Source: Anaerolineae bacterium (GTDB lineage: Bacteria > Chloroflexota > Anaerolineae > JBHIEC01). From it: 38,440 nucleotides of DNA. Where the stretch lies: positions 1 through 38,440 of the forward strand of contig JBHIEC010000003.1 in assembly GCA_046760425.1 (NCBI GenBank), written 5' to 3'. The position numbers and the translations under genes were made by a program. Shown here piece after piece: positions 1 to 38,440 of this stretch. Under the pieces are notes generated by a model. The model was given only the letters and a program-made list of their open reading frames with translations. It was not told the origin of the DNA and ran no database searches. Position 1 is the first letter of the stretch. Every line of letters starts with the position of its first letter.

Positions 1-1265
1 CCGACGAGATCATTGAGGGGACGGACCACGTGGCCGTGCCCGGCTTCTTCAACGCCCACACCCACGCCCCCATGACCCTGGTGCGGGGCTGGGCTGAGGA
101 CTTGCCCCTGGACCGCTGGTTCAACGAGCGCATCTGGGTGGCTGAATCAGCCCTGGAGGAGGATGACGTCTACTGGGGCGCAGCTCTGGCCGCCTGCGAG
201 ATGATCCGCTCCGGCACCGTGGCCTTCGCCGATCACTACTTCTGGATGGATCGCGTGGCCCAGGCGGTGGAAGAGTCCGGGCTCCGGGCCACCCTGGCCT
301 GGTGCATCTTCGGCCTGGGGGCGGAGCAGGAGATCGGTGGGGCGACCCTGGAGCGGACCGAGGAGTTCGTCCAGCGCTGGCAGGGCGCGGCGGGAGGCCG
401 CATCCGCACCGTGCTGGGCCCCCACGCCCCCTACACCTGCCCGCCGGAGTTCCTGGCCCGCGTGGCCGAGCGGGCCGCTGAGCTGGGCGTGGGCCTCCAC
501 ATCCACCTGGCCGAGTCCCAGGACCAGATGGAGGCCTCCCTGGCCAAACACGGCCTGACCCCCGTGGCTTTCCTCGATAGCCTGGGCCTCTTCGACCAGC
601 CGACCATCGCTGCCCACTGCATCGCCCTGGCCGAGGTCGCAAGCGCTCGCAGGACAACCGTTCGAGCGGTTGGGTCTCCCGAACCCCCTGCGAGCGCTTG
701 CGAGGAGGACATGGCCATCCTGGCGGAGAAGGGGGTGAACGTCGTGCAGTGTCCCAACTGCCACATGAAGCTGGCTATGGGGGTCACGCCGGTGCCGGAG
801 CTCCTGGCCCGGGGGGTCAACGTGGCCCTGGGCACCGACGGCCCGGCCAGCAACGACAACCTGGACATGCTGGAAGAGGCCCGACTGGCGGCCCTCATCC
901 AGAAGCACCGTACCGGCGACGCCACGGCCCTGCCCGGCGACCTCCCCCTGCGGCTGGCGACTCAGAACGGCGCGCAGGCCATGGGCTTCCCCGACAGCGG
1001 TGTCATCGCTCCGGGGAAGGCGGCCGACCTGGTCCTCTTCGACTTCCGCAGGCCGCACCTGCGGCCCCGCCACGACCTGGTGGCCAACCTGCTCCACGCC
1101 GCCAACAGCGCCGACATCAGCCACGTCATCGTGGACGGCCAGTTGCTCCTGCGGGAGGGGGAGCTGCTGACCCTGGACGAGGAGCGGATCCTGTACGAGG
1201 CGGAGCGGCGGGCCTACCGCATGGTGGGGCAGGAGCTGCGGGTGGTGCGGAGGTACAAAACATAA
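1..1265 (+). CDS. mtaD: Amidohydrolase, 5'-methylthioadenosine/SAH deaminase (MtaD/DadD-like); 5' end lies outside the window; carries a 23-aa in-frame insertion
   Basis: PGFFNAHTH (HxH), HIHLAES (HxxE), ALGTDGPASND and GKAADLV motifs. The frame is open from position 3 (DEIIEGTDHVAVPG). Confidence 0.8.
   Translation, partial: DEIIEGTDHVAVPGFFNAHTHAPMTLVRGWAEDLPLDRWFNERIWVAESALEEDDVYWGAALAACEMIRSGTVAFADHYFWMDRVAQAVEESGLRATLAWCIFGLGAEQEIGGATLERTEEFVQRWQGAAGGRIRTVLGPHAPYTCPPEFLARVAERAAELGVGLHIHLAESQDQMEASLAKHGLTPVAFLDSLGLFDQPTIAAHCIALAEVASARRTTVRAVGSPEPPASACEEDMAILAEKGVNVVQCPNCHMKLAMGVTPVPELLARGVNVALGTDGPASNDNLDMLEEARLAALIQKHRTGDATALPGDLPLRLATQNGAQAMGFPDSGVIAPGKAADLVLFDFRRPHLRPRHDLVANLLHAANSADISHVIVDGQLLLREGELLTLDEERILYEAERRAYRMVGQELRVVRRYKT
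637..703. mobile_element. 67-bp palindromic micro-element (MITE/RPE-like) inserted in-frame in the amidohydrolase
   Basis: Perfect 17-bp IR TCGCAAGCGCTCGCAGG (637-653) / CCTGCGAGCGCTTGCGA (687-703), flanked by GG...GG. Homologous copy at 34822-34957. Confidence 0.85.
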
Positions 1266-1277
1266 GGAGTTGCTCCC

Positions 1278-1835
1278 ATGATCCTCAACGACGGCGAGAT
1301 CGTGGAACGGGTGCGGTCCCAGCGCATGATCGAACCCTTCGTGGACCACCAGGTGACGGACGGCGTGGTCTCCTACGGCCTGTCCAGCTACGGCTATGAC
1401 TTTCGCGTGGCGAACGAGTTCAAGGTCTTCCAGGGCACTGACAAGGGCATCGTTGACCCCAAGCATCTCGACGAAGGAGCCTTCGTGGACGTGGTCGCCG
1501 ACGACGTTTGCATCATCCCGCCCAACTCCTTCGTCCTGGCCAGAAGCCTGGAGTACTTCCGGATTCCACGGGACATCCTCACAATCACGCTTGGGAAAAG
1601 CACCTACGTCAGGTGCGGCATCCTCCTCAACGTGACCCCCCTCGAACCGGAGTGGGAGGGACATATCACCCTGGAGATCTCCAACACCACGCCTCTGCCG
1701 GCCAGGATTTACGCCAACGAGGGCATCGGGCAGATCATCTTCCTGCGGGCCTCGGAGGTGTGCCGTGTCTCCTATGCCGACCGCAAGGGCAGGTACCAGG
1801 GGCAGCGGGGAATTGTCCTGCCCAGGGTAGAATAG
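1278..1835 (+). CDS. dcd: dCTP deaminase
   Basis: [39 protein letters not shown] and KGRYQGQ motifs; AGGAG RBS. Confidence 0.95.
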
Positions 1836-2159
1836 GTGGAAGCCCTGGCGAAGCGGCTCCTGGCCTGGTACGAGGATCACCGCTGCGACCTCCCCTGGCG
1901 GCGGACCCGGGACCCCTACCACATTTACATCCATTTCCGCATCACCCTGTTCCTCTTCCACTGCCGCCACAAGGACGGCCAGCCCCAGGTCCTGGACTGC
2001 GCCGACTGGCGCTGGGTGGCCGTGGAGGACCTCCCCCGCTTCGCCCTCCCCGCCTCCTGGGCGAAAAGTAGCCCACTCCATGGCCAGCTTCCTAGAAGAC
2101 AACTTGGCCGATTTTACAAATCACAAAGTTTACAAACCTTGGGTTTTATGGTACAATAA
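1836..2159 (+). pseudogene. mutY: mutY remnant with a large internal in-frame deletion (N-terminal ~30 aa joined to the C-terminal NUDIX-like end)
   Basis: LLAWY...DLPWRRTRDPYHI is the MutY N-terminus. It is followed directly by HFRITL...WRWVAVEDLPRFALP, typical of the MutY C-terminal domain. The HhH and FeS regions are absent. Confidence 0.75.
2129..2157 (+). promoter_or_regulatory. sigma70-type promoter of the SufR-like gene
   Basis: TTTACA-17 bp-TACAAT with extended -10 TG; TTTACAAA is also repeated just upstream. Confidence 0.55.
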
Positions 2160-2225
2160 GCGCGTCTACTCACCCGATTTTTGGCATAGGACGGCAGGCC
2201 CATGCCGTCGTCAAGGGGAGGGCGC

Positions 2226-2864
2226 ATGAAGGACGTTGTAGTCAGGCAGATACAGGCTACCCGGCGGCAGATCCTGATGGCCCTGAAGAAACGCGGGGGC
2301 ATGACGGCCGACGAGCTGGGCAAGGCCCTGGGCATCACGCCCATGGGGGTGCGACGCCACCTGACGACCCTGGAGCGGGATGGTCTGGTGACCTACGAAA
2401 CGGCGCAGCGCGGGGTGGGCCGTCCCAGCTACGTCTACTCCCTGACCGACCTGGCCGACGAACTGTTCCCCAAGAACTATCACCAACTGGCCAACGAGAT
2501 CCTGGACATCATCGCGGCCCAGGACGGCGAGGACAAGGTGGAACTCGTCTTCGCTCAGCGGGCCCAGCGGCTGGCCCAGCGCTATGGCCCCCGCCTGGCC
2601 GGCAAGGACCTGGAGGCCCGCATAGCGGAATTGGCGAGCATCCAGGAGGAGAACGGCTACTTGGCCGAGTGGGAGAAGGTGGACGAGGACACTTTTCTCC
2701 TCAAGGAGCACAACTGCGCCGTCTCCGGCGTGGCTAGACGCTTCCCCCAGGCCTGCGTCTATGAGCTGGCCCTTTTCACCGAGCTGCTGGATGCCGAGGT
2801 GACCCGCGAGAAACACATGGCCAGCGGCGACATAGGCTGCTACTACCGCATCCGCCGAAGGTAA
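2226..2864 (+). CDS. SufR-like HTH transcriptional regulator with a probable Fe-S/metal-binding C-terminus
   Basis: N-terminal wHTH (MTADELGKALGITPMGVRRHLTTLERDGLV, GRPSYVYSLT), then HNC...C..E...C in the C-terminus. Confidence 0.8.
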   Translation: MKDVVVRQIQATRRQILMALKKRGGMTADELGKALGITPMGVRRHLTTLERDGLVTYETAQRGVGRPSYVYSLTDLADELFPKNYHQLANEILDIIAAQDGEDKVELVFAQRAQRLAQRYGPRLAGKDLEARIAELASIQEENGYLAEWEKVDEDTFLLKEHNCAVSGVARRFPQACVYELALFTELLDAEVTREKHMASGDIGCYYRIRRR

Positions 2865-2869
2865 TTTGC

Positions 2870-2898
2870 TTGACGGTGATTGAATCATGTGATAAAAT
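2870..2898 (+). promoter_or_regulatory. sigma70-type promoter upstream of the MNT gene
   Basis: TTGACG-17 bp-TAAAAT with TGn extension. Confidence 0.6.
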
Positions 2899-2974
2899 GG
2901 AGTCAGGTTTAAGGCCATCCGCTTAAGCATCGGCCTACGACGAGTTTCACTTGTAGCACGAAAGGGCGAATAGG

Positions 2975-3295
2975 ATGCTAACAGAAACAGATCGGCAAAT
3001 TGTGCGCGAATTCCAGCGCCGCCTGGCAGATGTCGTGCCTGTCCTCGACCTGCGCGTGTTCGGCTCGCGGGCTAGGGGTGACGCCGCACCCGACTCGGAC
3101 CTAGACGTGTTCATCGAACTGGAAGCATGCACCCCTGAACTGCGCCAGCGCATCAGTGAGATTGCATGGGAAGTGGGTTTCGAGATGGACTGTGTCATCT
3201 CCACAGTAGTGACCACCCGAGTCGAACTGGAGCATGGAGCGATGGGAGCCAACCCGCTTGTCTTGAACGTCGAACGAGAAGGAGTTCGGCCATGA
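2975..3295 (+). CDS. Minimal nucleotidyltransferase (MNT/MntA-type antitoxin); no HEPN partner visible
   Basis: 106 aa with VFGSRARGD..PDSDLDV (GS-x10-DxD) motif. Confidence 0.85.
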   Translation: MLTETDRQIVREFQRRLADVVPVLDLRVFGSRARGDAAPDSDLDVFIELEACTPELRQRISEIAWEVGFEMDCVISTVVTTRVELEHGAMGANPLVLNVEREGVRP

Positions 3296-3377
3296 GAACC
3301 CTCCCGTGCTAGAATGGGCCGGGGAAGCCAAACTGCTGGAGGGTCTTGAGGTTGAGTTGACGGAGTTGGAGAGAGTC

Positions 3378-3879
3378 AGACCTCGGAGGTCTTGACTGGG
3401 ATGATGCGACTATCTGTCTCGTACACAAAAGCCATAAACAAACGTTATCAACGTGTTGGTGCGCTCTTTCAGGGACCGTTCCAGGCCGTGCACGTGGATC
3501 GGAATGAATATCTCCTGCATCTGTCGCGCTACATCCACTTGAATCCTGTGACGGCAGAATTGGTAGAAAGGCCTGAAGATTGGGAATTCTCCAGTTACCG
3601 AGAGTACGTCGGGCTGCGCAACGGCACATTGCCCGAACCCGAGATTGTACTGGCACAGTTTCCAACGCGAAGCACATATCAGGAGTTTGTGGCATCTTAT
3701 AGCAAGGGTGATGAAGAGCTCATCGCCCACCTTTTGCTTGATTGAGAGGCAAAAGACCTCCGAGGTTTCCAATAGGAGGTGCCAGACCTCAGAGGTCTAT
3801 ACAGCATTTTGCTTGACCAGGTGTGTTGGTTAGAGCGGTTTTTGAGCTTGAAAAGGCTATGTGGAGACCTCCGAGGTCT
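3378..3879. repeat. Four REP-like palindromes AGACCTCNGAGGTYT around the RAYT remnant
   Basis: Copies at 3378-3392, 3754-3768, 3784-3798 and 3865-3879. Confidence 0.8.
3392..3745 (+). pseudogene. N-terminally truncated REP-associated tyrosine transposase (RAYT / Y1_Tnp)
   Basis: YTKAINKRYQRVGALFQGPF, RYIHLNPV and EDWEFSSY motifs. The HUH-containing N-terminal half is missing. GC is lower than in the flanks. Confidence 0.8.
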
Positions 3880-3902
3880 TGATTGGCAAGGAAGGATAGT
3901 CG

Positions 3903-4010
3903 GTGACCTACCATATCGAACACGACTTTCCCATCAAGCAACTGAATCCCCTGGCCCGGCGGGAGGCCAACGACAAGCGCGCCATCGCCGAGTTGCACCG
4001 CCGCGTGGAT
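3903..4010 (+). pseudogene. Possible N-terminal stub of a DUF1156-type adenine DNA methyltransferase
   Basis: IEHDFPIKQLNPLARREANDKRAIAELH resembles the DUF1156 start (IE.DFP.......RE...K.PI..LH.WWARR). The similarity ends abruptly. Confidence 0.45.
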
Positions 4011-4137
4011 GCCTTCGACACCCTGGCAGCCCGGAACGCTGCGCGTCGTGATCTCACCACTGCTGTTGCCGGTGGTGTGGCTCATCCAGTGGCTCCTGGC
4101 GCGCTTTGCGGGCTTGTAGAAGTCGGCTATTCATCAG

Positions 4138-4177
4138 AAAAAGCCCCCTTCACCTCCGGTCGAGGCGAAGGGGGCTT
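4138..4177 (-). terminator. Intrinsic terminator downstream of the MFS gene
   Basis: AAGCCCCCTTC...GAAGGGGGCTT stem with a T-run on the minus strand. Confidence 0.6.
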
Positions 4178-4293
4178 CGTTGTTCCACAGCGCCATCAGA
4201 GCGGGATGGGTGGCCCCTCGGGAATGGCCCAGAGCTCGACATCGGGGATGATCTTGACGTCCTCCCACAGAAACCCCTGCTCCTCGAAATCCT

Positions 4294-5430
4294 TCAGCTC
4301 CGCATCGCGCCCCCTCCATCGGTGACTTGGACGAAGACGGCTGCCGAGGCCAGCAACAGCAGCCCACACAGCAGGAAGGGCAGTTGCACCCGCCAGAGGG
4401 CCACCGCGCCCACGATGAGGGGCATGACCACAAAGGAGAAGTCAATGACGCCATCGAAGGTGGCCATGTAAAGGCTCTTCGCCTCGACGGGAGCCATCTC
4501 CGCCGCCCAGGCGGTAGCCTGGACGAAGACCGCCCCCACGCCTACCCCCAGCAGGCCCAACCCCAGCGCCATGGCCCACGGGGCTGAGGCGGCGAAGAGC
4601 CAGAGATAGGCCAGGCTGGCCAGCAGGGCACAGGCGATGATCAACCTTCGGCGATTCACCCGCTCCGACAGAAAACCGATGGGCACTTGGGTCAGGGTGA
4701 AGACTACGTAGTAGGCGGCCAGGATCCATCCAATGATGTCTGTGGTGAAGCCGAACTCCCCGCCCACCAGGGGCACGGCGATCCCCAGGGCCACATAGCC
4801 CAGCTCCGCCAGGAAGGTCGCCAGACACAAGAGGACAAAGCCCCGTCGCGAGAGGGCCACCCTGAGGGCGGCCAGGAAGCCTGCCTCCGCCTCCCCACCT
4901 CGCGGCCCCTCCTGCAGGAAGGGGATAGCGGTCAGGGCCAGGGCCGCCGCTGCGGCGCTGACGAAGAAGGGATAGGCCAGGTTGGCCCGGCCCACGTAGC
5001 CGCCCACGGTGGGGGCCAGGACGATGCCCGCCGTCTGGGCCGAGCGATAGAAGGCGAAGACCTTGCCCTTCTCCTCGAACCCGGCCGCCAACCCCAGCAT
5101 GGCCGGCCCGAAGAGCCCCAGCCCCACCCCCTGCAGGAGTCGAAAGGCCAGGAGTTGGCCGAAGTTTTGCGCCAGGCCGCAGGCCATGGCGAAGAGCCCG
5201 TAGATCACGAGCCCGGCCAGCACGAAGCGTTTGCGCCCATAGCGGTCGGCCAGGTGGCCCGTGTAGAGCTGGAGGGCCGCCCAGGTGAAAGAGTAGGCGG
5301 AGAAGAAGGCGCCGATGCCCGCGTAGGAGATGCCGAAGCGCTCCACGTAGAGGGGCAGGGTGGGCGAGACGACGAAGAGCCCGAAGGTGGAAATGAAGCC
5401 CAGGATGGCCAGGCCCAGCAGGTCGGTCAT
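4294..5430 (-). CDS. MFS transporter
   Basis: Motif A GHLADRYGRKR and GFLSERVNRRR; about 12 hydrophobic segments. Confidence 0.9.
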   Translation of the reverse strand: MTDLLGLAILGFISTFGLFVVSPTLPLYVERFGISYAGIGAFFSAYSFTWAALQLYTGHLADRYGRKRFVLAGLVIYGLFAMACGLAQNFGQLLAFRLLQGVGLGLFGPAMLGLAAGFEEKGKVFAFYRSAQTAGIVLAPTVGGYVGRANLAYPFFVSAAAAALALTAIPFLQEGPRGGEAEAGFLAALRVALSRRGFVLLCLATFLAELGYVALGIAVPLVGGEFGFTTDIIGWILAAYYVVFTLTQVPIGFLSERVNRRRLIIACALLASLAYLWLFAASAPWAMALGLGLLGVGVGAVFVQATAWAAEMAPVEAKSLYMATFDGVIDFSFVVMPLIVGAVALWRVQLPFLLCGLLLLASAAVFVQVTDGGGAMRS

Positions 5431-5503
5431 GGCCTATCTCTTTGTCTTTTGCCTCTTCCTATGCTATAATGGAAAAGAATGTACTGAAAGGCAGGGTCAA
5501 AAT

Positions 5504-5779
5504 ATGGCCACTTTAGTGAGAGAAATCAAGTACTTTCCTCTGGAAGGGGTCCTCAGGGTGACATTCGACTCCTACACGTTTTCCTCGTATGTGGATGAAC
5601 CGGTAGAAGCCAACTTCTTTGTCCTCCATGGCATAGACCATTCGGGCCAAGAAACGGGCGAGATCGTGGGCTTCGAATATGACCTCTTTAAGCTAGAGAA
5701 GTACATTGGAGAACCACTCCCCGTCGCGGAGAGCCCCGTTCAACCAGAGCCGGCCCCAGCTAAATCGGCGGCCAGCTAG
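5504..5779 (+). CDS. Small hypothetical protein (possibly DUF2283-like)
   Basis: ATG at 5504 downstream of TGCTATAAT (5462-5470); GEIVGFE motif. Confidence 0.45.
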   Translation: MATLVREIKYFPLEGVLRVTFDSYTFSSYVDEPVEANFFVLHGIDHSGQETGEIVGFEYDLFKLEKYIGEPLPVAESPVQPEPAPAKSAAS

Positions 5780-6004
5780 TTTACACGTCTTCGCCTCGCC
5801 AAACCTTTTCATCGCTTCTACTTTGCTTTTCTCCTTGTAGAAGCGAACCCTCTCCAGGACCTCCTCGGTGAGGCAAAACCCCGTCTCCTTCAGATAGTCA
5901 TCGAACGGCGACGCGCCCATTGCCTGTCCACTAGCCTTGTTCGATGAGATGCTTCACACCCACGATGGCCACCGGGCTGAAGACGCAGGCCAAGGCTACG
6001 GCGA

Positions 6005-6937
6005 TCACGGCCGCCAGCCACCCCAGGCCGGCTCGAACCATTCGGCCCTCGTGGCCAGGAATACGACGCTCAGGGAGATGAAAGTGGCCATGGCGAGGCT
6101 GGTCACCCTGACGGCCGACGACCTCGCTAAGACGAAGGCCGCGCTCGCCGAAGCACAGAGGAGGCCGATCCCCACCATGAAAGGCACCTCGCGGGCGAAG
6201 GGGGTCCCGTCGAAGAACAGCCAACTCAAGAGCATGGTCGCCGGGAAGAGGGCCAGCGAGCCAAGGGTCCAATCGCGCCAGATGGCCCTGGCCAGGGCAA
6301 CCAGCGGCCCGAACCCCCTGCTGCTCAGGGCCAGCAGCCCGAGGAGCAGCAGGGCGATCAGGATCAGCACGTCAACTGCCGGAGACACGAGGTACGGTGA
6401 ATCGTCGGCGACAGCAACTAGTGCACATAGGATGGACATGACTGCCGCTCCGGTCCAGGTATATCCCCAGACCGGCAGCCGTTGCGCTGCGGCAACCAAG
6501 CTGCCAGCCACCAGGATCAACATGGCCAACAGCAACACGCCGATGCCGACCACCATCCCTCCCGTGCTGATGCCTAGCCCATAGCGGACGCGCGTCGGCC
6601 CGCCGATCACCAACCGGCCCAGCGGCACTACCAGCAGGAAGAAAACGGTGATGCTCATTCCGAATAGCGCCGGCGGCAAGGCAGCCAGCAAGGCGTCTCG
6701 CCTCGTCGCTCCGCCGTGCACCTGCCTCAACTCCCGGCCCAGCTCGGCCGGATCGCCCAACGCCTCCATCGCTTTCTCCATGCTCTCCTCCTCCGATAGC
6801 CCACTCCATTGAAAGTGATGGGCTTGATCTTTGAGATGACCTGCCACCTCCTCGATGATCTCCCGCCTCGTCGCGGCGTCCATATGGCCTAAAGTGGCCT
6901 CAAGTTCAGCCAGGTATTGGCTCAGGCTGCTCATCAC
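6005..6937 (-). CDS. PadR-associated membrane protein with N-terminal HAAS-like domain; probable frameshift near the 3' end (the alternative frame continues to 5931)
   Basis: YLAELEATL...RREIIEEVAGHL...A...LGDPAELGREL followed by multiple TM helices. Confidence 0.75.
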   Translation of the reverse strand: MMSSLSQYLAELEATLGHMDAATRREIIEEVAGHLKDQAHHFQWSGLSEEESMEKAMEALGDPAELGRELRQVHGGATRRDALLAALPPALFGMSITVFFLLVVPLGRLVIGGPTRVRYGLGISTGGMVVGIGVLLLAMLILVAGSLVAAAQRLPVWGYTWTGAAVMSILCALVAVADDSPYLVSPAVDVLILIALLLLGLLALSSRGFGPLVALARAIWRDWTLGSLALFPATMLLSWLFFDGTPFAREVPFMVGIGLLCASASAAFVLARSSAVRVTSLAMATFISLSVVFLATRAEWFEPAWGGWRP

Positions 6938-7265
6938 GCTTACCTCTGATCACCTGCATCAGCCTCTCGGTGAAGGCCATCCACTCAGCCACCGAGTTGG
7001 CTAACACCTTCTTGCCCTTTTCGGTGATGAAATAGTACTTGCGGGATGGCCCCTGCTCCACCACCTGCCATTCCCCACGCACCAGCCCCTCCTTCTCCAG
7101 GCGGTGCAGGGCCGGGTACAGCGTCCCCTCCTTGAAGTCGAAATAGTCCTGGCTGCGCCGCTTCAACTCCTTGGCGATCTGGTAGCCGTACATAGGCTTC
7201 TCTCGAAGCAAGCTCAGGATGAGCACCGTCGTGCTGCCCTTCCGCAGATCCCATTCCATGCCCAT
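6906..7265 (-). CDS. PadR family transcriptional regulator
   Basis: LILSLLREKPMYGYQI, EGTLYPALHRLEKEGLV and RKYYFITEKG motifs. Confidence 0.92.
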   Translation of the reverse strand: MGMEWDLRKGSTTVLILSLLREKPMYGYQIAKELKRRSQDYFDFKEGTLYPALHRLEKEGLVRGEWQVVEQGPSRKYYFITEKGKKVLANSVAEWMAFTERLMQVIRGKRDEQPEPIPG

Positions 7266-7283
7266 GATGCTTCCCCTCTCGAT

Positions 7284-7341
7284 GTACCTAGATAATCTAA
7301 ATACCTAAGCACATTATACCACTTTTTGATCCAGTTGTCAA
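7284..7341 (-). promoter_or_regulatory. Consensus sigma70 promoter of padR with a likely PadR operator just downstream
   Basis: Minus strand TTGACA (7336-7341)-17 bp-TATAAT (7313-7318) with TGn. Imperfect palindrome GTACCTAGAT-A-ATCTAAATAC at 7284-7304. Confidence 0.7.
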
Positions 7342-7363
7342 GGGGGAAAAGCTTAAAATCAAG

Positions 7364-7391
7364 TTGACTTGCTGGACATCCGTGGTAAAAT
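7364..7391 (+). promoter_or_regulatory. sigma70 promoter of mvaD
   Basis: TTGACT-16 bp-TAAAAT with TGn. Confidence 0.55.
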
Positions 7392-7423
7392 AACGGTGGA
7401 GAGTGGCGAAAAGGGATTGTGCT

Positions 7424-8419
7424 ATGTCTATTGCAAAAGCAACGGCCGTCGCTTATAGCAACATCGCCTTCGTGAAGTTCTGGGGCAAGCGGGATGCGGC
7501 CCTCAACCTGCCCTACAACGATTCCCTGTCCATGAACCTGAGCGCCGCGACGACCACGACCACGGTCATCTTCGATGATACCTTGGCCGAGGATGTGGTT
7601 ATCATTGATGGGCGTGAGGAGAGGGGAGGGAGGAGAGAGCGGGTGGTAGCGCATCTGGATCGGGTGCGGCAGATGGCTGACATTGAGGCGCGAGCCAGGG
7701 TCGTCTCCCGGAATAGCTTCCCCATGGCCACGGGCATCGCCTCCTCGGCCTCGGCTTTCGCCGCCTTGTCCCTGGCGGCCACCAGGGCGGCCGGGCTGGA
7801 TCTGGACGAGGGGGAGCTCTCGCGTCTGGCCCGATTGGGCTCCGGGTCAGCGTGCCGGTCGGTACCGGGTGGCTTCACCTACTGGACAGCCGGCACGTCC
7901 CACGAGACGTCTTTCGCCCGACAGATCGCCCCGCCGGAGCACTGGGACCTGCGGGATGTCATCGCCGTCGTCAGCCAGGCCCCCAAGGCCGTCGGCTCCG
8001 GCGCGGGCCACGCCGCCGCCGAGACCAGTCTCTTCTTTCGAGCGCGGCTGGTGACTCTGCCCCAACGCCTGGCTGAGGTGAAGGATGCCCTGCTGGCGCG
8101 GGACCTCCCGACCTTCGGACGGGCCATCGAAGAGGAGGCCATCTCCCTGCACGTCATCGCCATGACCTCTCGACCGCCCATCTACTACTGGCTGCCGGCT
8201 ACCCTGCAGTTGATCCAGGCGGTGCAAAGCTGGCGGGCCGAGGGGTTAGAAGTGTATTTCACCCTGGACGCCGGCCCCAACGTCCACCTTATCTGCCGGG
8301 CTGGGGATCAGACGGAGGTAGAGAAAAGGCTGACGGCCATGGAGGAGGTACGAGAAGTCATCGTTAACCAGCCGGCGGGCGGGGTGCGCCTGCTGGATGA
8401 GCACCTGTTCGATCCCTGA
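7424..8419 (+). CDS. mvaD: (Di)phosphomevalonate decarboxylase, GHMP family
   Basis: NIAFVKFWGKRD, GIASSASAFAAL, RLGSGSACRS and FTLDAGPNVH motifs. Confidence 0.92.
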   Translation: MSIAKATAVAYSNIAFVKFWGKRDAALNLPYNDSLSMNLSAATTTTTVIFDDTLAEDVVIIDGREERGGRRERVVAHLDRVRQMADIEARARVVSRNSFPMATGIASSASAFAALSLAATRAAGLDLDEGELSRLARLGSGSACRSVPGGFTYWTAGTSHETSFARQIAPPEHWDLRDVIAVVSQAPKAVGSGAGHAAAETSLFFRARLVTLPQRLAEVKDALLARDLPTFGRAIEEEAISLHVIAMTSRPPIYYWLPATLQLIQAVQSWRAEGLEVYFTLDAGPNVHLICRAGDQTEVEKRLTAMEEVREVIVNQPAGGVRLLDEHLFDP

Positions 8420-8514
8420 GACTTCATTCGACTGGGAAATGGTCCCCCCTCATGACTGTCTCCAGTCTGGAGAAGAGCCAGCGAGGGGGTTTTATTAAAC
8501 TATCCACCATGGAT

Positions 8515-8543
8515 TTGCTCTAATCGTCGAAAGTGGATATAAT
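8515..8543 (+). promoter_or_regulatory. sigma70 promoter of the rseP operon
   Basis: TTGCTC-17 bp-TATAAT. Confidence 0.55.
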
Positions 8544-8600
8544 TCTCCTACCATCGCCCCTTCCTTGACCACCCGGCTGAGGGGGCAGAAAGGATTGACC

Positions 8601-9668
8601 ATGGTCACCACCATTGTGTCTTTCGTGTTCGTCCTCGGCATCTTGATCTTCGTCCATGAGCTGGGCCACTTCCTGGTGGCCAAGAGGGTGCGCATCAAGG
8701 TCGAGGAGTTCGGCTTCGGCTACCCGCCGCGCCTGTTCACCATCGCCAAGATCGGTGAGACGGAGTACACCCTCAACGCCCTCCTGCCCCTGGGTGGGTT
8801 CGTGCGGGTGGTAGACGACGGGGATCCCAACCAACCTGGCAGTTTCGCCAGCAAGGGCAAGCTGGCCCGGGCCAGCTTCCTGGCGGCGGGCCCGACTATG
8901 AACATGCTCCTGGCGGTGGCCCTCTTCGGCGCCATGTTCATGGCTGGCGTTCCCCGCCCCGCAGAGGGGGTGGGGGCAGGCATCTACTGGGTGGAGCCGG
9001 GTTCGCCCGCCGCTCAGGCCGGCCTGCAGGTGGGCGACACCGTCTTGCAGGTTGATGACTTCCCTATCCAAGATCCCAATGACCTCAAAGAATACATCAG
9101 CGACAAGGTGGGGCAGGAGATCAGCCTCACGGTGAGGAGAAGGGGGAAGACCCTCCCCACACCCCTGAAGCTGACCCCCCGTGTCAACCCTCCGGAGGGC
9201 CAGGGGGCTATGGGGGTGCAGTTTGGACCACCTCTGGAGACGATCTCTTATCCCTGGTGGCAGGCGATTGCCATGGGCTTCCGACACACGCTGACGCTGC
9301 TGGCCACCATGCTCGTGGGCCTGGTGCAGATCCTGCGGGGCATGATGGTGCCTGAGGTGGCCGGCCCCATTGGCATCGCCCAGATCACGGGTGAAATCGC
9401 CAAATCCGGTCTGGTGAACCTCATGGAGTTCATTGCCGTCCTGAGCGTCAACCTGGCCATCATCAACCTTCTACCCTTTCCCGCCCTGGACGGAGGGCGT
9501 CTGGTGTTCGTCATCCTGGAGGCCCTGCGAGGTGGGAGGAAGATTGATCCCCAGAAGGAGAAGCTGGTTCACATCATCGGCATGGCCATCATATTGAGCC
9601 TGATGCTGCTGATCTCCTACTTCGATCTCCTGCGGCTCTTCAGTGGCCAATCCCTGTTACCCCGCTGA
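8601..9668 (+). CDS. rseP: RIP metalloprotease RseP (M50, with PDZ domain)
   Basis: HELGH, NLLPFPALDGG and PDZ segment SPAAQAGLQVGD. Confidence 0.93.
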   Translation: MVTTIVSFVFVLGILIFVHELGHFLVAKRVRIKVEEFGFGYPPRLFTIAKIGETEYTLNALLPLGGFVRVVDDGDPNQPGSFASKGKLARASFLAAGPTMNMLLAVALFGAMFMAGVPRPAEGVGAGIYWVEPGSPAAQAGLQVGDTVLQVDDFPIQDPNDLKEYISDKVGQEISLTVRRRGKTLPTPLKLTPRVNPPEGQGAMGVQFGPPLETISYPWWQAIAMGFRHTLTLLATMLVGLVQILRGMMVPEVAGPIGIAQITGEIAKSGLVNLMEFIAVLSVNLAIINLLPFPALDGGRLVFVILEALRGGRKIDPQKEKLVHIIGMAIILSLMLLISYFDLLRLFSGQSLLPR

Positions 9669-9682
9669 CAAGGAGGAGTGTG

Positions 9683-9955
9683 ATGGATTGGCGGGTCTTC
9701 TTGACGACCTTCAGCCTCATCTTCCTGGCCGAGTTCTGCGACAAAACCCAGTTGGCGGCCGTGGCCATGGCCGCCCGCTCGGGGTCGCCCCTGGCTGTCT
9801 TTCTGGGGGCCGCTCTGGCCCTGGCGCTGGTAACGTTCCTGGCCGTCGTGTTCAGCCAGGCCCTGCTCAGAATCATGCCAGCCGTCTACGTCCATAAAGC
9901 CGCTGGCCTGGCTTTCGTAGCCGTTGGCCTCTTCATCCTGTGGGGGAAGCTCTAG
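9683..9955 (+). CDS. TMEM165/GDT1 (UPF0016) single-repeat membrane protein
   Basis: FLAEFCDKTQLA (variant of E-x-G-D-K-T); 3 TM; AGGAGG RBS. Confidence 0.85.
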   Translation: MDWRVFLTTFSLIFLAEFCDKTQLAAVAMAARSGSPLAVFLGAALALALVTFLAVVFSQALLRIMPAVYVHKAAGLAFVAVGLFILWGKL

Positions 9956-9957
9956 CC

Positions 9958-11319
9958 ATGCGCGATCTGCTCACCGAGGCCCTGAAGGGCCACGGCGCCG
10001 ACTACGTCGAGATCCGGGTCGAGGAGAGCCGGGCCACGCGGATCCAGTACCGGGGCCGGGAACTGGAGGACATCGGCCACACCACGGAGCTGGGGGGCAA
10101 CGTGCGGGCCCTGGTCAAGGGCGGCTGGGGCTTCGTGTCCTTCAATGATCTGAGGGACATCAAGGAGCGGGTGGCCCTGGCCGTCCGCCAGGCCAGGCTG
10201 GCCGGAGAGGACAGAAGCCGCTTGGCTGAAGTGGAGCCTGTGGTGGACGTCGTCCCCGCTGAGCTGGTCAGGGACCCGCAAGAGGTGCCCCTGGGCGAGA
10301 AGAAGCGGCTCCTGGATGAATACAACGAGGTTATCTGGGGCTGCTCCTCCAAGATCCAGACCTCCATCATCCGTTACGGCGATACCCACAAGCGTCTCTA
10401 CTTCGCCAACTCCGAGGGTAGCTACATCGAGCAGGAGAGGGTGGACCTGGTGGCCTTCTTTCTGGTCGTGGCCCGGGAGGATGGGAACATCCAGCGGGCT
10501 CACCTGAGCCTGGGCAGTGTCAAGGACTACAGCGTGGTGGAGGGGCTCCATGAGAAGATCGCGGACACGGCGCAGCGGGCGGTGCGGCTCCTCTCGGCGA
10601 AGCCGGTTAAGGGGGGCATCTACACCGTCGTCGTGGATCCGGAGCTGGCCGGCGTCTTCGCCCACGAAGCTTTCGGCCACCTCTCCGAGTCGGACTTCGT
10701 CTACGAGAACGAGCGGTTGCGGGAATTGATGGTGCTGGGCAGGCGTTTCGGCGGCGAACACCTCAACATCGTGGATGGGGCGGCGGTGCCCGGCTTGCGG
10801 GGCTCCTACAGGTACGACGACGAGGGGGTGCCGGCGTCCAAGAGCTACCTGATCAAGGAGGGTGTGCTGGTGGGGCGGCTGCACTCCCGTGAGACGGCGG
10901 GCAAGATGGGGGAGCGGCCTACGGGCAACGCCCGGGCTATCAGCTATCGCTTCCCACCCATCGTGCGCATGACCAACACCTACATTGAGCCGGGCGACGT
11001 GTCCTTCCAGGACATGATCGGCGACATCGAGGAGGGTATCTACGTCAAAGGCTCCTATGGCGGCCAGACCAGCATGGAGATGTTCACCTTCGCCGCCGGC
11101 GAGGCCTACATGATCCGCCACGGCCAGATCGCCGAGCCGGTGCGGGGGGTGAACCTCAGCGGCAACGTCTTCGAGACCCTGGCCAACATCGAGGCCATCG
11201 GCCGCGACCTGAGCTGGAACGAGGGGGGCAGCTGCGGCAAGGGCGAGCAATCTCCCCTGCCCGTCGCCGACGGCAGCCCGCATATCAGGATCCGGAACGT
11301 GGTCATAGGTGGGGAGTAA
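9958..11319 (+). CDS. tldD: TldD metalloprotease
   Basis: HEAFGH, YDDEG, PIVRMTNT and GSCGKG.Q.PLPV motifs. Confidence 0.92.
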   Translation: MRDLLTEALKGHGADYVEIRVEESRATRIQYRGRELEDIGHTTELGGNVRALVKGGWGFVSFNDLRDIKERVALAVRQARLAGEDRSRLAEVEPVVDVVPAELVRDPQEVPLGEKKRLLDEYNEVIWGCSSKIQTSIIRYGDTHKRLYFANSEGSYIEQERVDLVAFFLVVAREDGNIQRAHLSLGSVKDYSVVEGLHEKIADTAQRAVRLLSAKPVKGGIYTVVVDPELAGVFAHEAFGHLSESDFVYENERLRELMVLGRRFGGEHLNIVDGAAVPGLRGSYRYDDEGVPASKSYLIKEGVLVGRLHSRETAGKMGERPTGNARAISYRFPPIVRMTNTYIEPGDVSFQDMIGDIEEGIYVKGSYGGQTSMEMFTFAAGEAYMIRHGQIAEPVRGVNLSGNVFETLANIEAIGRDLSWNEGGSCGKGEQSPLPVADGSPHIRIRNVVIGGE

Positions 11320-12627
11320 ATGGAAGAAGAAGTCCTCGAGTTAGCCAGCAAAGTGGCCGATCAGGCCGAGGTCTACGCCATCACCAGCGAGGCGACACCC
11401 GTCTCCTTCGAGGCTAACCGGCTTAAACGGCTGGAGACCAAGGAGACGCGTGGCCTGGCCCTGCGGCTGATCAAGGACGGCCGCCTGGGCTTCGCCAGCA
11501 CCACCCGCCTGGACCATCCCCGGTCCCTGGTGGATAGCGCCCTGGAGGTGGCCCCCTTCGGCGCGGAGGCCCGATTCGAGTTTCCAGCCGAGGGTACTGC
11601 CAGCCAGGTCCACATCTACGACCCCGCCGTGGCCGACCTGACCGTGGAGCGCATGGTCGAGATGGGCCAGGGGATGATCGACCGCGTGCGGGCCTGCAAT
11701 CCCGCCATCCTGTGCGACGTGGACCTGCGCAAGAGCGTGAGCACGGTCACTCTCCTCAACTCCCGGGGCAGCCACGTCACCTACCGCAAGACGACCCTCT
11801 CCGTCGGCCTCCACGCCAACCTGATCCGGGGCACGGACATGCTGGACGTCTACGAGAGTGTTGCCTCCTGCCACCACGATGTGGACTACGCAGGGCTGGT
11901 GGAGGCCATCCTGGAGAAGATCCGTCTGGCTGAGAAGACGGTGCCCATAGCCACCCGGCCCATGCCCGTCATCTTCACCCCCAAGGGCGTGGCCTACACC
12001 CTCGTCCTGCCCCTGCAGATGGCCTTCAGTGGCAAGACAGTCCTGGAGGGCGCCTCGCCTCTGGGCGACAAGCTGGGCCAGCGGGCTTTCGATAAGCGTC
12101 TGTCCCTCTACGACGACGGGCGGGTTGACGGCGCGCCGGCCAGCGCCCCCTACGACGACGAAGGTGTCCCTACCCGGCGCAGCCCCCTGATCGAGAGCGG
12201 CGTGGTGCGCAGCTTCTACTACGATCTGCAGACGGCCGGCCTGGCGGGGGCACAGAGCACGGGCAACGCTGCCCGCTCCCTGAACAGCCAGCCTAACCCC
12301 TCCACGACCAGTCTGATCTTCGCTGAGGGGGAGGTCAGCTATCAGGACATGCTGGCGGACATCCAAGAGGGGCTGGTCGTGGATCAGACCATGGGCGCCT
12401 GGGCGGGCAACATCCTGGCCGGCGAGTTCTCGGGCAATGTCCACCTGGGCTACAAGGTGGAGAAGGGCCGTATCGTGGGACGGGTCAAGGACACCATGGT
12501 GACGGGCAACGTCTTCCAGGCCCTGGCCGATCTGGCCGCCGTGGGCGACGAGGCCGTCTGGGTGGGTGGCAAGCTCAAGGTGCCCTATCTTTACTTCAGA
12601 TCGTTAAGTGTGGCGAGCAAAGGGTAA
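11320..12627 (+). CDS. pmbA: TldE/PmbA protein
   Basis: PYDDEGVP and STGNA motifs, no HExxH; adjacent to tldD. Confidence 0.88.
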   Translation: MEEEVLELASKVADQAEVYAITSEATPVSFEANRLKRLETKETRGLALRLIKDGRLGFASTTRLDHPRSLVDSALEVAPFGAEARFEFPAEGTASQVHIYDPAVADLTVERMVEMGQGMIDRVRACNPAILCDVDLRKSVSTVTLLNSRGSHVTYRKTTLSVGLHANLIRGTDMLDVYESVASCHHDVDYAGLVEAILEKIRLAEKTVPIATRPMPVIFTPKGVAYTLVLPLQMAFSGKTVLEGASPLGDKLGQRAFDKRLSLYDDGRVDGAPASAPYDDEGVPTRRSPLIESGVVRSFYYDLQTAGLAGAQSTGNAARSLNSQPNPSTTSLIFAEGEVSYQDMLADIQEGLVVDQTMGAWAGNILAGEFSGNVHLGYKVEKGRIVGRVKDTMVTGNVFQALADLAAVGDEAVWVGGKLKVPYLYFRSLSVASKG

Positions 12628-12630
12628 GCG

Positions 12631-13656
12631 ATGAGTCGAATGATGGAGCTATTTCCGAGCTTTGAAAAGACTCTGAGGTGCATCAGCGACAGCCAGAAAC
12701 CTCTGTCCATCTCTCAACTCTATAGTCTCTCAGGGGCGACGCGGGCGGAGATGACCATCTTCGCTCAGCAGTGGCCTCGCATCGGGGTCGAGCGGCGGCG
12801 GCGCATCATCCGCTCCCTGGTCGAGTTGGCCGAGGCCAGCTTCGAGGTGGACTTCGACCCCATCTTCCGCCATTGCCTGGGGGACGAGGACGACCAGGTA
12901 CGGGCCCAGGCCATTGATGGCCTGTGGGAGAACGAGGACACGGCCCTCATCGAGCCGCTGGTGAGGCTGCTCAAGGGGGATCCCTCGGTTGTGGTGCGGG
13001 CCAGCGCAGCTATGGCCCTGGGCAAGTACATCCTCCTGGCTGAACTGGAGGAGCTGGACGAGGCGCATGGCGCCCGGGTCCGAGCGGCCCTGCTGGAGAC
13101 CATCCGTCATCCGGGCGAGGAGGTGGAAGTGCGCCGCCGGGCGGTGGAGTCCATCGCCTACGCCGGCGACGAGGAGGTGCAGGGCATCATTGAGGGGGCC
13201 TACTACGACGACGAGGAGAAGATGCGGGTCAGCGCCATCTTTGCCATGGGCCGCAGCGCCGACCCCCGCTGGCGGGAGACGGTCCTCATGGAGCTGGACA
13301 ACCCCAACCCCGAGATGCGCTTCGAGGCGGCCAGGGCCTGCGGCGAGCTGGAGCACCGAGGAGCGGTCCCGACCCTGATCGAGCTCATCGAGGACCCGGA
13401 CCGCGAGGTGCAGGGGGCAGCCATCTGGGCCTTGGGTCAGATCGGCGGGGCCGAGGCCCGCAGGGTCCTGCAGGCTTGCTGCCTCAGCGAGGACGAAGTG
13501 GTGCGCGATGCGGCGGAGGAGGCCCTGGACGAGCTGGAGTTCGGTCAGGGGATTCTGAGCCTGCCCCTCTACGAACTGGACCTGGATGAGGAGGAAGACG
13601 AAATCTTCAGCTACGTGGACGAGGGGTACGGGGAGGACGAGGATTTCCTAGAGTGA
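12631..13656 (+). CDS. HEAT/PBS-lyase repeat protein with acidic C-terminal tail
   Basis: Repeated D..VR..A..ALG units; tail LDEEEDE...EDEDFLE. Confidence 0.85.
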   Translation: MSRMMELFPSFEKTLRCISDSQKPLSISQLYSLSGATRAEMTIFAQQWPRIGVERRRRIIRSLVELAEASFEVDFDPIFRHCLGDEDDQVRAQAIDGLWENEDTALIEPLVRLLKGDPSVVVRASAAMALGKYILLAELEELDEAHGARVRAALLETIRHPGEEVEVRRRAVESIAYAGDEEVQGIIEGAYYDDEEKMRVSAIFAMGRSADPRWRETVLMELDNPNPEMRFEAARACGELEHRGAVPTLIELIEDPDREVQGAAIWALGQIGGAEARRVLQACCLSEDEVVRDAAEEALDELEFGQGILSLPLYELDLDEEEDEIFSYVDEGYGEDEDFLE

Positions 13657-14558
13657 CGCTCCTGAGGATACTCCTGAACATCATCTTCCCTGTGTTCGTC
13701 ATCATCGGTCTGGGGTACCTCCTGGGGCGGACCATGACCCTGGACGTGAAGTCCGTGTCTCGCACAGTGCTCTACATCTTCTCCCCTGCTCTGGTCTTCT
13801 CTTCCCTGGCCAAATCCTCCCTCACCAGCAGCGACTTCTCCCACATCGTTTCCTTTGCCCTCCTGACCATTGTGGTGCTGGGCTTCTTCTCCTGGGGCAT
13901 CACCCGGCTGCTGCGCTTCGATCAGGTCATGGAGAACGCCTTCCTCCTCAGCACCCTGTTCATCAATGCTGGCAACTACGGCCTGCCGGTGAACCTCTTC
14001 GCCTTCGGCCAGCCCGGGCTGGAGCGAGCGATCATCTACTTCGTGACCAGCGCCCTGCTGACCAATACCCTGGCCGTCTACTTCGCCTCCCGGGGGCGGT
14101 CAGGGGTGCAGGAGTCCCTGCTTAACATCTTCAAGGTGCCCATGGTCTACGCCCTGACCGTCGCCCTCCTCGTCAGAGCCACGGGCTTCACTGTGCCGGA
14201 TCCCATCTTCAAACCTATCGAAATCGCGGGCCAGGCTGCCGTCCCCGTCCTGTTGGTGACTCTAGGGATGGAGCTGGCCCACGTGTCTCTGGATCAGAAC
14301 ATGGCCATCGTGGGCCTGGCCACAGGTGTGCGGCTGGTCCTGGCCGCGGGGGTGGCCCTGGGCATAGCAGCCCTCATGGGCCTGCAGGGGGTGACACGCC
14401 AGGTGTGCCTGGTCCAGGCCAGCATGCCTACCGCCGTGCTGACCACTGTGCTGGCCATCGAGTTCGGCGCCGAGCCCCGCTTCGTCACCAGCGTCGTCTT
14501 CCTCTCCACCCTGGCCAGCATCGTCACCCTGACCCTGCTGCTGAGCCTGATCATGTGA
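13653..14558 (+). CDS. AEC (auxin efflux carrier) family transporter
   Basis: NAGNYGLPV and QASMPTAV motifs; about 10 TM. Confidence 0.88.
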   Translation: MTLLRILLNIIFPVFVIIGLGYLLGRTMTLDVKSVSRTVLYIFSPALVFSSLAKSSLTSSDFSHIVSFALLTIVVLGFFSWGITRLLRFDQVMENAFLLSTLFINAGNYGLPVNLFAFGQPGLERAIIYFVTSALLTNTLAVYFASRGRSGVQESLLNIFKVPMVYALTVALLVRATGFTVPDPIFKPIEIAGQAAVPVLLVTLGMELAHVSLDQNMAIVGLATGVRLVLAAGVALGIAALMGLQGVTRQVCLVQASMPTAVLTTVLAIEFGAEPRFVTSVVFLSTLASIVTLTLLLSLIM

Positions 14559-14621
14559 GGAGGAAATCCTGGAAGGAGGAGCTTGAGGAGTAGGGACCCC
14601 GGGGGAGGATAGCTGTCTGGC

Positions 14622-15659
14622 TCAGGTGCCGCAGGCCGCACGGAGGGCCGGCCCGTGGGTTTCGATCCAGCGGCTTAGGAGCCGGGCCTCGGCCAGGAGG
14701 GCAGGTGCGCGGTCCCAGGTGCATTCCTCTTCCTCAAGCAACCGTTGCAGGGACACGCTGAGCCAGATGCTCTCCATCAGGTCTGGTAGAGCGGCGCGCT
14801 CAGCGAGTGACAGTGGAAGCACCTGGCAGTAGTGGTGCACGAAACGGCCGGCGCGATCGAGGTCCACAAAGCCACGGTAGACGCCCAAGCGCAGGCGGGG
14901 ATGGCGGGTCGTGGCGAAGTAGATCAGGGCCTCGGCCACCTCCACGGCCCGGGCCTGATAGGAGACCTTGTCGTAGTCGAAGACGCCCACGATCTCATGG
15001 CCCTCGAAAACGAGGTTGTCGGCGTAGAAATCGCCGTGGATGAGGCAGTGGGAAAAGGCCGCGTAGGTGGATTCGGGGAGGGACGCAGCCAGACGAGTTG
15101 CCTGCACCTGGAGCTCATCGAGAAGGGAGGCGCACTGGGCGTCTTGCCCCCAGCGCGCTCTGAGCCGCGCCAGGCGGGCCACGATGCCGTGCGGGGCGTA
15201 GAGGCGCGGGCTCGCGAGCTCCACGGGCGGCTGGAAAGTGCCCGCCAGGTGGTGATAGCGAGCCAGGGTAGCGGCCACAGCGGCCAGGTGGGCGGGGTTG
15301 GTTGCCTGGTAGGGAGCGCCATCAATGTACTCGTATACCTCATAGACTTCATCCCCGAGCCGCAGCCAGGTGCCCCCATCCCTGGTGGGTACCAGGGCCG
15401 GCGCGGGGAAGCCGTGGCGACGCAGGTGGCCCATGAGGGCGTGCTGGAGGGCCACGGCCTGGGGCTGGCGTAGGGCGGGATGACGGCGCTTGAAAAAGAA
15501 ACGCCCCTGGCTGGTCTCCAGGACACGGCACCAGTTGACGAAGCCACCCGAGGGCACGTCGTACCGCTGCAACTGACCCAAGTCGTAGTGGGCCAGCACG
15601 TGGACCAACTCAGCAGTGGATAGCCCCTCGCAGGGCGACAGGCGGGCCAATGGATCCAT
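14622..15659 (-). CDS. APH / type II homoserine kinase-like phosphotransferase
   Basis: IHGDFYADNLVF (Brenner motif) and VFDYD. Confidence 0.85.
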   Translation of the reverse strand: MDPLARLSPCEGLSTAELVHVLAHYDLGQLQRYDVPSGGFVNWCRVLETSQGRFFFKRRHPALRQPQAVALQHALMGHLRRHGFPAPALVPTRDGGTWLRLGDEVYEVYEYIDGAPYQATNPAHLAAVAATLARYHHLAGTFQPPVELASPRLYAPHGIVARLARLRARWGQDAQCASLLDELQVQATRLAASLPESTYAAFSHCLIHGDFYADNLVFEGHEIVGVFDYDKVSYQARAVEVAEALIYFATTRHPRLRLGVYRGFVDLDRAGRFVHHYCQVLPLSLAERAALPDLMESIWLSVSLQRLLEEEECTWDRAPALLAEARLLSRWIETHGPALRAACGT

Positions 15660-15689
15660 CAGAAACAGTACTTACGCGGTTTCCAAGCT

Positions 15690-15754
15690 AAGCCTTGCGA
15701 AGGTTTCTTCCCTAACCAGGCACCTGGGACTGGCGGCCAACCTTCGCAAGGCTT
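15690..15754. repeat. REP-like inverted doublet AAGCCTTGCGAAGGTT...AACCTTCGCAAGGCTT
   Basis: 16-bp perfect IR; same arms as 17729-17763. Confidence 0.8.
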
Positions 15755-15757
15755 TTC

Positions 15758-16588
15758 TCATAGCCTCTCCAGAAGGAGTGTGAAGGCTGCCTCGATGTTG
15801 CCCCGGCTATCGGGGCCCAGGGAGGCCTCGATCCCCTCGACCAGTTGGAGCAGCCTCCCTCGATCCTCCTCAGGCAGCAGGGCCAGCATCTCCTGGATGT
15901 TCTCCTGGAGCGATGGGGCGAAGGCGGGCAATTCCAGCAGAGGGCGGGCGAAGAGGAGGGGTTTGAGCTGGGCGGCAAAGTAGAGGAGCCTGGCTCGTGG
16001 GTCTCGTCGAGCCAGCAGCCAGGCCAGGCGATCCTCCTCGCCGACGGCCAACTGGTGCCGGGCCAGATCCGCCTGGCACTCCTGGAAGCCGTGATCCACC
16101 AGCAGCCTGGCCACCTCGTAGTCCTTGACGGCGATGGCTACGTAGTACAGTAACTGCTGCAGCAAAGCGGCGTCGAGTCCCCTCTCCCGACCCCGGGCCA
16201 GGACCTGGCGCGAGAGCCTGAAGATGTAGTGGGCTACAGAGCCATGCAGGATGGTGTGGGCCACCTCGTGGCGGATGGCCCCCTGGCTCACCAGGGGCGG
16301 CACGGCAGCCAGCCGCTCCAGGCAGACGGTGATGCGGGGCACCCCGCGCCAGGCATCGTGGGAGGCCAGGAAGCCCTCGCTGTCCGAGGCGCCCACCCCC
16401 ATCTCAGCCCTCTCCCGGGCCAGGAAGGCCCGCAACCTGTCCGCCGTATCGAAGAGGCAGACCTGCACGGTGGGCGAAGGCGGGGCCGGGAGTGCCTCGT
16501 AGCAGCCCTCGATGAGAGCCTTCAGCGCCTGACACACGTCAGAGGGCACGTTGCCGTAGGTCGTGAGTTGGAGATGTGGCCTAGCCAT
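15758..16588 (-). CDS. Hypothetical zincin-like protein with HExxH
   Basis: IRHEVAHTILH followed by a downstream DYE; high-GC3 coding pattern. Confidence 0.7.
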   Translation of the reverse strand: MARPHLQLTTYGNVPSDVCQALKALIEGCYEALPAPPSPTVQVCLFDTADRLRAFLARERAEMGVGASDSEGFLASHDAWRGVPRITVCLERLAAVPPLVSQGAIRHEVAHTILHGSVAHYIFRLSRQVLARGRERGLDAALLQQLLYYVAIAVKDYEVARLLVDHGFQECQADLARHQLAVGEEDRLAWLLARRDPRARLLYFAAQLKPLLFARPLLELPAFAPSLQENIQEMLALLPEEDRGRLLQLVEGIEASLGPDSRGNIEAAFTLLLERL

Positions 16589-16605
16589 CGAGTATACCCT
16601 GAGAT

Positions 16606-17715
16606 TCAGGCCCTCAGAACCGTCTCCCGCAGGCGGTGCACCTGGGCCTCTGCGTAGCGGCGGGCCTCCCCCCGCACGCCAGGCGGGATATCCGGCCCCT
16701 GGCTATCCCGCAGGTGGCCGGGCCCATACTTCTCCACGTAGCCCGGAGGCAGTTCGTCGGGGAAATCCTGCTCCGACATCACCCCGTAGGCCAAGGCCCA
16801 GGCCCGGGGCACCACGGTCACATCGTAGCCACCTCCGCCCAGAGCCACCCAGCGAGGCGCCAGCCCTTTGATCCGCTCCACCACGGCCACGTAGCCCGCT
16901 GTGGTCAGGCACAGATGGGTCAGGGGGTCCCGATAGTGGGTATCAACCCCCAGTTGGCTGACCACGATGTGGGGCTGGAAGCGCTCCACCAGCGGGGGCA
17001 CGACCTGCTCGAAGGCCCAGAGATAGACCTCGTCGTCGGTGTAGGGCGCCAGGGGCAGGTTAACCGTGAAGCCCTGGCCCTCGCCCTCCCCCGTCTCGTT
17101 GGTGAAGCCCGTGCCGGGGAAGAGATACCGCCCCGACTCGTGGAGGGAGATGGTGAGGACCCGATCGGTGGTGTAGAAGGCGTCCTGGACGCCGTCGGCG
17201 TGGTGGGCATCAATGTCAATGTAGGCCACGCGCAAGCCCTGGCGCAGAAGGTGGTGGATGACCACGGCCGCGTCGTTGAAGACGCAGAAGCCGCAGGCGT
17301 AGGCGGGCCCGGCGTGGTGCAGGCCCCCACTGAAGCTGAAGGCCACGTCGGCCTCGCCCCGGACCACCAGGTCCGCGGCCACCAGGCCAGCCCCCACCTT
17401 GAGGGCTTCCACCTCATACATGCCGGCGAAGACGGGATTGTCCCCCGGCCCGAAGCGGTAGCGGGCGGGGTTGACTTTGCCCTCCCCTCGGCTCAGGCTG
17501 ACCACGGCGGCCACGTACTCCGGGGTGTGGAAGAGGGTGAGTTCGGCCTCGGTGGCGGGCCTGGGGGGCACCAGGCGGGAGCCCTCTGCCCTGAAAGCAT
17601 CATAGGCGGCCAGCAACTCGTAGGTGCGCCTGAGCCGCTCGGGTTTCAGGGGATGAGTGGGGCCGTGCCCCACCTGCCACAGGTCAGCAGAACAGATGAA
17701 GGCCGCTCTGACCAT
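16606..17715 (-). CDS. acuC: AcuC / histone deacetylase family protein
   Basis: HPLKPER, GGLHHA, GFCVFND, DIDAHHADG, FPGTG and LGGGGY motifs. Confidence 0.92.
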   Translation of the reverse strand: MVRAAFICSADLWQVGHGPTHPLKPERLRRTYELLAAYDAFRAEGSRLVPPRPATEAELTLFHTPEYVAAVVSLSRGEGKVNPARYRFGPGDNPVFAGMYEVEALKVGAGLVAADLVVRGEADVAFSFSGGLHHAGPAYACGFCVFNDAAVVIHHLLRQGLRVAYIDIDAHHADGVQDAFYTTDRVLTISLHESGRYLFPGTGFTNETGEGEGQGFTVNLPLAPYTDDEVYLWAFEQVVPPLVERFQPHIVVSQLGVDTHYRDPLTHLCLTTAGYVAVVERIKGLAPRWVALGGGGYDVTVVPRAWALAYGVMSEQDFPDELPPGYVEKYGPGHLRDSQGPDIPPGVRGEARRYAEAQVHRLRETVLRA

Positions 17716-17728
17716 CGGTCTCTCCAGA

Positions 17729-17763
17729 AAGCCTTGCGAAGGTTTGAGAACCTTCGCAAGGCT
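17729..17763. repeat. REP-like inverted doublet AGCCTTGCGAAGGTT-TGAG-AACCTTCGCAAGGCT
   Basis: 15-bp perfect IR; same family as 15690-15754. Confidence 0.8.
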
Positions 17764-17792
17764 AAGAAGATGGTGTCGTCGGTGTAGGCAAG

Positions 17793-17884
17793 ATTATACC
17801 ACCTGTAGGGGAAACAGGCAACCGGCGGTGTGCCCCGAAAGCCCTTATAGGTCGCTTGACAGCCGGGCCCAGCAGGGCTATAAT
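17793..17884. promoter_or_regulatory. Divergent sigma70 promoters for acuC (-) and the yqeY operon (+)
   Basis: Minus: TTGCCT (17816-21)-17-TATAAT (17793-98). Plus: TTGACA (17856-61)-17-TATAAT (17879-84). Confidence 0.7.
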
Positions 17885-17932
17885 TGCCCTGCCTGCCTCG
17901 AATGCGGGACGAAAGGGGGAAGCCTGGTGACG

Positions 17933-18544
17933 ATGAGCTTGAAAGAGAAGTTGATGGACGATCTGAAGCGCGCCATGCGGGAGGGGGACGAGCGGCGCAA
18001 GATGACCATCCGCCTGGTGCGAGCCGCCATCGCCAACGCCGAACAGGCCAGGAGGACCGCCTTCGTCCAGGCCGAGGTGAAGAAAGGCATCCAGGCCAGA
18101 AAGTCGGAGTGGGCCAAGGCCCACGATCCGGGCAAAGCCAAGGAAGCCCTCGAGAATCAGTTGACCACGGAGTTGGCGGAGAGCCTCAGAGATGAGGACT
18201 TTGCCCTGGGCGACGAGGACGTGCTGGCCATCATCGCCAAGGAGGCCAAGCAACGGCGCGACGCCATCGCCGAGTACAAGAAGGGCGGCCGCCAGGATCT
18301 GGTGGAGCAGGAAGAGGCGGAGCTCCAGATCCTCATGGAGTACCTGCCCCGACCCATGTCGCGGGAGGAGATCGAGGCCGCCGCCCGGGAGGTGATCGCT
18401 CAGGTGGGGGCTACGGGCCTGGCCCATATGGGCCAGGTGATGCGGCCCCTTATGGCCAGGCTGAAGGGCCGGGCCGATGGGCGGCTGGTCAGCGAAATCG
18501 TGAGGCGCTTGCTCGCGGAACAAGGGGGATCAGGTGGGGCATGA
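17933..18544 (+). CDS. yqeY: GatB/YqeY domain protein with ~50-aa insertion
   Basis: MSLKEKLMDDLKRAM, KEAKQRRDAI, YLP..MS.EEI, MGQVM and GRADG motifs. Confidence 0.85.
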   Translation: MSLKEKLMDDLKRAMREGDERRKMTIRLVRAAIANAEQARRTAFVQAEVKKGIQARKSEWAKAHDPGKAKEALENQLTTELAESLRDEDFALGDEDVLAIIAKEAKQRRDAIAEYKKGGRQDLVEQEEAELQILMEYLPRPMSREEIEAAAREVIAQVGATGLAHMGQVMRPLMARLKGRADGRLVSEIVRRLLAEQGGSGGA

Positions 18545-18577
18545 GGGGCCCCCGCTCGACTTATCTGAGGATATAAC

Positions 18578-20770
18578 ATGACCCTGAAGGGGGAGGGTGG
18601 TGCCGGGAGAGTGGTTCCACCCTCTTTTCCACGCGGAGCTACGTGGTGGCAGGTGGGAGGAGCCCTCCTGTGGGGCGCCATCCTGGTGGCTGCCCTGACA
18701 GCCATCCAGGTCTTCCCCCTCCTGCCCAGCCCGCTGCGCCTGAGAGAGGGAGAGGCCAGTCCCCAGGACATCCTGGCCCCCCGTAAGATCATCTACGAGA
18801 GCCAGATCCTGACCGAGCAGGAGCGGGTCAAGGCCGAGGCGGCGGTGGCGGACGTGTATGGCCCACCCGATCCCCGCGTGGCCCGACAGCAGGTGCGCCG
18901 GGCCAGCCAGGTGCTGGACTACATTGATGCCCTGCGCCACGATCCCTACACCAGTCCCGAGGACAAGATGGCCCTCATAGCCGCCATTCCCGACCTGGAC
19001 CTCTCCCCCACGGTGATCAGTCACACCCTCCTCCTGGACGATCAGGCCTGGCAGGCGGTCAGCGCTGAGACCCTGTACGTCCTCAACCAGACCATGCGGG
19101 AGGAGATCCGCGAGAACCAGGTGGCGGCGGCCAAGCGCCGTCTGCCCAGCGCCATTGATCCCACCCTGCCCGAGGATCAGGCGGAGATCGTGGCTCAACT
19201 GGCCCAGAGCTTTATCCAACCCAACAGCTTGTACAACGCCGAACAGACCAGGGCCAACAAGGCGGCAGCGCGTCAGGCTGTGGCGCCGGTGCGCCGCACC
19301 ATCGAGCGGGGCCAGGCCATCGTGCGGGAGGGGGATATCGTTACTCCGCTGGAGCTGGAGGCCCTGGAGGAGTTGGGGCTGCTTCGGCCTGAGTTCGAAT
19401 GGCAAGAGGTGGCCAGCACGGGCCTTCTTATGGCCATCATCGTCTTCGTCCTGGGCCTGTACCTCCTCCGTTTCAGGCCCGGGTTCTGGCTCAACCAGCG
19501 CTATCTGCTCCTCTTCGGCCTTCTCCTCCTCCTCTTCGCGGCCCTGGCCAAGCTCATGGTGCCGGGCCATGTCCTCTTGCCCTACCTCTTCCCCGCCGCC
19601 GCAGCCTCCATGCTGCTCACCGTGCTCCTGGGCCCCCAGTTCGCCGTGGCGGCCGCGATCCTTCTGGCACTGGTGGTGGGTTTCCTGGGCGGCGGTTCCC
19701 TGGAGTTGATGGTCTACGCCCTGGCCGGGGGGGTGATCGCTGCCCTCAGCCTGTGGCGTGTGGAGCGGCTGAACAGCTTCTTGTGGGCAGGGGTTTACGT
19801 GGCCCTGGCCAATCTGGCCGTCATCCTGGCCTTCATCCTGCAAGGCCGGGATTACGACACCCTGGGGTTGATCCAGTTGGCTGCTGTTAGCGTGATCAAC
19901 GGCGGTTTGGCCGCCGGCCTGACCATCGCCGGCTATCTCGCCCTGAGCAACCTCTTCGGCATCACCACCTCCCTGCAACTGATGGAGCTGGCCCGCCCCA
20001 CCCACCCCCTGCTCCACGAGCTGCAGATGAAGGCCCCTGGCACCTATCACCACAGCATCCTCATCAGCAACATGGCCGAGCAGGCGGCTCAGGCCATCGG
20101 GGCCGACGCCCTCCTGGCCCGCGTGGGGGCTTACTACCACGACATCGGCAAGACGCTGCGGCCCTACTTCTTCACCGAGAACCAGATAGACGGGGTGAAC
20201 GTGCACGAGCGCCTGGACCCCCAGACCAGCGCCCAGATCATCATCTCCCACGTCGCCGACGGCCTGGAGCTGGCCAGGAAGTACGGCCTGCCCCGTAAGA
20301 TCCGCGATTTCATCCCCCAGCACCACGGCACCCGCCTGGCCTCCTTCTTCTACCAGCAGGCCCGCGAGAATAGCCAGGAGGCCAACGAGGTTGATTTTCG
20401 CTACCCCGGCCCCAAGCCCCAGACCCGCGAGGCGGCCATCATGATGCTGGCCGATGGTGTTGAGGCGGCCGTGCGGGCCAATCGGACGGACTCGGCTGAA
20501 GAGATTGACCAGTTGGTGCGCAAGATCATCCACGAGCGGATGATGGAGGGCCAACTGGACGAGTGCGATCTTACCCTGCGCGATCTGGACCGCATCCGGG
20601 AGGCCTTCGTGGGCATCCTGCAGGGCATCTACCACCCCCGCGTCAAGTACCCCGAGGAGAAACCCGCCCCGCCTGAAGATGGTGCCTTGCCACGCCCGCA
20701 ACAACTACCGAGCCGAATTCGGAAGGAGCGTGGCAACGCGTCAGAGGCCCCGCCCCATGAACAGCCTTGA
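18578..20770 (+). CDS. 7TM-HD (HDIG) phosphohydrolase, PgpH-like cyclic di-AMP phosphodiesterase
   Basis: Large extracellular domain, 7 TM, APGTYHHS, YYHDIGK, HHGT, FRYPGPKP and MLADGVEAA motifs. Confidence 0.9.
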   Translation: MTLKGEGGAGRVVPPSFPRGATWWQVGGALLWGAILVAALTAIQVFPLLPSPLRLREGEASPQDILAPRKIIYESQILTEQERVKAEAAVADVYGPPDPRVARQQVRRASQVLDYIDALRHDPYTSPEDKMALIAAIPDLDLSPTVISHTLLLDDQAWQAVSAETLYVLNQTMREEIRENQVAAAKRRLPSAIDPTLPEDQAEIVAQLAQSFIQPNSLYNAEQTRANKAAARQAVAPVRRTIERGQAIVREGDIVTPLELEALEELGLLRPEFEWQEVASTGLLMAIIVFVLGLYLLRFRPGFWLNQRYLLLFGLLLLLFAALAKLMVPGHVLLPYLFPAAAASMLLTVLLGPQFAVAAAILLALVVGFLGGGSLELMVYALAGGVIAALSLWRVERLNSFLWAGVYVALANLAVILAFILQGRDYDTLGLIQLAAVSVINGGLAAGLTIAGYLALSNLFGITTSLQLMELARPTHPLLHELQMKAPGTYHHSILISNMAEQAAQAIGADALLARVGAYYHDIGKTLRPYFFTENQIDGVNVHERLDPQTSAQIIISHVADGLELARKYGLPRKIRDFIPQHHGTRLASFFYQQARENSQEANEVDFRYPGPKPQTREAAIMMLADGVEAAVRANRTDSAEEIDQLVRKIIHERMMEGQLDECDLTLRDLDRIREAFVGILQGIYHPRVKYPEEKPAPPEDGALPRPQQLPSRIRKERGNASEAPPHEQP

Positions 20771-21236
20771 GCCCCCCTCTCTCCACTTCGACGTTCAGAT
20801 AGACCCCCGCTTCGCTGACCAGGTGGATAAGGAACGACTGCGCCGTCTGATAGCCAGAGCCCTGGCCGCCCTGGGGGTGAGCGGGGAGGTCGAGCTCAGC
20901 CTGGTGATCACCGGCGACGAGGAGATCCGGGCCCTGAACCGGCGCTATCGGGGCCTGGATGCCCCCACCGATGTCCTGGCCTTCGGCCTGGCAGAGGCAG
21001 ATCAGGGCTTCGTCCTGCCTCCCGACACCCCTCGCCATCTGGGCGACATCGTCGTCTCCTACCCCCGCGCCGTGGCCCAGGCCCAGGAGGTCGGCCACCC
21101 CCCAGCCCGGGAGCTGGACCTCCTGGCCGTGCATGGGCTCCTGCACCTCCTGGGCTACGAGGATGAGACGGAGGAGGGAAGGGCGGAGATGTGGAAAAAG
21201 CAGAGGGAACTGCTGGGGGAAGAGGGAACAAGGTGA
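20757..21236 (+). CDS. ybeY: rRNA maturation endoribonuclease YbeY
   Basis: LNRRYRG.D.PTDVLAF, LGDIVVS and HGLLHLLGYED motifs. Confidence 0.92.
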   Translation: MNSLEPPSLHFDVQIDPRFADQVDKERLRRLIARALAALGVSGEVELSLVITGDEEIRALNRRYRGLDAPTDVLAFGLAEADQGFVLPPDTPRHLGDIVVSYPRAVAQAQEVGHPPARELDLLAVHGLLHLLGYEDETEEGRAEMWKKQRELLGEEGTR

Positions 21237-21610
21237 TGCGGAGCGCGAATCTGCTGGACAGTTTTCGGCACGCCTTTGCGGGGCTGGGGCATGTGCTGCG
21301 GACGCAGCGCAACGCCCGCATCCACCTCCTGATCGCGGTGGCCGTCGTGGCCCTGGGGCTGGCGCTGGGCCTGAGCCGATGGGAGTGGGCGATCTTAGCC
21401 CTGACCATCGGCTTCGTCTTCGTGGCCGAGCTGTTCAACACCGTGGTCGAGGCGGCCGTTGACCTCGCCTCCCCTGAGATCCATCCTCTGGCCAGGGTAG
21501 CCAAGGACGTGGCGGCGGGGGCCGTCCTGCTGGCGGCCATCGCCGCCGTGGTCATCGGCCTGCTCATCCTGGGGCCCCATGTGGTGCACAGGCTCTTTTC
21601 TGTGGTTTGA
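21236..21610 (+). CDS. dgkA: Diacylglycerol/undecaprenol kinase
   Basis: SFRHAFAGL, ELFNTVVEAAVD and AKDVAAGAV motifs. Confidence 0.92.
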   Translation: MRSANLLDSFRHAFAGLGHVLRTQRNARIHLLIAVAVVALGLALGLSRWEWAILALTIGFVFVAELFNTVVEAAVDLASPEIHPLARVAKDVAAGAVLLAAIAAVVIGLLILGPHVVHRLFSVV

Positions 21611-21622
21611 AGGGTGATGCTT

Positions 21623-23341
21623 CTACGGGCAACTCGCACATTGGATGGGATTGGGGAGCGGGAAGCCGCCTGACAGTGGGGTGCCCTGATAGCCTTTGCT
21701 CAGATCGCTGAAGGGGATACCAGAGGTTCTCTCCACCACGAGCACGTCAATAGCCGGGGAACCGCCACATTGCCAGGTTACTATCCCCGAACCCACCCAA
21801 CCTATGGGCAGGATATGTACGTTATCCATATCCACCAGATCCACGCTGTTGGGTCCAATGGTCTGGCAGATGCTGTCAACCAGCCCATTGGCATCGAACA
21901 GGTCGAGGCGCACAGTGGCATCCCCTAGGTTCGCGGGATTGATGTTCTGGATAAGGATCTCTGAGCTGCGGGTTATGCTGTCGGGAAGCGGGATCGGCCC
22001 CTCTTTGACCAGGGAAGGCAAGGCCACCGCGTCTACACCTAACACTTCCTTCTCAGGGAAGGCGTTGTAGCTCACCGCCTGTCTGGTCAGATAGTTCACC
22101 AGATTTACCACGGAGAAGACCTCCGGTGCCTCAACGAGGAAGCCCCCTGGCGATAGCCAGGCCTGAGACTCCACCCTGACCGCACCCGCATAATGCCTGG
22201 GCAGGTTGGCGAGGACCGGTAGAAAGTAGGTTCTGGAGCCTTGGGGGCAGATCCAGTCCACGATGCTGGTGATGATCCCCCCGCTGTTGTCCAGGAAATA
22301 GACTTTCACCTTGGCGTTGAAGGTGCGGCTCAGATTCTGTACCTGGACGCCAGAGTTCCAGCCCTCGAAATCCTTGTAGATCACGGGCGCGTGGTTGACG
22401 GTGGATCCCAGGGCAGCCGGCAGACCGTGATAGGTCATCAGCACATCGCCCGGGGCGTTCTCCTCATCCACGATCACCCCCAGCGGCTCCGGAGACCTGA
22501 GCCAGGCTGAACCCACCCCATTTCCTCTCATGATGCTGGGGATGACCGCCGTCTCACCGGGCGCGAGGAGGCCGATGATCTGCGACTCGCGCTCCAGGCA
22601 CTCGTCCTGCCTCTGGAACCAGACCTCTACGTAGGTGCAGGCGTCTCCGGAGTTTTGGGCATAGATGGTCGTCTGCCAACGGGTGGGGTTATAGGTGTCG
22701 AAATTCAGGGGCGCGAAGTAGGTAAAGGTCCCTGTCTCATCAGGGACGCCCTCCATCTCCTCCGTGAGCCCGCTGTAGGCACTGGTCCTGGGAAACTCGC
22801 CAGGTTCCCCTATCTGAAAGCGGGTCACCGTCACAGCCAGAGGCTGTCCTCTGGCCCCGTCAGGGTCGCCAAAGGTGAGGTCAGGGCTGGCACCCGAGTC
22901 CCACTCCCTCTCCCACTCAAGCCACTTGAAGGTGTCCCCCAGGGCATCCCTGGCGGCCTCACACGCTGCGAGGGCTCGCTCCGGTGCCACGGAGTAGACA
23001 ATCCCCGACATGGAGTCTTCCCCCACATCTCTCAACGTCCAGGAGAAAGAAGTGCCGGGCTTGACGTTGATGGAACATTGGGTGATGATGGGGCCGGGGC
23101 TGCCGGCCTCACACTTCCCGGAATATGGCTCCCACAGGAACAGGATGACCCGGGTGGGGGTCACCCCCACGTTCTGCACCTGGATCTCGGTCTCCCATCC
23201 CTCGTTGGCCCAGATGACGGGCAGTTGAACCCTGGTGCCGGGGATGGGATCAGCGGAGACGGTGTCCACTGTAGATTGGGCGCCCACCATGAGGCCCAGG
23301 AACAGGGCCAAAGCGAAGGCAAAGCTGTATATCCTTTTCAT
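21623..23341 (-). CDS. Secreted Cys-containing beta-rich repeat protein (surface/S-layer-like)
   Basis: Signal peptide MKRIYSFAFALALFLGLMVGA; repeated W.(T/S).I.(V/A)QN units; GGGAGG RBS. Confidence 0.8.
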   Translation of the reverse strand: MKRIYSFAFALALFLGLMVGAQSTVDTVSADPIPGTRVQLPVIWANEGWETEIQVQNVGVTPTRVILFLWEPYSGKCEAGSPGPIITQCSINVKPGTSFSWTLRDVGEDSMSGIVYSVAPERALAACEAARDALGDTFKWLEWEREWDSGASPDLTFGDPDGARGQPLAVTVTRFQIGEPGEFPRTSAYSGLTEEMEGVPDETGTFTYFAPLNFDTYNPTRWQTTIYAQNSGDACTYVEVWFQRQDECLERESQIIGLLAPGETAVIPSIMRGNGVGSAWLRSPEPLGVIVDEENAPGDVLMTYHGLPAALGSTVNHAPVIYKDFEGWNSGVQVQNLSRTFNAKVKVYFLDNSGGIITSIVDWICPQGSRTYFLPVLANLPRHYAGAVRVESQAWLSPGGFLVEAPEVFSVVNLVNYLTRQAVSYNAFPEKEVLGVDAVALPSLVKEGPIPLPDSITRSSEILIQNINPANLGDATVRLDLFDANGLVDSICQTIGPNSVDLVDMDNVHILPIGWVGSGIVTWQCGGSPAIDVLVVERTSGIPFSDLSKGYQGTPLSGGFPLPNPIQCASCP

Positions 23342-23429
23342 CGGTAGTTTACCTCCCTTTCCCAAGATTGTGTTGGCGCGCATAACCGCAGAGTTGAGCC
23401 ACATCGCTCTCCTCCTTTTCCCTCCGGCC

Positions 23430-23648
23430 CTAGGCAATATACTTCCTTCGGCCCGAGGAGGAATCTGCACTCCCCATCACCTCTTGGATGAAGGCGATCA
23501 GGGTCTTTATGTCTCTGAAGTATCGTTTCTTTCGGCTCTGGACGTGCTCGATGCTGCCCCGCCATTCGGGGGTTTCCCCCCGTTTTTCCCGGGGCTCCTG
23601 CCAGAAGCGAATGAAGAAAGAAGCGTACTTCTCCTGGCTGAGGCTCAT
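23430..23648 (-). CDS. Small conserved-looking hypothetical protein (SFxxRxW...WRGSIEHVQ...RYF) next to a BTAD regulator
   Basis: Strong RBS AGGAAGGAGG; 72 aa with a beta-rich pattern. Confidence 0.7.
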   Translation of the reverse strand: MSLSQEKYASFFIRFWQEPREKRGETPEWRGSIEHVQSRKKRYFRDIKTLIAFIQEVMGSADSSSGRRKYIA

Positions 23649-23903
23649 CGCTTCCTCCTTCCTATGGCTTGATGTCGCCGAAGTCCAGCCGCGTCTGAGC
23701 CGCCCCGGAGAGGGGAGAGCCCCGACTTAGTGCTGTTTCACGCAACAAAGTTATGTGAATGGCATTAGCAAAGGGGCTTCTCCCCCTTCTCCGGCGCCCT
23801 GGCGCACTGTCCCGTCTCTAAAAGCGGTTCCCCTCGATCATGACCTCCCCCTCCTTCTGCTACTGCTTGCCCTTCACAGGGCGCTGTCCAATTCTCTGGC
23901 AGC

Positions 23904-23957
23904 AGTATACAAAACAGGCGTCAAGGAAGTGTCAGGGGAGCGTCAAGGGAACGTCAA
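23904..23957 (-). promoter_or_regulatory. SARP-type activated promoter: four TGAC-core direct repeats at 11-bp period, 8 bp from the -10
   Basis: Plus-strand GTCA at 23920, 23931, 23942 and 23953. Minus strand TTGACGC (23918-24)-8 bp-TATACT (23904-09). Confidence 0.7.
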
Positions 23958-23999
23958 AAAGGGGGTAGAAGGCCATCAATTGGGGGGAAAAGCGAGGGA

Positions 24000-24131
24000 T
24001 TAGCTACCAGACAGTTTACCGAGCAGTACCCATTTTCGCTACAAAGTGGCGTCCCCGCCACGTCCGCTGCGCTGTAAAACGGGGTGAAAGAGCGCTTCGC
24101 CTTGCCCCGTGAAAAAGTGTCAGGTAGCTAC
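24000..24131. mobile_element. 132-bp MITE with 14-bp imperfect TIRs and a 9-bp target-site duplication
   Basis: TTAGCTACCAGACA...TGTCAGGTAGCTAC (12/14 match), flanked by AGCGAGGGA at 23991-23999 and 24132-24140. Confidence 0.7.
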
Positions 24132-24140
24132 AGCGAGGGA

Positions 24141-24180
24141 AATAAAGAAAGCGCCGCCAAGCGCATCGGCTTGGCGGCGC
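24141..24180 (-). terminator. Intrinsic terminator of the BTAD regulator gene
   Basis: 12-bp GC stem GCGCCGCCAAGC/GCTTGGCGGCGC followed by TTTCTTTATT on the minus strand. Confidence 0.8.
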
Positions 24181-24222
24181 GATAAGGTTCTGGACCGTCA
24201 GAAAGGCGTCAGGATCAGGAAC

Positions 24223-27200
24223 TCAGATTGATTCGTAGACCTCCCGGGCACGTTCCAGCCGGCCCGTAGCCTTGGATCGGGCGAAGATCTCTATGGCCCG
24301 CGAGAGCTGTTCTCTGGCCCCTTCTCCATCTCCCTGTTCCTTGAGGGCCAGGCCGTACTCGTAGCAGCTCTTGCCCAGTTCATGCTCGTTGGGCAGGCTC
24401 TCAAAGATCTCGATGCTGCGAGCGAAATGAGCTTTGGCCTTCTCCCACTCCCGCTGCCCCAGGGCGGCGATCCGGCCCAGCACACGATGGGCTACGCCCA
24501 CGAAGACCTCATTGCCCAGTCTCTCGGCGATTTCCAGAGCGGTTTGGCCATGGGCCTGGGCCTGGGCCACGTCGCCCAGGGCCAGATAGACCTGGGCCAT
24601 GATACGGTGGGCTTCTGGCAGCAGCCATTCAGCCTCGATGTCCTGGCAGATCCTCACCGCTTCGCTCAGGTGCTGGAGGGCCTGGGCATAGTCCCGCCGG
24701 TGATAGAGGATGAGCCCCAGGTTGGTGCAGGAGATGGCCAGGCCGTAGATGTCACCAATCTTCTTCTTGATCTCGAAACCCCGCTGGTAGTACCTATTGG
24801 CCTGATCGTAGTCGCCACGGTAGTAGTGGACTACCCCCAGGTTGTTGTAGAGGGTCGCCCTGCCCAGAGCATCCCCCAGTTCCTCCTTGAGGGCCAGGCT
24901 GCGCTGGAAGTGCTCGATGGCTTGCTGGTAGTGGCCCTGATAGAGATAGGCCGACCCCAGGGTGTTGTAAGCCCAGGCCAGCTCACGACGGCCATCCCCG
25001 CCCTGAGTCAATCTCTCGATGGCCGCCAGATTATGCTCGCAGAGCTCGATGGCCTCCCCATACCGCCCCTGGCGGATGTAGATCAGGGCCCTCCCATCAT
25101 CAAGCCTGGCCATCTCCAGGGAAGGGCCGTCAGTGGCCAGGATCTCTTTCCCCGCCAGCAGGTGGCTCAAGGCCAGGTCGTACTGGCCGCTCCTTTCATA
25201 GACCCGCCCTATCTTGCGCTGGATCTCGGCCGCTCGCCGCTTGCCCAGCCGTGAGCCGTTGCAGTCCAGCACCGCCTGGTAGCTCTGGACGGCCAGTTCG
25301 TGCTTGCCCAGCAGGGTGTAGACATCCCCCAGTCCCTCGTAGATGGTCGAGAGATCCTCCGCCTCCTCGGCCAACTGCAGAGCACGCTGATAGTGTTCGA
25401 TGGCTTTCTCGTTGGCGTAGAGGGTTCTGGCCTTGTCGCCGGCCCGGATGGAGTAGGTCAGGGCCTTGTCCCGTACCCCACCCTGGGTGAAGTGATAGGC
25501 CAGGCGGTCAACCACCTCGTCCAGGCGATCCTGGTACTCGGCCTCCAGGGTCTCGCCCACCCGCTGATGCAGCCGCTGGCGCCGGGCCCCGCTCATGCTC
25601 TGGCAGGCCACCTCCCGGATCAGCTCGTGGCTGAATTCGTATTTGCTGCCCCTCACCCCCACCTCCACCTCGCGGATCAACTGAGCTCCCAGCAGGCGGT
25701 CGAAGGCGTCCAGGGCTTCCTCCTCTTTCTGACCGCTGGCCTGCTTGATAGTGGAGAAGTAGAACTGGTGCCGGGTGACCGCTGCCGTCTCCAGGGCCTG
25801 GCGGGCTCCCTCGTCCAAACGATCGAGGCGGCTTTGGATGACATCCCGCACGCTGGCCGGGATGGGGAGCTGGGCGTACTCGGTGACGAAGTCCTGCCAG
25901 TCGGTGGTCCAGCCGTGCTCATCCTGGCGCAGGAGGCCCTCCTCGAACAGGGAGCGGATAACCTCGATGATAAAGAAGGGGTTGCCCTCTGTCTGGCTGT
26001 AGATGCGACGGCTGAACTTCTCCCCTCCCGTGGTCATACCCGCCATACCCCGAATCATGGCCGTCACCGCCTCCAGGGGCAGGCGGTCCAGGGTGATGAT
26101 GGACAGCAGACCCTCCTGCCTGAGGTTGCGTACCAGACTGGTCAATGGCTCCTGGGCCTCTTCGCTGCGGTAAGCCCCCAGGAGGAGCACCCGCTGGCGA
26201 GCCAGGTTACGGGTCAGATAGTGAAGGAGCTGAAGGGTGGCCGGATCGGCCCAGTGGAGGTCGTCGAGGAAGAGGATGGTTGGGCGCTGGCGGGAGAGGC
26301 CGATCAGGAACTGGGTCACGCCTTCGAAGAGACGGCTGCGTTCCTGGGCGGCATCGAGGGGCACGTTCAGGGGCAGGTGGGGCAATCGCTCCCCCAACTC
26401 TGGTACGAGCCGGCTTACCTCCCGCAGCCACAGGTGGGAGATGGAGAGGGCATCCAGGTCTATGGCTGGCAAGACGCTGCGCAGGGCGTCCACCAGAGGC
26501 TGGTAGGGTTCCATCACCTGGGACTCATAGCAGCGCCCCATCAGCAGGTGGATATCCGGCCCGGCCTCTTGGATCACCTCCTGCACCAGGCGGGTCTTGC
26601 CGATGCCCACCTCGCCGACGACGAAGACCAGCCGCCCTCGGCTGCGACGAGCCTCCTCCAGGTAGCCGGCCAGCCGGGTATACTCCTCCTCTCTGCCTAC
26701 CAGAGCCGCGCGCAGATACTCCGGTTCAGGTCGGGGGGCGAGGAGGGGGGGAGCAGGGGGCCGTTCCACCTCAGGCGGCCCTCTCACCACCTCGACCCTG
26801 GAGGGCACCACCAGTTCCTGGCGCAGGATCTGCTCGTAGAGTTCCGTCGTCTCCGCCAGGGGTGGAATGCCCAGCTCCCGCTCCAGGATCTCCTGGCAGG
26901 TCTCGTACTGGCGCAGGGCAGCGCTGCGATTGCCGGCGGCGTAGTAGAGGCGCATCAACTGCCGGTGGACATTCTCCTGCAGGCTATCGTAGCTCAGAAT
27001 CTGGGCGGCATAGGCGATGGCCTGCTCGTACTCGCCCTGCTGGCTGTGGTACTGGCTCAGCTCCGCCAGAGCTCCCAGGTACGCCCGCTGCAGGCGATCC
27101 CGCTCGAAGAAGGACCAGTCGTCGAACTCGTAGCTGTCCTTGAGGGTGAAGCCTTCTAGGAAATCCCCTCGGTACAGCTCGACGCAGGAGGCAAGGTCGG

Positions 27201-27570
27201 CCACGCATGCTTTAACATCGCCTGCTTGCATCCTGGTGTGTGCCCTCTGAATCGCCTTCTCGAAAGCCTCCACGTCAAACCAGTAATCGCTCTCTTCGTT
27301 GAAGCGCAGGGCGTTGCCCTCGGCCAGGATGTAGTCCTCAGGGCCCAGGACGCGACGCAGTTCGTAGAGGGCGTTGCGCAGGCTGCCCTTGGCCTGCCGC
27401 TCGGGAGTATCTCCCCAGAAGAGGGTGGCCAGCTTCTCTCGTGTATGGGGCTGGCGTGTGGTTACGAGGTAATAAAACAGGGCCTGGGCCTTCAGGGAAG
27501 GGACAACAACAGGTGCACCGTCCCGCACCAGTTTTGGGGAACCAAAGAGGTATACGTTGAGAGTGGACAC
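24223..27570 (-). CDS. AfsR/SARP-family STAND regulator (wHTH-BTAD-AAA ATPase-TPR)
   Basis: TREKLATLFWG, SLRNALYELRR, LYRGDFLEG, Walker A GEVGIGKT, Walker B LFLDDLHWAD, TEGNPFF and many TPRs. Start placed at GTG 27570 behind GAGG. Confidence 0.9.
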   Translation of the reverse strand: MSTLNVYLFGSPKLVRDGAPVVVPSLKAQALFYYLVTTRQPHTREKLATLFWGDTPERQAKGSLRNALYELRRVLGPEDYILAEGNALRFNEESDYWFDVEAFEKAIQRAHTRMQAGDVKACVADLASCVELYRGDFLEGFTLKDSYEFDDWSFFERDRLQRAYLGALAELSQYHSQQGEYEQAIAYAAQILSYDSLQENVHRQLMRLYYAAGNRSAALRQYETCQEILERELGIPPLAETTELYEQILRQELVVPSRVEVVRGPPEVERPPAPPLLAPRPEPEYLRAALVGREEEYTRLAGYLEEARRSRGRLVFVVGEVGIGKTRLVQEVIQEAGPDIHLLMGRCYESQVMEPYQPLVDALRSVLPAIDLDALSISHLWLREVSRLVPELGERLPHLPLNVPLDAAQERSRLFEGVTQFLIGLSRQRPTILFLDDLHWADPATLQLLHYLTRNLARQRVLLLGAYRSEEAQEPLTSLVRNLRQEGLLSIITLDRLPLEAVTAMIRGMAGMTTGGEKFSRRIYSQTEGNPFFIIEVIRSLFEEGLLRQDEHGWTTDWQDFVTEYAQLPIPASVRDVIQSRLDRLDEGARQALETAAVTRHQFYFSTIKQASGQKEEEALDAFDRLLGAQLIREVEVGVRGSKYEFSHELIREVACQSMSGARRQRLHQRVGETLEAEYQDRLDEVVDRLAYHFTQGGVRDKALTYSIRAGDKARTLYANEKAIEHYQRALQLAEEAEDLSTIYEGLGDVYTLLGKHELAVQSYQAVLDCNGSRLGKRRAAEIQRKIGRVYERSGQYDLALSHLLAGKEILATDGPSLEMARLDDGRALIYIRQGRYGEAIELCEHNLAAIERLTQGGDGRRELAWAYNTLGSAYLYQGHYQQAIEHFQRSLALKEELGDALGRATLYNNLGVVHYYRGDYDQANRYYQRGFEIKKKIGDIYGLAISCTNLGLILYHRRDYAQALQHLSEAVRICQDIEAEWLLPEAHRIMAQVYLALGDVAQAQAHGQTALEIAERLGNEVFVGVAHRVLGRIAALGQREWEKAKAHFARSIEIFESLPNEHELGKSCYEYGLALKEQGDGEGAREQLSRAIEIFARSKATGRLERAREVYESI

Positions 27571-27663
27571 AACCGACCTCGCTCGCCAAGCGGAATCCCG
27601 GGCTTTTTTCAGCCATAAACCTGGGAAACGCCTGTCTGGGGTCGGGGGAACGGATTTCAAGTA

Positions 27664-27706
27664 ATGATACCTCTATATCTGCAGTTTGTCAACCGCAGAG
27701 GTATCA
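27664..27706 (-). promoter_or_regulatory. sigma70 promoter of the BTAD regulator overlapped by a 10-bp inverted repeat
   Basis: Minus TTGACA (27687-92)-17-TATCAT (27664-69); IR TGATACCTCT (27665-74) / AGAGGTATCA (27697-706). Confidence 0.65.
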
Positions 27707-27776
27707 CGATAGGGGAGCCGGTCTTTGAGTATATGATACCCCATACCAGTCACGAAATACTCACGAGCCTCTGCAC

Positions 27777-27805
27777 TTGCCAGATTAGCGGCTATGGTTT
27801 ATAAT
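27777..27805 (+). promoter_or_regulatory. sigma70 promoter of the CAP-domain gene
   Basis: TTGCCA-17 bp-TATAAT. Confidence 0.6.
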
Positions 27806-27858
27806 TGGGTTGTGAGGGTGATGATCTCCGCGATCATGGCCAGAGGGGAGCGGGAACT

Positions 27859-28713
27859 ATGAGCAAGGTGGATGGTGTTTTCATCTGCCTGACCCTGATT
27901 CTGATCACGCTCTTTGGGCTCTGTCTCAGCGTGGGGATGGTGAGCCCGTCGCCGACAGAGGGGTTCGACCAGCCAACTCGTCCCGGTCCGTTCATCATGT
28001 ATTTGCCCTTTGTGCAGAGGGCTCTATACCCGCCCCCGCCTCCCACGCCCACCTACGAGCAGGAGGTGGTGGAGCTTGTCAATCAGGAGCGGGCGGCCAG
28101 GGGGCTTCCACCCCTCAAGATCTGCCCGGAACTCATGGCGGCGGCCTCGGGCCACAGTCAGGACATGGCCACCAACGACTTCTTCAGCCACATAGGCTCC
28201 GATGGGTCAAGCCCCTGGGATCGCTTCCGACGAGAGGGCTACCAATTGACCTATGGGGGCGAGGACATTGCCGCCGGTGACACCACCCCTCATGAGGTGG
28301 TGAGCGGCTGGATGAGCAGCCCAGGGCACAGCGGGGTGATCCTGGATCCCAGATACCGTGAGGTGGGGGTGGGCTATGCCTATAGCAGCTTCGGGCACTT
28401 CTGGACCCTGGACGTGGCGTCCAGGGACGGCGTTTACCCGCTGGTCATCGAGGGGGAGGCTCTGGTCACCACCTCACGGGACGTTGACCTCTACGTCTAT
28501 GGTGCCGAGTGGGCCACCCAGATAAGGGTCAGCAACGAGTCCACTTTCGAAGACACTTCCTGGGAGGCCTACACCCCGGCCAGAATCTGGACGCTGACGC
28601 CGGGTCCCGGATGGAAGACGGTCTACGTGGAGTTGCAGCATGAAGATGGCGCCATCCTCGCGGCGGCTGACGATATCTACCTGGCTAACCCTGAACCGCC
28701 GCCCTATCCCTGA
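27859..28713 (+). CDS. Secreted CAP (SCP) domain protein with C-terminal Ig-like domain
   Basis: LVNQERAARGLPPL, HSQDMA..FFSH.G.DG, WMSSPGH and EVGVG motifs; N-terminal hydrophobic segment. Confidence 0.88.
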   Translation: MSKVDGVFICLTLILITLFGLCLSVGMVSPSPTEGFDQPTRPGPFIMYLPFVQRALYPPPPPTPTYEQEVVELVNQERAARGLPPLKICPELMAAASGHSQDMATNDFFSHIGSDGSSPWDRFRREGYQLTYGGEDIAAGDTTPHEVVSGWMSSPGHSGVILDPRYREVGVGYAYSSFGHFWTLDVASRDGVYPLVIEGEALVTTSRDVDLYVYGAEWATQIRVSNESTFEDTSWEAYTPARIWTLTPGPGWKTVYVELQHEDGAILAAADDIYLANPEPPPYP

Positions 28714-28776
28714 CCAGATCTCTGTCGAGCCGTAGTAGAATAGCCTCTGGCGTGGGGCGAAAGGTGGGATAACGAG

Positions 28777-29517
28777 GTGACTGTACTGGTCAAGTTGATT
28801 GTGGATTACGCGCCCTGGCTGTATGGCTTGTGCGCTGTAGGTTTCCTGATTTTCCTCAGAGCCATCTTTCAGGCCAGGCGGGAGCGGGCGCAGGCCCTCT
28901 TCACCCTGGAGAGGGAAGCTGCCTCCAGCCGAGCTAGCCGTGCTGTGCTAGGCATGTTTCTCTCCCTGCTGGCCGCCGGTGGCGTCTTCATGATCGAGAA
29001 CTACCTGGCCCTCCAGATTGATTGGCCCAACCTGGAGGAGGCCTCTGTAAACCCTGTGCTCTTCCTCAGCCCCACGCCCCTGTCGTCCCCCACGCCAACG
29101 CCCCTGCCAACACCCACCTTCACGCCCCGCCCCACCTTCCGCCCTCTGCCGCCCCCCACCGCCACCCCTACCCCGACGCCCCCACCTCCTCCGCCTCCCC
29201 CCTGCCCCGACTCCATCGCCCAGATCACCTATCCTCCCCCGAACGCCACCATCAGTGGGACGGTGGAGATCCGGGGCTCAGCCGCGGCGCCCGATTTTCA
29301 GTTCTACAAGGTGGAGTATGGCGCCGGCGAGGAGCCGACGGCCTGGCACAGCATCAGCGAGGTGCACCGCACGCCGGTGCCTGAGGGGGTGTTGGACGTG
29401 TGGAACACCGATGTCCTGCCGGAGGGGGTCTATCGCCTGAAGCTGACCATCGTGGACATCACGGGCAACTACCCGCCCCACTACATCTGCGAGATCCGCG
29501 TGATCATCCAGCGCTGA
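28777..29517 (+). CDS. Membrane-anchored protein: 2 TM, Pro/Thr linker, Ig-like domain
   Basis: TM segments, PTPTP run, then ITYPPPNATISGTVEIRGSA...W.T..LPEG.Y.LKL. Confidence 0.8.
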   Translation: MTVLVKLIVDYAPWLYGLCAVGFLIFLRAIFQARRERAQALFTLEREAASSRASRAVLGMFLSLLAAGGVFMIENYLALQIDWPNLEEASVNPVLFLSPTPLSSPTPTPLPTPTFTPRPTFRPLPPPTATPTPTPPPPPPPPCPDSIAQITYPPPNATISGTVEIRGSAAAPDFQFYKVEYGAGEEPTAWHSISEVHRTPVPEGVLDVWNTDVLPEGVYRLKLTIVDITGNYPPHYICEIRVIIQR

Positions 29518-29535
29518 GGGGAAGGTGGGGGTTTC

Positions 29536-30729
29536 TCATTTCATTACCAGGGGCAGATAGATCTGATGGGGCGGCGGCAGTTGACGGCAACTGTAGAAGA
29601 TGTCCCCATTGCCCTCTTCTACCTCCTCGGCCCAGGTGGAGTGGATCACGCGATCCCCCTGGGGGAAAAGGGCGGGGTCAGACACACCCGAGGGGTTGTT
29701 GGCGATGCTGGCTGTGGCCGACCAAGAGGAGTTGGACACCTGCCACTCCCGATAGAGGATGCTGGAGGCCGGGCCGGCCTCATCCCAGGCCAGGTGGAGG
29801 TTGCCTCGATCATCTATGGCCAGGCTGGGCAGGTAGGAGTCGTCAGGGGTCTCCGACACGTTCTCCTGAAGTGACCAGAAGCCCACATGCCCGCTGCTGT
29901 AATAGACCTCGTAGTCGGACTCCGCCTCCTCCCAGGCCAGGTGCACAGTGTTGTCGTCAGCCACAGCCAGGGCCAGAAGGGTGGAGTCCTGCTCCGGGCT
30001 GTCAGAGATGTTCTCGGGCAGGGACCATGTGGAGCCATCCCATTGGCTATAGTAGACCTCATAGCGGTCCGTCACGCTGTCCAGATCCTGCCAGGCCACG
30101 TGCACTAGGCCGTCCCTTCCGACGGCGATGGCCGGAGCAGTGCCGTTGGCGCTGGGGATGGGGAAGTTGGACCACAGGACGCCGTCGCTGGACCAGCCGT
30201 GGTAGATGACAGGGGAACCCGGGGAGTTATCAGACCAGACCACATGGCGGGTGCCATCCGGGGCTACAGCTAGGGCGGGGGAGACGGAGACGCCGCTGGT
30301 GCTGGACACGTTGCGGGGCAGGGACCACTGGGTGCCCTGCCAGAAGCTGTAGTAGATCTCGAAGTTGCCGCCAAACTCGTTGCTCCATGCCAGGTGGACC
30401 GTGCCATCGAGCCCGACAGCCAAAGCGGGCTCCTCCCCGGTGGCGGCAAAACCCGGAGTTGACCAGGAGGTGCCGTCCCCGTAGCTGTGGTACAGGAAGG
30501 GCCCCTCCTCCCATACCAGGTGGATGGTGTCCTCACCGTCAACGGCCAGGGCTGGGGCGCGGGAGTCCTCGGCCGAGTGGGAGACGTTGACCTCAGAGGT
30601 CCAGGAAGGGGGGTCAAAGGGAGAGCCCCTTTCTTGGATCTCCGTCCCCCTCCAGCCGGAGACGACCAGAAGCAAAAGGATCAGGGCCAGTCCGACACCT
30701 CTTCTCCTCGGCCACCTCGCGCCTGCCAT
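29536..30729 (-). CDS. Secreted beta-propeller/BNR-like repeat protein with C-terminal YLPLVMK motif
   Basis: About 7 repeats of PALAV..DG.VHLAW...Y; signal peptide. Confidence 0.82.
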   Translation of the reverse strand: MAGARWPRRRGVGLALILLLLVVSGWRGTEIQERGSPFDPPSWTSEVNVSHSAEDSRAPALAVDGEDTIHLVWEEGPFLYHSYGDGTSWSTPGFAATGEEPALAVGLDGTVHLAWSNEFGGNFEIYYSFWQGTQWSLPRNVSSTSGVSVSPALAVAPDGTRHVVWSDNSPGSPVIYHGWSSDGVLWSNFPIPSANGTAPAIAVGRDGLVHVAWQDLDSVTDRYEVYYSQWDGSTWSLPENISDSPEQDSTLLALAVADDNTVHLAWEEAESDYEVYYSSGHVGFWSLQENVSETPDDSYLPSLAIDDRGNLHLAWDEAGPASSILYREWQVSNSSWSATASIANNPSGVSDPALFPQGDRVIHSTWAEEVEEGNGDIFYSCRQLPPPHQIYLPLVMK

Positions 30730-30750
30730 GGCAACCTCTTTCCCCATTCC

Positions 30751-32262
30751 TTACAAATTCCCTCGTTTCACCTCGATCCTCAGGGCCAGAAGGGGCCCCT
30801 CAACCGGGCCTTGGACATCTGCTTCCACCCTGGCCCCCACCTGGACCCGAGCCCGGCTCTGGTCTATAAAGGTCTTCTCGTCAACGATGATGGTCACTGG
30901 CTCTTCCCTGTCACCGCCGTCCTGGACGATGACCCATTGGCCCAGGAGCTGGGGGTCATCGGGCAGGAGCTGGATGAGGCCCTCGATTTTCCTCGTCGCC
31001 AGGGCCATGGTGGGCTCCGCGATCCTGATCTGCTTGGCCAGGAGGACGTAGCTGGACTGCAACAGGGCCCGCACCTCGGCCATGGCCCCCTGGCGGGGCG
31101 TGCCCTCAATGTACGTCTGAGGGTCCACCCGTACGGTGCGGCCACCGATGATCCAGTCGGCGGGCACGGTATAGGTGAAGGCCTCGATGGGCCCCTCAAA
31201 CTCCGTGTAGGCGATGTTCACGGCCTGGGGTTCCACCACGATCTTCCTGGCCAGCACGGTGCCGTCAGCCCGCTGGTAGCCCTGCACCCGGACCGTGGAA
31301 TCCACGGTGAGGGGGCAGGTGATCAGCGGGTCGGCGATGAGGGGGCAGGCGATCACCGTATCAATGTCGAGGGTCACGGTGATACCCCGCACGACGATGT
31401 AGCTGTTATCCTCGGCCTTCTCCTCGATGGTGCCCGCGAACTCGATGGGGCGCCCTTTGTGGTTCACGGGCTTGATGATGCCAATGTAGGTGGCCAGGAG
31501 GGGGGCGTTGGCCACGTCGGTGCTCTGCACCACCACGGCTTTCACCCTGGCCCAGTCGCCTACCTGGGGCCTTACGTTGACCGGCGCGATGATGGTGCGC
31601 TCGTTGACCCTCACCATGCGGCCGCCGATGACCCACTGGCCCAGGAACTCGGGGTCGTCGGGGAGGGCCTCGATGGGCCCCTCGAACTGGATACGGCGGG
31701 GCAGCTCCGGCTTTTCCTCGGTGGAGAAGAAGGCGCTGCAACCCTCGAAGAAGAAGACGGTGATGGTGTAGGGCGATTCGACCGCCCGCCGGGCGAAGGT
31801 GAGCTCCAGCTCGGCCGTGGCGCCCGGCGCCAGGCCGGGCACGGCCACGGCCATCAAGGGCACGATGGTAGCTGGCGAGGTGGCCTCCTCCCCTGCCCAG
31901 AGGTGCATCTCGTTGAATCTGACTTCCCTCAGGGCCCCATTCCTGTCCGCCGGCCAGGCGACCTCTATGGCCTGGAGGGTAACCCCTCTTCGCCCGCTGT
32001 TCTTGAGGGTCAGCACTGCTCTCCCGTCCCGCAGGGCGAAACCCTCCACCGAGACGTCGCACTGCAACGCCCTCGTTACCGGAACGGTGGGCGTCAGCGT
32101 GGGCAGGATGACGGTGGGTGTGATCGTCGTGGCCTGCAGGGATTGCTCCGCTTCCCTTTGGCCCTCGCTGGCGTGGTCGGCCATGGCCACCAAGGAGGTG
32201 ACCAGGGCGAGGAGCATCAGGGCTGAGATGGCTCCCAGGGCTAACTTCTTCATCTGTCTCAT
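30751..32262 (-). CDS. Secreted protein with multiple DUF5666-like (OB-fold) repeats
   Basis: Repeated FEG.IE....W.IGGR.V.V...T.I.G....G..A.V......LLA..I units; signal peptide. Confidence 0.8.
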   Translation of the reverse strand: MRQMKKLALGAISALMLLALVTSLVAMADHASEGQREAEQSLQATTITPTVILPTLTPTVPVTRALQCDVSVEGFALRDGRAVLTLKNSGRRGVTLQAIEVAWPADRNGALREVRFNEMHLWAGEEATSPATIVPLMAVAVPGLAPGATAELELTFARRAVESPYTITVFFFEGCSAFFSTEEKPELPRRIQFEGPIEALPDDPEFLGQWVIGGRMVRVNERTIIAPVNVRPQVGDWARVKAVVVQSTDVANAPLLATYIGIIKPVNHKGRPIEFAGTIEEKAEDNSYIVVRGITVTLDIDTVIACPLIADPLITCPLTVDSTVRVQGYQRADGTVLARKIVVEPQAVNIAYTEFEGPIEAFTYTVPADWIIGGRTVRVDPQTYIEGTPRQGAMAEVRALLQSSYVLLAKQIRIAEPTMALATRKIEGLIQLLPDDPQLLGQWVIVQDGGDREEPVTIIVDEKTFIDQSRARVQVGARVEADVQGPVEGPLLALRIEVKRGNL

Positions 32263-34085
32263 CCCTCTTCCCGTTTCAAAGGTGTAGGTGTCCCCGTCCC
32301 CTCTGCGGTCGCTGTGGGCTCCGCAGAGGCCGGCTCCCCCGTCTCCATCGGGGTCTCGGTGGGCGCGGGCGTCAGCGTAGCGGTGGCGGTGGGTTGCGGG
32401 GTTTCCGTGGGTCCCACCTGGGTGGGCTCGGTGGTCTGGGTCGGAGTCTCGGTGGGCGCGGGCGTCAGCGTGGCGGTGGCCGTGGGTTGCGGGGTTTCCG
32501 TGGGTTCCTGGACCTCGATCCGCGTGGCCAGGAGGGTACCGTCAGCTCGCGCGATGGCCCGCACCTCGGCCATGGCGCCCACGCGGGGCGTGCCCACGAT
32601 GACGGTGTTGGCATCCACCAGCACCGTGCGGCCCGCTACGACCCACGAATCCGGGCCTATGCTCTGGATGGGGCCCTCGAACTCCACTACCTGCTCCTCC
32701 AGGGGCTCGACCACGATGCGCAGGGCCAGCAAGGAGCCGTCGGGCTGGCGCACGGCCCGGACGTGGGCCACGGCCCCCACCTGGGGCGTTCCCTCGATGA
32801 CGGTGTCCTCGTTGATCAGGATCGTCACCCCGCCCACGATCCACACCTTGTCGCTGAAGCTGTCTATGGTGCCCGTGAATTCGATGGGCTGCGGGGGTTT
32901 CTCGGCAGCGCGAGTGATGGTGATGCGCAGGGCCAGCAGGGAACCATCGGGCTGGCGCACGGCCTGGACCACGGCCCAAGCGCCCACCTCGGCCAGTTCC
33001 CCGTGCTCGATGATCGTCTCGTCGTTGATGAGCACCTTCTGCCCGGCGATGGTCCAGCCGTCCTCATCCATAGCCTCGATAAGCCCCTCGAACTTGACCT
33101 TGATGGCCCGAGGTGGCTGGGGCACCGCCGTGGGGGTGGACGTGGCCGTTGGCGTAGGTGTACTGCTGGGTGAGGGGGTCGCCGTGGGCGTGGGGCTGGG
33201 GGTGGGCGAGGGCGAGGGCATCAGCGTCAGCGTCGGCTCCTTCGTCGGTGTGTCGGTGGCGGTAGCCGTCGGCGTGGCGGTGGGCTTCGGCCTGAGCTCA
33301 GGCGTAGCGGTGGGCTGGGGTGGGACCCTGGGTGCCCGCCCTTCCACCGTGATGCGGCGGGCCAGGAGGGAGCCATCGGCCTGGGTCACGGCCTCCACAT
33401 CCGCCCTGAGCCCCACGGCCGGCTCGCCCTCCACCACTGTGTCAGCCTGCAGGATGACTCTGTATCCCCCCACCCACCAGATGGTCTCACTCAGGCTCTG
33501 GATGGGGCCAGGCAGCTCCACCATCACCTGCCGGCCCTGGGCCACCACGGCCTGTACCTCCGCCCGGCGCCGTTCTTGGAACTGGCTTTGCAGGTCGGTC
33601 CTGGCTAGCGGATCGAAGGTGAGGAGCAGTTGGACCTGTTCCGTGGCCCGCTTGATGGGGTAGAGGGGATCGCCGGGCAGGCTGTGGGCGGAGACCGCTA
33701 CCGTTCCGCCGCCCAGCAGGGCGAAGAGCAGGAGGGCGGTGAGGACGGCTGTGGCCAGGCGACCCAGGGCGGGTTGGCCTCTTATCCCCCTCTGCAGCAG
33801 GTCGCCGATCTGCTCCCCTAGTGCCCGCAGCCGCTCAGGCCAGGAAGGAACCTGGGCCTGTCGGCGCCGCGCTGCCTCCTCCAGAAAGCGTCGGCGCCCG
33901 GCGGCTAGCGCCACGGCCGAGGGTGGCGCGGTCTCCTTGAGGATTCTGACGGCCAGGGCCGTGTGCAGCAGGGGCGCTACCTCCGCCGCCTCCTGGGGGT
34001 ACCGGGCCAGGCAGGACTCGAGGCTCTCTCCCCGGCTCAGGCGGGAGAGGCATTCGTCCAGGATGGACGCCACATCCCTTCTCAT
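32259..34085 (-). CDS. Putative anti-sigma factor: N-terminal ASD, TM, DUF5667-like domain, four DUF5666-like repeats, PT linkers
   Basis: ILDECL......ESCLARYP N-terminus and SLPGDPLYPIKRATE; ATGA overlap with the ECF sigma gene. Confidence 0.8.
   Translation of the reverse strand: MRRDVASILDECLSRLSRGESLESCLARYPQEAAEVAPLLHTALAVRILKETAPPSAVALAAGRRRFLEEAARRRQAQVPSWPERLRALGEQIGDLLQRGIRGQPALGRLATAVLTALLLFALLGGGTVAVSAHSLPGDPLYPIKRATEQVQLLLTFDPLARTDLQSQFQERRRAEVQAVVAQGRQVMVELPGPIQSLSETIWWVGGYRVILQADTVVEGEPAVGLRADVEAVTQADGSLLARRITVEGRAPRVPPQPTATPELRPKPTATPTATATDTPTKEPTLTLMPSPSPTPSPTPTATPSPSSTPTPTATSTPTAVPQPPRAIKVKFEGLIEAMDEDGWTIAGQKVLINDETIIEHGELAEVGAWAVVQAVRQPDGSLLALRITITRAAEKPPQPIEFTGTIDSFSDKVWIVGGVTILINEDTVIEGTPQVGAVAHVRAVRQPDGSLLALRIVVEPLEEQVVEFEGPIQSIGPDSWVVAGRTVLVDANTVIVGTPRVGAMAEVRAIARADGTLLATRIEVQEPTETPQPTATATLTPAPTETPTQTTEPTQVGPTETPQPTATATLTPAPTETPMETGEPASAEPTATAEGTGTPTPLKREEG
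32348..32503 (-). repeat. Tandem duplication encoding PTETPQPTATATLTPAPTETP twice
   Basis: Two near-identical ~60-bp units in the anti-sigma C-terminus. Confidence 0.7.
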
Positions 34086-34624
34086 GTCGCCCCTCCCTCC
34101 CCCATGATGCGCCGCAACGCGGCCAGGGCCCGGTGCTGCAGGGCCTTGACGGCCCCCTCGGATTTACCCAGGATCTCCGCCACCTCGGCGTTGCTCATGT
34201 CCTCCACAAATTTGAGAATGATCACCTGTTGTTGGTCCTCGGTGAGGCGACTGATCGCCGCCCGGAGCCGTTGCTGAGCGAGCACGCTCTCCAGACCAAT
34301 GGCCGGGCTGTTTTGGGCGGCAATCAGTCGCTCATCCAAGGGTAAGGCCTCTCGCCTGGGCTGGCGGCGGAAGTAATCAATGACCAGGTTGTGGGCGATG
34401 CGGTACAGCCAGCCCGAAAGGGAGATTTTCCACGCGGCGGAGGCCTTGACCGCTTCCAACATCTTGAGAAAGACATCAGCGGTGAGATCTTCGGCCAGGC
34501 GAGCATCGCCCAGCCGATAGTAGATGTAGTTGTAGATCTTGACGGAGTACTGATCGTAGATCTGGCCCAGGGCCACCGGATCGTACTCCCTTGCCCGCTC
34601 CAGCAGCCGTTTCTCATCGCCCAC
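34082..34624 (-). CDS. ECF RNA polymerase sigma factor
   Basis: AEDLTADVF, WLYRIAHN, LTEDQQQVIILKF and EVAEILGKSEGAVKALQHRA motifs. Confidence 0.93.
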   Translation of the reverse strand: MGDEKRLLERAREYDPVALGQIYDQYSVKIYNYIYYRLGDARLAEDLTADVFLKMLEAVKASAAWKISLSGWLYRIAHNLVIDYFRRQPRREALPLDERLIAAQNSPAIGLESVLAQQRLRAAISRLTEDQQQVIILKFVEDMSNAEVAEILGKSEGAVKALQHRALAALRRIMGEGGAT

Positions 34625-34657
34625 AGGGAAGGCTCCTAATCTTTCCGTCTACCCTCT

Positions 34658-34685
34658 ATGACGTGGAAGCCCAGCAAAAGATACG
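34658..34685 (-). promoter_or_regulatory. Putative autoregulatory ECF promoter CGTATC-N16-CGTCAT
   Basis: Plus-strand GATACG 34680-85 and ATGACG 34658-63; matches the general ECF pattern with a CGT -10. Confidence 0.55.
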
Positions 34686-34710
34686 GCCCTCAGTGAAACC
34701 CCCGGTGTGA

Positions 34711-34778
34711 TGACAAGCGTGCACCGGGCCTTTCTCCCCCAGCCTGCCATTCGCTCATACGCAGGTGCACGCTTGTCA
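34711..34778. mobile_element. 68-bp palindromic micro-element (same family as 637-703)
   Basis: 15-bp IR TGACAAGCGTGCACC/GGTGCACGCTTGTCA; GA...GA duplication; interrupts a CCCCCGG/CCGGGGG hairpin. Confidence 0.8.
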
Positions 34779-34821
34779 GAGCCGGGGGGAAAGGAGCGCG
34801 GGGCTGGAAGCCCCGCGCTGA

Positions 34822-34957
34822 TGACAAGCGCTCGCAGGACAACCTATCGAGCCTGCGGTGATCTTGAGCCCTGACAAGCGGTCACGCTCGCCTTAGCTCA
34901 TTTCAGCTCTTAGCTGTGAGCCGCGTGACCGCTTGTCACCCCTGCGAGCGCTTGTCA
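34822..34957. mobile_element. 67-bp palindromic micro-element carrying a nested second copy
   Basis: 17-bp IR TGACAAGCGCTCGCAGG/CCTGCGAGCGCTTGTCA; GA...GA duplication; 136 bp minus the 69-bp nested insert = 67 bp. Confidence 0.85.
34872..34938. mobile_element. 67-bp nested palindromic micro-element
   Basis: 16-bp IR TGACAAGCGGTCACGC/GCGTGACCGCTTGTCA; CC...CC duplication. Confidence 0.85.
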
Positions 34958-34971
34958 GAGAGAGCAAAGCC

Positions 34972-35020
34972 CCCTCCGACAATCCTTCGACAGAGCTCAG
35001 GACAAGGCTCAGGGCACCGC
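34972..35020. repeat. Nested CCTTCGACA..GCTCAGG-type REP-like repeats
   Basis: CCTCCGACAA-[TCCTTCGACAGAGCTCAGGACAA]-GGCTCAGGGC, with GACAA duplicated around the inner copy. Confidence 0.55.
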
Positions 35021-35058
35021 CTCGGGGGCTAATGATTGTAGCCCAGAGGGCTTCGCTC

Positions 35059-35150
35059 TTTCAGCCCGACGGCTTCAGCCTCGGGCCCTTTTTCTTACGC
35101 CTGTGTTGGTTTCAAGCCCGCTGCGAGCGCTTGCGAGGGGGAGCAGTCAC
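35059..35150 (+). mobile_element. Possible non-autonomous IS200/IS605 end remnant (PATE-like)
   Basis: Hairpin AGCCCGACGGCTTCAGCCTCGGGC, then AAGCCC...GGGGAGCAGTCAC, resembling IS605 subterminal hairpins and a TCAC right end. Confidence 0.35.
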
Positions 35151-35220
35151 AGCCTGCCTAGGTCAGCAGTGACACTCCCCCACCTGGCAGTGGGGGCTTC
35201 TACAGACTTCTGAGCCAAAG

Positions 35221-38200
35221 CTACGGAGCCTCCTGGGCCTCGGTTGTCGTTGGTGACGACGTGCCTGTCGGCGTGGCAATCTCCGTGGCCGTGGGTATGG
35301 CGGTGTTCGTGGGTGGTGGTGTGTGGGTTGGCGTGGGCGTCCCCGTGGGGATGCTGGTTGATGTGGCCGGGGCCGTGCCCTGCGGCGTGGGCGTGCACAG
35401 CTCGGGGTAGATGAGACAGAAGTCCTCGGGCGTGGGCGTGGTGGTTAGGGTTGGGGTGGCCGTCGGGGTGTGGGTCAGGGTCACCGTGGGAGTGGGCGTC
35501 ACGGCCTCGTTGAAGATGGCCTCCAGTTTATAGGGCTGGGTCTGGCTGAAAGTGTTCCTGAAGCTCTGCACCAGGATGTAGTAGGTGCCCGTCACCGTAG
35601 GCAGGTAGTTGATGTCCTCCCTGTCAGTGTTGCTCTCCGAGCGGGCCACTTCCTTCTGGTCGGGATCGTAGAGGAAGAGGTCGTAGTCGGCCCCGGCCGG
35701 GATCTGGGTCAGGTGGACGACGATGGGCTCCGAAATCATGGTGACGCTGATCTTGTAGTAGTCTTTATCCGTCGCCGACCAGATATAGGCTTCGTAGGTC
35801 GTTCCGGACCTGAGGGGCCCGTAGGCTTCGGTGAAGCTGTCGTTGGGCTCCAGGAGGTCCTTCCCCGGCGTTGGTGTGGGGGTGATGGTGGGCGTGCTGG
35901 TGGGCGTGGGCGTATCCGTGGCCGTGGGCGTGGGGGTCGCCGTAGCCTCGATCACCCCGAAGGTGACCTTCAGCTTGTAGGCCGCGGCTCGGCTGTAGGT
36001 GCGGTTCTGGCTCTGCACCAGGACGTAGTACTTCCCGAGCACTGTGGGCTGGTAGGTGATTTTCTCGCTGCTGCCAGTGCCCTCCGATCGGGCCAGCTCC
36101 GTCTGGTTCGCGTCGTAGAAGAAGAGGTCGTAGTCGGTCCCGGAGGGGATATTGCTCAGCTTGATGGTGATCTCCTCCAGGGTGCTGATCTCGAACCAGT
36201 AGTAGTCCTTGTCCGTGGTGGCCCAGATGTAGGACCTGTAACTCTCCCCGGACTCTAGCGGCCCGTAGGCGGTGGAGAAGGTGTTGTTGGACTCATAAGT
36301 GTCCTTGCCCGGGGTGGGTGTCGGGGTGCGGGTGGGCGTCGTGGTGCGCGTCGGTGTGGTGGTGGGCGTGGTGGAGGGCGTAGGTGTGTTACTGGGGGTG
36401 GGGGTCGGCTCGACCTCCTCCAGGCTGAGGGTGTAGGTGTTGCCGGGAGGGGCAAACCCGAACTCGTTGACGTTGGTGATCTTGGCTATGGCTACGCCGT
36501 CCACGGGGGCGCGGAAGAGGATCTCCGACGGGTCGCGGGCCGTGGGATCGTCTTCGAAGACCTGATCACCCACCTCCACCTGGATACGGGTGTCCACCCG
36601 GGAGCCCAGGTCGTAGGTCTTGATGCGGTAGAGACGCCCCTTGATCACTGAGAAGGCTACCCAATCCACGTCGCCCGCGGGGTAGAAGGTACGCGCCTGG
36701 ACCTCCCCCAGGCCTATGGAAGCGGGACTGACGTCGTCAGGCTCGTAGGCATCCAGAAGGGTGGGGGTGGGGGTCGCCGTGGTTGTGGCTGTCACCACGC
36801 CCGTGGGGGTCAGCACCGCCGTGGGGGTGAACTCGACCGTGGCCGTCACCGTACCTGTGGGCAAGGGCTTGACGTAGGGCGTCGCGGTGGGCGACACAGG
36901 GGGGGTCGAGATGGGCGGAGGGGTGGGGGTGGGCGACGGCGCAGTCACATCGGTGCAGCTCAGACAGATCTGATCCTCGCGATGGGTGGCCTGCAGGACG
37001 TCGCTCACCGAGATTTCATAGATCACGGGCCGCATCCGGCCCTCGATCTCCTGCGTCTGGTGGGGGTAGAAGACATAATACTTATCGTCACGGAAGGCCA
37101 GGAGGCGCAGGCAGTCGTAGCGCCAGGTCCCGGAGGCGGCGGCCACAGGAGCCGGCGAATCCCCCAGATCCAGCTCCTTGTTGGCGTAGAGGCTGATCTG
37201 GGGGAAGGACTCCCCATAGCACATATCCCCCTGGGCCTGCAGTCTCCCCGCTTGGGTGAGGAAGGTAGGGATGAGCAGGAGCAGGGCGATGGCCACCCCG
37301 CGCGCCAGGTTCCGCTCCCAGCGGGTCAGGGGACGCTCTGTGCCGAAGAGTTTGGAATGGCGCAGGATGGTGACGATCTGGCTGAGCTGCGGATAGCGGG
37401 AGACGTCAACGCGATGCAGGGCCTGGCAGAAGAGCTTGTAGCTGATCCACAGCGCCCCTAGGGCAAAGGCGAAGAAGATCAGGAGCAGGGCTCGTCCCAG
37501 AAGGGGAGAGGAACCCAGGGTCTCCTGAATGACCCTGAGCCCTCCCTTGGCCGGTATGCCTTTGGTCACCAGCCAGCTCCAGAGGGGGCTCAGGCGGGGG
37601 AAGAGCAACTGAAAGCTGAACAGGTAGGCCAGGAACAGGGTCAGGATCACGGCCCAGCGGGCCCGCGCATCCTCCACCAGGGCCAGGATGCGGTCACCCA
37701 GGTAGATGAAGCCGAAGGGTATGATGAGCAGGATGGCCAGCATCAGGGCGGCGTAAAGGAGGAGCAGGGGCAGCATCAGCAGGAAGCCCAGGCTGAGGGT
37801 GATGACCTGCCAGCCGCGGGCGAAGTACTCGGCCGACAGAAAGCCGGGGGCGGAGAGGACGGACCACCCGAACTCGTTCAGGTAGCTGATCTTGTACAGC
37901 CAGCCCCAGAAGTAGACCAGGGCGGCCAGGCCGCCACAGATGGCCAGGATGGCCTGGTTGGTGCGCAGGTCCTGCAACCCGATCCGCAGGAGGGGAGCGG
38001 CCAGGGGTGCCTTGGGGGTGACCTCCTCTTCCACGCCCAGGAGGCCTTCCTCGGCCATGTCCGCCCCCGTGAGGTCAGCTTCGGCCAGGTCGGCCCCGCT
38101 GAAGTCGGCCCACCACAGGTTGGCGCGGCGCAAGTCGGCCTTCTGGAGGTTGGCATGGTGCAGGTCGGCCCAGCGCAGGTCCGCCTTCTGCAGGACGGCC

Positions 38201-38394
38201 CATTGCAGGTCGGTGCCCCGCAGGTTGGCCCAGCGCAGGTCCGCCCCCTGGAGATTGGCCCGCCCCAGGATGGCCCCGTGGAGGTCAACCCGGCTGAGGT
38301 CCGCCTGCTCCAGATCCTGGCCAGACAGATCCAGGCCCTCGGGGCCGCCGTGCTCCTCGATGCGCTTCAGCACCTGCTCTCGATCCAGTCCCAT
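35221..38394 (-). CDS. Multidomain membrane protein: N-terminal pentapeptide repeats, multi-TM region, PT linkers, three PPC-like extracellular domains
   Basis: A(D/N)Lxx repeats at aa ~20-115, hydrophobic aa ~150-380, and D.YE.N(D/N)....A...DxDY...DYDL.LY repeats. Confidence 0.85.
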   Translation of the reverse strand: MGLDREQVLKRIEEHGGPEGLDLSGQDLEQADLSRVDLHGAILGRANLQGADLRWANLRGTDLQWAVLQKADLRWADLHHANLQKADLRRANLWWADFSGADLAEADLTGADMAEEGLLGVEEEVTPKAPLAAPLLRIGLQDLRTNQAILAICGGLAALVYFWGWLYKISYLNEFGWSVLSAPGFLSAEYFARGWQVITLSLGFLLMLPLLLLYAALMLAILLIIPFGFIYLGDRILALVEDARARWAVILTLFLAYLFSFQLLFPRLSPLWSWLVTKGIPAKGGLRVIQETLGSSPLLGRALLLIFFAFALGALWISYKLFCQALHRVDVSRYPQLSQIVTILRHSKLFGTERPLTRWERNLARGVAIALLLLIPTFLTQAGRLQAQGDMCYGESFPQISLYANKELDLGDSPAPVAAASGTWRYDCLRLLAFRDDKYYVFYPHQTQEIEGRMRPVIYEISVSDVLQATHREDQICLSCTDVTAPSPTPTPPPISTPPVSPTATPYVKPLPTGTVTATVEFTPTAVLTPTGVVTATTTATPTPTLLDAYEPDDVSPASIGLGEVQARTFYPAGDVDWVAFSVIKGRLYRIKTYDLGSRVDTRIQVEVGDQVFEDDPTARDPSEILFRAPVDGVAIAKITNVNEFGFAPPGNTYTLSLEEVEPTPTPSNTPTPSTTPTTTPTRTTTPTRTPTPTPGKDTYESNNTFSTAYGPLESGESYRSYIWATTDKDYYWFEISTLEEITIKLSNIPSGTDYDLFFYDANQTELARSEGTGSSEKITYQPTVLGKYYVLVQSQNRTYSRAAAYKLKVTFGVIEATATPTPTATDTPTPTSTPTITPTPTPGKDLLEPNDSFTEAYGPLRSGTTYEAYIWSATDKDYYKISVTMISEPIVVHLTQIPAGADYDLFLYDPDQKEVARSESNTDREDINYLPTVTGTYYILVQSFRNTFSQTQPYKLEAIFNEAVTPTPTVTLTHTPTATPTLTTTPTPEDFCLIYPELCTPTPQGTAPATSTSIPTGTPTPTHTPPPTNTAIPTATEIATPTGTSSPTTTEAQEAP

Positions 38395-38440
38395 CCTCGT
38401 TTCCTTTCACCAGGGCCAGAAGGCCGGTAGTCTCCCTCTC

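Follow-up and report, generated by a model that had tools for sequence, protein, structure and literature searches.

An RPE-like palindromic element probably inserted in frame in an mtaD-like gene of a hydrothermal-vent Anaerolineae bacterium

The first gene in the 38,440-nucleotide stretch of Anaerolineae DNA studied here (the window) is an mtaD-like gene interrupted by a 67-bp palindromic element without loss of reading frame. The reading we hold to be quite probably correct is that of a non-autonomous, MITE-type insertion that behaves like the Rickettsia palindromic elements (RPEs), lies in frame in the gene, and is tolerated as a selfish passenger, not kept as a functional addition to the enzyme. 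The window belongs to a metagenome-assembled genome (MAG) of an uncultured hydrothermal-vent Chloroflexi (2.55 Mb in 350 contigs, 63.6% GC, 75% complete) in which the same family is dispersed in many copies.

The element occupies positions 637-703 and carries TCGC-type termini, as defined by an inverted-repeat finder, by reading of the sequence and by the family pattern described below. Its terminal inverted repeats, 17 nt each (637-653 and 687-703), are 100% complementary to one another and separated by a spacer of 33 nt; the target dinucleotide GG stands on the left (635-636) and again on the right (704-705), the letters from 631 to 710 reading ccgaGG-TCGCAAGCGCTCGCAGG...CCTGCGAGCGCTTGCGA-GGagga. 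By rough arithmetic (38,440 positions x 200 spacings x 4^-17), the chance expectation for such a repeat is about 5e-4. There are no stop codons in any of the six frames of 637-703, and the open reading frame, together with alignments to orthologues and homologues, places 23 extra codons at 636-704 of the plus strand, which encode residues 212-234 of the partial protein (VASARRTTVRAVGSPEPPASACE). The first-pass annotation had claimed a unit of 67 bp whose 17-bp terminal inverted repeats are perfect and which, with a GG duplication, amounts to 69 bp or 23 stop-free, in-frame codons; the repeat finder and the sequence bear out the first part, and the frame from 3 to 1265, open straight through the element, bears out the second. 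Folded as RNA, positions 631-709 (79 nt) reach -48.7 kcal/mol (z = -6.0, with 0 of 200 shuffles as good), and as DNA -30.9 kcal/mol (z = -6.9). The predicted fold consists of the 17-bp stem and, within the element, a smaller 7-bp hairpin at 655-672, in which 655-661 pair with 666-672 in both the RNA and DNA folds. The arms of this copy are perfect, yet its interior is identical to that of the nearest copy at just 19 of 33 positions, and the open mtaD frame could merely mirror a recent insertion.

The interrupted gene (3-1265, plus strand, stop codon at 1263-1265, its 5' end truncated by the start of the contig) encodes an amidohydrolase of the TRZ/ATZ type, probably a 5-methylthioadenosine/S-adenosylhomocysteine (MTA/SAH) deaminase, MtaD. 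Its protein reads ...AAHCIALAE VASARRTTVRAVGSPEPPASAC EEDMAIL..., and excision of the element with one GG restores AAHCIALAEEDMAIL. The Pfam model Amidohydro_1 (PF01979) matches residues 11-381 with an E-value of 6.4e-67, while the best NCBIfam models (TRZ/ATZ hydrolase and the 5'-deoxyadenosine or MTA/SAH deaminase equivalogs) give split matches, with residues 212-233 left out between the two parts. Scores fall below the NCBIfam equivalog cut-offs (441 against 609 bits for the best model, and 262 against 779 for PRK15493, MTA/SAH deaminase), and since the protein is in addition truncated and interrupted, the substrate assignment is kept as probable. The same assignment is indicated by homologues at 65-70% identity, which carry the JGI name MTA/SAH deaminase, and by an AlphaFold model of the host protein (pTM 0.89, mean pLDDT 87.5), which Foldseek aligns to the solved MTA/adenosine deaminases 4gbd, 4dyk and 4f0r with TM-scores of 0.84-0.86 (0.86 for 4f0r). 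Seven residues that are invariant among 55 homologues, H19, H21, H166, H168, E171, H205 and D279, which we take to be the catalytic-type residues of the amidohydrolase superfamily, are all kept in the host protein.

In the AlphaFold model the insert lies between the strand 201-205 (IAAHC) and the helix 230-242, and low confidence within it is limited to residues 212-226, where pLDDT is below 50. It lies six residues past the invariant His205. The catalytic face of a (beta/alpha)8 barrel is built from the loops that come after its strands; because the interrupted loop follows the His205 strand of such a TIM barrel, the barrel topology suggests that the insert is on the catalytic face and not in a remote surface loop. 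The model thus agrees with the earlier suggestion that the loop behind the AAHC strand holds the insert; the accompanying comparison with the surface loops entered by Rickettsia elements needs the qualification that this loop is probably on the catalytic face.

Relatives lack the insertion. A clean 23-residue gap had been predicted for MtaD orthologues, and one is found throughout: a single clean 23-column gap separates the host protein from 11 of 11 orthologues, which belong to other families within the class and are 49-74% identical, and the 23 residues are absent from 9 of 9 database homologues and from the solved structure 4f0r, whose alignment is broken at the insert (query 1-211 corresponds to chain 52-262, and query 236-399 to chain 264-428). 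The homologues include P0002 and P0004, which share 93% identity with the host protein over the aligned columns and read CIALT-EEDMAIL at the site. A same-species genome is absent from the species-representative collection, where the best match is 77%. Judged from these alignments, the insertion postdates the divergence from relatives with 93% protein identity. When the host is compared with the contig of a co-occurring relative over 733-843, 14 of the 18 listed differences fall at third codon positions (hand count), in keeping with a host gene that looks intact.

The element is one member of an extensive family, as the first-pass annotation had predicted. A two-end pattern has 94 matches in the MAG and 0 for a reversed control, and blastn detects 153 family intervals, 119 of them of at least 55 bp, or about 120 copies. 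The strictly defined units number 87, and 71 of these are exactly 67 bp long. Among the 85 units with enough flank, 68 have identical 2-bp flanks (GG 30, CC 18, GA 10, TC 8, CT 1, CA 1), and the common ones, GG, CC, GA and TC, are all non-palindromic. The only family-wide constant is the outer 9 bp, T[G/C][A/G]CAAGCG; interiors are unrelated between subfamilies, and the inner arm sequence varies by subfamily yet remains complementary, an example of co-variation. A single subfamily bears both GG/CC (19) and GA/TC (12) flanks, so the dinucleotide derives from the target, for which a weak S-Y-G-R context is seen.

The window itself contains three further units, all located by the repeat finder. 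An intergenic composite of 136 bp (34822-34957) consists of an outer 67-bp element, identical to the mtaD copy at 51 of 67 positions, and a nested 67-bp element of the TGAC type (34872-34938) with CC on both sides, the length of such nested copies being 67 + 67 + 2 bp. The gap-free identity of 51/67 that had been claimed for this locus is obtained once the nested copy and one CC are removed; its description as a single element is replaced by that of a composite. Another copy of the TGAC type, 68 bp long with GA on both sides, lies close by at 34711-34778.

Outside this MAG the family is sparse. At least one pattern match is present in 14 of 400 other genomes of the class Anaerolineae (16 in G037, 4 each in G006 and G154, 2 in G025 and 1 in each of the others), and the single-match genomes are near noise, as the reversed control also yields 1 in four genomes. 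The closest mtaD orthologues come from G004, G006 and G025, which have pattern matches as well. A search of metagenomes with a 16-mer of the arm returned at least 118 stretches; among the 80 loci examined, the paired 67-bp form is present in 4 (L160, L161, L167 and L212), and the remaining loci look like chance single matches. A plasmid collection contains no match to the element, Rfam gives only generic hairpin (microRNA precursor) matches at 18-20 bits against cut-offs of 70-97, and a limited literature search found no report of the element family in Chloroflexi.

Insertion into coding sequence is not peculiar to mtaD. When the MAG was scanned for stop-free frames that cross an element and extend for 40 codons or more to either side of it, 48 such frames were found at 38 sites, and 24 of the 48 ORFs have Pfam matches. 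One of these, a Cas2 ORF on C56, was dropped, the element being upstream of the Cas2 domain and probably outside the gene, which leaves 23 Pfam-annotated ORFs. In 12 of them the domain matches flank or span the insert: MtaD, DnaA, TruB, ComEC, a GT4 glycosyltransferase, a SpoIID/amidase protein, DnaE, a SpoIIE-type phosphatase, RodZ, an RlmI-like methyltransferase, a GT9 heptosyltransferase and a DUF123 protein. In the other 11 the domain is on a single side, and some of these inserts may precede the true start. The suggestion that the family may add peptides to many proteins is thereby supported at the level of reading frames, with 23 Pfam-annotated ORFs in frame and 12 in which domain matches flank the insert or extend across it. 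The insert-bearing genes include dnaA, dnaE and a MutL-like gene, and the host proteins are mutually unrelated; both dnaA and dnaE are essential genes.

Alignment to solved structures places the DnaE insert between residues 883 and 887 of the Taq Pol III alpha subunit, and the TruB insert between residues 158 and 168 of E. coli TruB; the TruB site is a composite in which a 66-bp interval adjoins a further element end. The GT9 heptosyltransferase gene contains a double insert of 136 bp, and the DUF123 ORF matches its profile at 1-58 and 60-94 around the insert. The palindromic ends sort the encoded peptides into a few classes (xASAR...AASAC[D/E], [S/D]DKRSR...RDRLS, VTSGH...VTACQ and SQALA...LRALAT), and in TGAC-type copies the frame that contains TGA is never the one read. 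Some in-gene copies, namely those in Metallophos_2, RodZ, InhA-like and alpha/beta hydrolase genes, have mismatched arms, which indicates that insertions last in open genes long enough to decay. A stricter test, which asked for 80 stop-free, coding-like codons to the left and to the right, was applied to all 119 intervals. The two sides were coding on the same strand and in the same frame for 14 intervals, on the same strand in different frames for 0 and on opposite strands for 4, while 30 intervals had such codons on one side only and 71 on neither.

The search for the enzyme that moves the element covered the MAG at its 75% completeness. No match to PF00239 (resolvase), PF13358 (DDE_3) or PF07282 (TnpB zinc-ribbon) is present. 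The flanks of the three Y1_Tnp genes are without the element, the nearest copy being about 1.1 kb away on one contig (C182); the three DDE_Tnp_1 genes lie within insertion sequences whose inverted repeats are unrelated. The element is also absent from the vicinity of the intact DUF123 gene on C204 and the intact GIY-YIG gene on C53, and the second DUF123 gene, on C72, has itself been hit by an insertion. No long pair of matching ends was found in the 80 metagenome loci, distant candidate pairs agreeing at 9-15 of 25 positions. These searches yielded neither an autonomous element nor a transposase that shares the ends of the family, so the label 'transposon' is taken from the footprints.

Crossover of the IS607 kind was considered as a source of the non-palindromic flanks, since a GG overlap would likewise leave GG on both sides (Boocock and Rice 2013, in the part of PMC4058570 used here). 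It is weakened by the long inverted repeats of the vent element, whereas IS607 is described as having no terminal inverted repeats (Chen et al. 2018, in the cited passage of PMC6188088), by the absence of a PF00239 match in the 75%-complete MAG, and by flanks that vary within one subfamily; a target-derived duplication fits the GG and GA flanks of that subfamily better than an IS607 overlap. Our best guess is a 2-bp staggered cut by some transposase that would recognise the hairpin arms.

The data presented above have led us to propose a model whereby a hairpin-shaped, non-autonomous 67-bp mobile element would have entered a GG dinucleotide of the mtaD-like gene and duplicated it, element and GG together adding 69 bp. 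Because 69 bp is a whole number of codons and this copy is free of stops, the frame is kept and translation most likely continues across the element. The product would be an enzyme lengthened by 23 residues, probably disordered, in the loop between the His205 strand and the following helix, presumably with its activity retained, and the insertion would be neutral or mildly harmful, one of at least a dozen in-frame cases in the MAG.

An assembly artefact, by which a repeat copy was misjoined into mtaD, can be given hardly any credence. The MAG is fragmented, 18 of the 153 family intervals are no more than 100 bp away from the end of a contig and the window begins inside a gene; but both junctions are exact, with GG matching and the frame preserved, and in each of three sequencing runs (X1, X2 and X3) positions 200-1200 of the window lie within one contig, with 0 gaps and 4 differing letters, all at 1089-1106. 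The per-run contigs that cover the site are 2.7-3.5 kb long. These runs come from one vent study, possibly the source of the MAG, and so amount to a second assembler, not an independent sample. Among the runs listed as containing this stretch there is none of RNA. Misassembly had been named among the outcomes that would undo the proposal; at the contig level, the insertion is instead reproduced in three per-run assemblies. The same samples hold diverged orthologues without the insert, one of which joins 626 to 704 through 8 other letters for a net change of -69 bp, and another record from them has 378 letters where the host has 450; rare empty alleles of the same strain would not show in this comparison of contigs. 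A real but damaging insertion is an unlikely reading. The gene would then be dead or crippled, through misfolding, a blocked active-site face or a cleaved or stalled mRNA, and its frame would be open only owing to the recency of the event and to a length, 69 bp, that causes no shift. The main ground for keeping this alternative is the probable position of the insert on the catalytic face, in a beta-to-alpha loop close to His205, from which it could impair the enzyme. To this may be added the perfect 17-bp stem of a very stable RNA hairpin, at which ribosomes might stall or a double-strand RNase might act, the still perfect arms, and the lack of a second close mtaD copy (in a MAG that is 75% complete, the next match is just 40% identical). 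The protein nevertheless retains all the catalytic-type invariant residues, the rest of the AlphaFold model is confident, at least 12 other genes, dnaA and dnaE among them, hold like inserts with open frames, and the decayed arms of some in-gene copies show that such insertions are survivable.

At the other extreme the insertion might be adaptive, either in that the 23 residues form a new functional loop (a binding site or a means of regulation) or in that the family is shaped for coding DNA; this we regard as very improbable. It is favoured by the length of unit plus flank, which is 69 bp in several subfamilies whose interiors are unrelated, and by the enrichment in genes of TCGC-type copies, which lack the terminal TGA that blocks one frame per strand. 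There are 11 TCGC-type copies within genes and 22 elsewhere, against 8 and 59 for the TGAC type (odds ratio 3.7, p 0.015, with 10 mixed and 9 other rows left out), a test that overstates the difference because the copies are kin. Yet the related family of the G037/G154 group is 63-66 bp long and so is not of 3n length, and the insert is predicted to be disordered, is missing from all relatives and has counterparts in unrelated host proteins. Special purging of stop codons is rejected: copies have on average 2.71 of six frames open, against 2.79 for shuffles of their own interiors and 3.72 for random genomic 71-mers, and high G+C alone explains the many open copies. A 'codon-quantised' element, in which a unit plus flank of 69 bp (23 codons) is kept and adapted to life inside proteins, is entertained only as a doubtful proposition; 69-bp lineages would be favoured in that they can survive in the large coding share of the genome. 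If this is true, the element would keep supplying essential enzymes with 23-residue loop insertions, and would do so in a free-living bacterium. The tolerated, non-autonomous passenger remains our preferred reading.

In-frame 'selfish DNA in proteins' is mainly treated as a peculiarity of Rickettsia, and it is with RPEs that the vent element compares most readily in behaviour. RPEs are multi-copy palindromic repeats that lie in frame inside unrelated housekeeping genes, where they add a peptide and leave the protein unbroken (Ogata et al. 2000, 2002, as summarised in PMC10969869), and in R. felis 85 of 728 RPEs are within ORFs, according to the cited passage of PMC1166351. The vent element is likewise an in-frame palindrome in unrelated genes, with a comparable share in ORFs (12 to 23 of 119). 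It differs in length, 67 bp against about 150 bp for RPEs as first reported (per the summary in PMC10969869), in its host, a free-living vent Anaerolineae instead of an obligate intracellular alphaproteobacterium, and, unlike RPEs, in its clear 2-bp flanking duplications and self-nesting. The Anaerolineae host and the differing length make membership in the Rickettsia RPE families unlikely. The term 'RPE-like', used in the first-pass annotation, is therefore apt for behaviour (an in-frame palindrome in many genes) and unlikely to hold for family membership; the likeness is one of behaviour, not of sequence.

Two other classes of small repeats share features with the family. REPs also include intragenic palindromic elements, tagged with GTAG or CGTC (Di Nocera et al. 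2013, in the portion of PMC3733652 drawn on here), but in that account they are 20-40 bp long, carry a GTAG/CGTC head and are linked to RAYTs, whereas the vent element is 67 bp long with TGAC or TCGC heads, and the Y1_Tnp genes of the MAG are not flanked by it. The family is thus set apart from REP/REPIN-RAYT systems. The other class is that of MITEs such as Correia/NEMIS, RUP, ERIC and the QMITE of Coxiella. These are described, in the relevant parts of PMC10969869 and PMC5896051, as small elements with terminal inverted repeats, target duplication, many copies and occasional in-frame fusion to ORFs. The vent family has the corresponding features, namely a small non-coding unit with inverted repeats, a 2-bp duplication with empty sites, and dispersed copies. 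It departs from MITEs in its size, at the small end of the range, and in arms that co-vary by subfamily with the outer 9 bp alone fixed; an insertion sequence sharing its ends, as a parent would, was not found in the 75%-complete MAG. With the vent element a known behaviour is met in a new family and a new lineage, and by its features the element is a MITE without a known parent. A 2024 review of MITEs regards in-frame insertion outside Rickettsia as merely 'conceivable' (PMC10969869).

These findings indicate that an element much smaller than an RPE acts alike in a free-living vent Chloroflexi, in at least a dozen genes that include replication genes. Its footprints are clean: 2 bp are duplicated, the sites are empty in near relatives, and copies are nested. 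Because such inserts break profile matches in two and depress family scores, they can mislead the automatic annotation of MAGs. The family also offers a compact, testable system in which to study the tolerance of proteins for random 23-residue loop insertions and the constraints that coding sequence places on element length.

Two near-identical copies of the 67-bp family are found on contig C72 of the source assembly (8274-8340 and 8615-8681; L033) with a spacing of 341 bp, one inserted in frame in a DUF123 (GIY-YIG-like) gene, the second directly upstream of this gene; the other DUF123 gene of this assembly, on contig C204, is uninterrupted. A GT9 heptosyltransferase gene on contig C54 carries a double insert of 136 bp (670-805; L044), 46 codons in frame, composed of two 67-bp units in tandem with one GG common to both and encoding the peptide VASAH..RPALSTGPVS.CE in duplicate. 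The ends of the family also bound a 226-bp element on contig C206 (1900-2125), whose AT-rich interior resembles none of the 67-bp units; here another small repeat may have been taken up by a member of the family.

A related hairpin family of 63-66 bp, TCGCAAGCGTTCACGC...GCGTGAACGCTTGCGA, with AT-richer interiors, was found in four class relatives, all from one family (f38): G037, G154, G184 and G120. G037 contains 16 copies, two of which abut (C7:28087-28213). The window itself harbors a second hairpin repeat, AGCCTTGCGAAGGTT ... AACCTTCGCAAGGCT, at 15690-15754 and 17730-17763, which is unrelated to the 67-bp family and is present in 16 copies in the genome, with loop lengths varying from ~4 to >50 nt; among those listed, the copies appear to be intergenic and REP- or terminator-like.

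In two further Anaerolineae MAGs, MtaD orthologues (L093:3001-4416 and L100:3001-4392) contain other in-frame insertions, located in a different loop, after residue 354 of P0002, one of the homologues that lack the 23 residues. One insertion consists of three tandem GAGASP repeats and a hairpin, the other of two GC-rich hairpins, both perfect. Because these orthologues carry different inserts in another loop, mtaD has been hit by in-frame hairpin insertion independently.

Follow-up and report, generated by a model that had tools for sequence, protein, structure and literature searches.

A family of 67-bp hairpin-forming elements flanked by two-base duplications, probably a trans-mobilized MITE-like transposon, in an Anaerolineae genome

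Four short self-complementary elements in a 38,440-nucleotide stretch of an Anaerolineae genome (hereafter the window) belong to an abundant and recently active family, whose copies are probably non-autonomous, hairpin-shaped, MITE-like transposons that are moved in trans and duplicate 2 bp of their target. Each element is built from perfect terminal inverted repeats of 15–17 bp, beginning with 5'-TGAC or 5'-TCGC, around an asymmetric interior of ~35 bp. Recent activity is indicated by identical copies that occupy unrelated sites. The window is contig C3 of the host assembly (G000; other contigs are cited below in the same form), which comprises 2,545,115 bp in 350 contigs with 63.6% G+C and is 75% complete. 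The locus is present in four DNA sequencing runs from one hydrothermal-vent metagenome study, with no RNA run among those listed, and the 40 genomes compared as relatives are all related to the host only at class level.

All four copies reported in the initial annotation were recovered at their positions, one of them 68 bp long and the other units 67 bp; none of the repeat features described here has an assigned strand. The first element (637..703), 67 bp long and of the TCG/CGA type, belongs to the interior group of cluster 4, lies in frame within an mtaD-like amidohydrolase ORF and is flanked by GG at 635-636 and 704-705. The remaining copies lie close together in intergenic DNA. A 68-bp element of the TGA/TCA type with the arm TGACAAGCGTGCACC (34711..34778) stands between GA at 34709-34710 and 34779-34780, and is followed by a 136-bp host element (34822..34957), also TGA/TCA in type and with the same interior group as the 637-703 copy, which is bounded by GA at 34820-34821 and 34958-34959. 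At offset 50 of this host, the inner end of its right arm, a further 67-bp element (34872..34938) is nested between CC at 34870-34871 and 34939-34940. As had been claimed, the host measures 67 bp once the nested copy is removed, provided that one CC is taken out with it, and the assignment of a separate 2-bp duplication to each window copy (GG, GA, GA and CC) is borne out.

A GC-rich hairpin, AGCGCGGGGC-TGGAA-GCCCCGCGCT (34795..34819), stands directly 5' of the target GA of the 34822 element and exemplifies a hairpin-adjacent target, of which the flank type CCGCGCT-GA-GAGAGC recurs among the unique sites of the genome. Downstream, at 35094..35136, lies a truncated copy consisting of the 3' 43 nt of a TCGCAAGCGCTCGCAGC-type (TCG-type) element, with a different repeat in place of its other end. 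The window contains three matches to the core pattern CAAGCG-N35-60-CGCTTG, whereas 100 shuffles gave an expectation of 0.07. Folded as single-stranded DNA, the window copies reach −20 to −30.5 kcal/mol, with z from −5.2 to −8.7 against shuffles; the values are −20 kcal/mol (z −5.2) for the 34711..34778 copy, −25.6 kcal/mol (z −8.1) for the nested copy and −46 kcal/mol for the host and nested pair together. Several repeat families are piled up in this intergenic region (34640-35220), and contigs of the four sequencing runs cover 34713-35246 at a depth 10–20-fold that of the flanks.

The genome-wide inverted-repeat search suggested by the initial annotation, with its tally of lengths and target duplications, confirmed both a 67-bp peak and the 2-bp duplications. 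The host genome contains 118 arm-matched paired elements and 102 unpaired termini. Exactly 67 bp is the length of 75 of the 118 pairs, 92 fall at 64–69 bp, and 14 measure exactly 136 bp, which corresponds to 67+67+2, one copy nested inside another. CAAGCG..CGCTTG pairs span exactly 61 in 79 of 140 cases genome-wide, and a sequence-blind scan for perfect 12-bp terminal inverted repeats returned 77 matches at span 67 and 17 at span 136, compared with ~1–10 matches at each span neighbouring 67. When hairpins are defined by T...A tips and by 15-nt arms that may differ at one position, 93 of 152 have a span of 67; of these 93, 62 start with TGAC and 29 with TCGC, and the set comprises 32 arm haplotypes, with perfect 15-bp arms in 68 cases. 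With both strands counted, TGACAAGCG occurs 213 times and TCGCAAGCG 125 times. Many of the unpaired termini lie at contig ends or in decayed copies, and the 102 have no longer interior in common. The repeats explain the fragmentation of this metagenome-assembled genome, since many of its 350 contigs terminate within an arm.

The family extends beyond its commonest sequence and length. Thirteen members do not carry CAAGCG (TCGCGAACGCTCGCA, TGACGCGCC.., TGACGAGCG..), and matching GG, CC or TC flanks occur in 11 of them. A related TTGAAAGCGCTCACCCGTC family measures 70–71 bp, and four longer relatives of 104–106 bp (C95:56-159, C140:3649-3752, C11:1197-1302 and C49:9504-9609) bear TGACAAGC tips, as in the 67-bp family, together with CC duplications. 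The proposal that the mobiliser recognises size was overstated: the length peak at 67 bp is real, but the tips and duplications of the four longer relatives make a strict size rule doubtful. Mini-palindromes of 22–31 bp (C30:2798-2824, C40 near 498 and C7 near 3267), in which the two arms persist and the interior is gone, still sit in a GA-duplicated target hairpin and represent internal-deletion derivatives. As short (<500 bp), non-coding, dispersed multicopy elements (118 pairs) with terminal inverted repeats and a target-site duplication, the family is MITE-like and belongs to a known kind of element, although its features are unusually combined and its parent is not known.

Identical dinucleotides flank 88 of the 108 copies with enough flanking sequence, compared with a background of 9.5% when positions 67 bp apart are drawn at random. 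By sequence, these 88 duplications divide into GG (38), CC (22), GA (13), TC (11), CT (2), AG (1) and CA (1), or, pooled by strand, GG/CC 60, GA/TC 24, AG/CT 3 and CA 1. Where a single inner copy is recognised in a nested case, its flanks are identical in 16 of 16 instances (CC 10, GG 5, CT 1), and in all 16 the host regains a length of 67 bp only when 2 bp leave with the insert. Several target repeats occur both empty and filled: GGGGCGAGGACGCCCC has 38 empty and five filled instances, the duplicated GA of every filled one enclosing exactly 67 bp; for GGGGCGGGGACGCCCC the counts are 17 empty and two filled, and for GAGTGCGGACGCAAG 20 empty and four filled, with two further nested cases. The 75 empty target repeats checked yielded no footprint, either as a residual duplication or as a stub, and therefore give no sign of cut-and-paste excision. 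At the window locus, contigs of the four runs bridged the first copy and the host/nested junction, and none among those listed contained a clean joint skipping 69 bp, a comparison in which contigs cannot reveal rare variants.

Pairs of near-identical copies separate what belongs to the element from what belongs to the site. Among 23 such pairs (0–3 differences over 67 positions), polarity is shared in 30% and the class of target duplication in 78%, compared with 51% and 59% expected under independence. Identical copies are flanked by GG in one place and CC in another, copies one base apart by GG and TC, and both orientations occur in every large cluster. Because the dinucleotide varies among near-identical copies and both polarities are found, the flanks represent a true target duplication and not a carried crossover core; the flanking 2 bp derive from the target, as would result if its strands were attacked with a 2-bp stagger and the gaps then repaired.

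This variation bears directly on a very unlikely alternative, in which a recombinase exchanging strands at a 2-bp overlap that the element carries, either an IS607-type serine enzyme with a GG overlap or an IS110-type enzyme, would move the element and the excised arms would join into a palindromic crossover site. GG is indeed the commonest flank, arms brought together would create a site of perfect inverted repeats with 2 bp at its centre, the assembly contains one IS110-type gene, and IS607-family elements resemble the family in having GG either side of the insert and little other target specificity, GG being the IS607 overlap (as set out in the accessible part of PMC4058570). Such enzymes, however, need a matching overlap and a fixed polarity, whereas near-identical copies here carry GG, CC, GA or TC in both polarities. 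IS607 carries its overlap with it, and the portion of PMC6188088 that describes its family presents the elements as having no terminal inverted repeats. A serine-recombinase element of the IS607 kind was rejected on the variation of dinucleotide and polarity between identical copies and on the 75%-complete assembly of the host, in which Resolvase gave zero matches and no serine recombinase gene was found. For an IS110-type enzyme, the target flanks are too varied for one site specified by a bridge RNA, and the gene in the assembly is not near any copy.

Matching flanks are missing in 20 of the 108 copies, several of which look like recombinants between copies, clearly so on C174, for example. 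There, a 1.5-kb segment with an acyltransferase-like ORF (C174:57-1743) lies between two identical copies in inverted orientation. A third copy is split in two, one half forming the outer flank of each of them, so that the flanks have been exchanged. The arrangement is an inversion produced by recombination between elements.

A 12+2+12-bp context that occurs only once surrounds 81 of the 88 matching duplications. On the purine strand, these 81 sites yield the consensus G(-2) Y(-1) [G R] R(+1) G(+2), a motif that is not palindromic. The initial annotation had described the target as not being a fixed TA; no TA occurs among the 88 duplications, but the choice is far from free, being restricted to G-R within G-Y-[G-R]-R-G. 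Derivation from an IS630/Tc1-mariner element was rejected on the same count (TA in 0 of 88) and on the absence of DDE_3 matches from the assembly. The 2-bp G-R target is unlike that of every described IS family that could be checked.

Target sites are also enriched near hairpins. For 41% of the 69 unique non-nested sites, a perfect stem of at least 6 bp is found no more than 8 nt away; the corresponding proportions are 7.2% for the full set of control Y-G-R-R sites and 6.7% for those in intergenic-like, ORF-poor DNA. The suspected preference for hairpin DNA as target therefore holds statistically (41% versus ~7%), and could partly mirror where the G-rich motif happens to lie. Fifteen further unique sites are inside family members, at offsets 15, 19, 50, 51, 54 or 55, which correspond to the inner end of a terminal stem; nesting thus arises because the stem tops of other family members serve as targets. 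Positions 18/50 and 19/49 of the elements are nearly always C:C or G:G. Small GC-rich hairpin repeats, in the host genome at large and at 34959-35090 of the window, are recurrent targets: GGGGCG-AGGA-CGCCCC (38 copies) and ..GAGTGCGGACGCAAGTCCGC.. (20 copies).

The arms were analysed in 79 distinct 67-mers. Positions 1-15 and 67-53 form Watson-Crick pairs in 94–100% of copies and G:T pairs in 0–3%, and pairs 2, 3, 10, 13, 15 and 16 co-vary, each occurring in two or three Watson-Crick types, in agreement with the co-varying and perfectly matched arms noticed in the window. The near-absence of G:T wobble argues against an RNA stem and for a constraint at the DNA level, imposed by a need for identical ends or for a hairpin formed in DNA. 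Within interior groups, TGA/TCA and TCG/CGA tips change together at both ends: cluster 1 comprises 19 TCG-type and 4 TGA-type copies, and the copy inside the gene at 637 has TCG-type tips, in contrast to the TGA-type tips of its nearest relatives, among them 34822-34957. Arms that co-vary yet stay complementary raise the question of how two ends evolve in concert.

The consensuses of the clusters fall into at least three ungapped homology groups over 33 interior positions, with 18–21 of 33 positions in common among clusters 1, 4 and 8 and 12–20 of 33 among clusters 2, 3, 5 and 7, compared with a shuffled mean of 8.5 (sd 2.5); cluster 0 stands apart from the other groups. The earlier description of the middles as largely unrelated was overstated with respect to this homology inside groups, but it is accurate between groups, where no similarity was found. 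Constant length inside an interior group is accounted for by common descent without indels; since the groups are dissimilar yet equally long, some length constraint remains.

Copies inside genes provide a further view of insertion. The element at 637..703 lies in a gene on the forward strand (3..1265, 5' end cut by the window) for a 5-methylthioadenosine/S-adenosylhomocysteine deaminase-like (MtaD-like) amidohydrolase, which remains open through the element. Pfam Amidohydro_1 covers residues 11-381 of the protein, across the insert, and the seven closest aligned homologs (74–93% identity) are without exactly those 23 residues; close homologs are source-named Anaerolineae or Chloroflexota. One insertion adds 67 + 2 = 69 bp, or 23 codons, and keeps the frame because 69 is a multiple of three. 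At least seven Pfam-confirmed genes carry in-frame, stop-free copies, encoding the MtaD-like amidohydrolase, an FAD/4Fe-4S oxidoreductase, a PUA-SAM methyltransferase, a SpoIID/amidase wall protein, a family-9 glycosyltransferase, a YfhO-like membrane protein and an InhA-like protease. In the glycosyltransferase gene (C54), a tandem GG-67-GG-67-GG contributes 46 residues. When 100 or more open codons were required to either side of the element, 13 candidates remained, of which eight have a stop-free insert and five have one to four stops in it. Elements are rarer in long ORFs than chance would place them, with 25% of them, versus 75% of random positions, having at least 60 open codons on both sides. 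The copy on C215 has one in-frame stop within the element, and that on C169 has no duplication and shifts the frame; their host ORFs may be disrupted genes. An AlphaFold model of the MtaD fragment, built from an eight-row alignment, was poor (mean pLDDT 47.8), and the insert could not be placed in the fold. By adding exactly 23 codons, the element would be a mutagen that inserts peptides into proteins, here into at least seven enzymes. Rickettsia RPEs are similar in this respect, being palindromic repeats that occur in frame in functional-looking genes and add a peptide (as outlined in the relevant sections of PMC10969869 and PMC3733652), but they are ~100–150 bp long and belong to other sequence families, and the host here is a free-living Chloroflexi lineage. 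The 23-codon inserts thus parallel the Rickettsia RPEs, but in a free-living vent bacterium.

It is highly improbable that the copies are host-beneficial structural repeats, such as terminators, mRNA-stabilising or nucleoid hairpins, which were spread by duplication or recombination and are now immobile. The mostly intergenic location, the strong hairpins, the existence of some copies as segmental duplicates with long flanks in common and a mobiliser not found in the assembly would all suit such repeats. They would not explain why 81 of 88 matching-flank sites are unique and each has a precise 2-bp duplication, nor the clean nesting, the in-gene insertions missing from homologs and the identical copies at unrelated sites, and the arms are without the G:T wobble expected of a selected RNA stem.

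A non-autonomous element moved in trans remains our preferred reading. Beyond staggered 2-bp insertion in either orientation, probably replicative, its mechanism is one that we infer. A transposase supplied in trans would bind the two identical ends and join them to target phosphates 2 bp apart, with gap repair making the duplication; the donors would not be excised, hence the copy number would rise. Identity of the arms would be maintained by the need of both to fit a single enzyme, or by template switching that corrects the palindrome, and the mobiliser would lie outside the assembled 75% of the genome. To our knowledge, the only described IS families that make 2-bp duplications are IS30, IS630 and some IS5 sub-groups.

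By analogy with IS30, we tentatively suggest, as the likeliest single option, that the enzyme may be of the DDE type and act by a copy-out-paste-in route. IS30 attacks the target strands 2 bp apart, producing 2-bp direct repeats, inserts preferentially at hot spots that are nearly palindromic, also targets the inverted repeats of IS30 itself, and moves by copy-out-paste-in (according to the part of PMC9333248 that concerns these steps). It is the closest analogue in behaviour: the 2-bp duplication falls within the 2–3 bp characteristic of IS30, the 67-bp family also targets hairpins and its own copies, and tandem copies exactly 2 bp apart occur on C54 and C24. In contrast to IS30, nesting here takes place at the inner end of an arm and not abutting a tip, the target motif differs, and a gene with the rve domain, which is catalytic in IS30 and IS3, is absent from the assembled genome (75% complete). 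Against the DDE proposal, a non-palindromic target motif is unusual for a symmetric DDE dimer. Simple co-evolution of transposase and ends, moreover, does not explain the concerted switching from TGA/TCA to TCG/CGA.

An alternative addresses this last point. A structure-guided mobiliser, unlike a classical transposase specific for end sequences, could read only the 4-nt tip (TGAC/TCGC) and a ~16-bp stem of any sequence in an extruded hairpin or cruciform, rebuild one arm from the other and use hairpin targets. Regeneration of arm from arm would account for the perfect arms in 32 haplotypes and for the concerted tip switches. We consider such a mobiliser unlikely; if it existed, it would constitute a new transposition chemistry or enzyme family.

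The search for a mobiliser agrees with the initial annotation in that no cognate transposase is visible in the window, and none was found in the assembled genome either. A long autonomous element with the same termini, which the initial annotation had recommended looking for, was likewise not found in the plasmid, phage and viral collections searched, nor in the assembly (75% complete, 350 contigs), in which the two long terminus pairs enclose housekeeping genes. Both pairs were rejected as autonomous copies: one of 1805 bp on C89, which encloses a heavy-metal ATPase-like ORF, and one of 1686 bp on C174, which encloses the acyltransferase-like ORF of the inversion between copies. Profile searches of the assembly returned no matches for rve, DDE_3 or Resolvase, and identified three Y1_Tnp genes, one IS110-type gene and three DDE_Tnp_1 genes. 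The three DDE_Tnp_1 genes were dismissed on inverted repeats unrelated to the family ends, and the Y1_Tnp and IS110-type genes on position, none of them being flanked by or near copies. In a 75%-complete, repeat-broken assembly, a missing enzyme is weak evidence of absence.

The Y1_Tnp genes invite comparison with REPINs, in which a RAYT or IS200-type Y1 (HUH) transposase, cutting beside fixed dinucleotides, would mobilise two inverted REP-type arms in the form of a hairpin of single-stranded DNA. The hairpin shape, the co-varying arms and the structure-like conservation fit this reading, as do the three Y1_Tnp genes themselves. REPINs and REP dimers with their RAYT also have two inverted arms that pair across a spacer into a single long hairpin; their arms show compensatory changes, and copies occasionally lie within genes; known REP dimers have conserved spacers of 20–100 bp, and intragenic ones encode 20–30 residues (features given in the sections of PMC3733652 on these repeats). 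The 67-bp family differs in having a true duplication, with 2 bp added to the target as seen in the nested hosts and in the empty and filled target repeats, and in a polarity relative to the purine strand that differs even between identical copies. Its termini are TGAC or TCGC, with no GTAG/CGTC tag, and no Y1 or RAYT gene is flanked by the family, the gene on C84 having a hairpin of its own. On the missing tag, the missing flanked RAYT gene and the duplication, a REP/REPIN system with RAYT was rejected, and movement as a REPIN-like hairpin appears quite improbable. The C84 gene (C84:2879-3406), a RAYT-like Y1_Tnp, has TACACCTT-tcc-AAGGTGTA hairpins on either side, at 2726, 2849, 3483, 3547 and 3608; gene and hairpins are probably a separate REP/RAYT system.

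As MITE-like elements, the family can be set beside other prokaryotic examples. Correia/NEMIS, RUP, ERIC, Nezha and Chunjie are likewise short, non-coding, dispersed and hairpin-forming, with terminal inverted repeats and target duplications, and are presumably mobilised in trans; MITEs are typically AT-rich and integrate in AT-rich intergenic DNA (as summarised in the MITE sections of PMC10969869). In contrast, the 67-bp family is much shorter and far more uniform in length, is GC-rich and enters GC-rich hairpins, and duplicates G-R rather than TA. It also differs in that its arms co-vary at six positions among sub-families of one genome and no parent IS is known. Few transposon-like elements that combine clean inverted repeats with a clean duplication are as small, and the copies form an unusually complete natural record of nesting, empty and filled repeats, in-frame insertions and recombinants, including the 1.5-kb inversion.

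Termini number 276 (136+140) in the host genome. In 400 further genomes of its class, all at least 90% complete, they never exceed 5 per genome and are at control level (0–3 per strand). True members occur at low copy number in G006 and G025, from two other families of the class, and further members in at least one Chloroflexi MAG (L140) and seven metagenome contigs. Members beyond the host are mostly 66–68 bp long with CC/GG flanks; exceptions are the L001/L162 copy, with unmatched flanks, and one G025 pair that spans ~61 bp. G025 has a sub-family with TGACAAACG in both arms.

In keeping with the initial impression of an undescribed family, no description was found in the databases and literature searched. 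Rfam gave no match to the window at the gathering score, chance hairpin-like matches reaching 16–24 bits against gathering scores of 40–100. No member was found among 72,556 plasmid and 50,697 phage records searched with window 34700-34960, nor in IMG/VR scanned with the two commonest arm types, and a literature search, which covered mostly sources other than subscription journals and supplements, did not find the family described.

Other short inverted-repeat families were encountered alongside. In G218, of the same class, ~35–50 TA-flanked copies of 66–70 bp (e.g. L009-L038) represent another very short MITE type; this family, (TA)-TR-CTGCAAGCGGG...CCCGCTTGCAG-YA-(TA), is unrelated and was rejected as a member, having been selected only by a CAAGCG-demanding pattern, as were the GGGTGG-GACAAGCG hairpins of Planctomycete and Lamprocystis sequences. 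The host genome itself contains a second hairpin family of 95–104 bp with arms AGAAACC(A/C/G)GGTTTTT...AAAAACC..GGTTTCT (for example C11:661-755, C37:6182-6280 and C206:1975-2073), of which more than 40 of the 68 matches listed have spans of 95–106, with no obvious 2-bp duplication. A third inverted-repeat family of ~97–98 bp, with arms ACCCTTGCGAAGGTT...AACCTTCGCAAGGGT, has about a dozen copies (for example C63:3165-3262, C68:3654-3751 and C194:22-119), and a smaller AGACCTCCGAGGTCT inverted-repeat family is also present.
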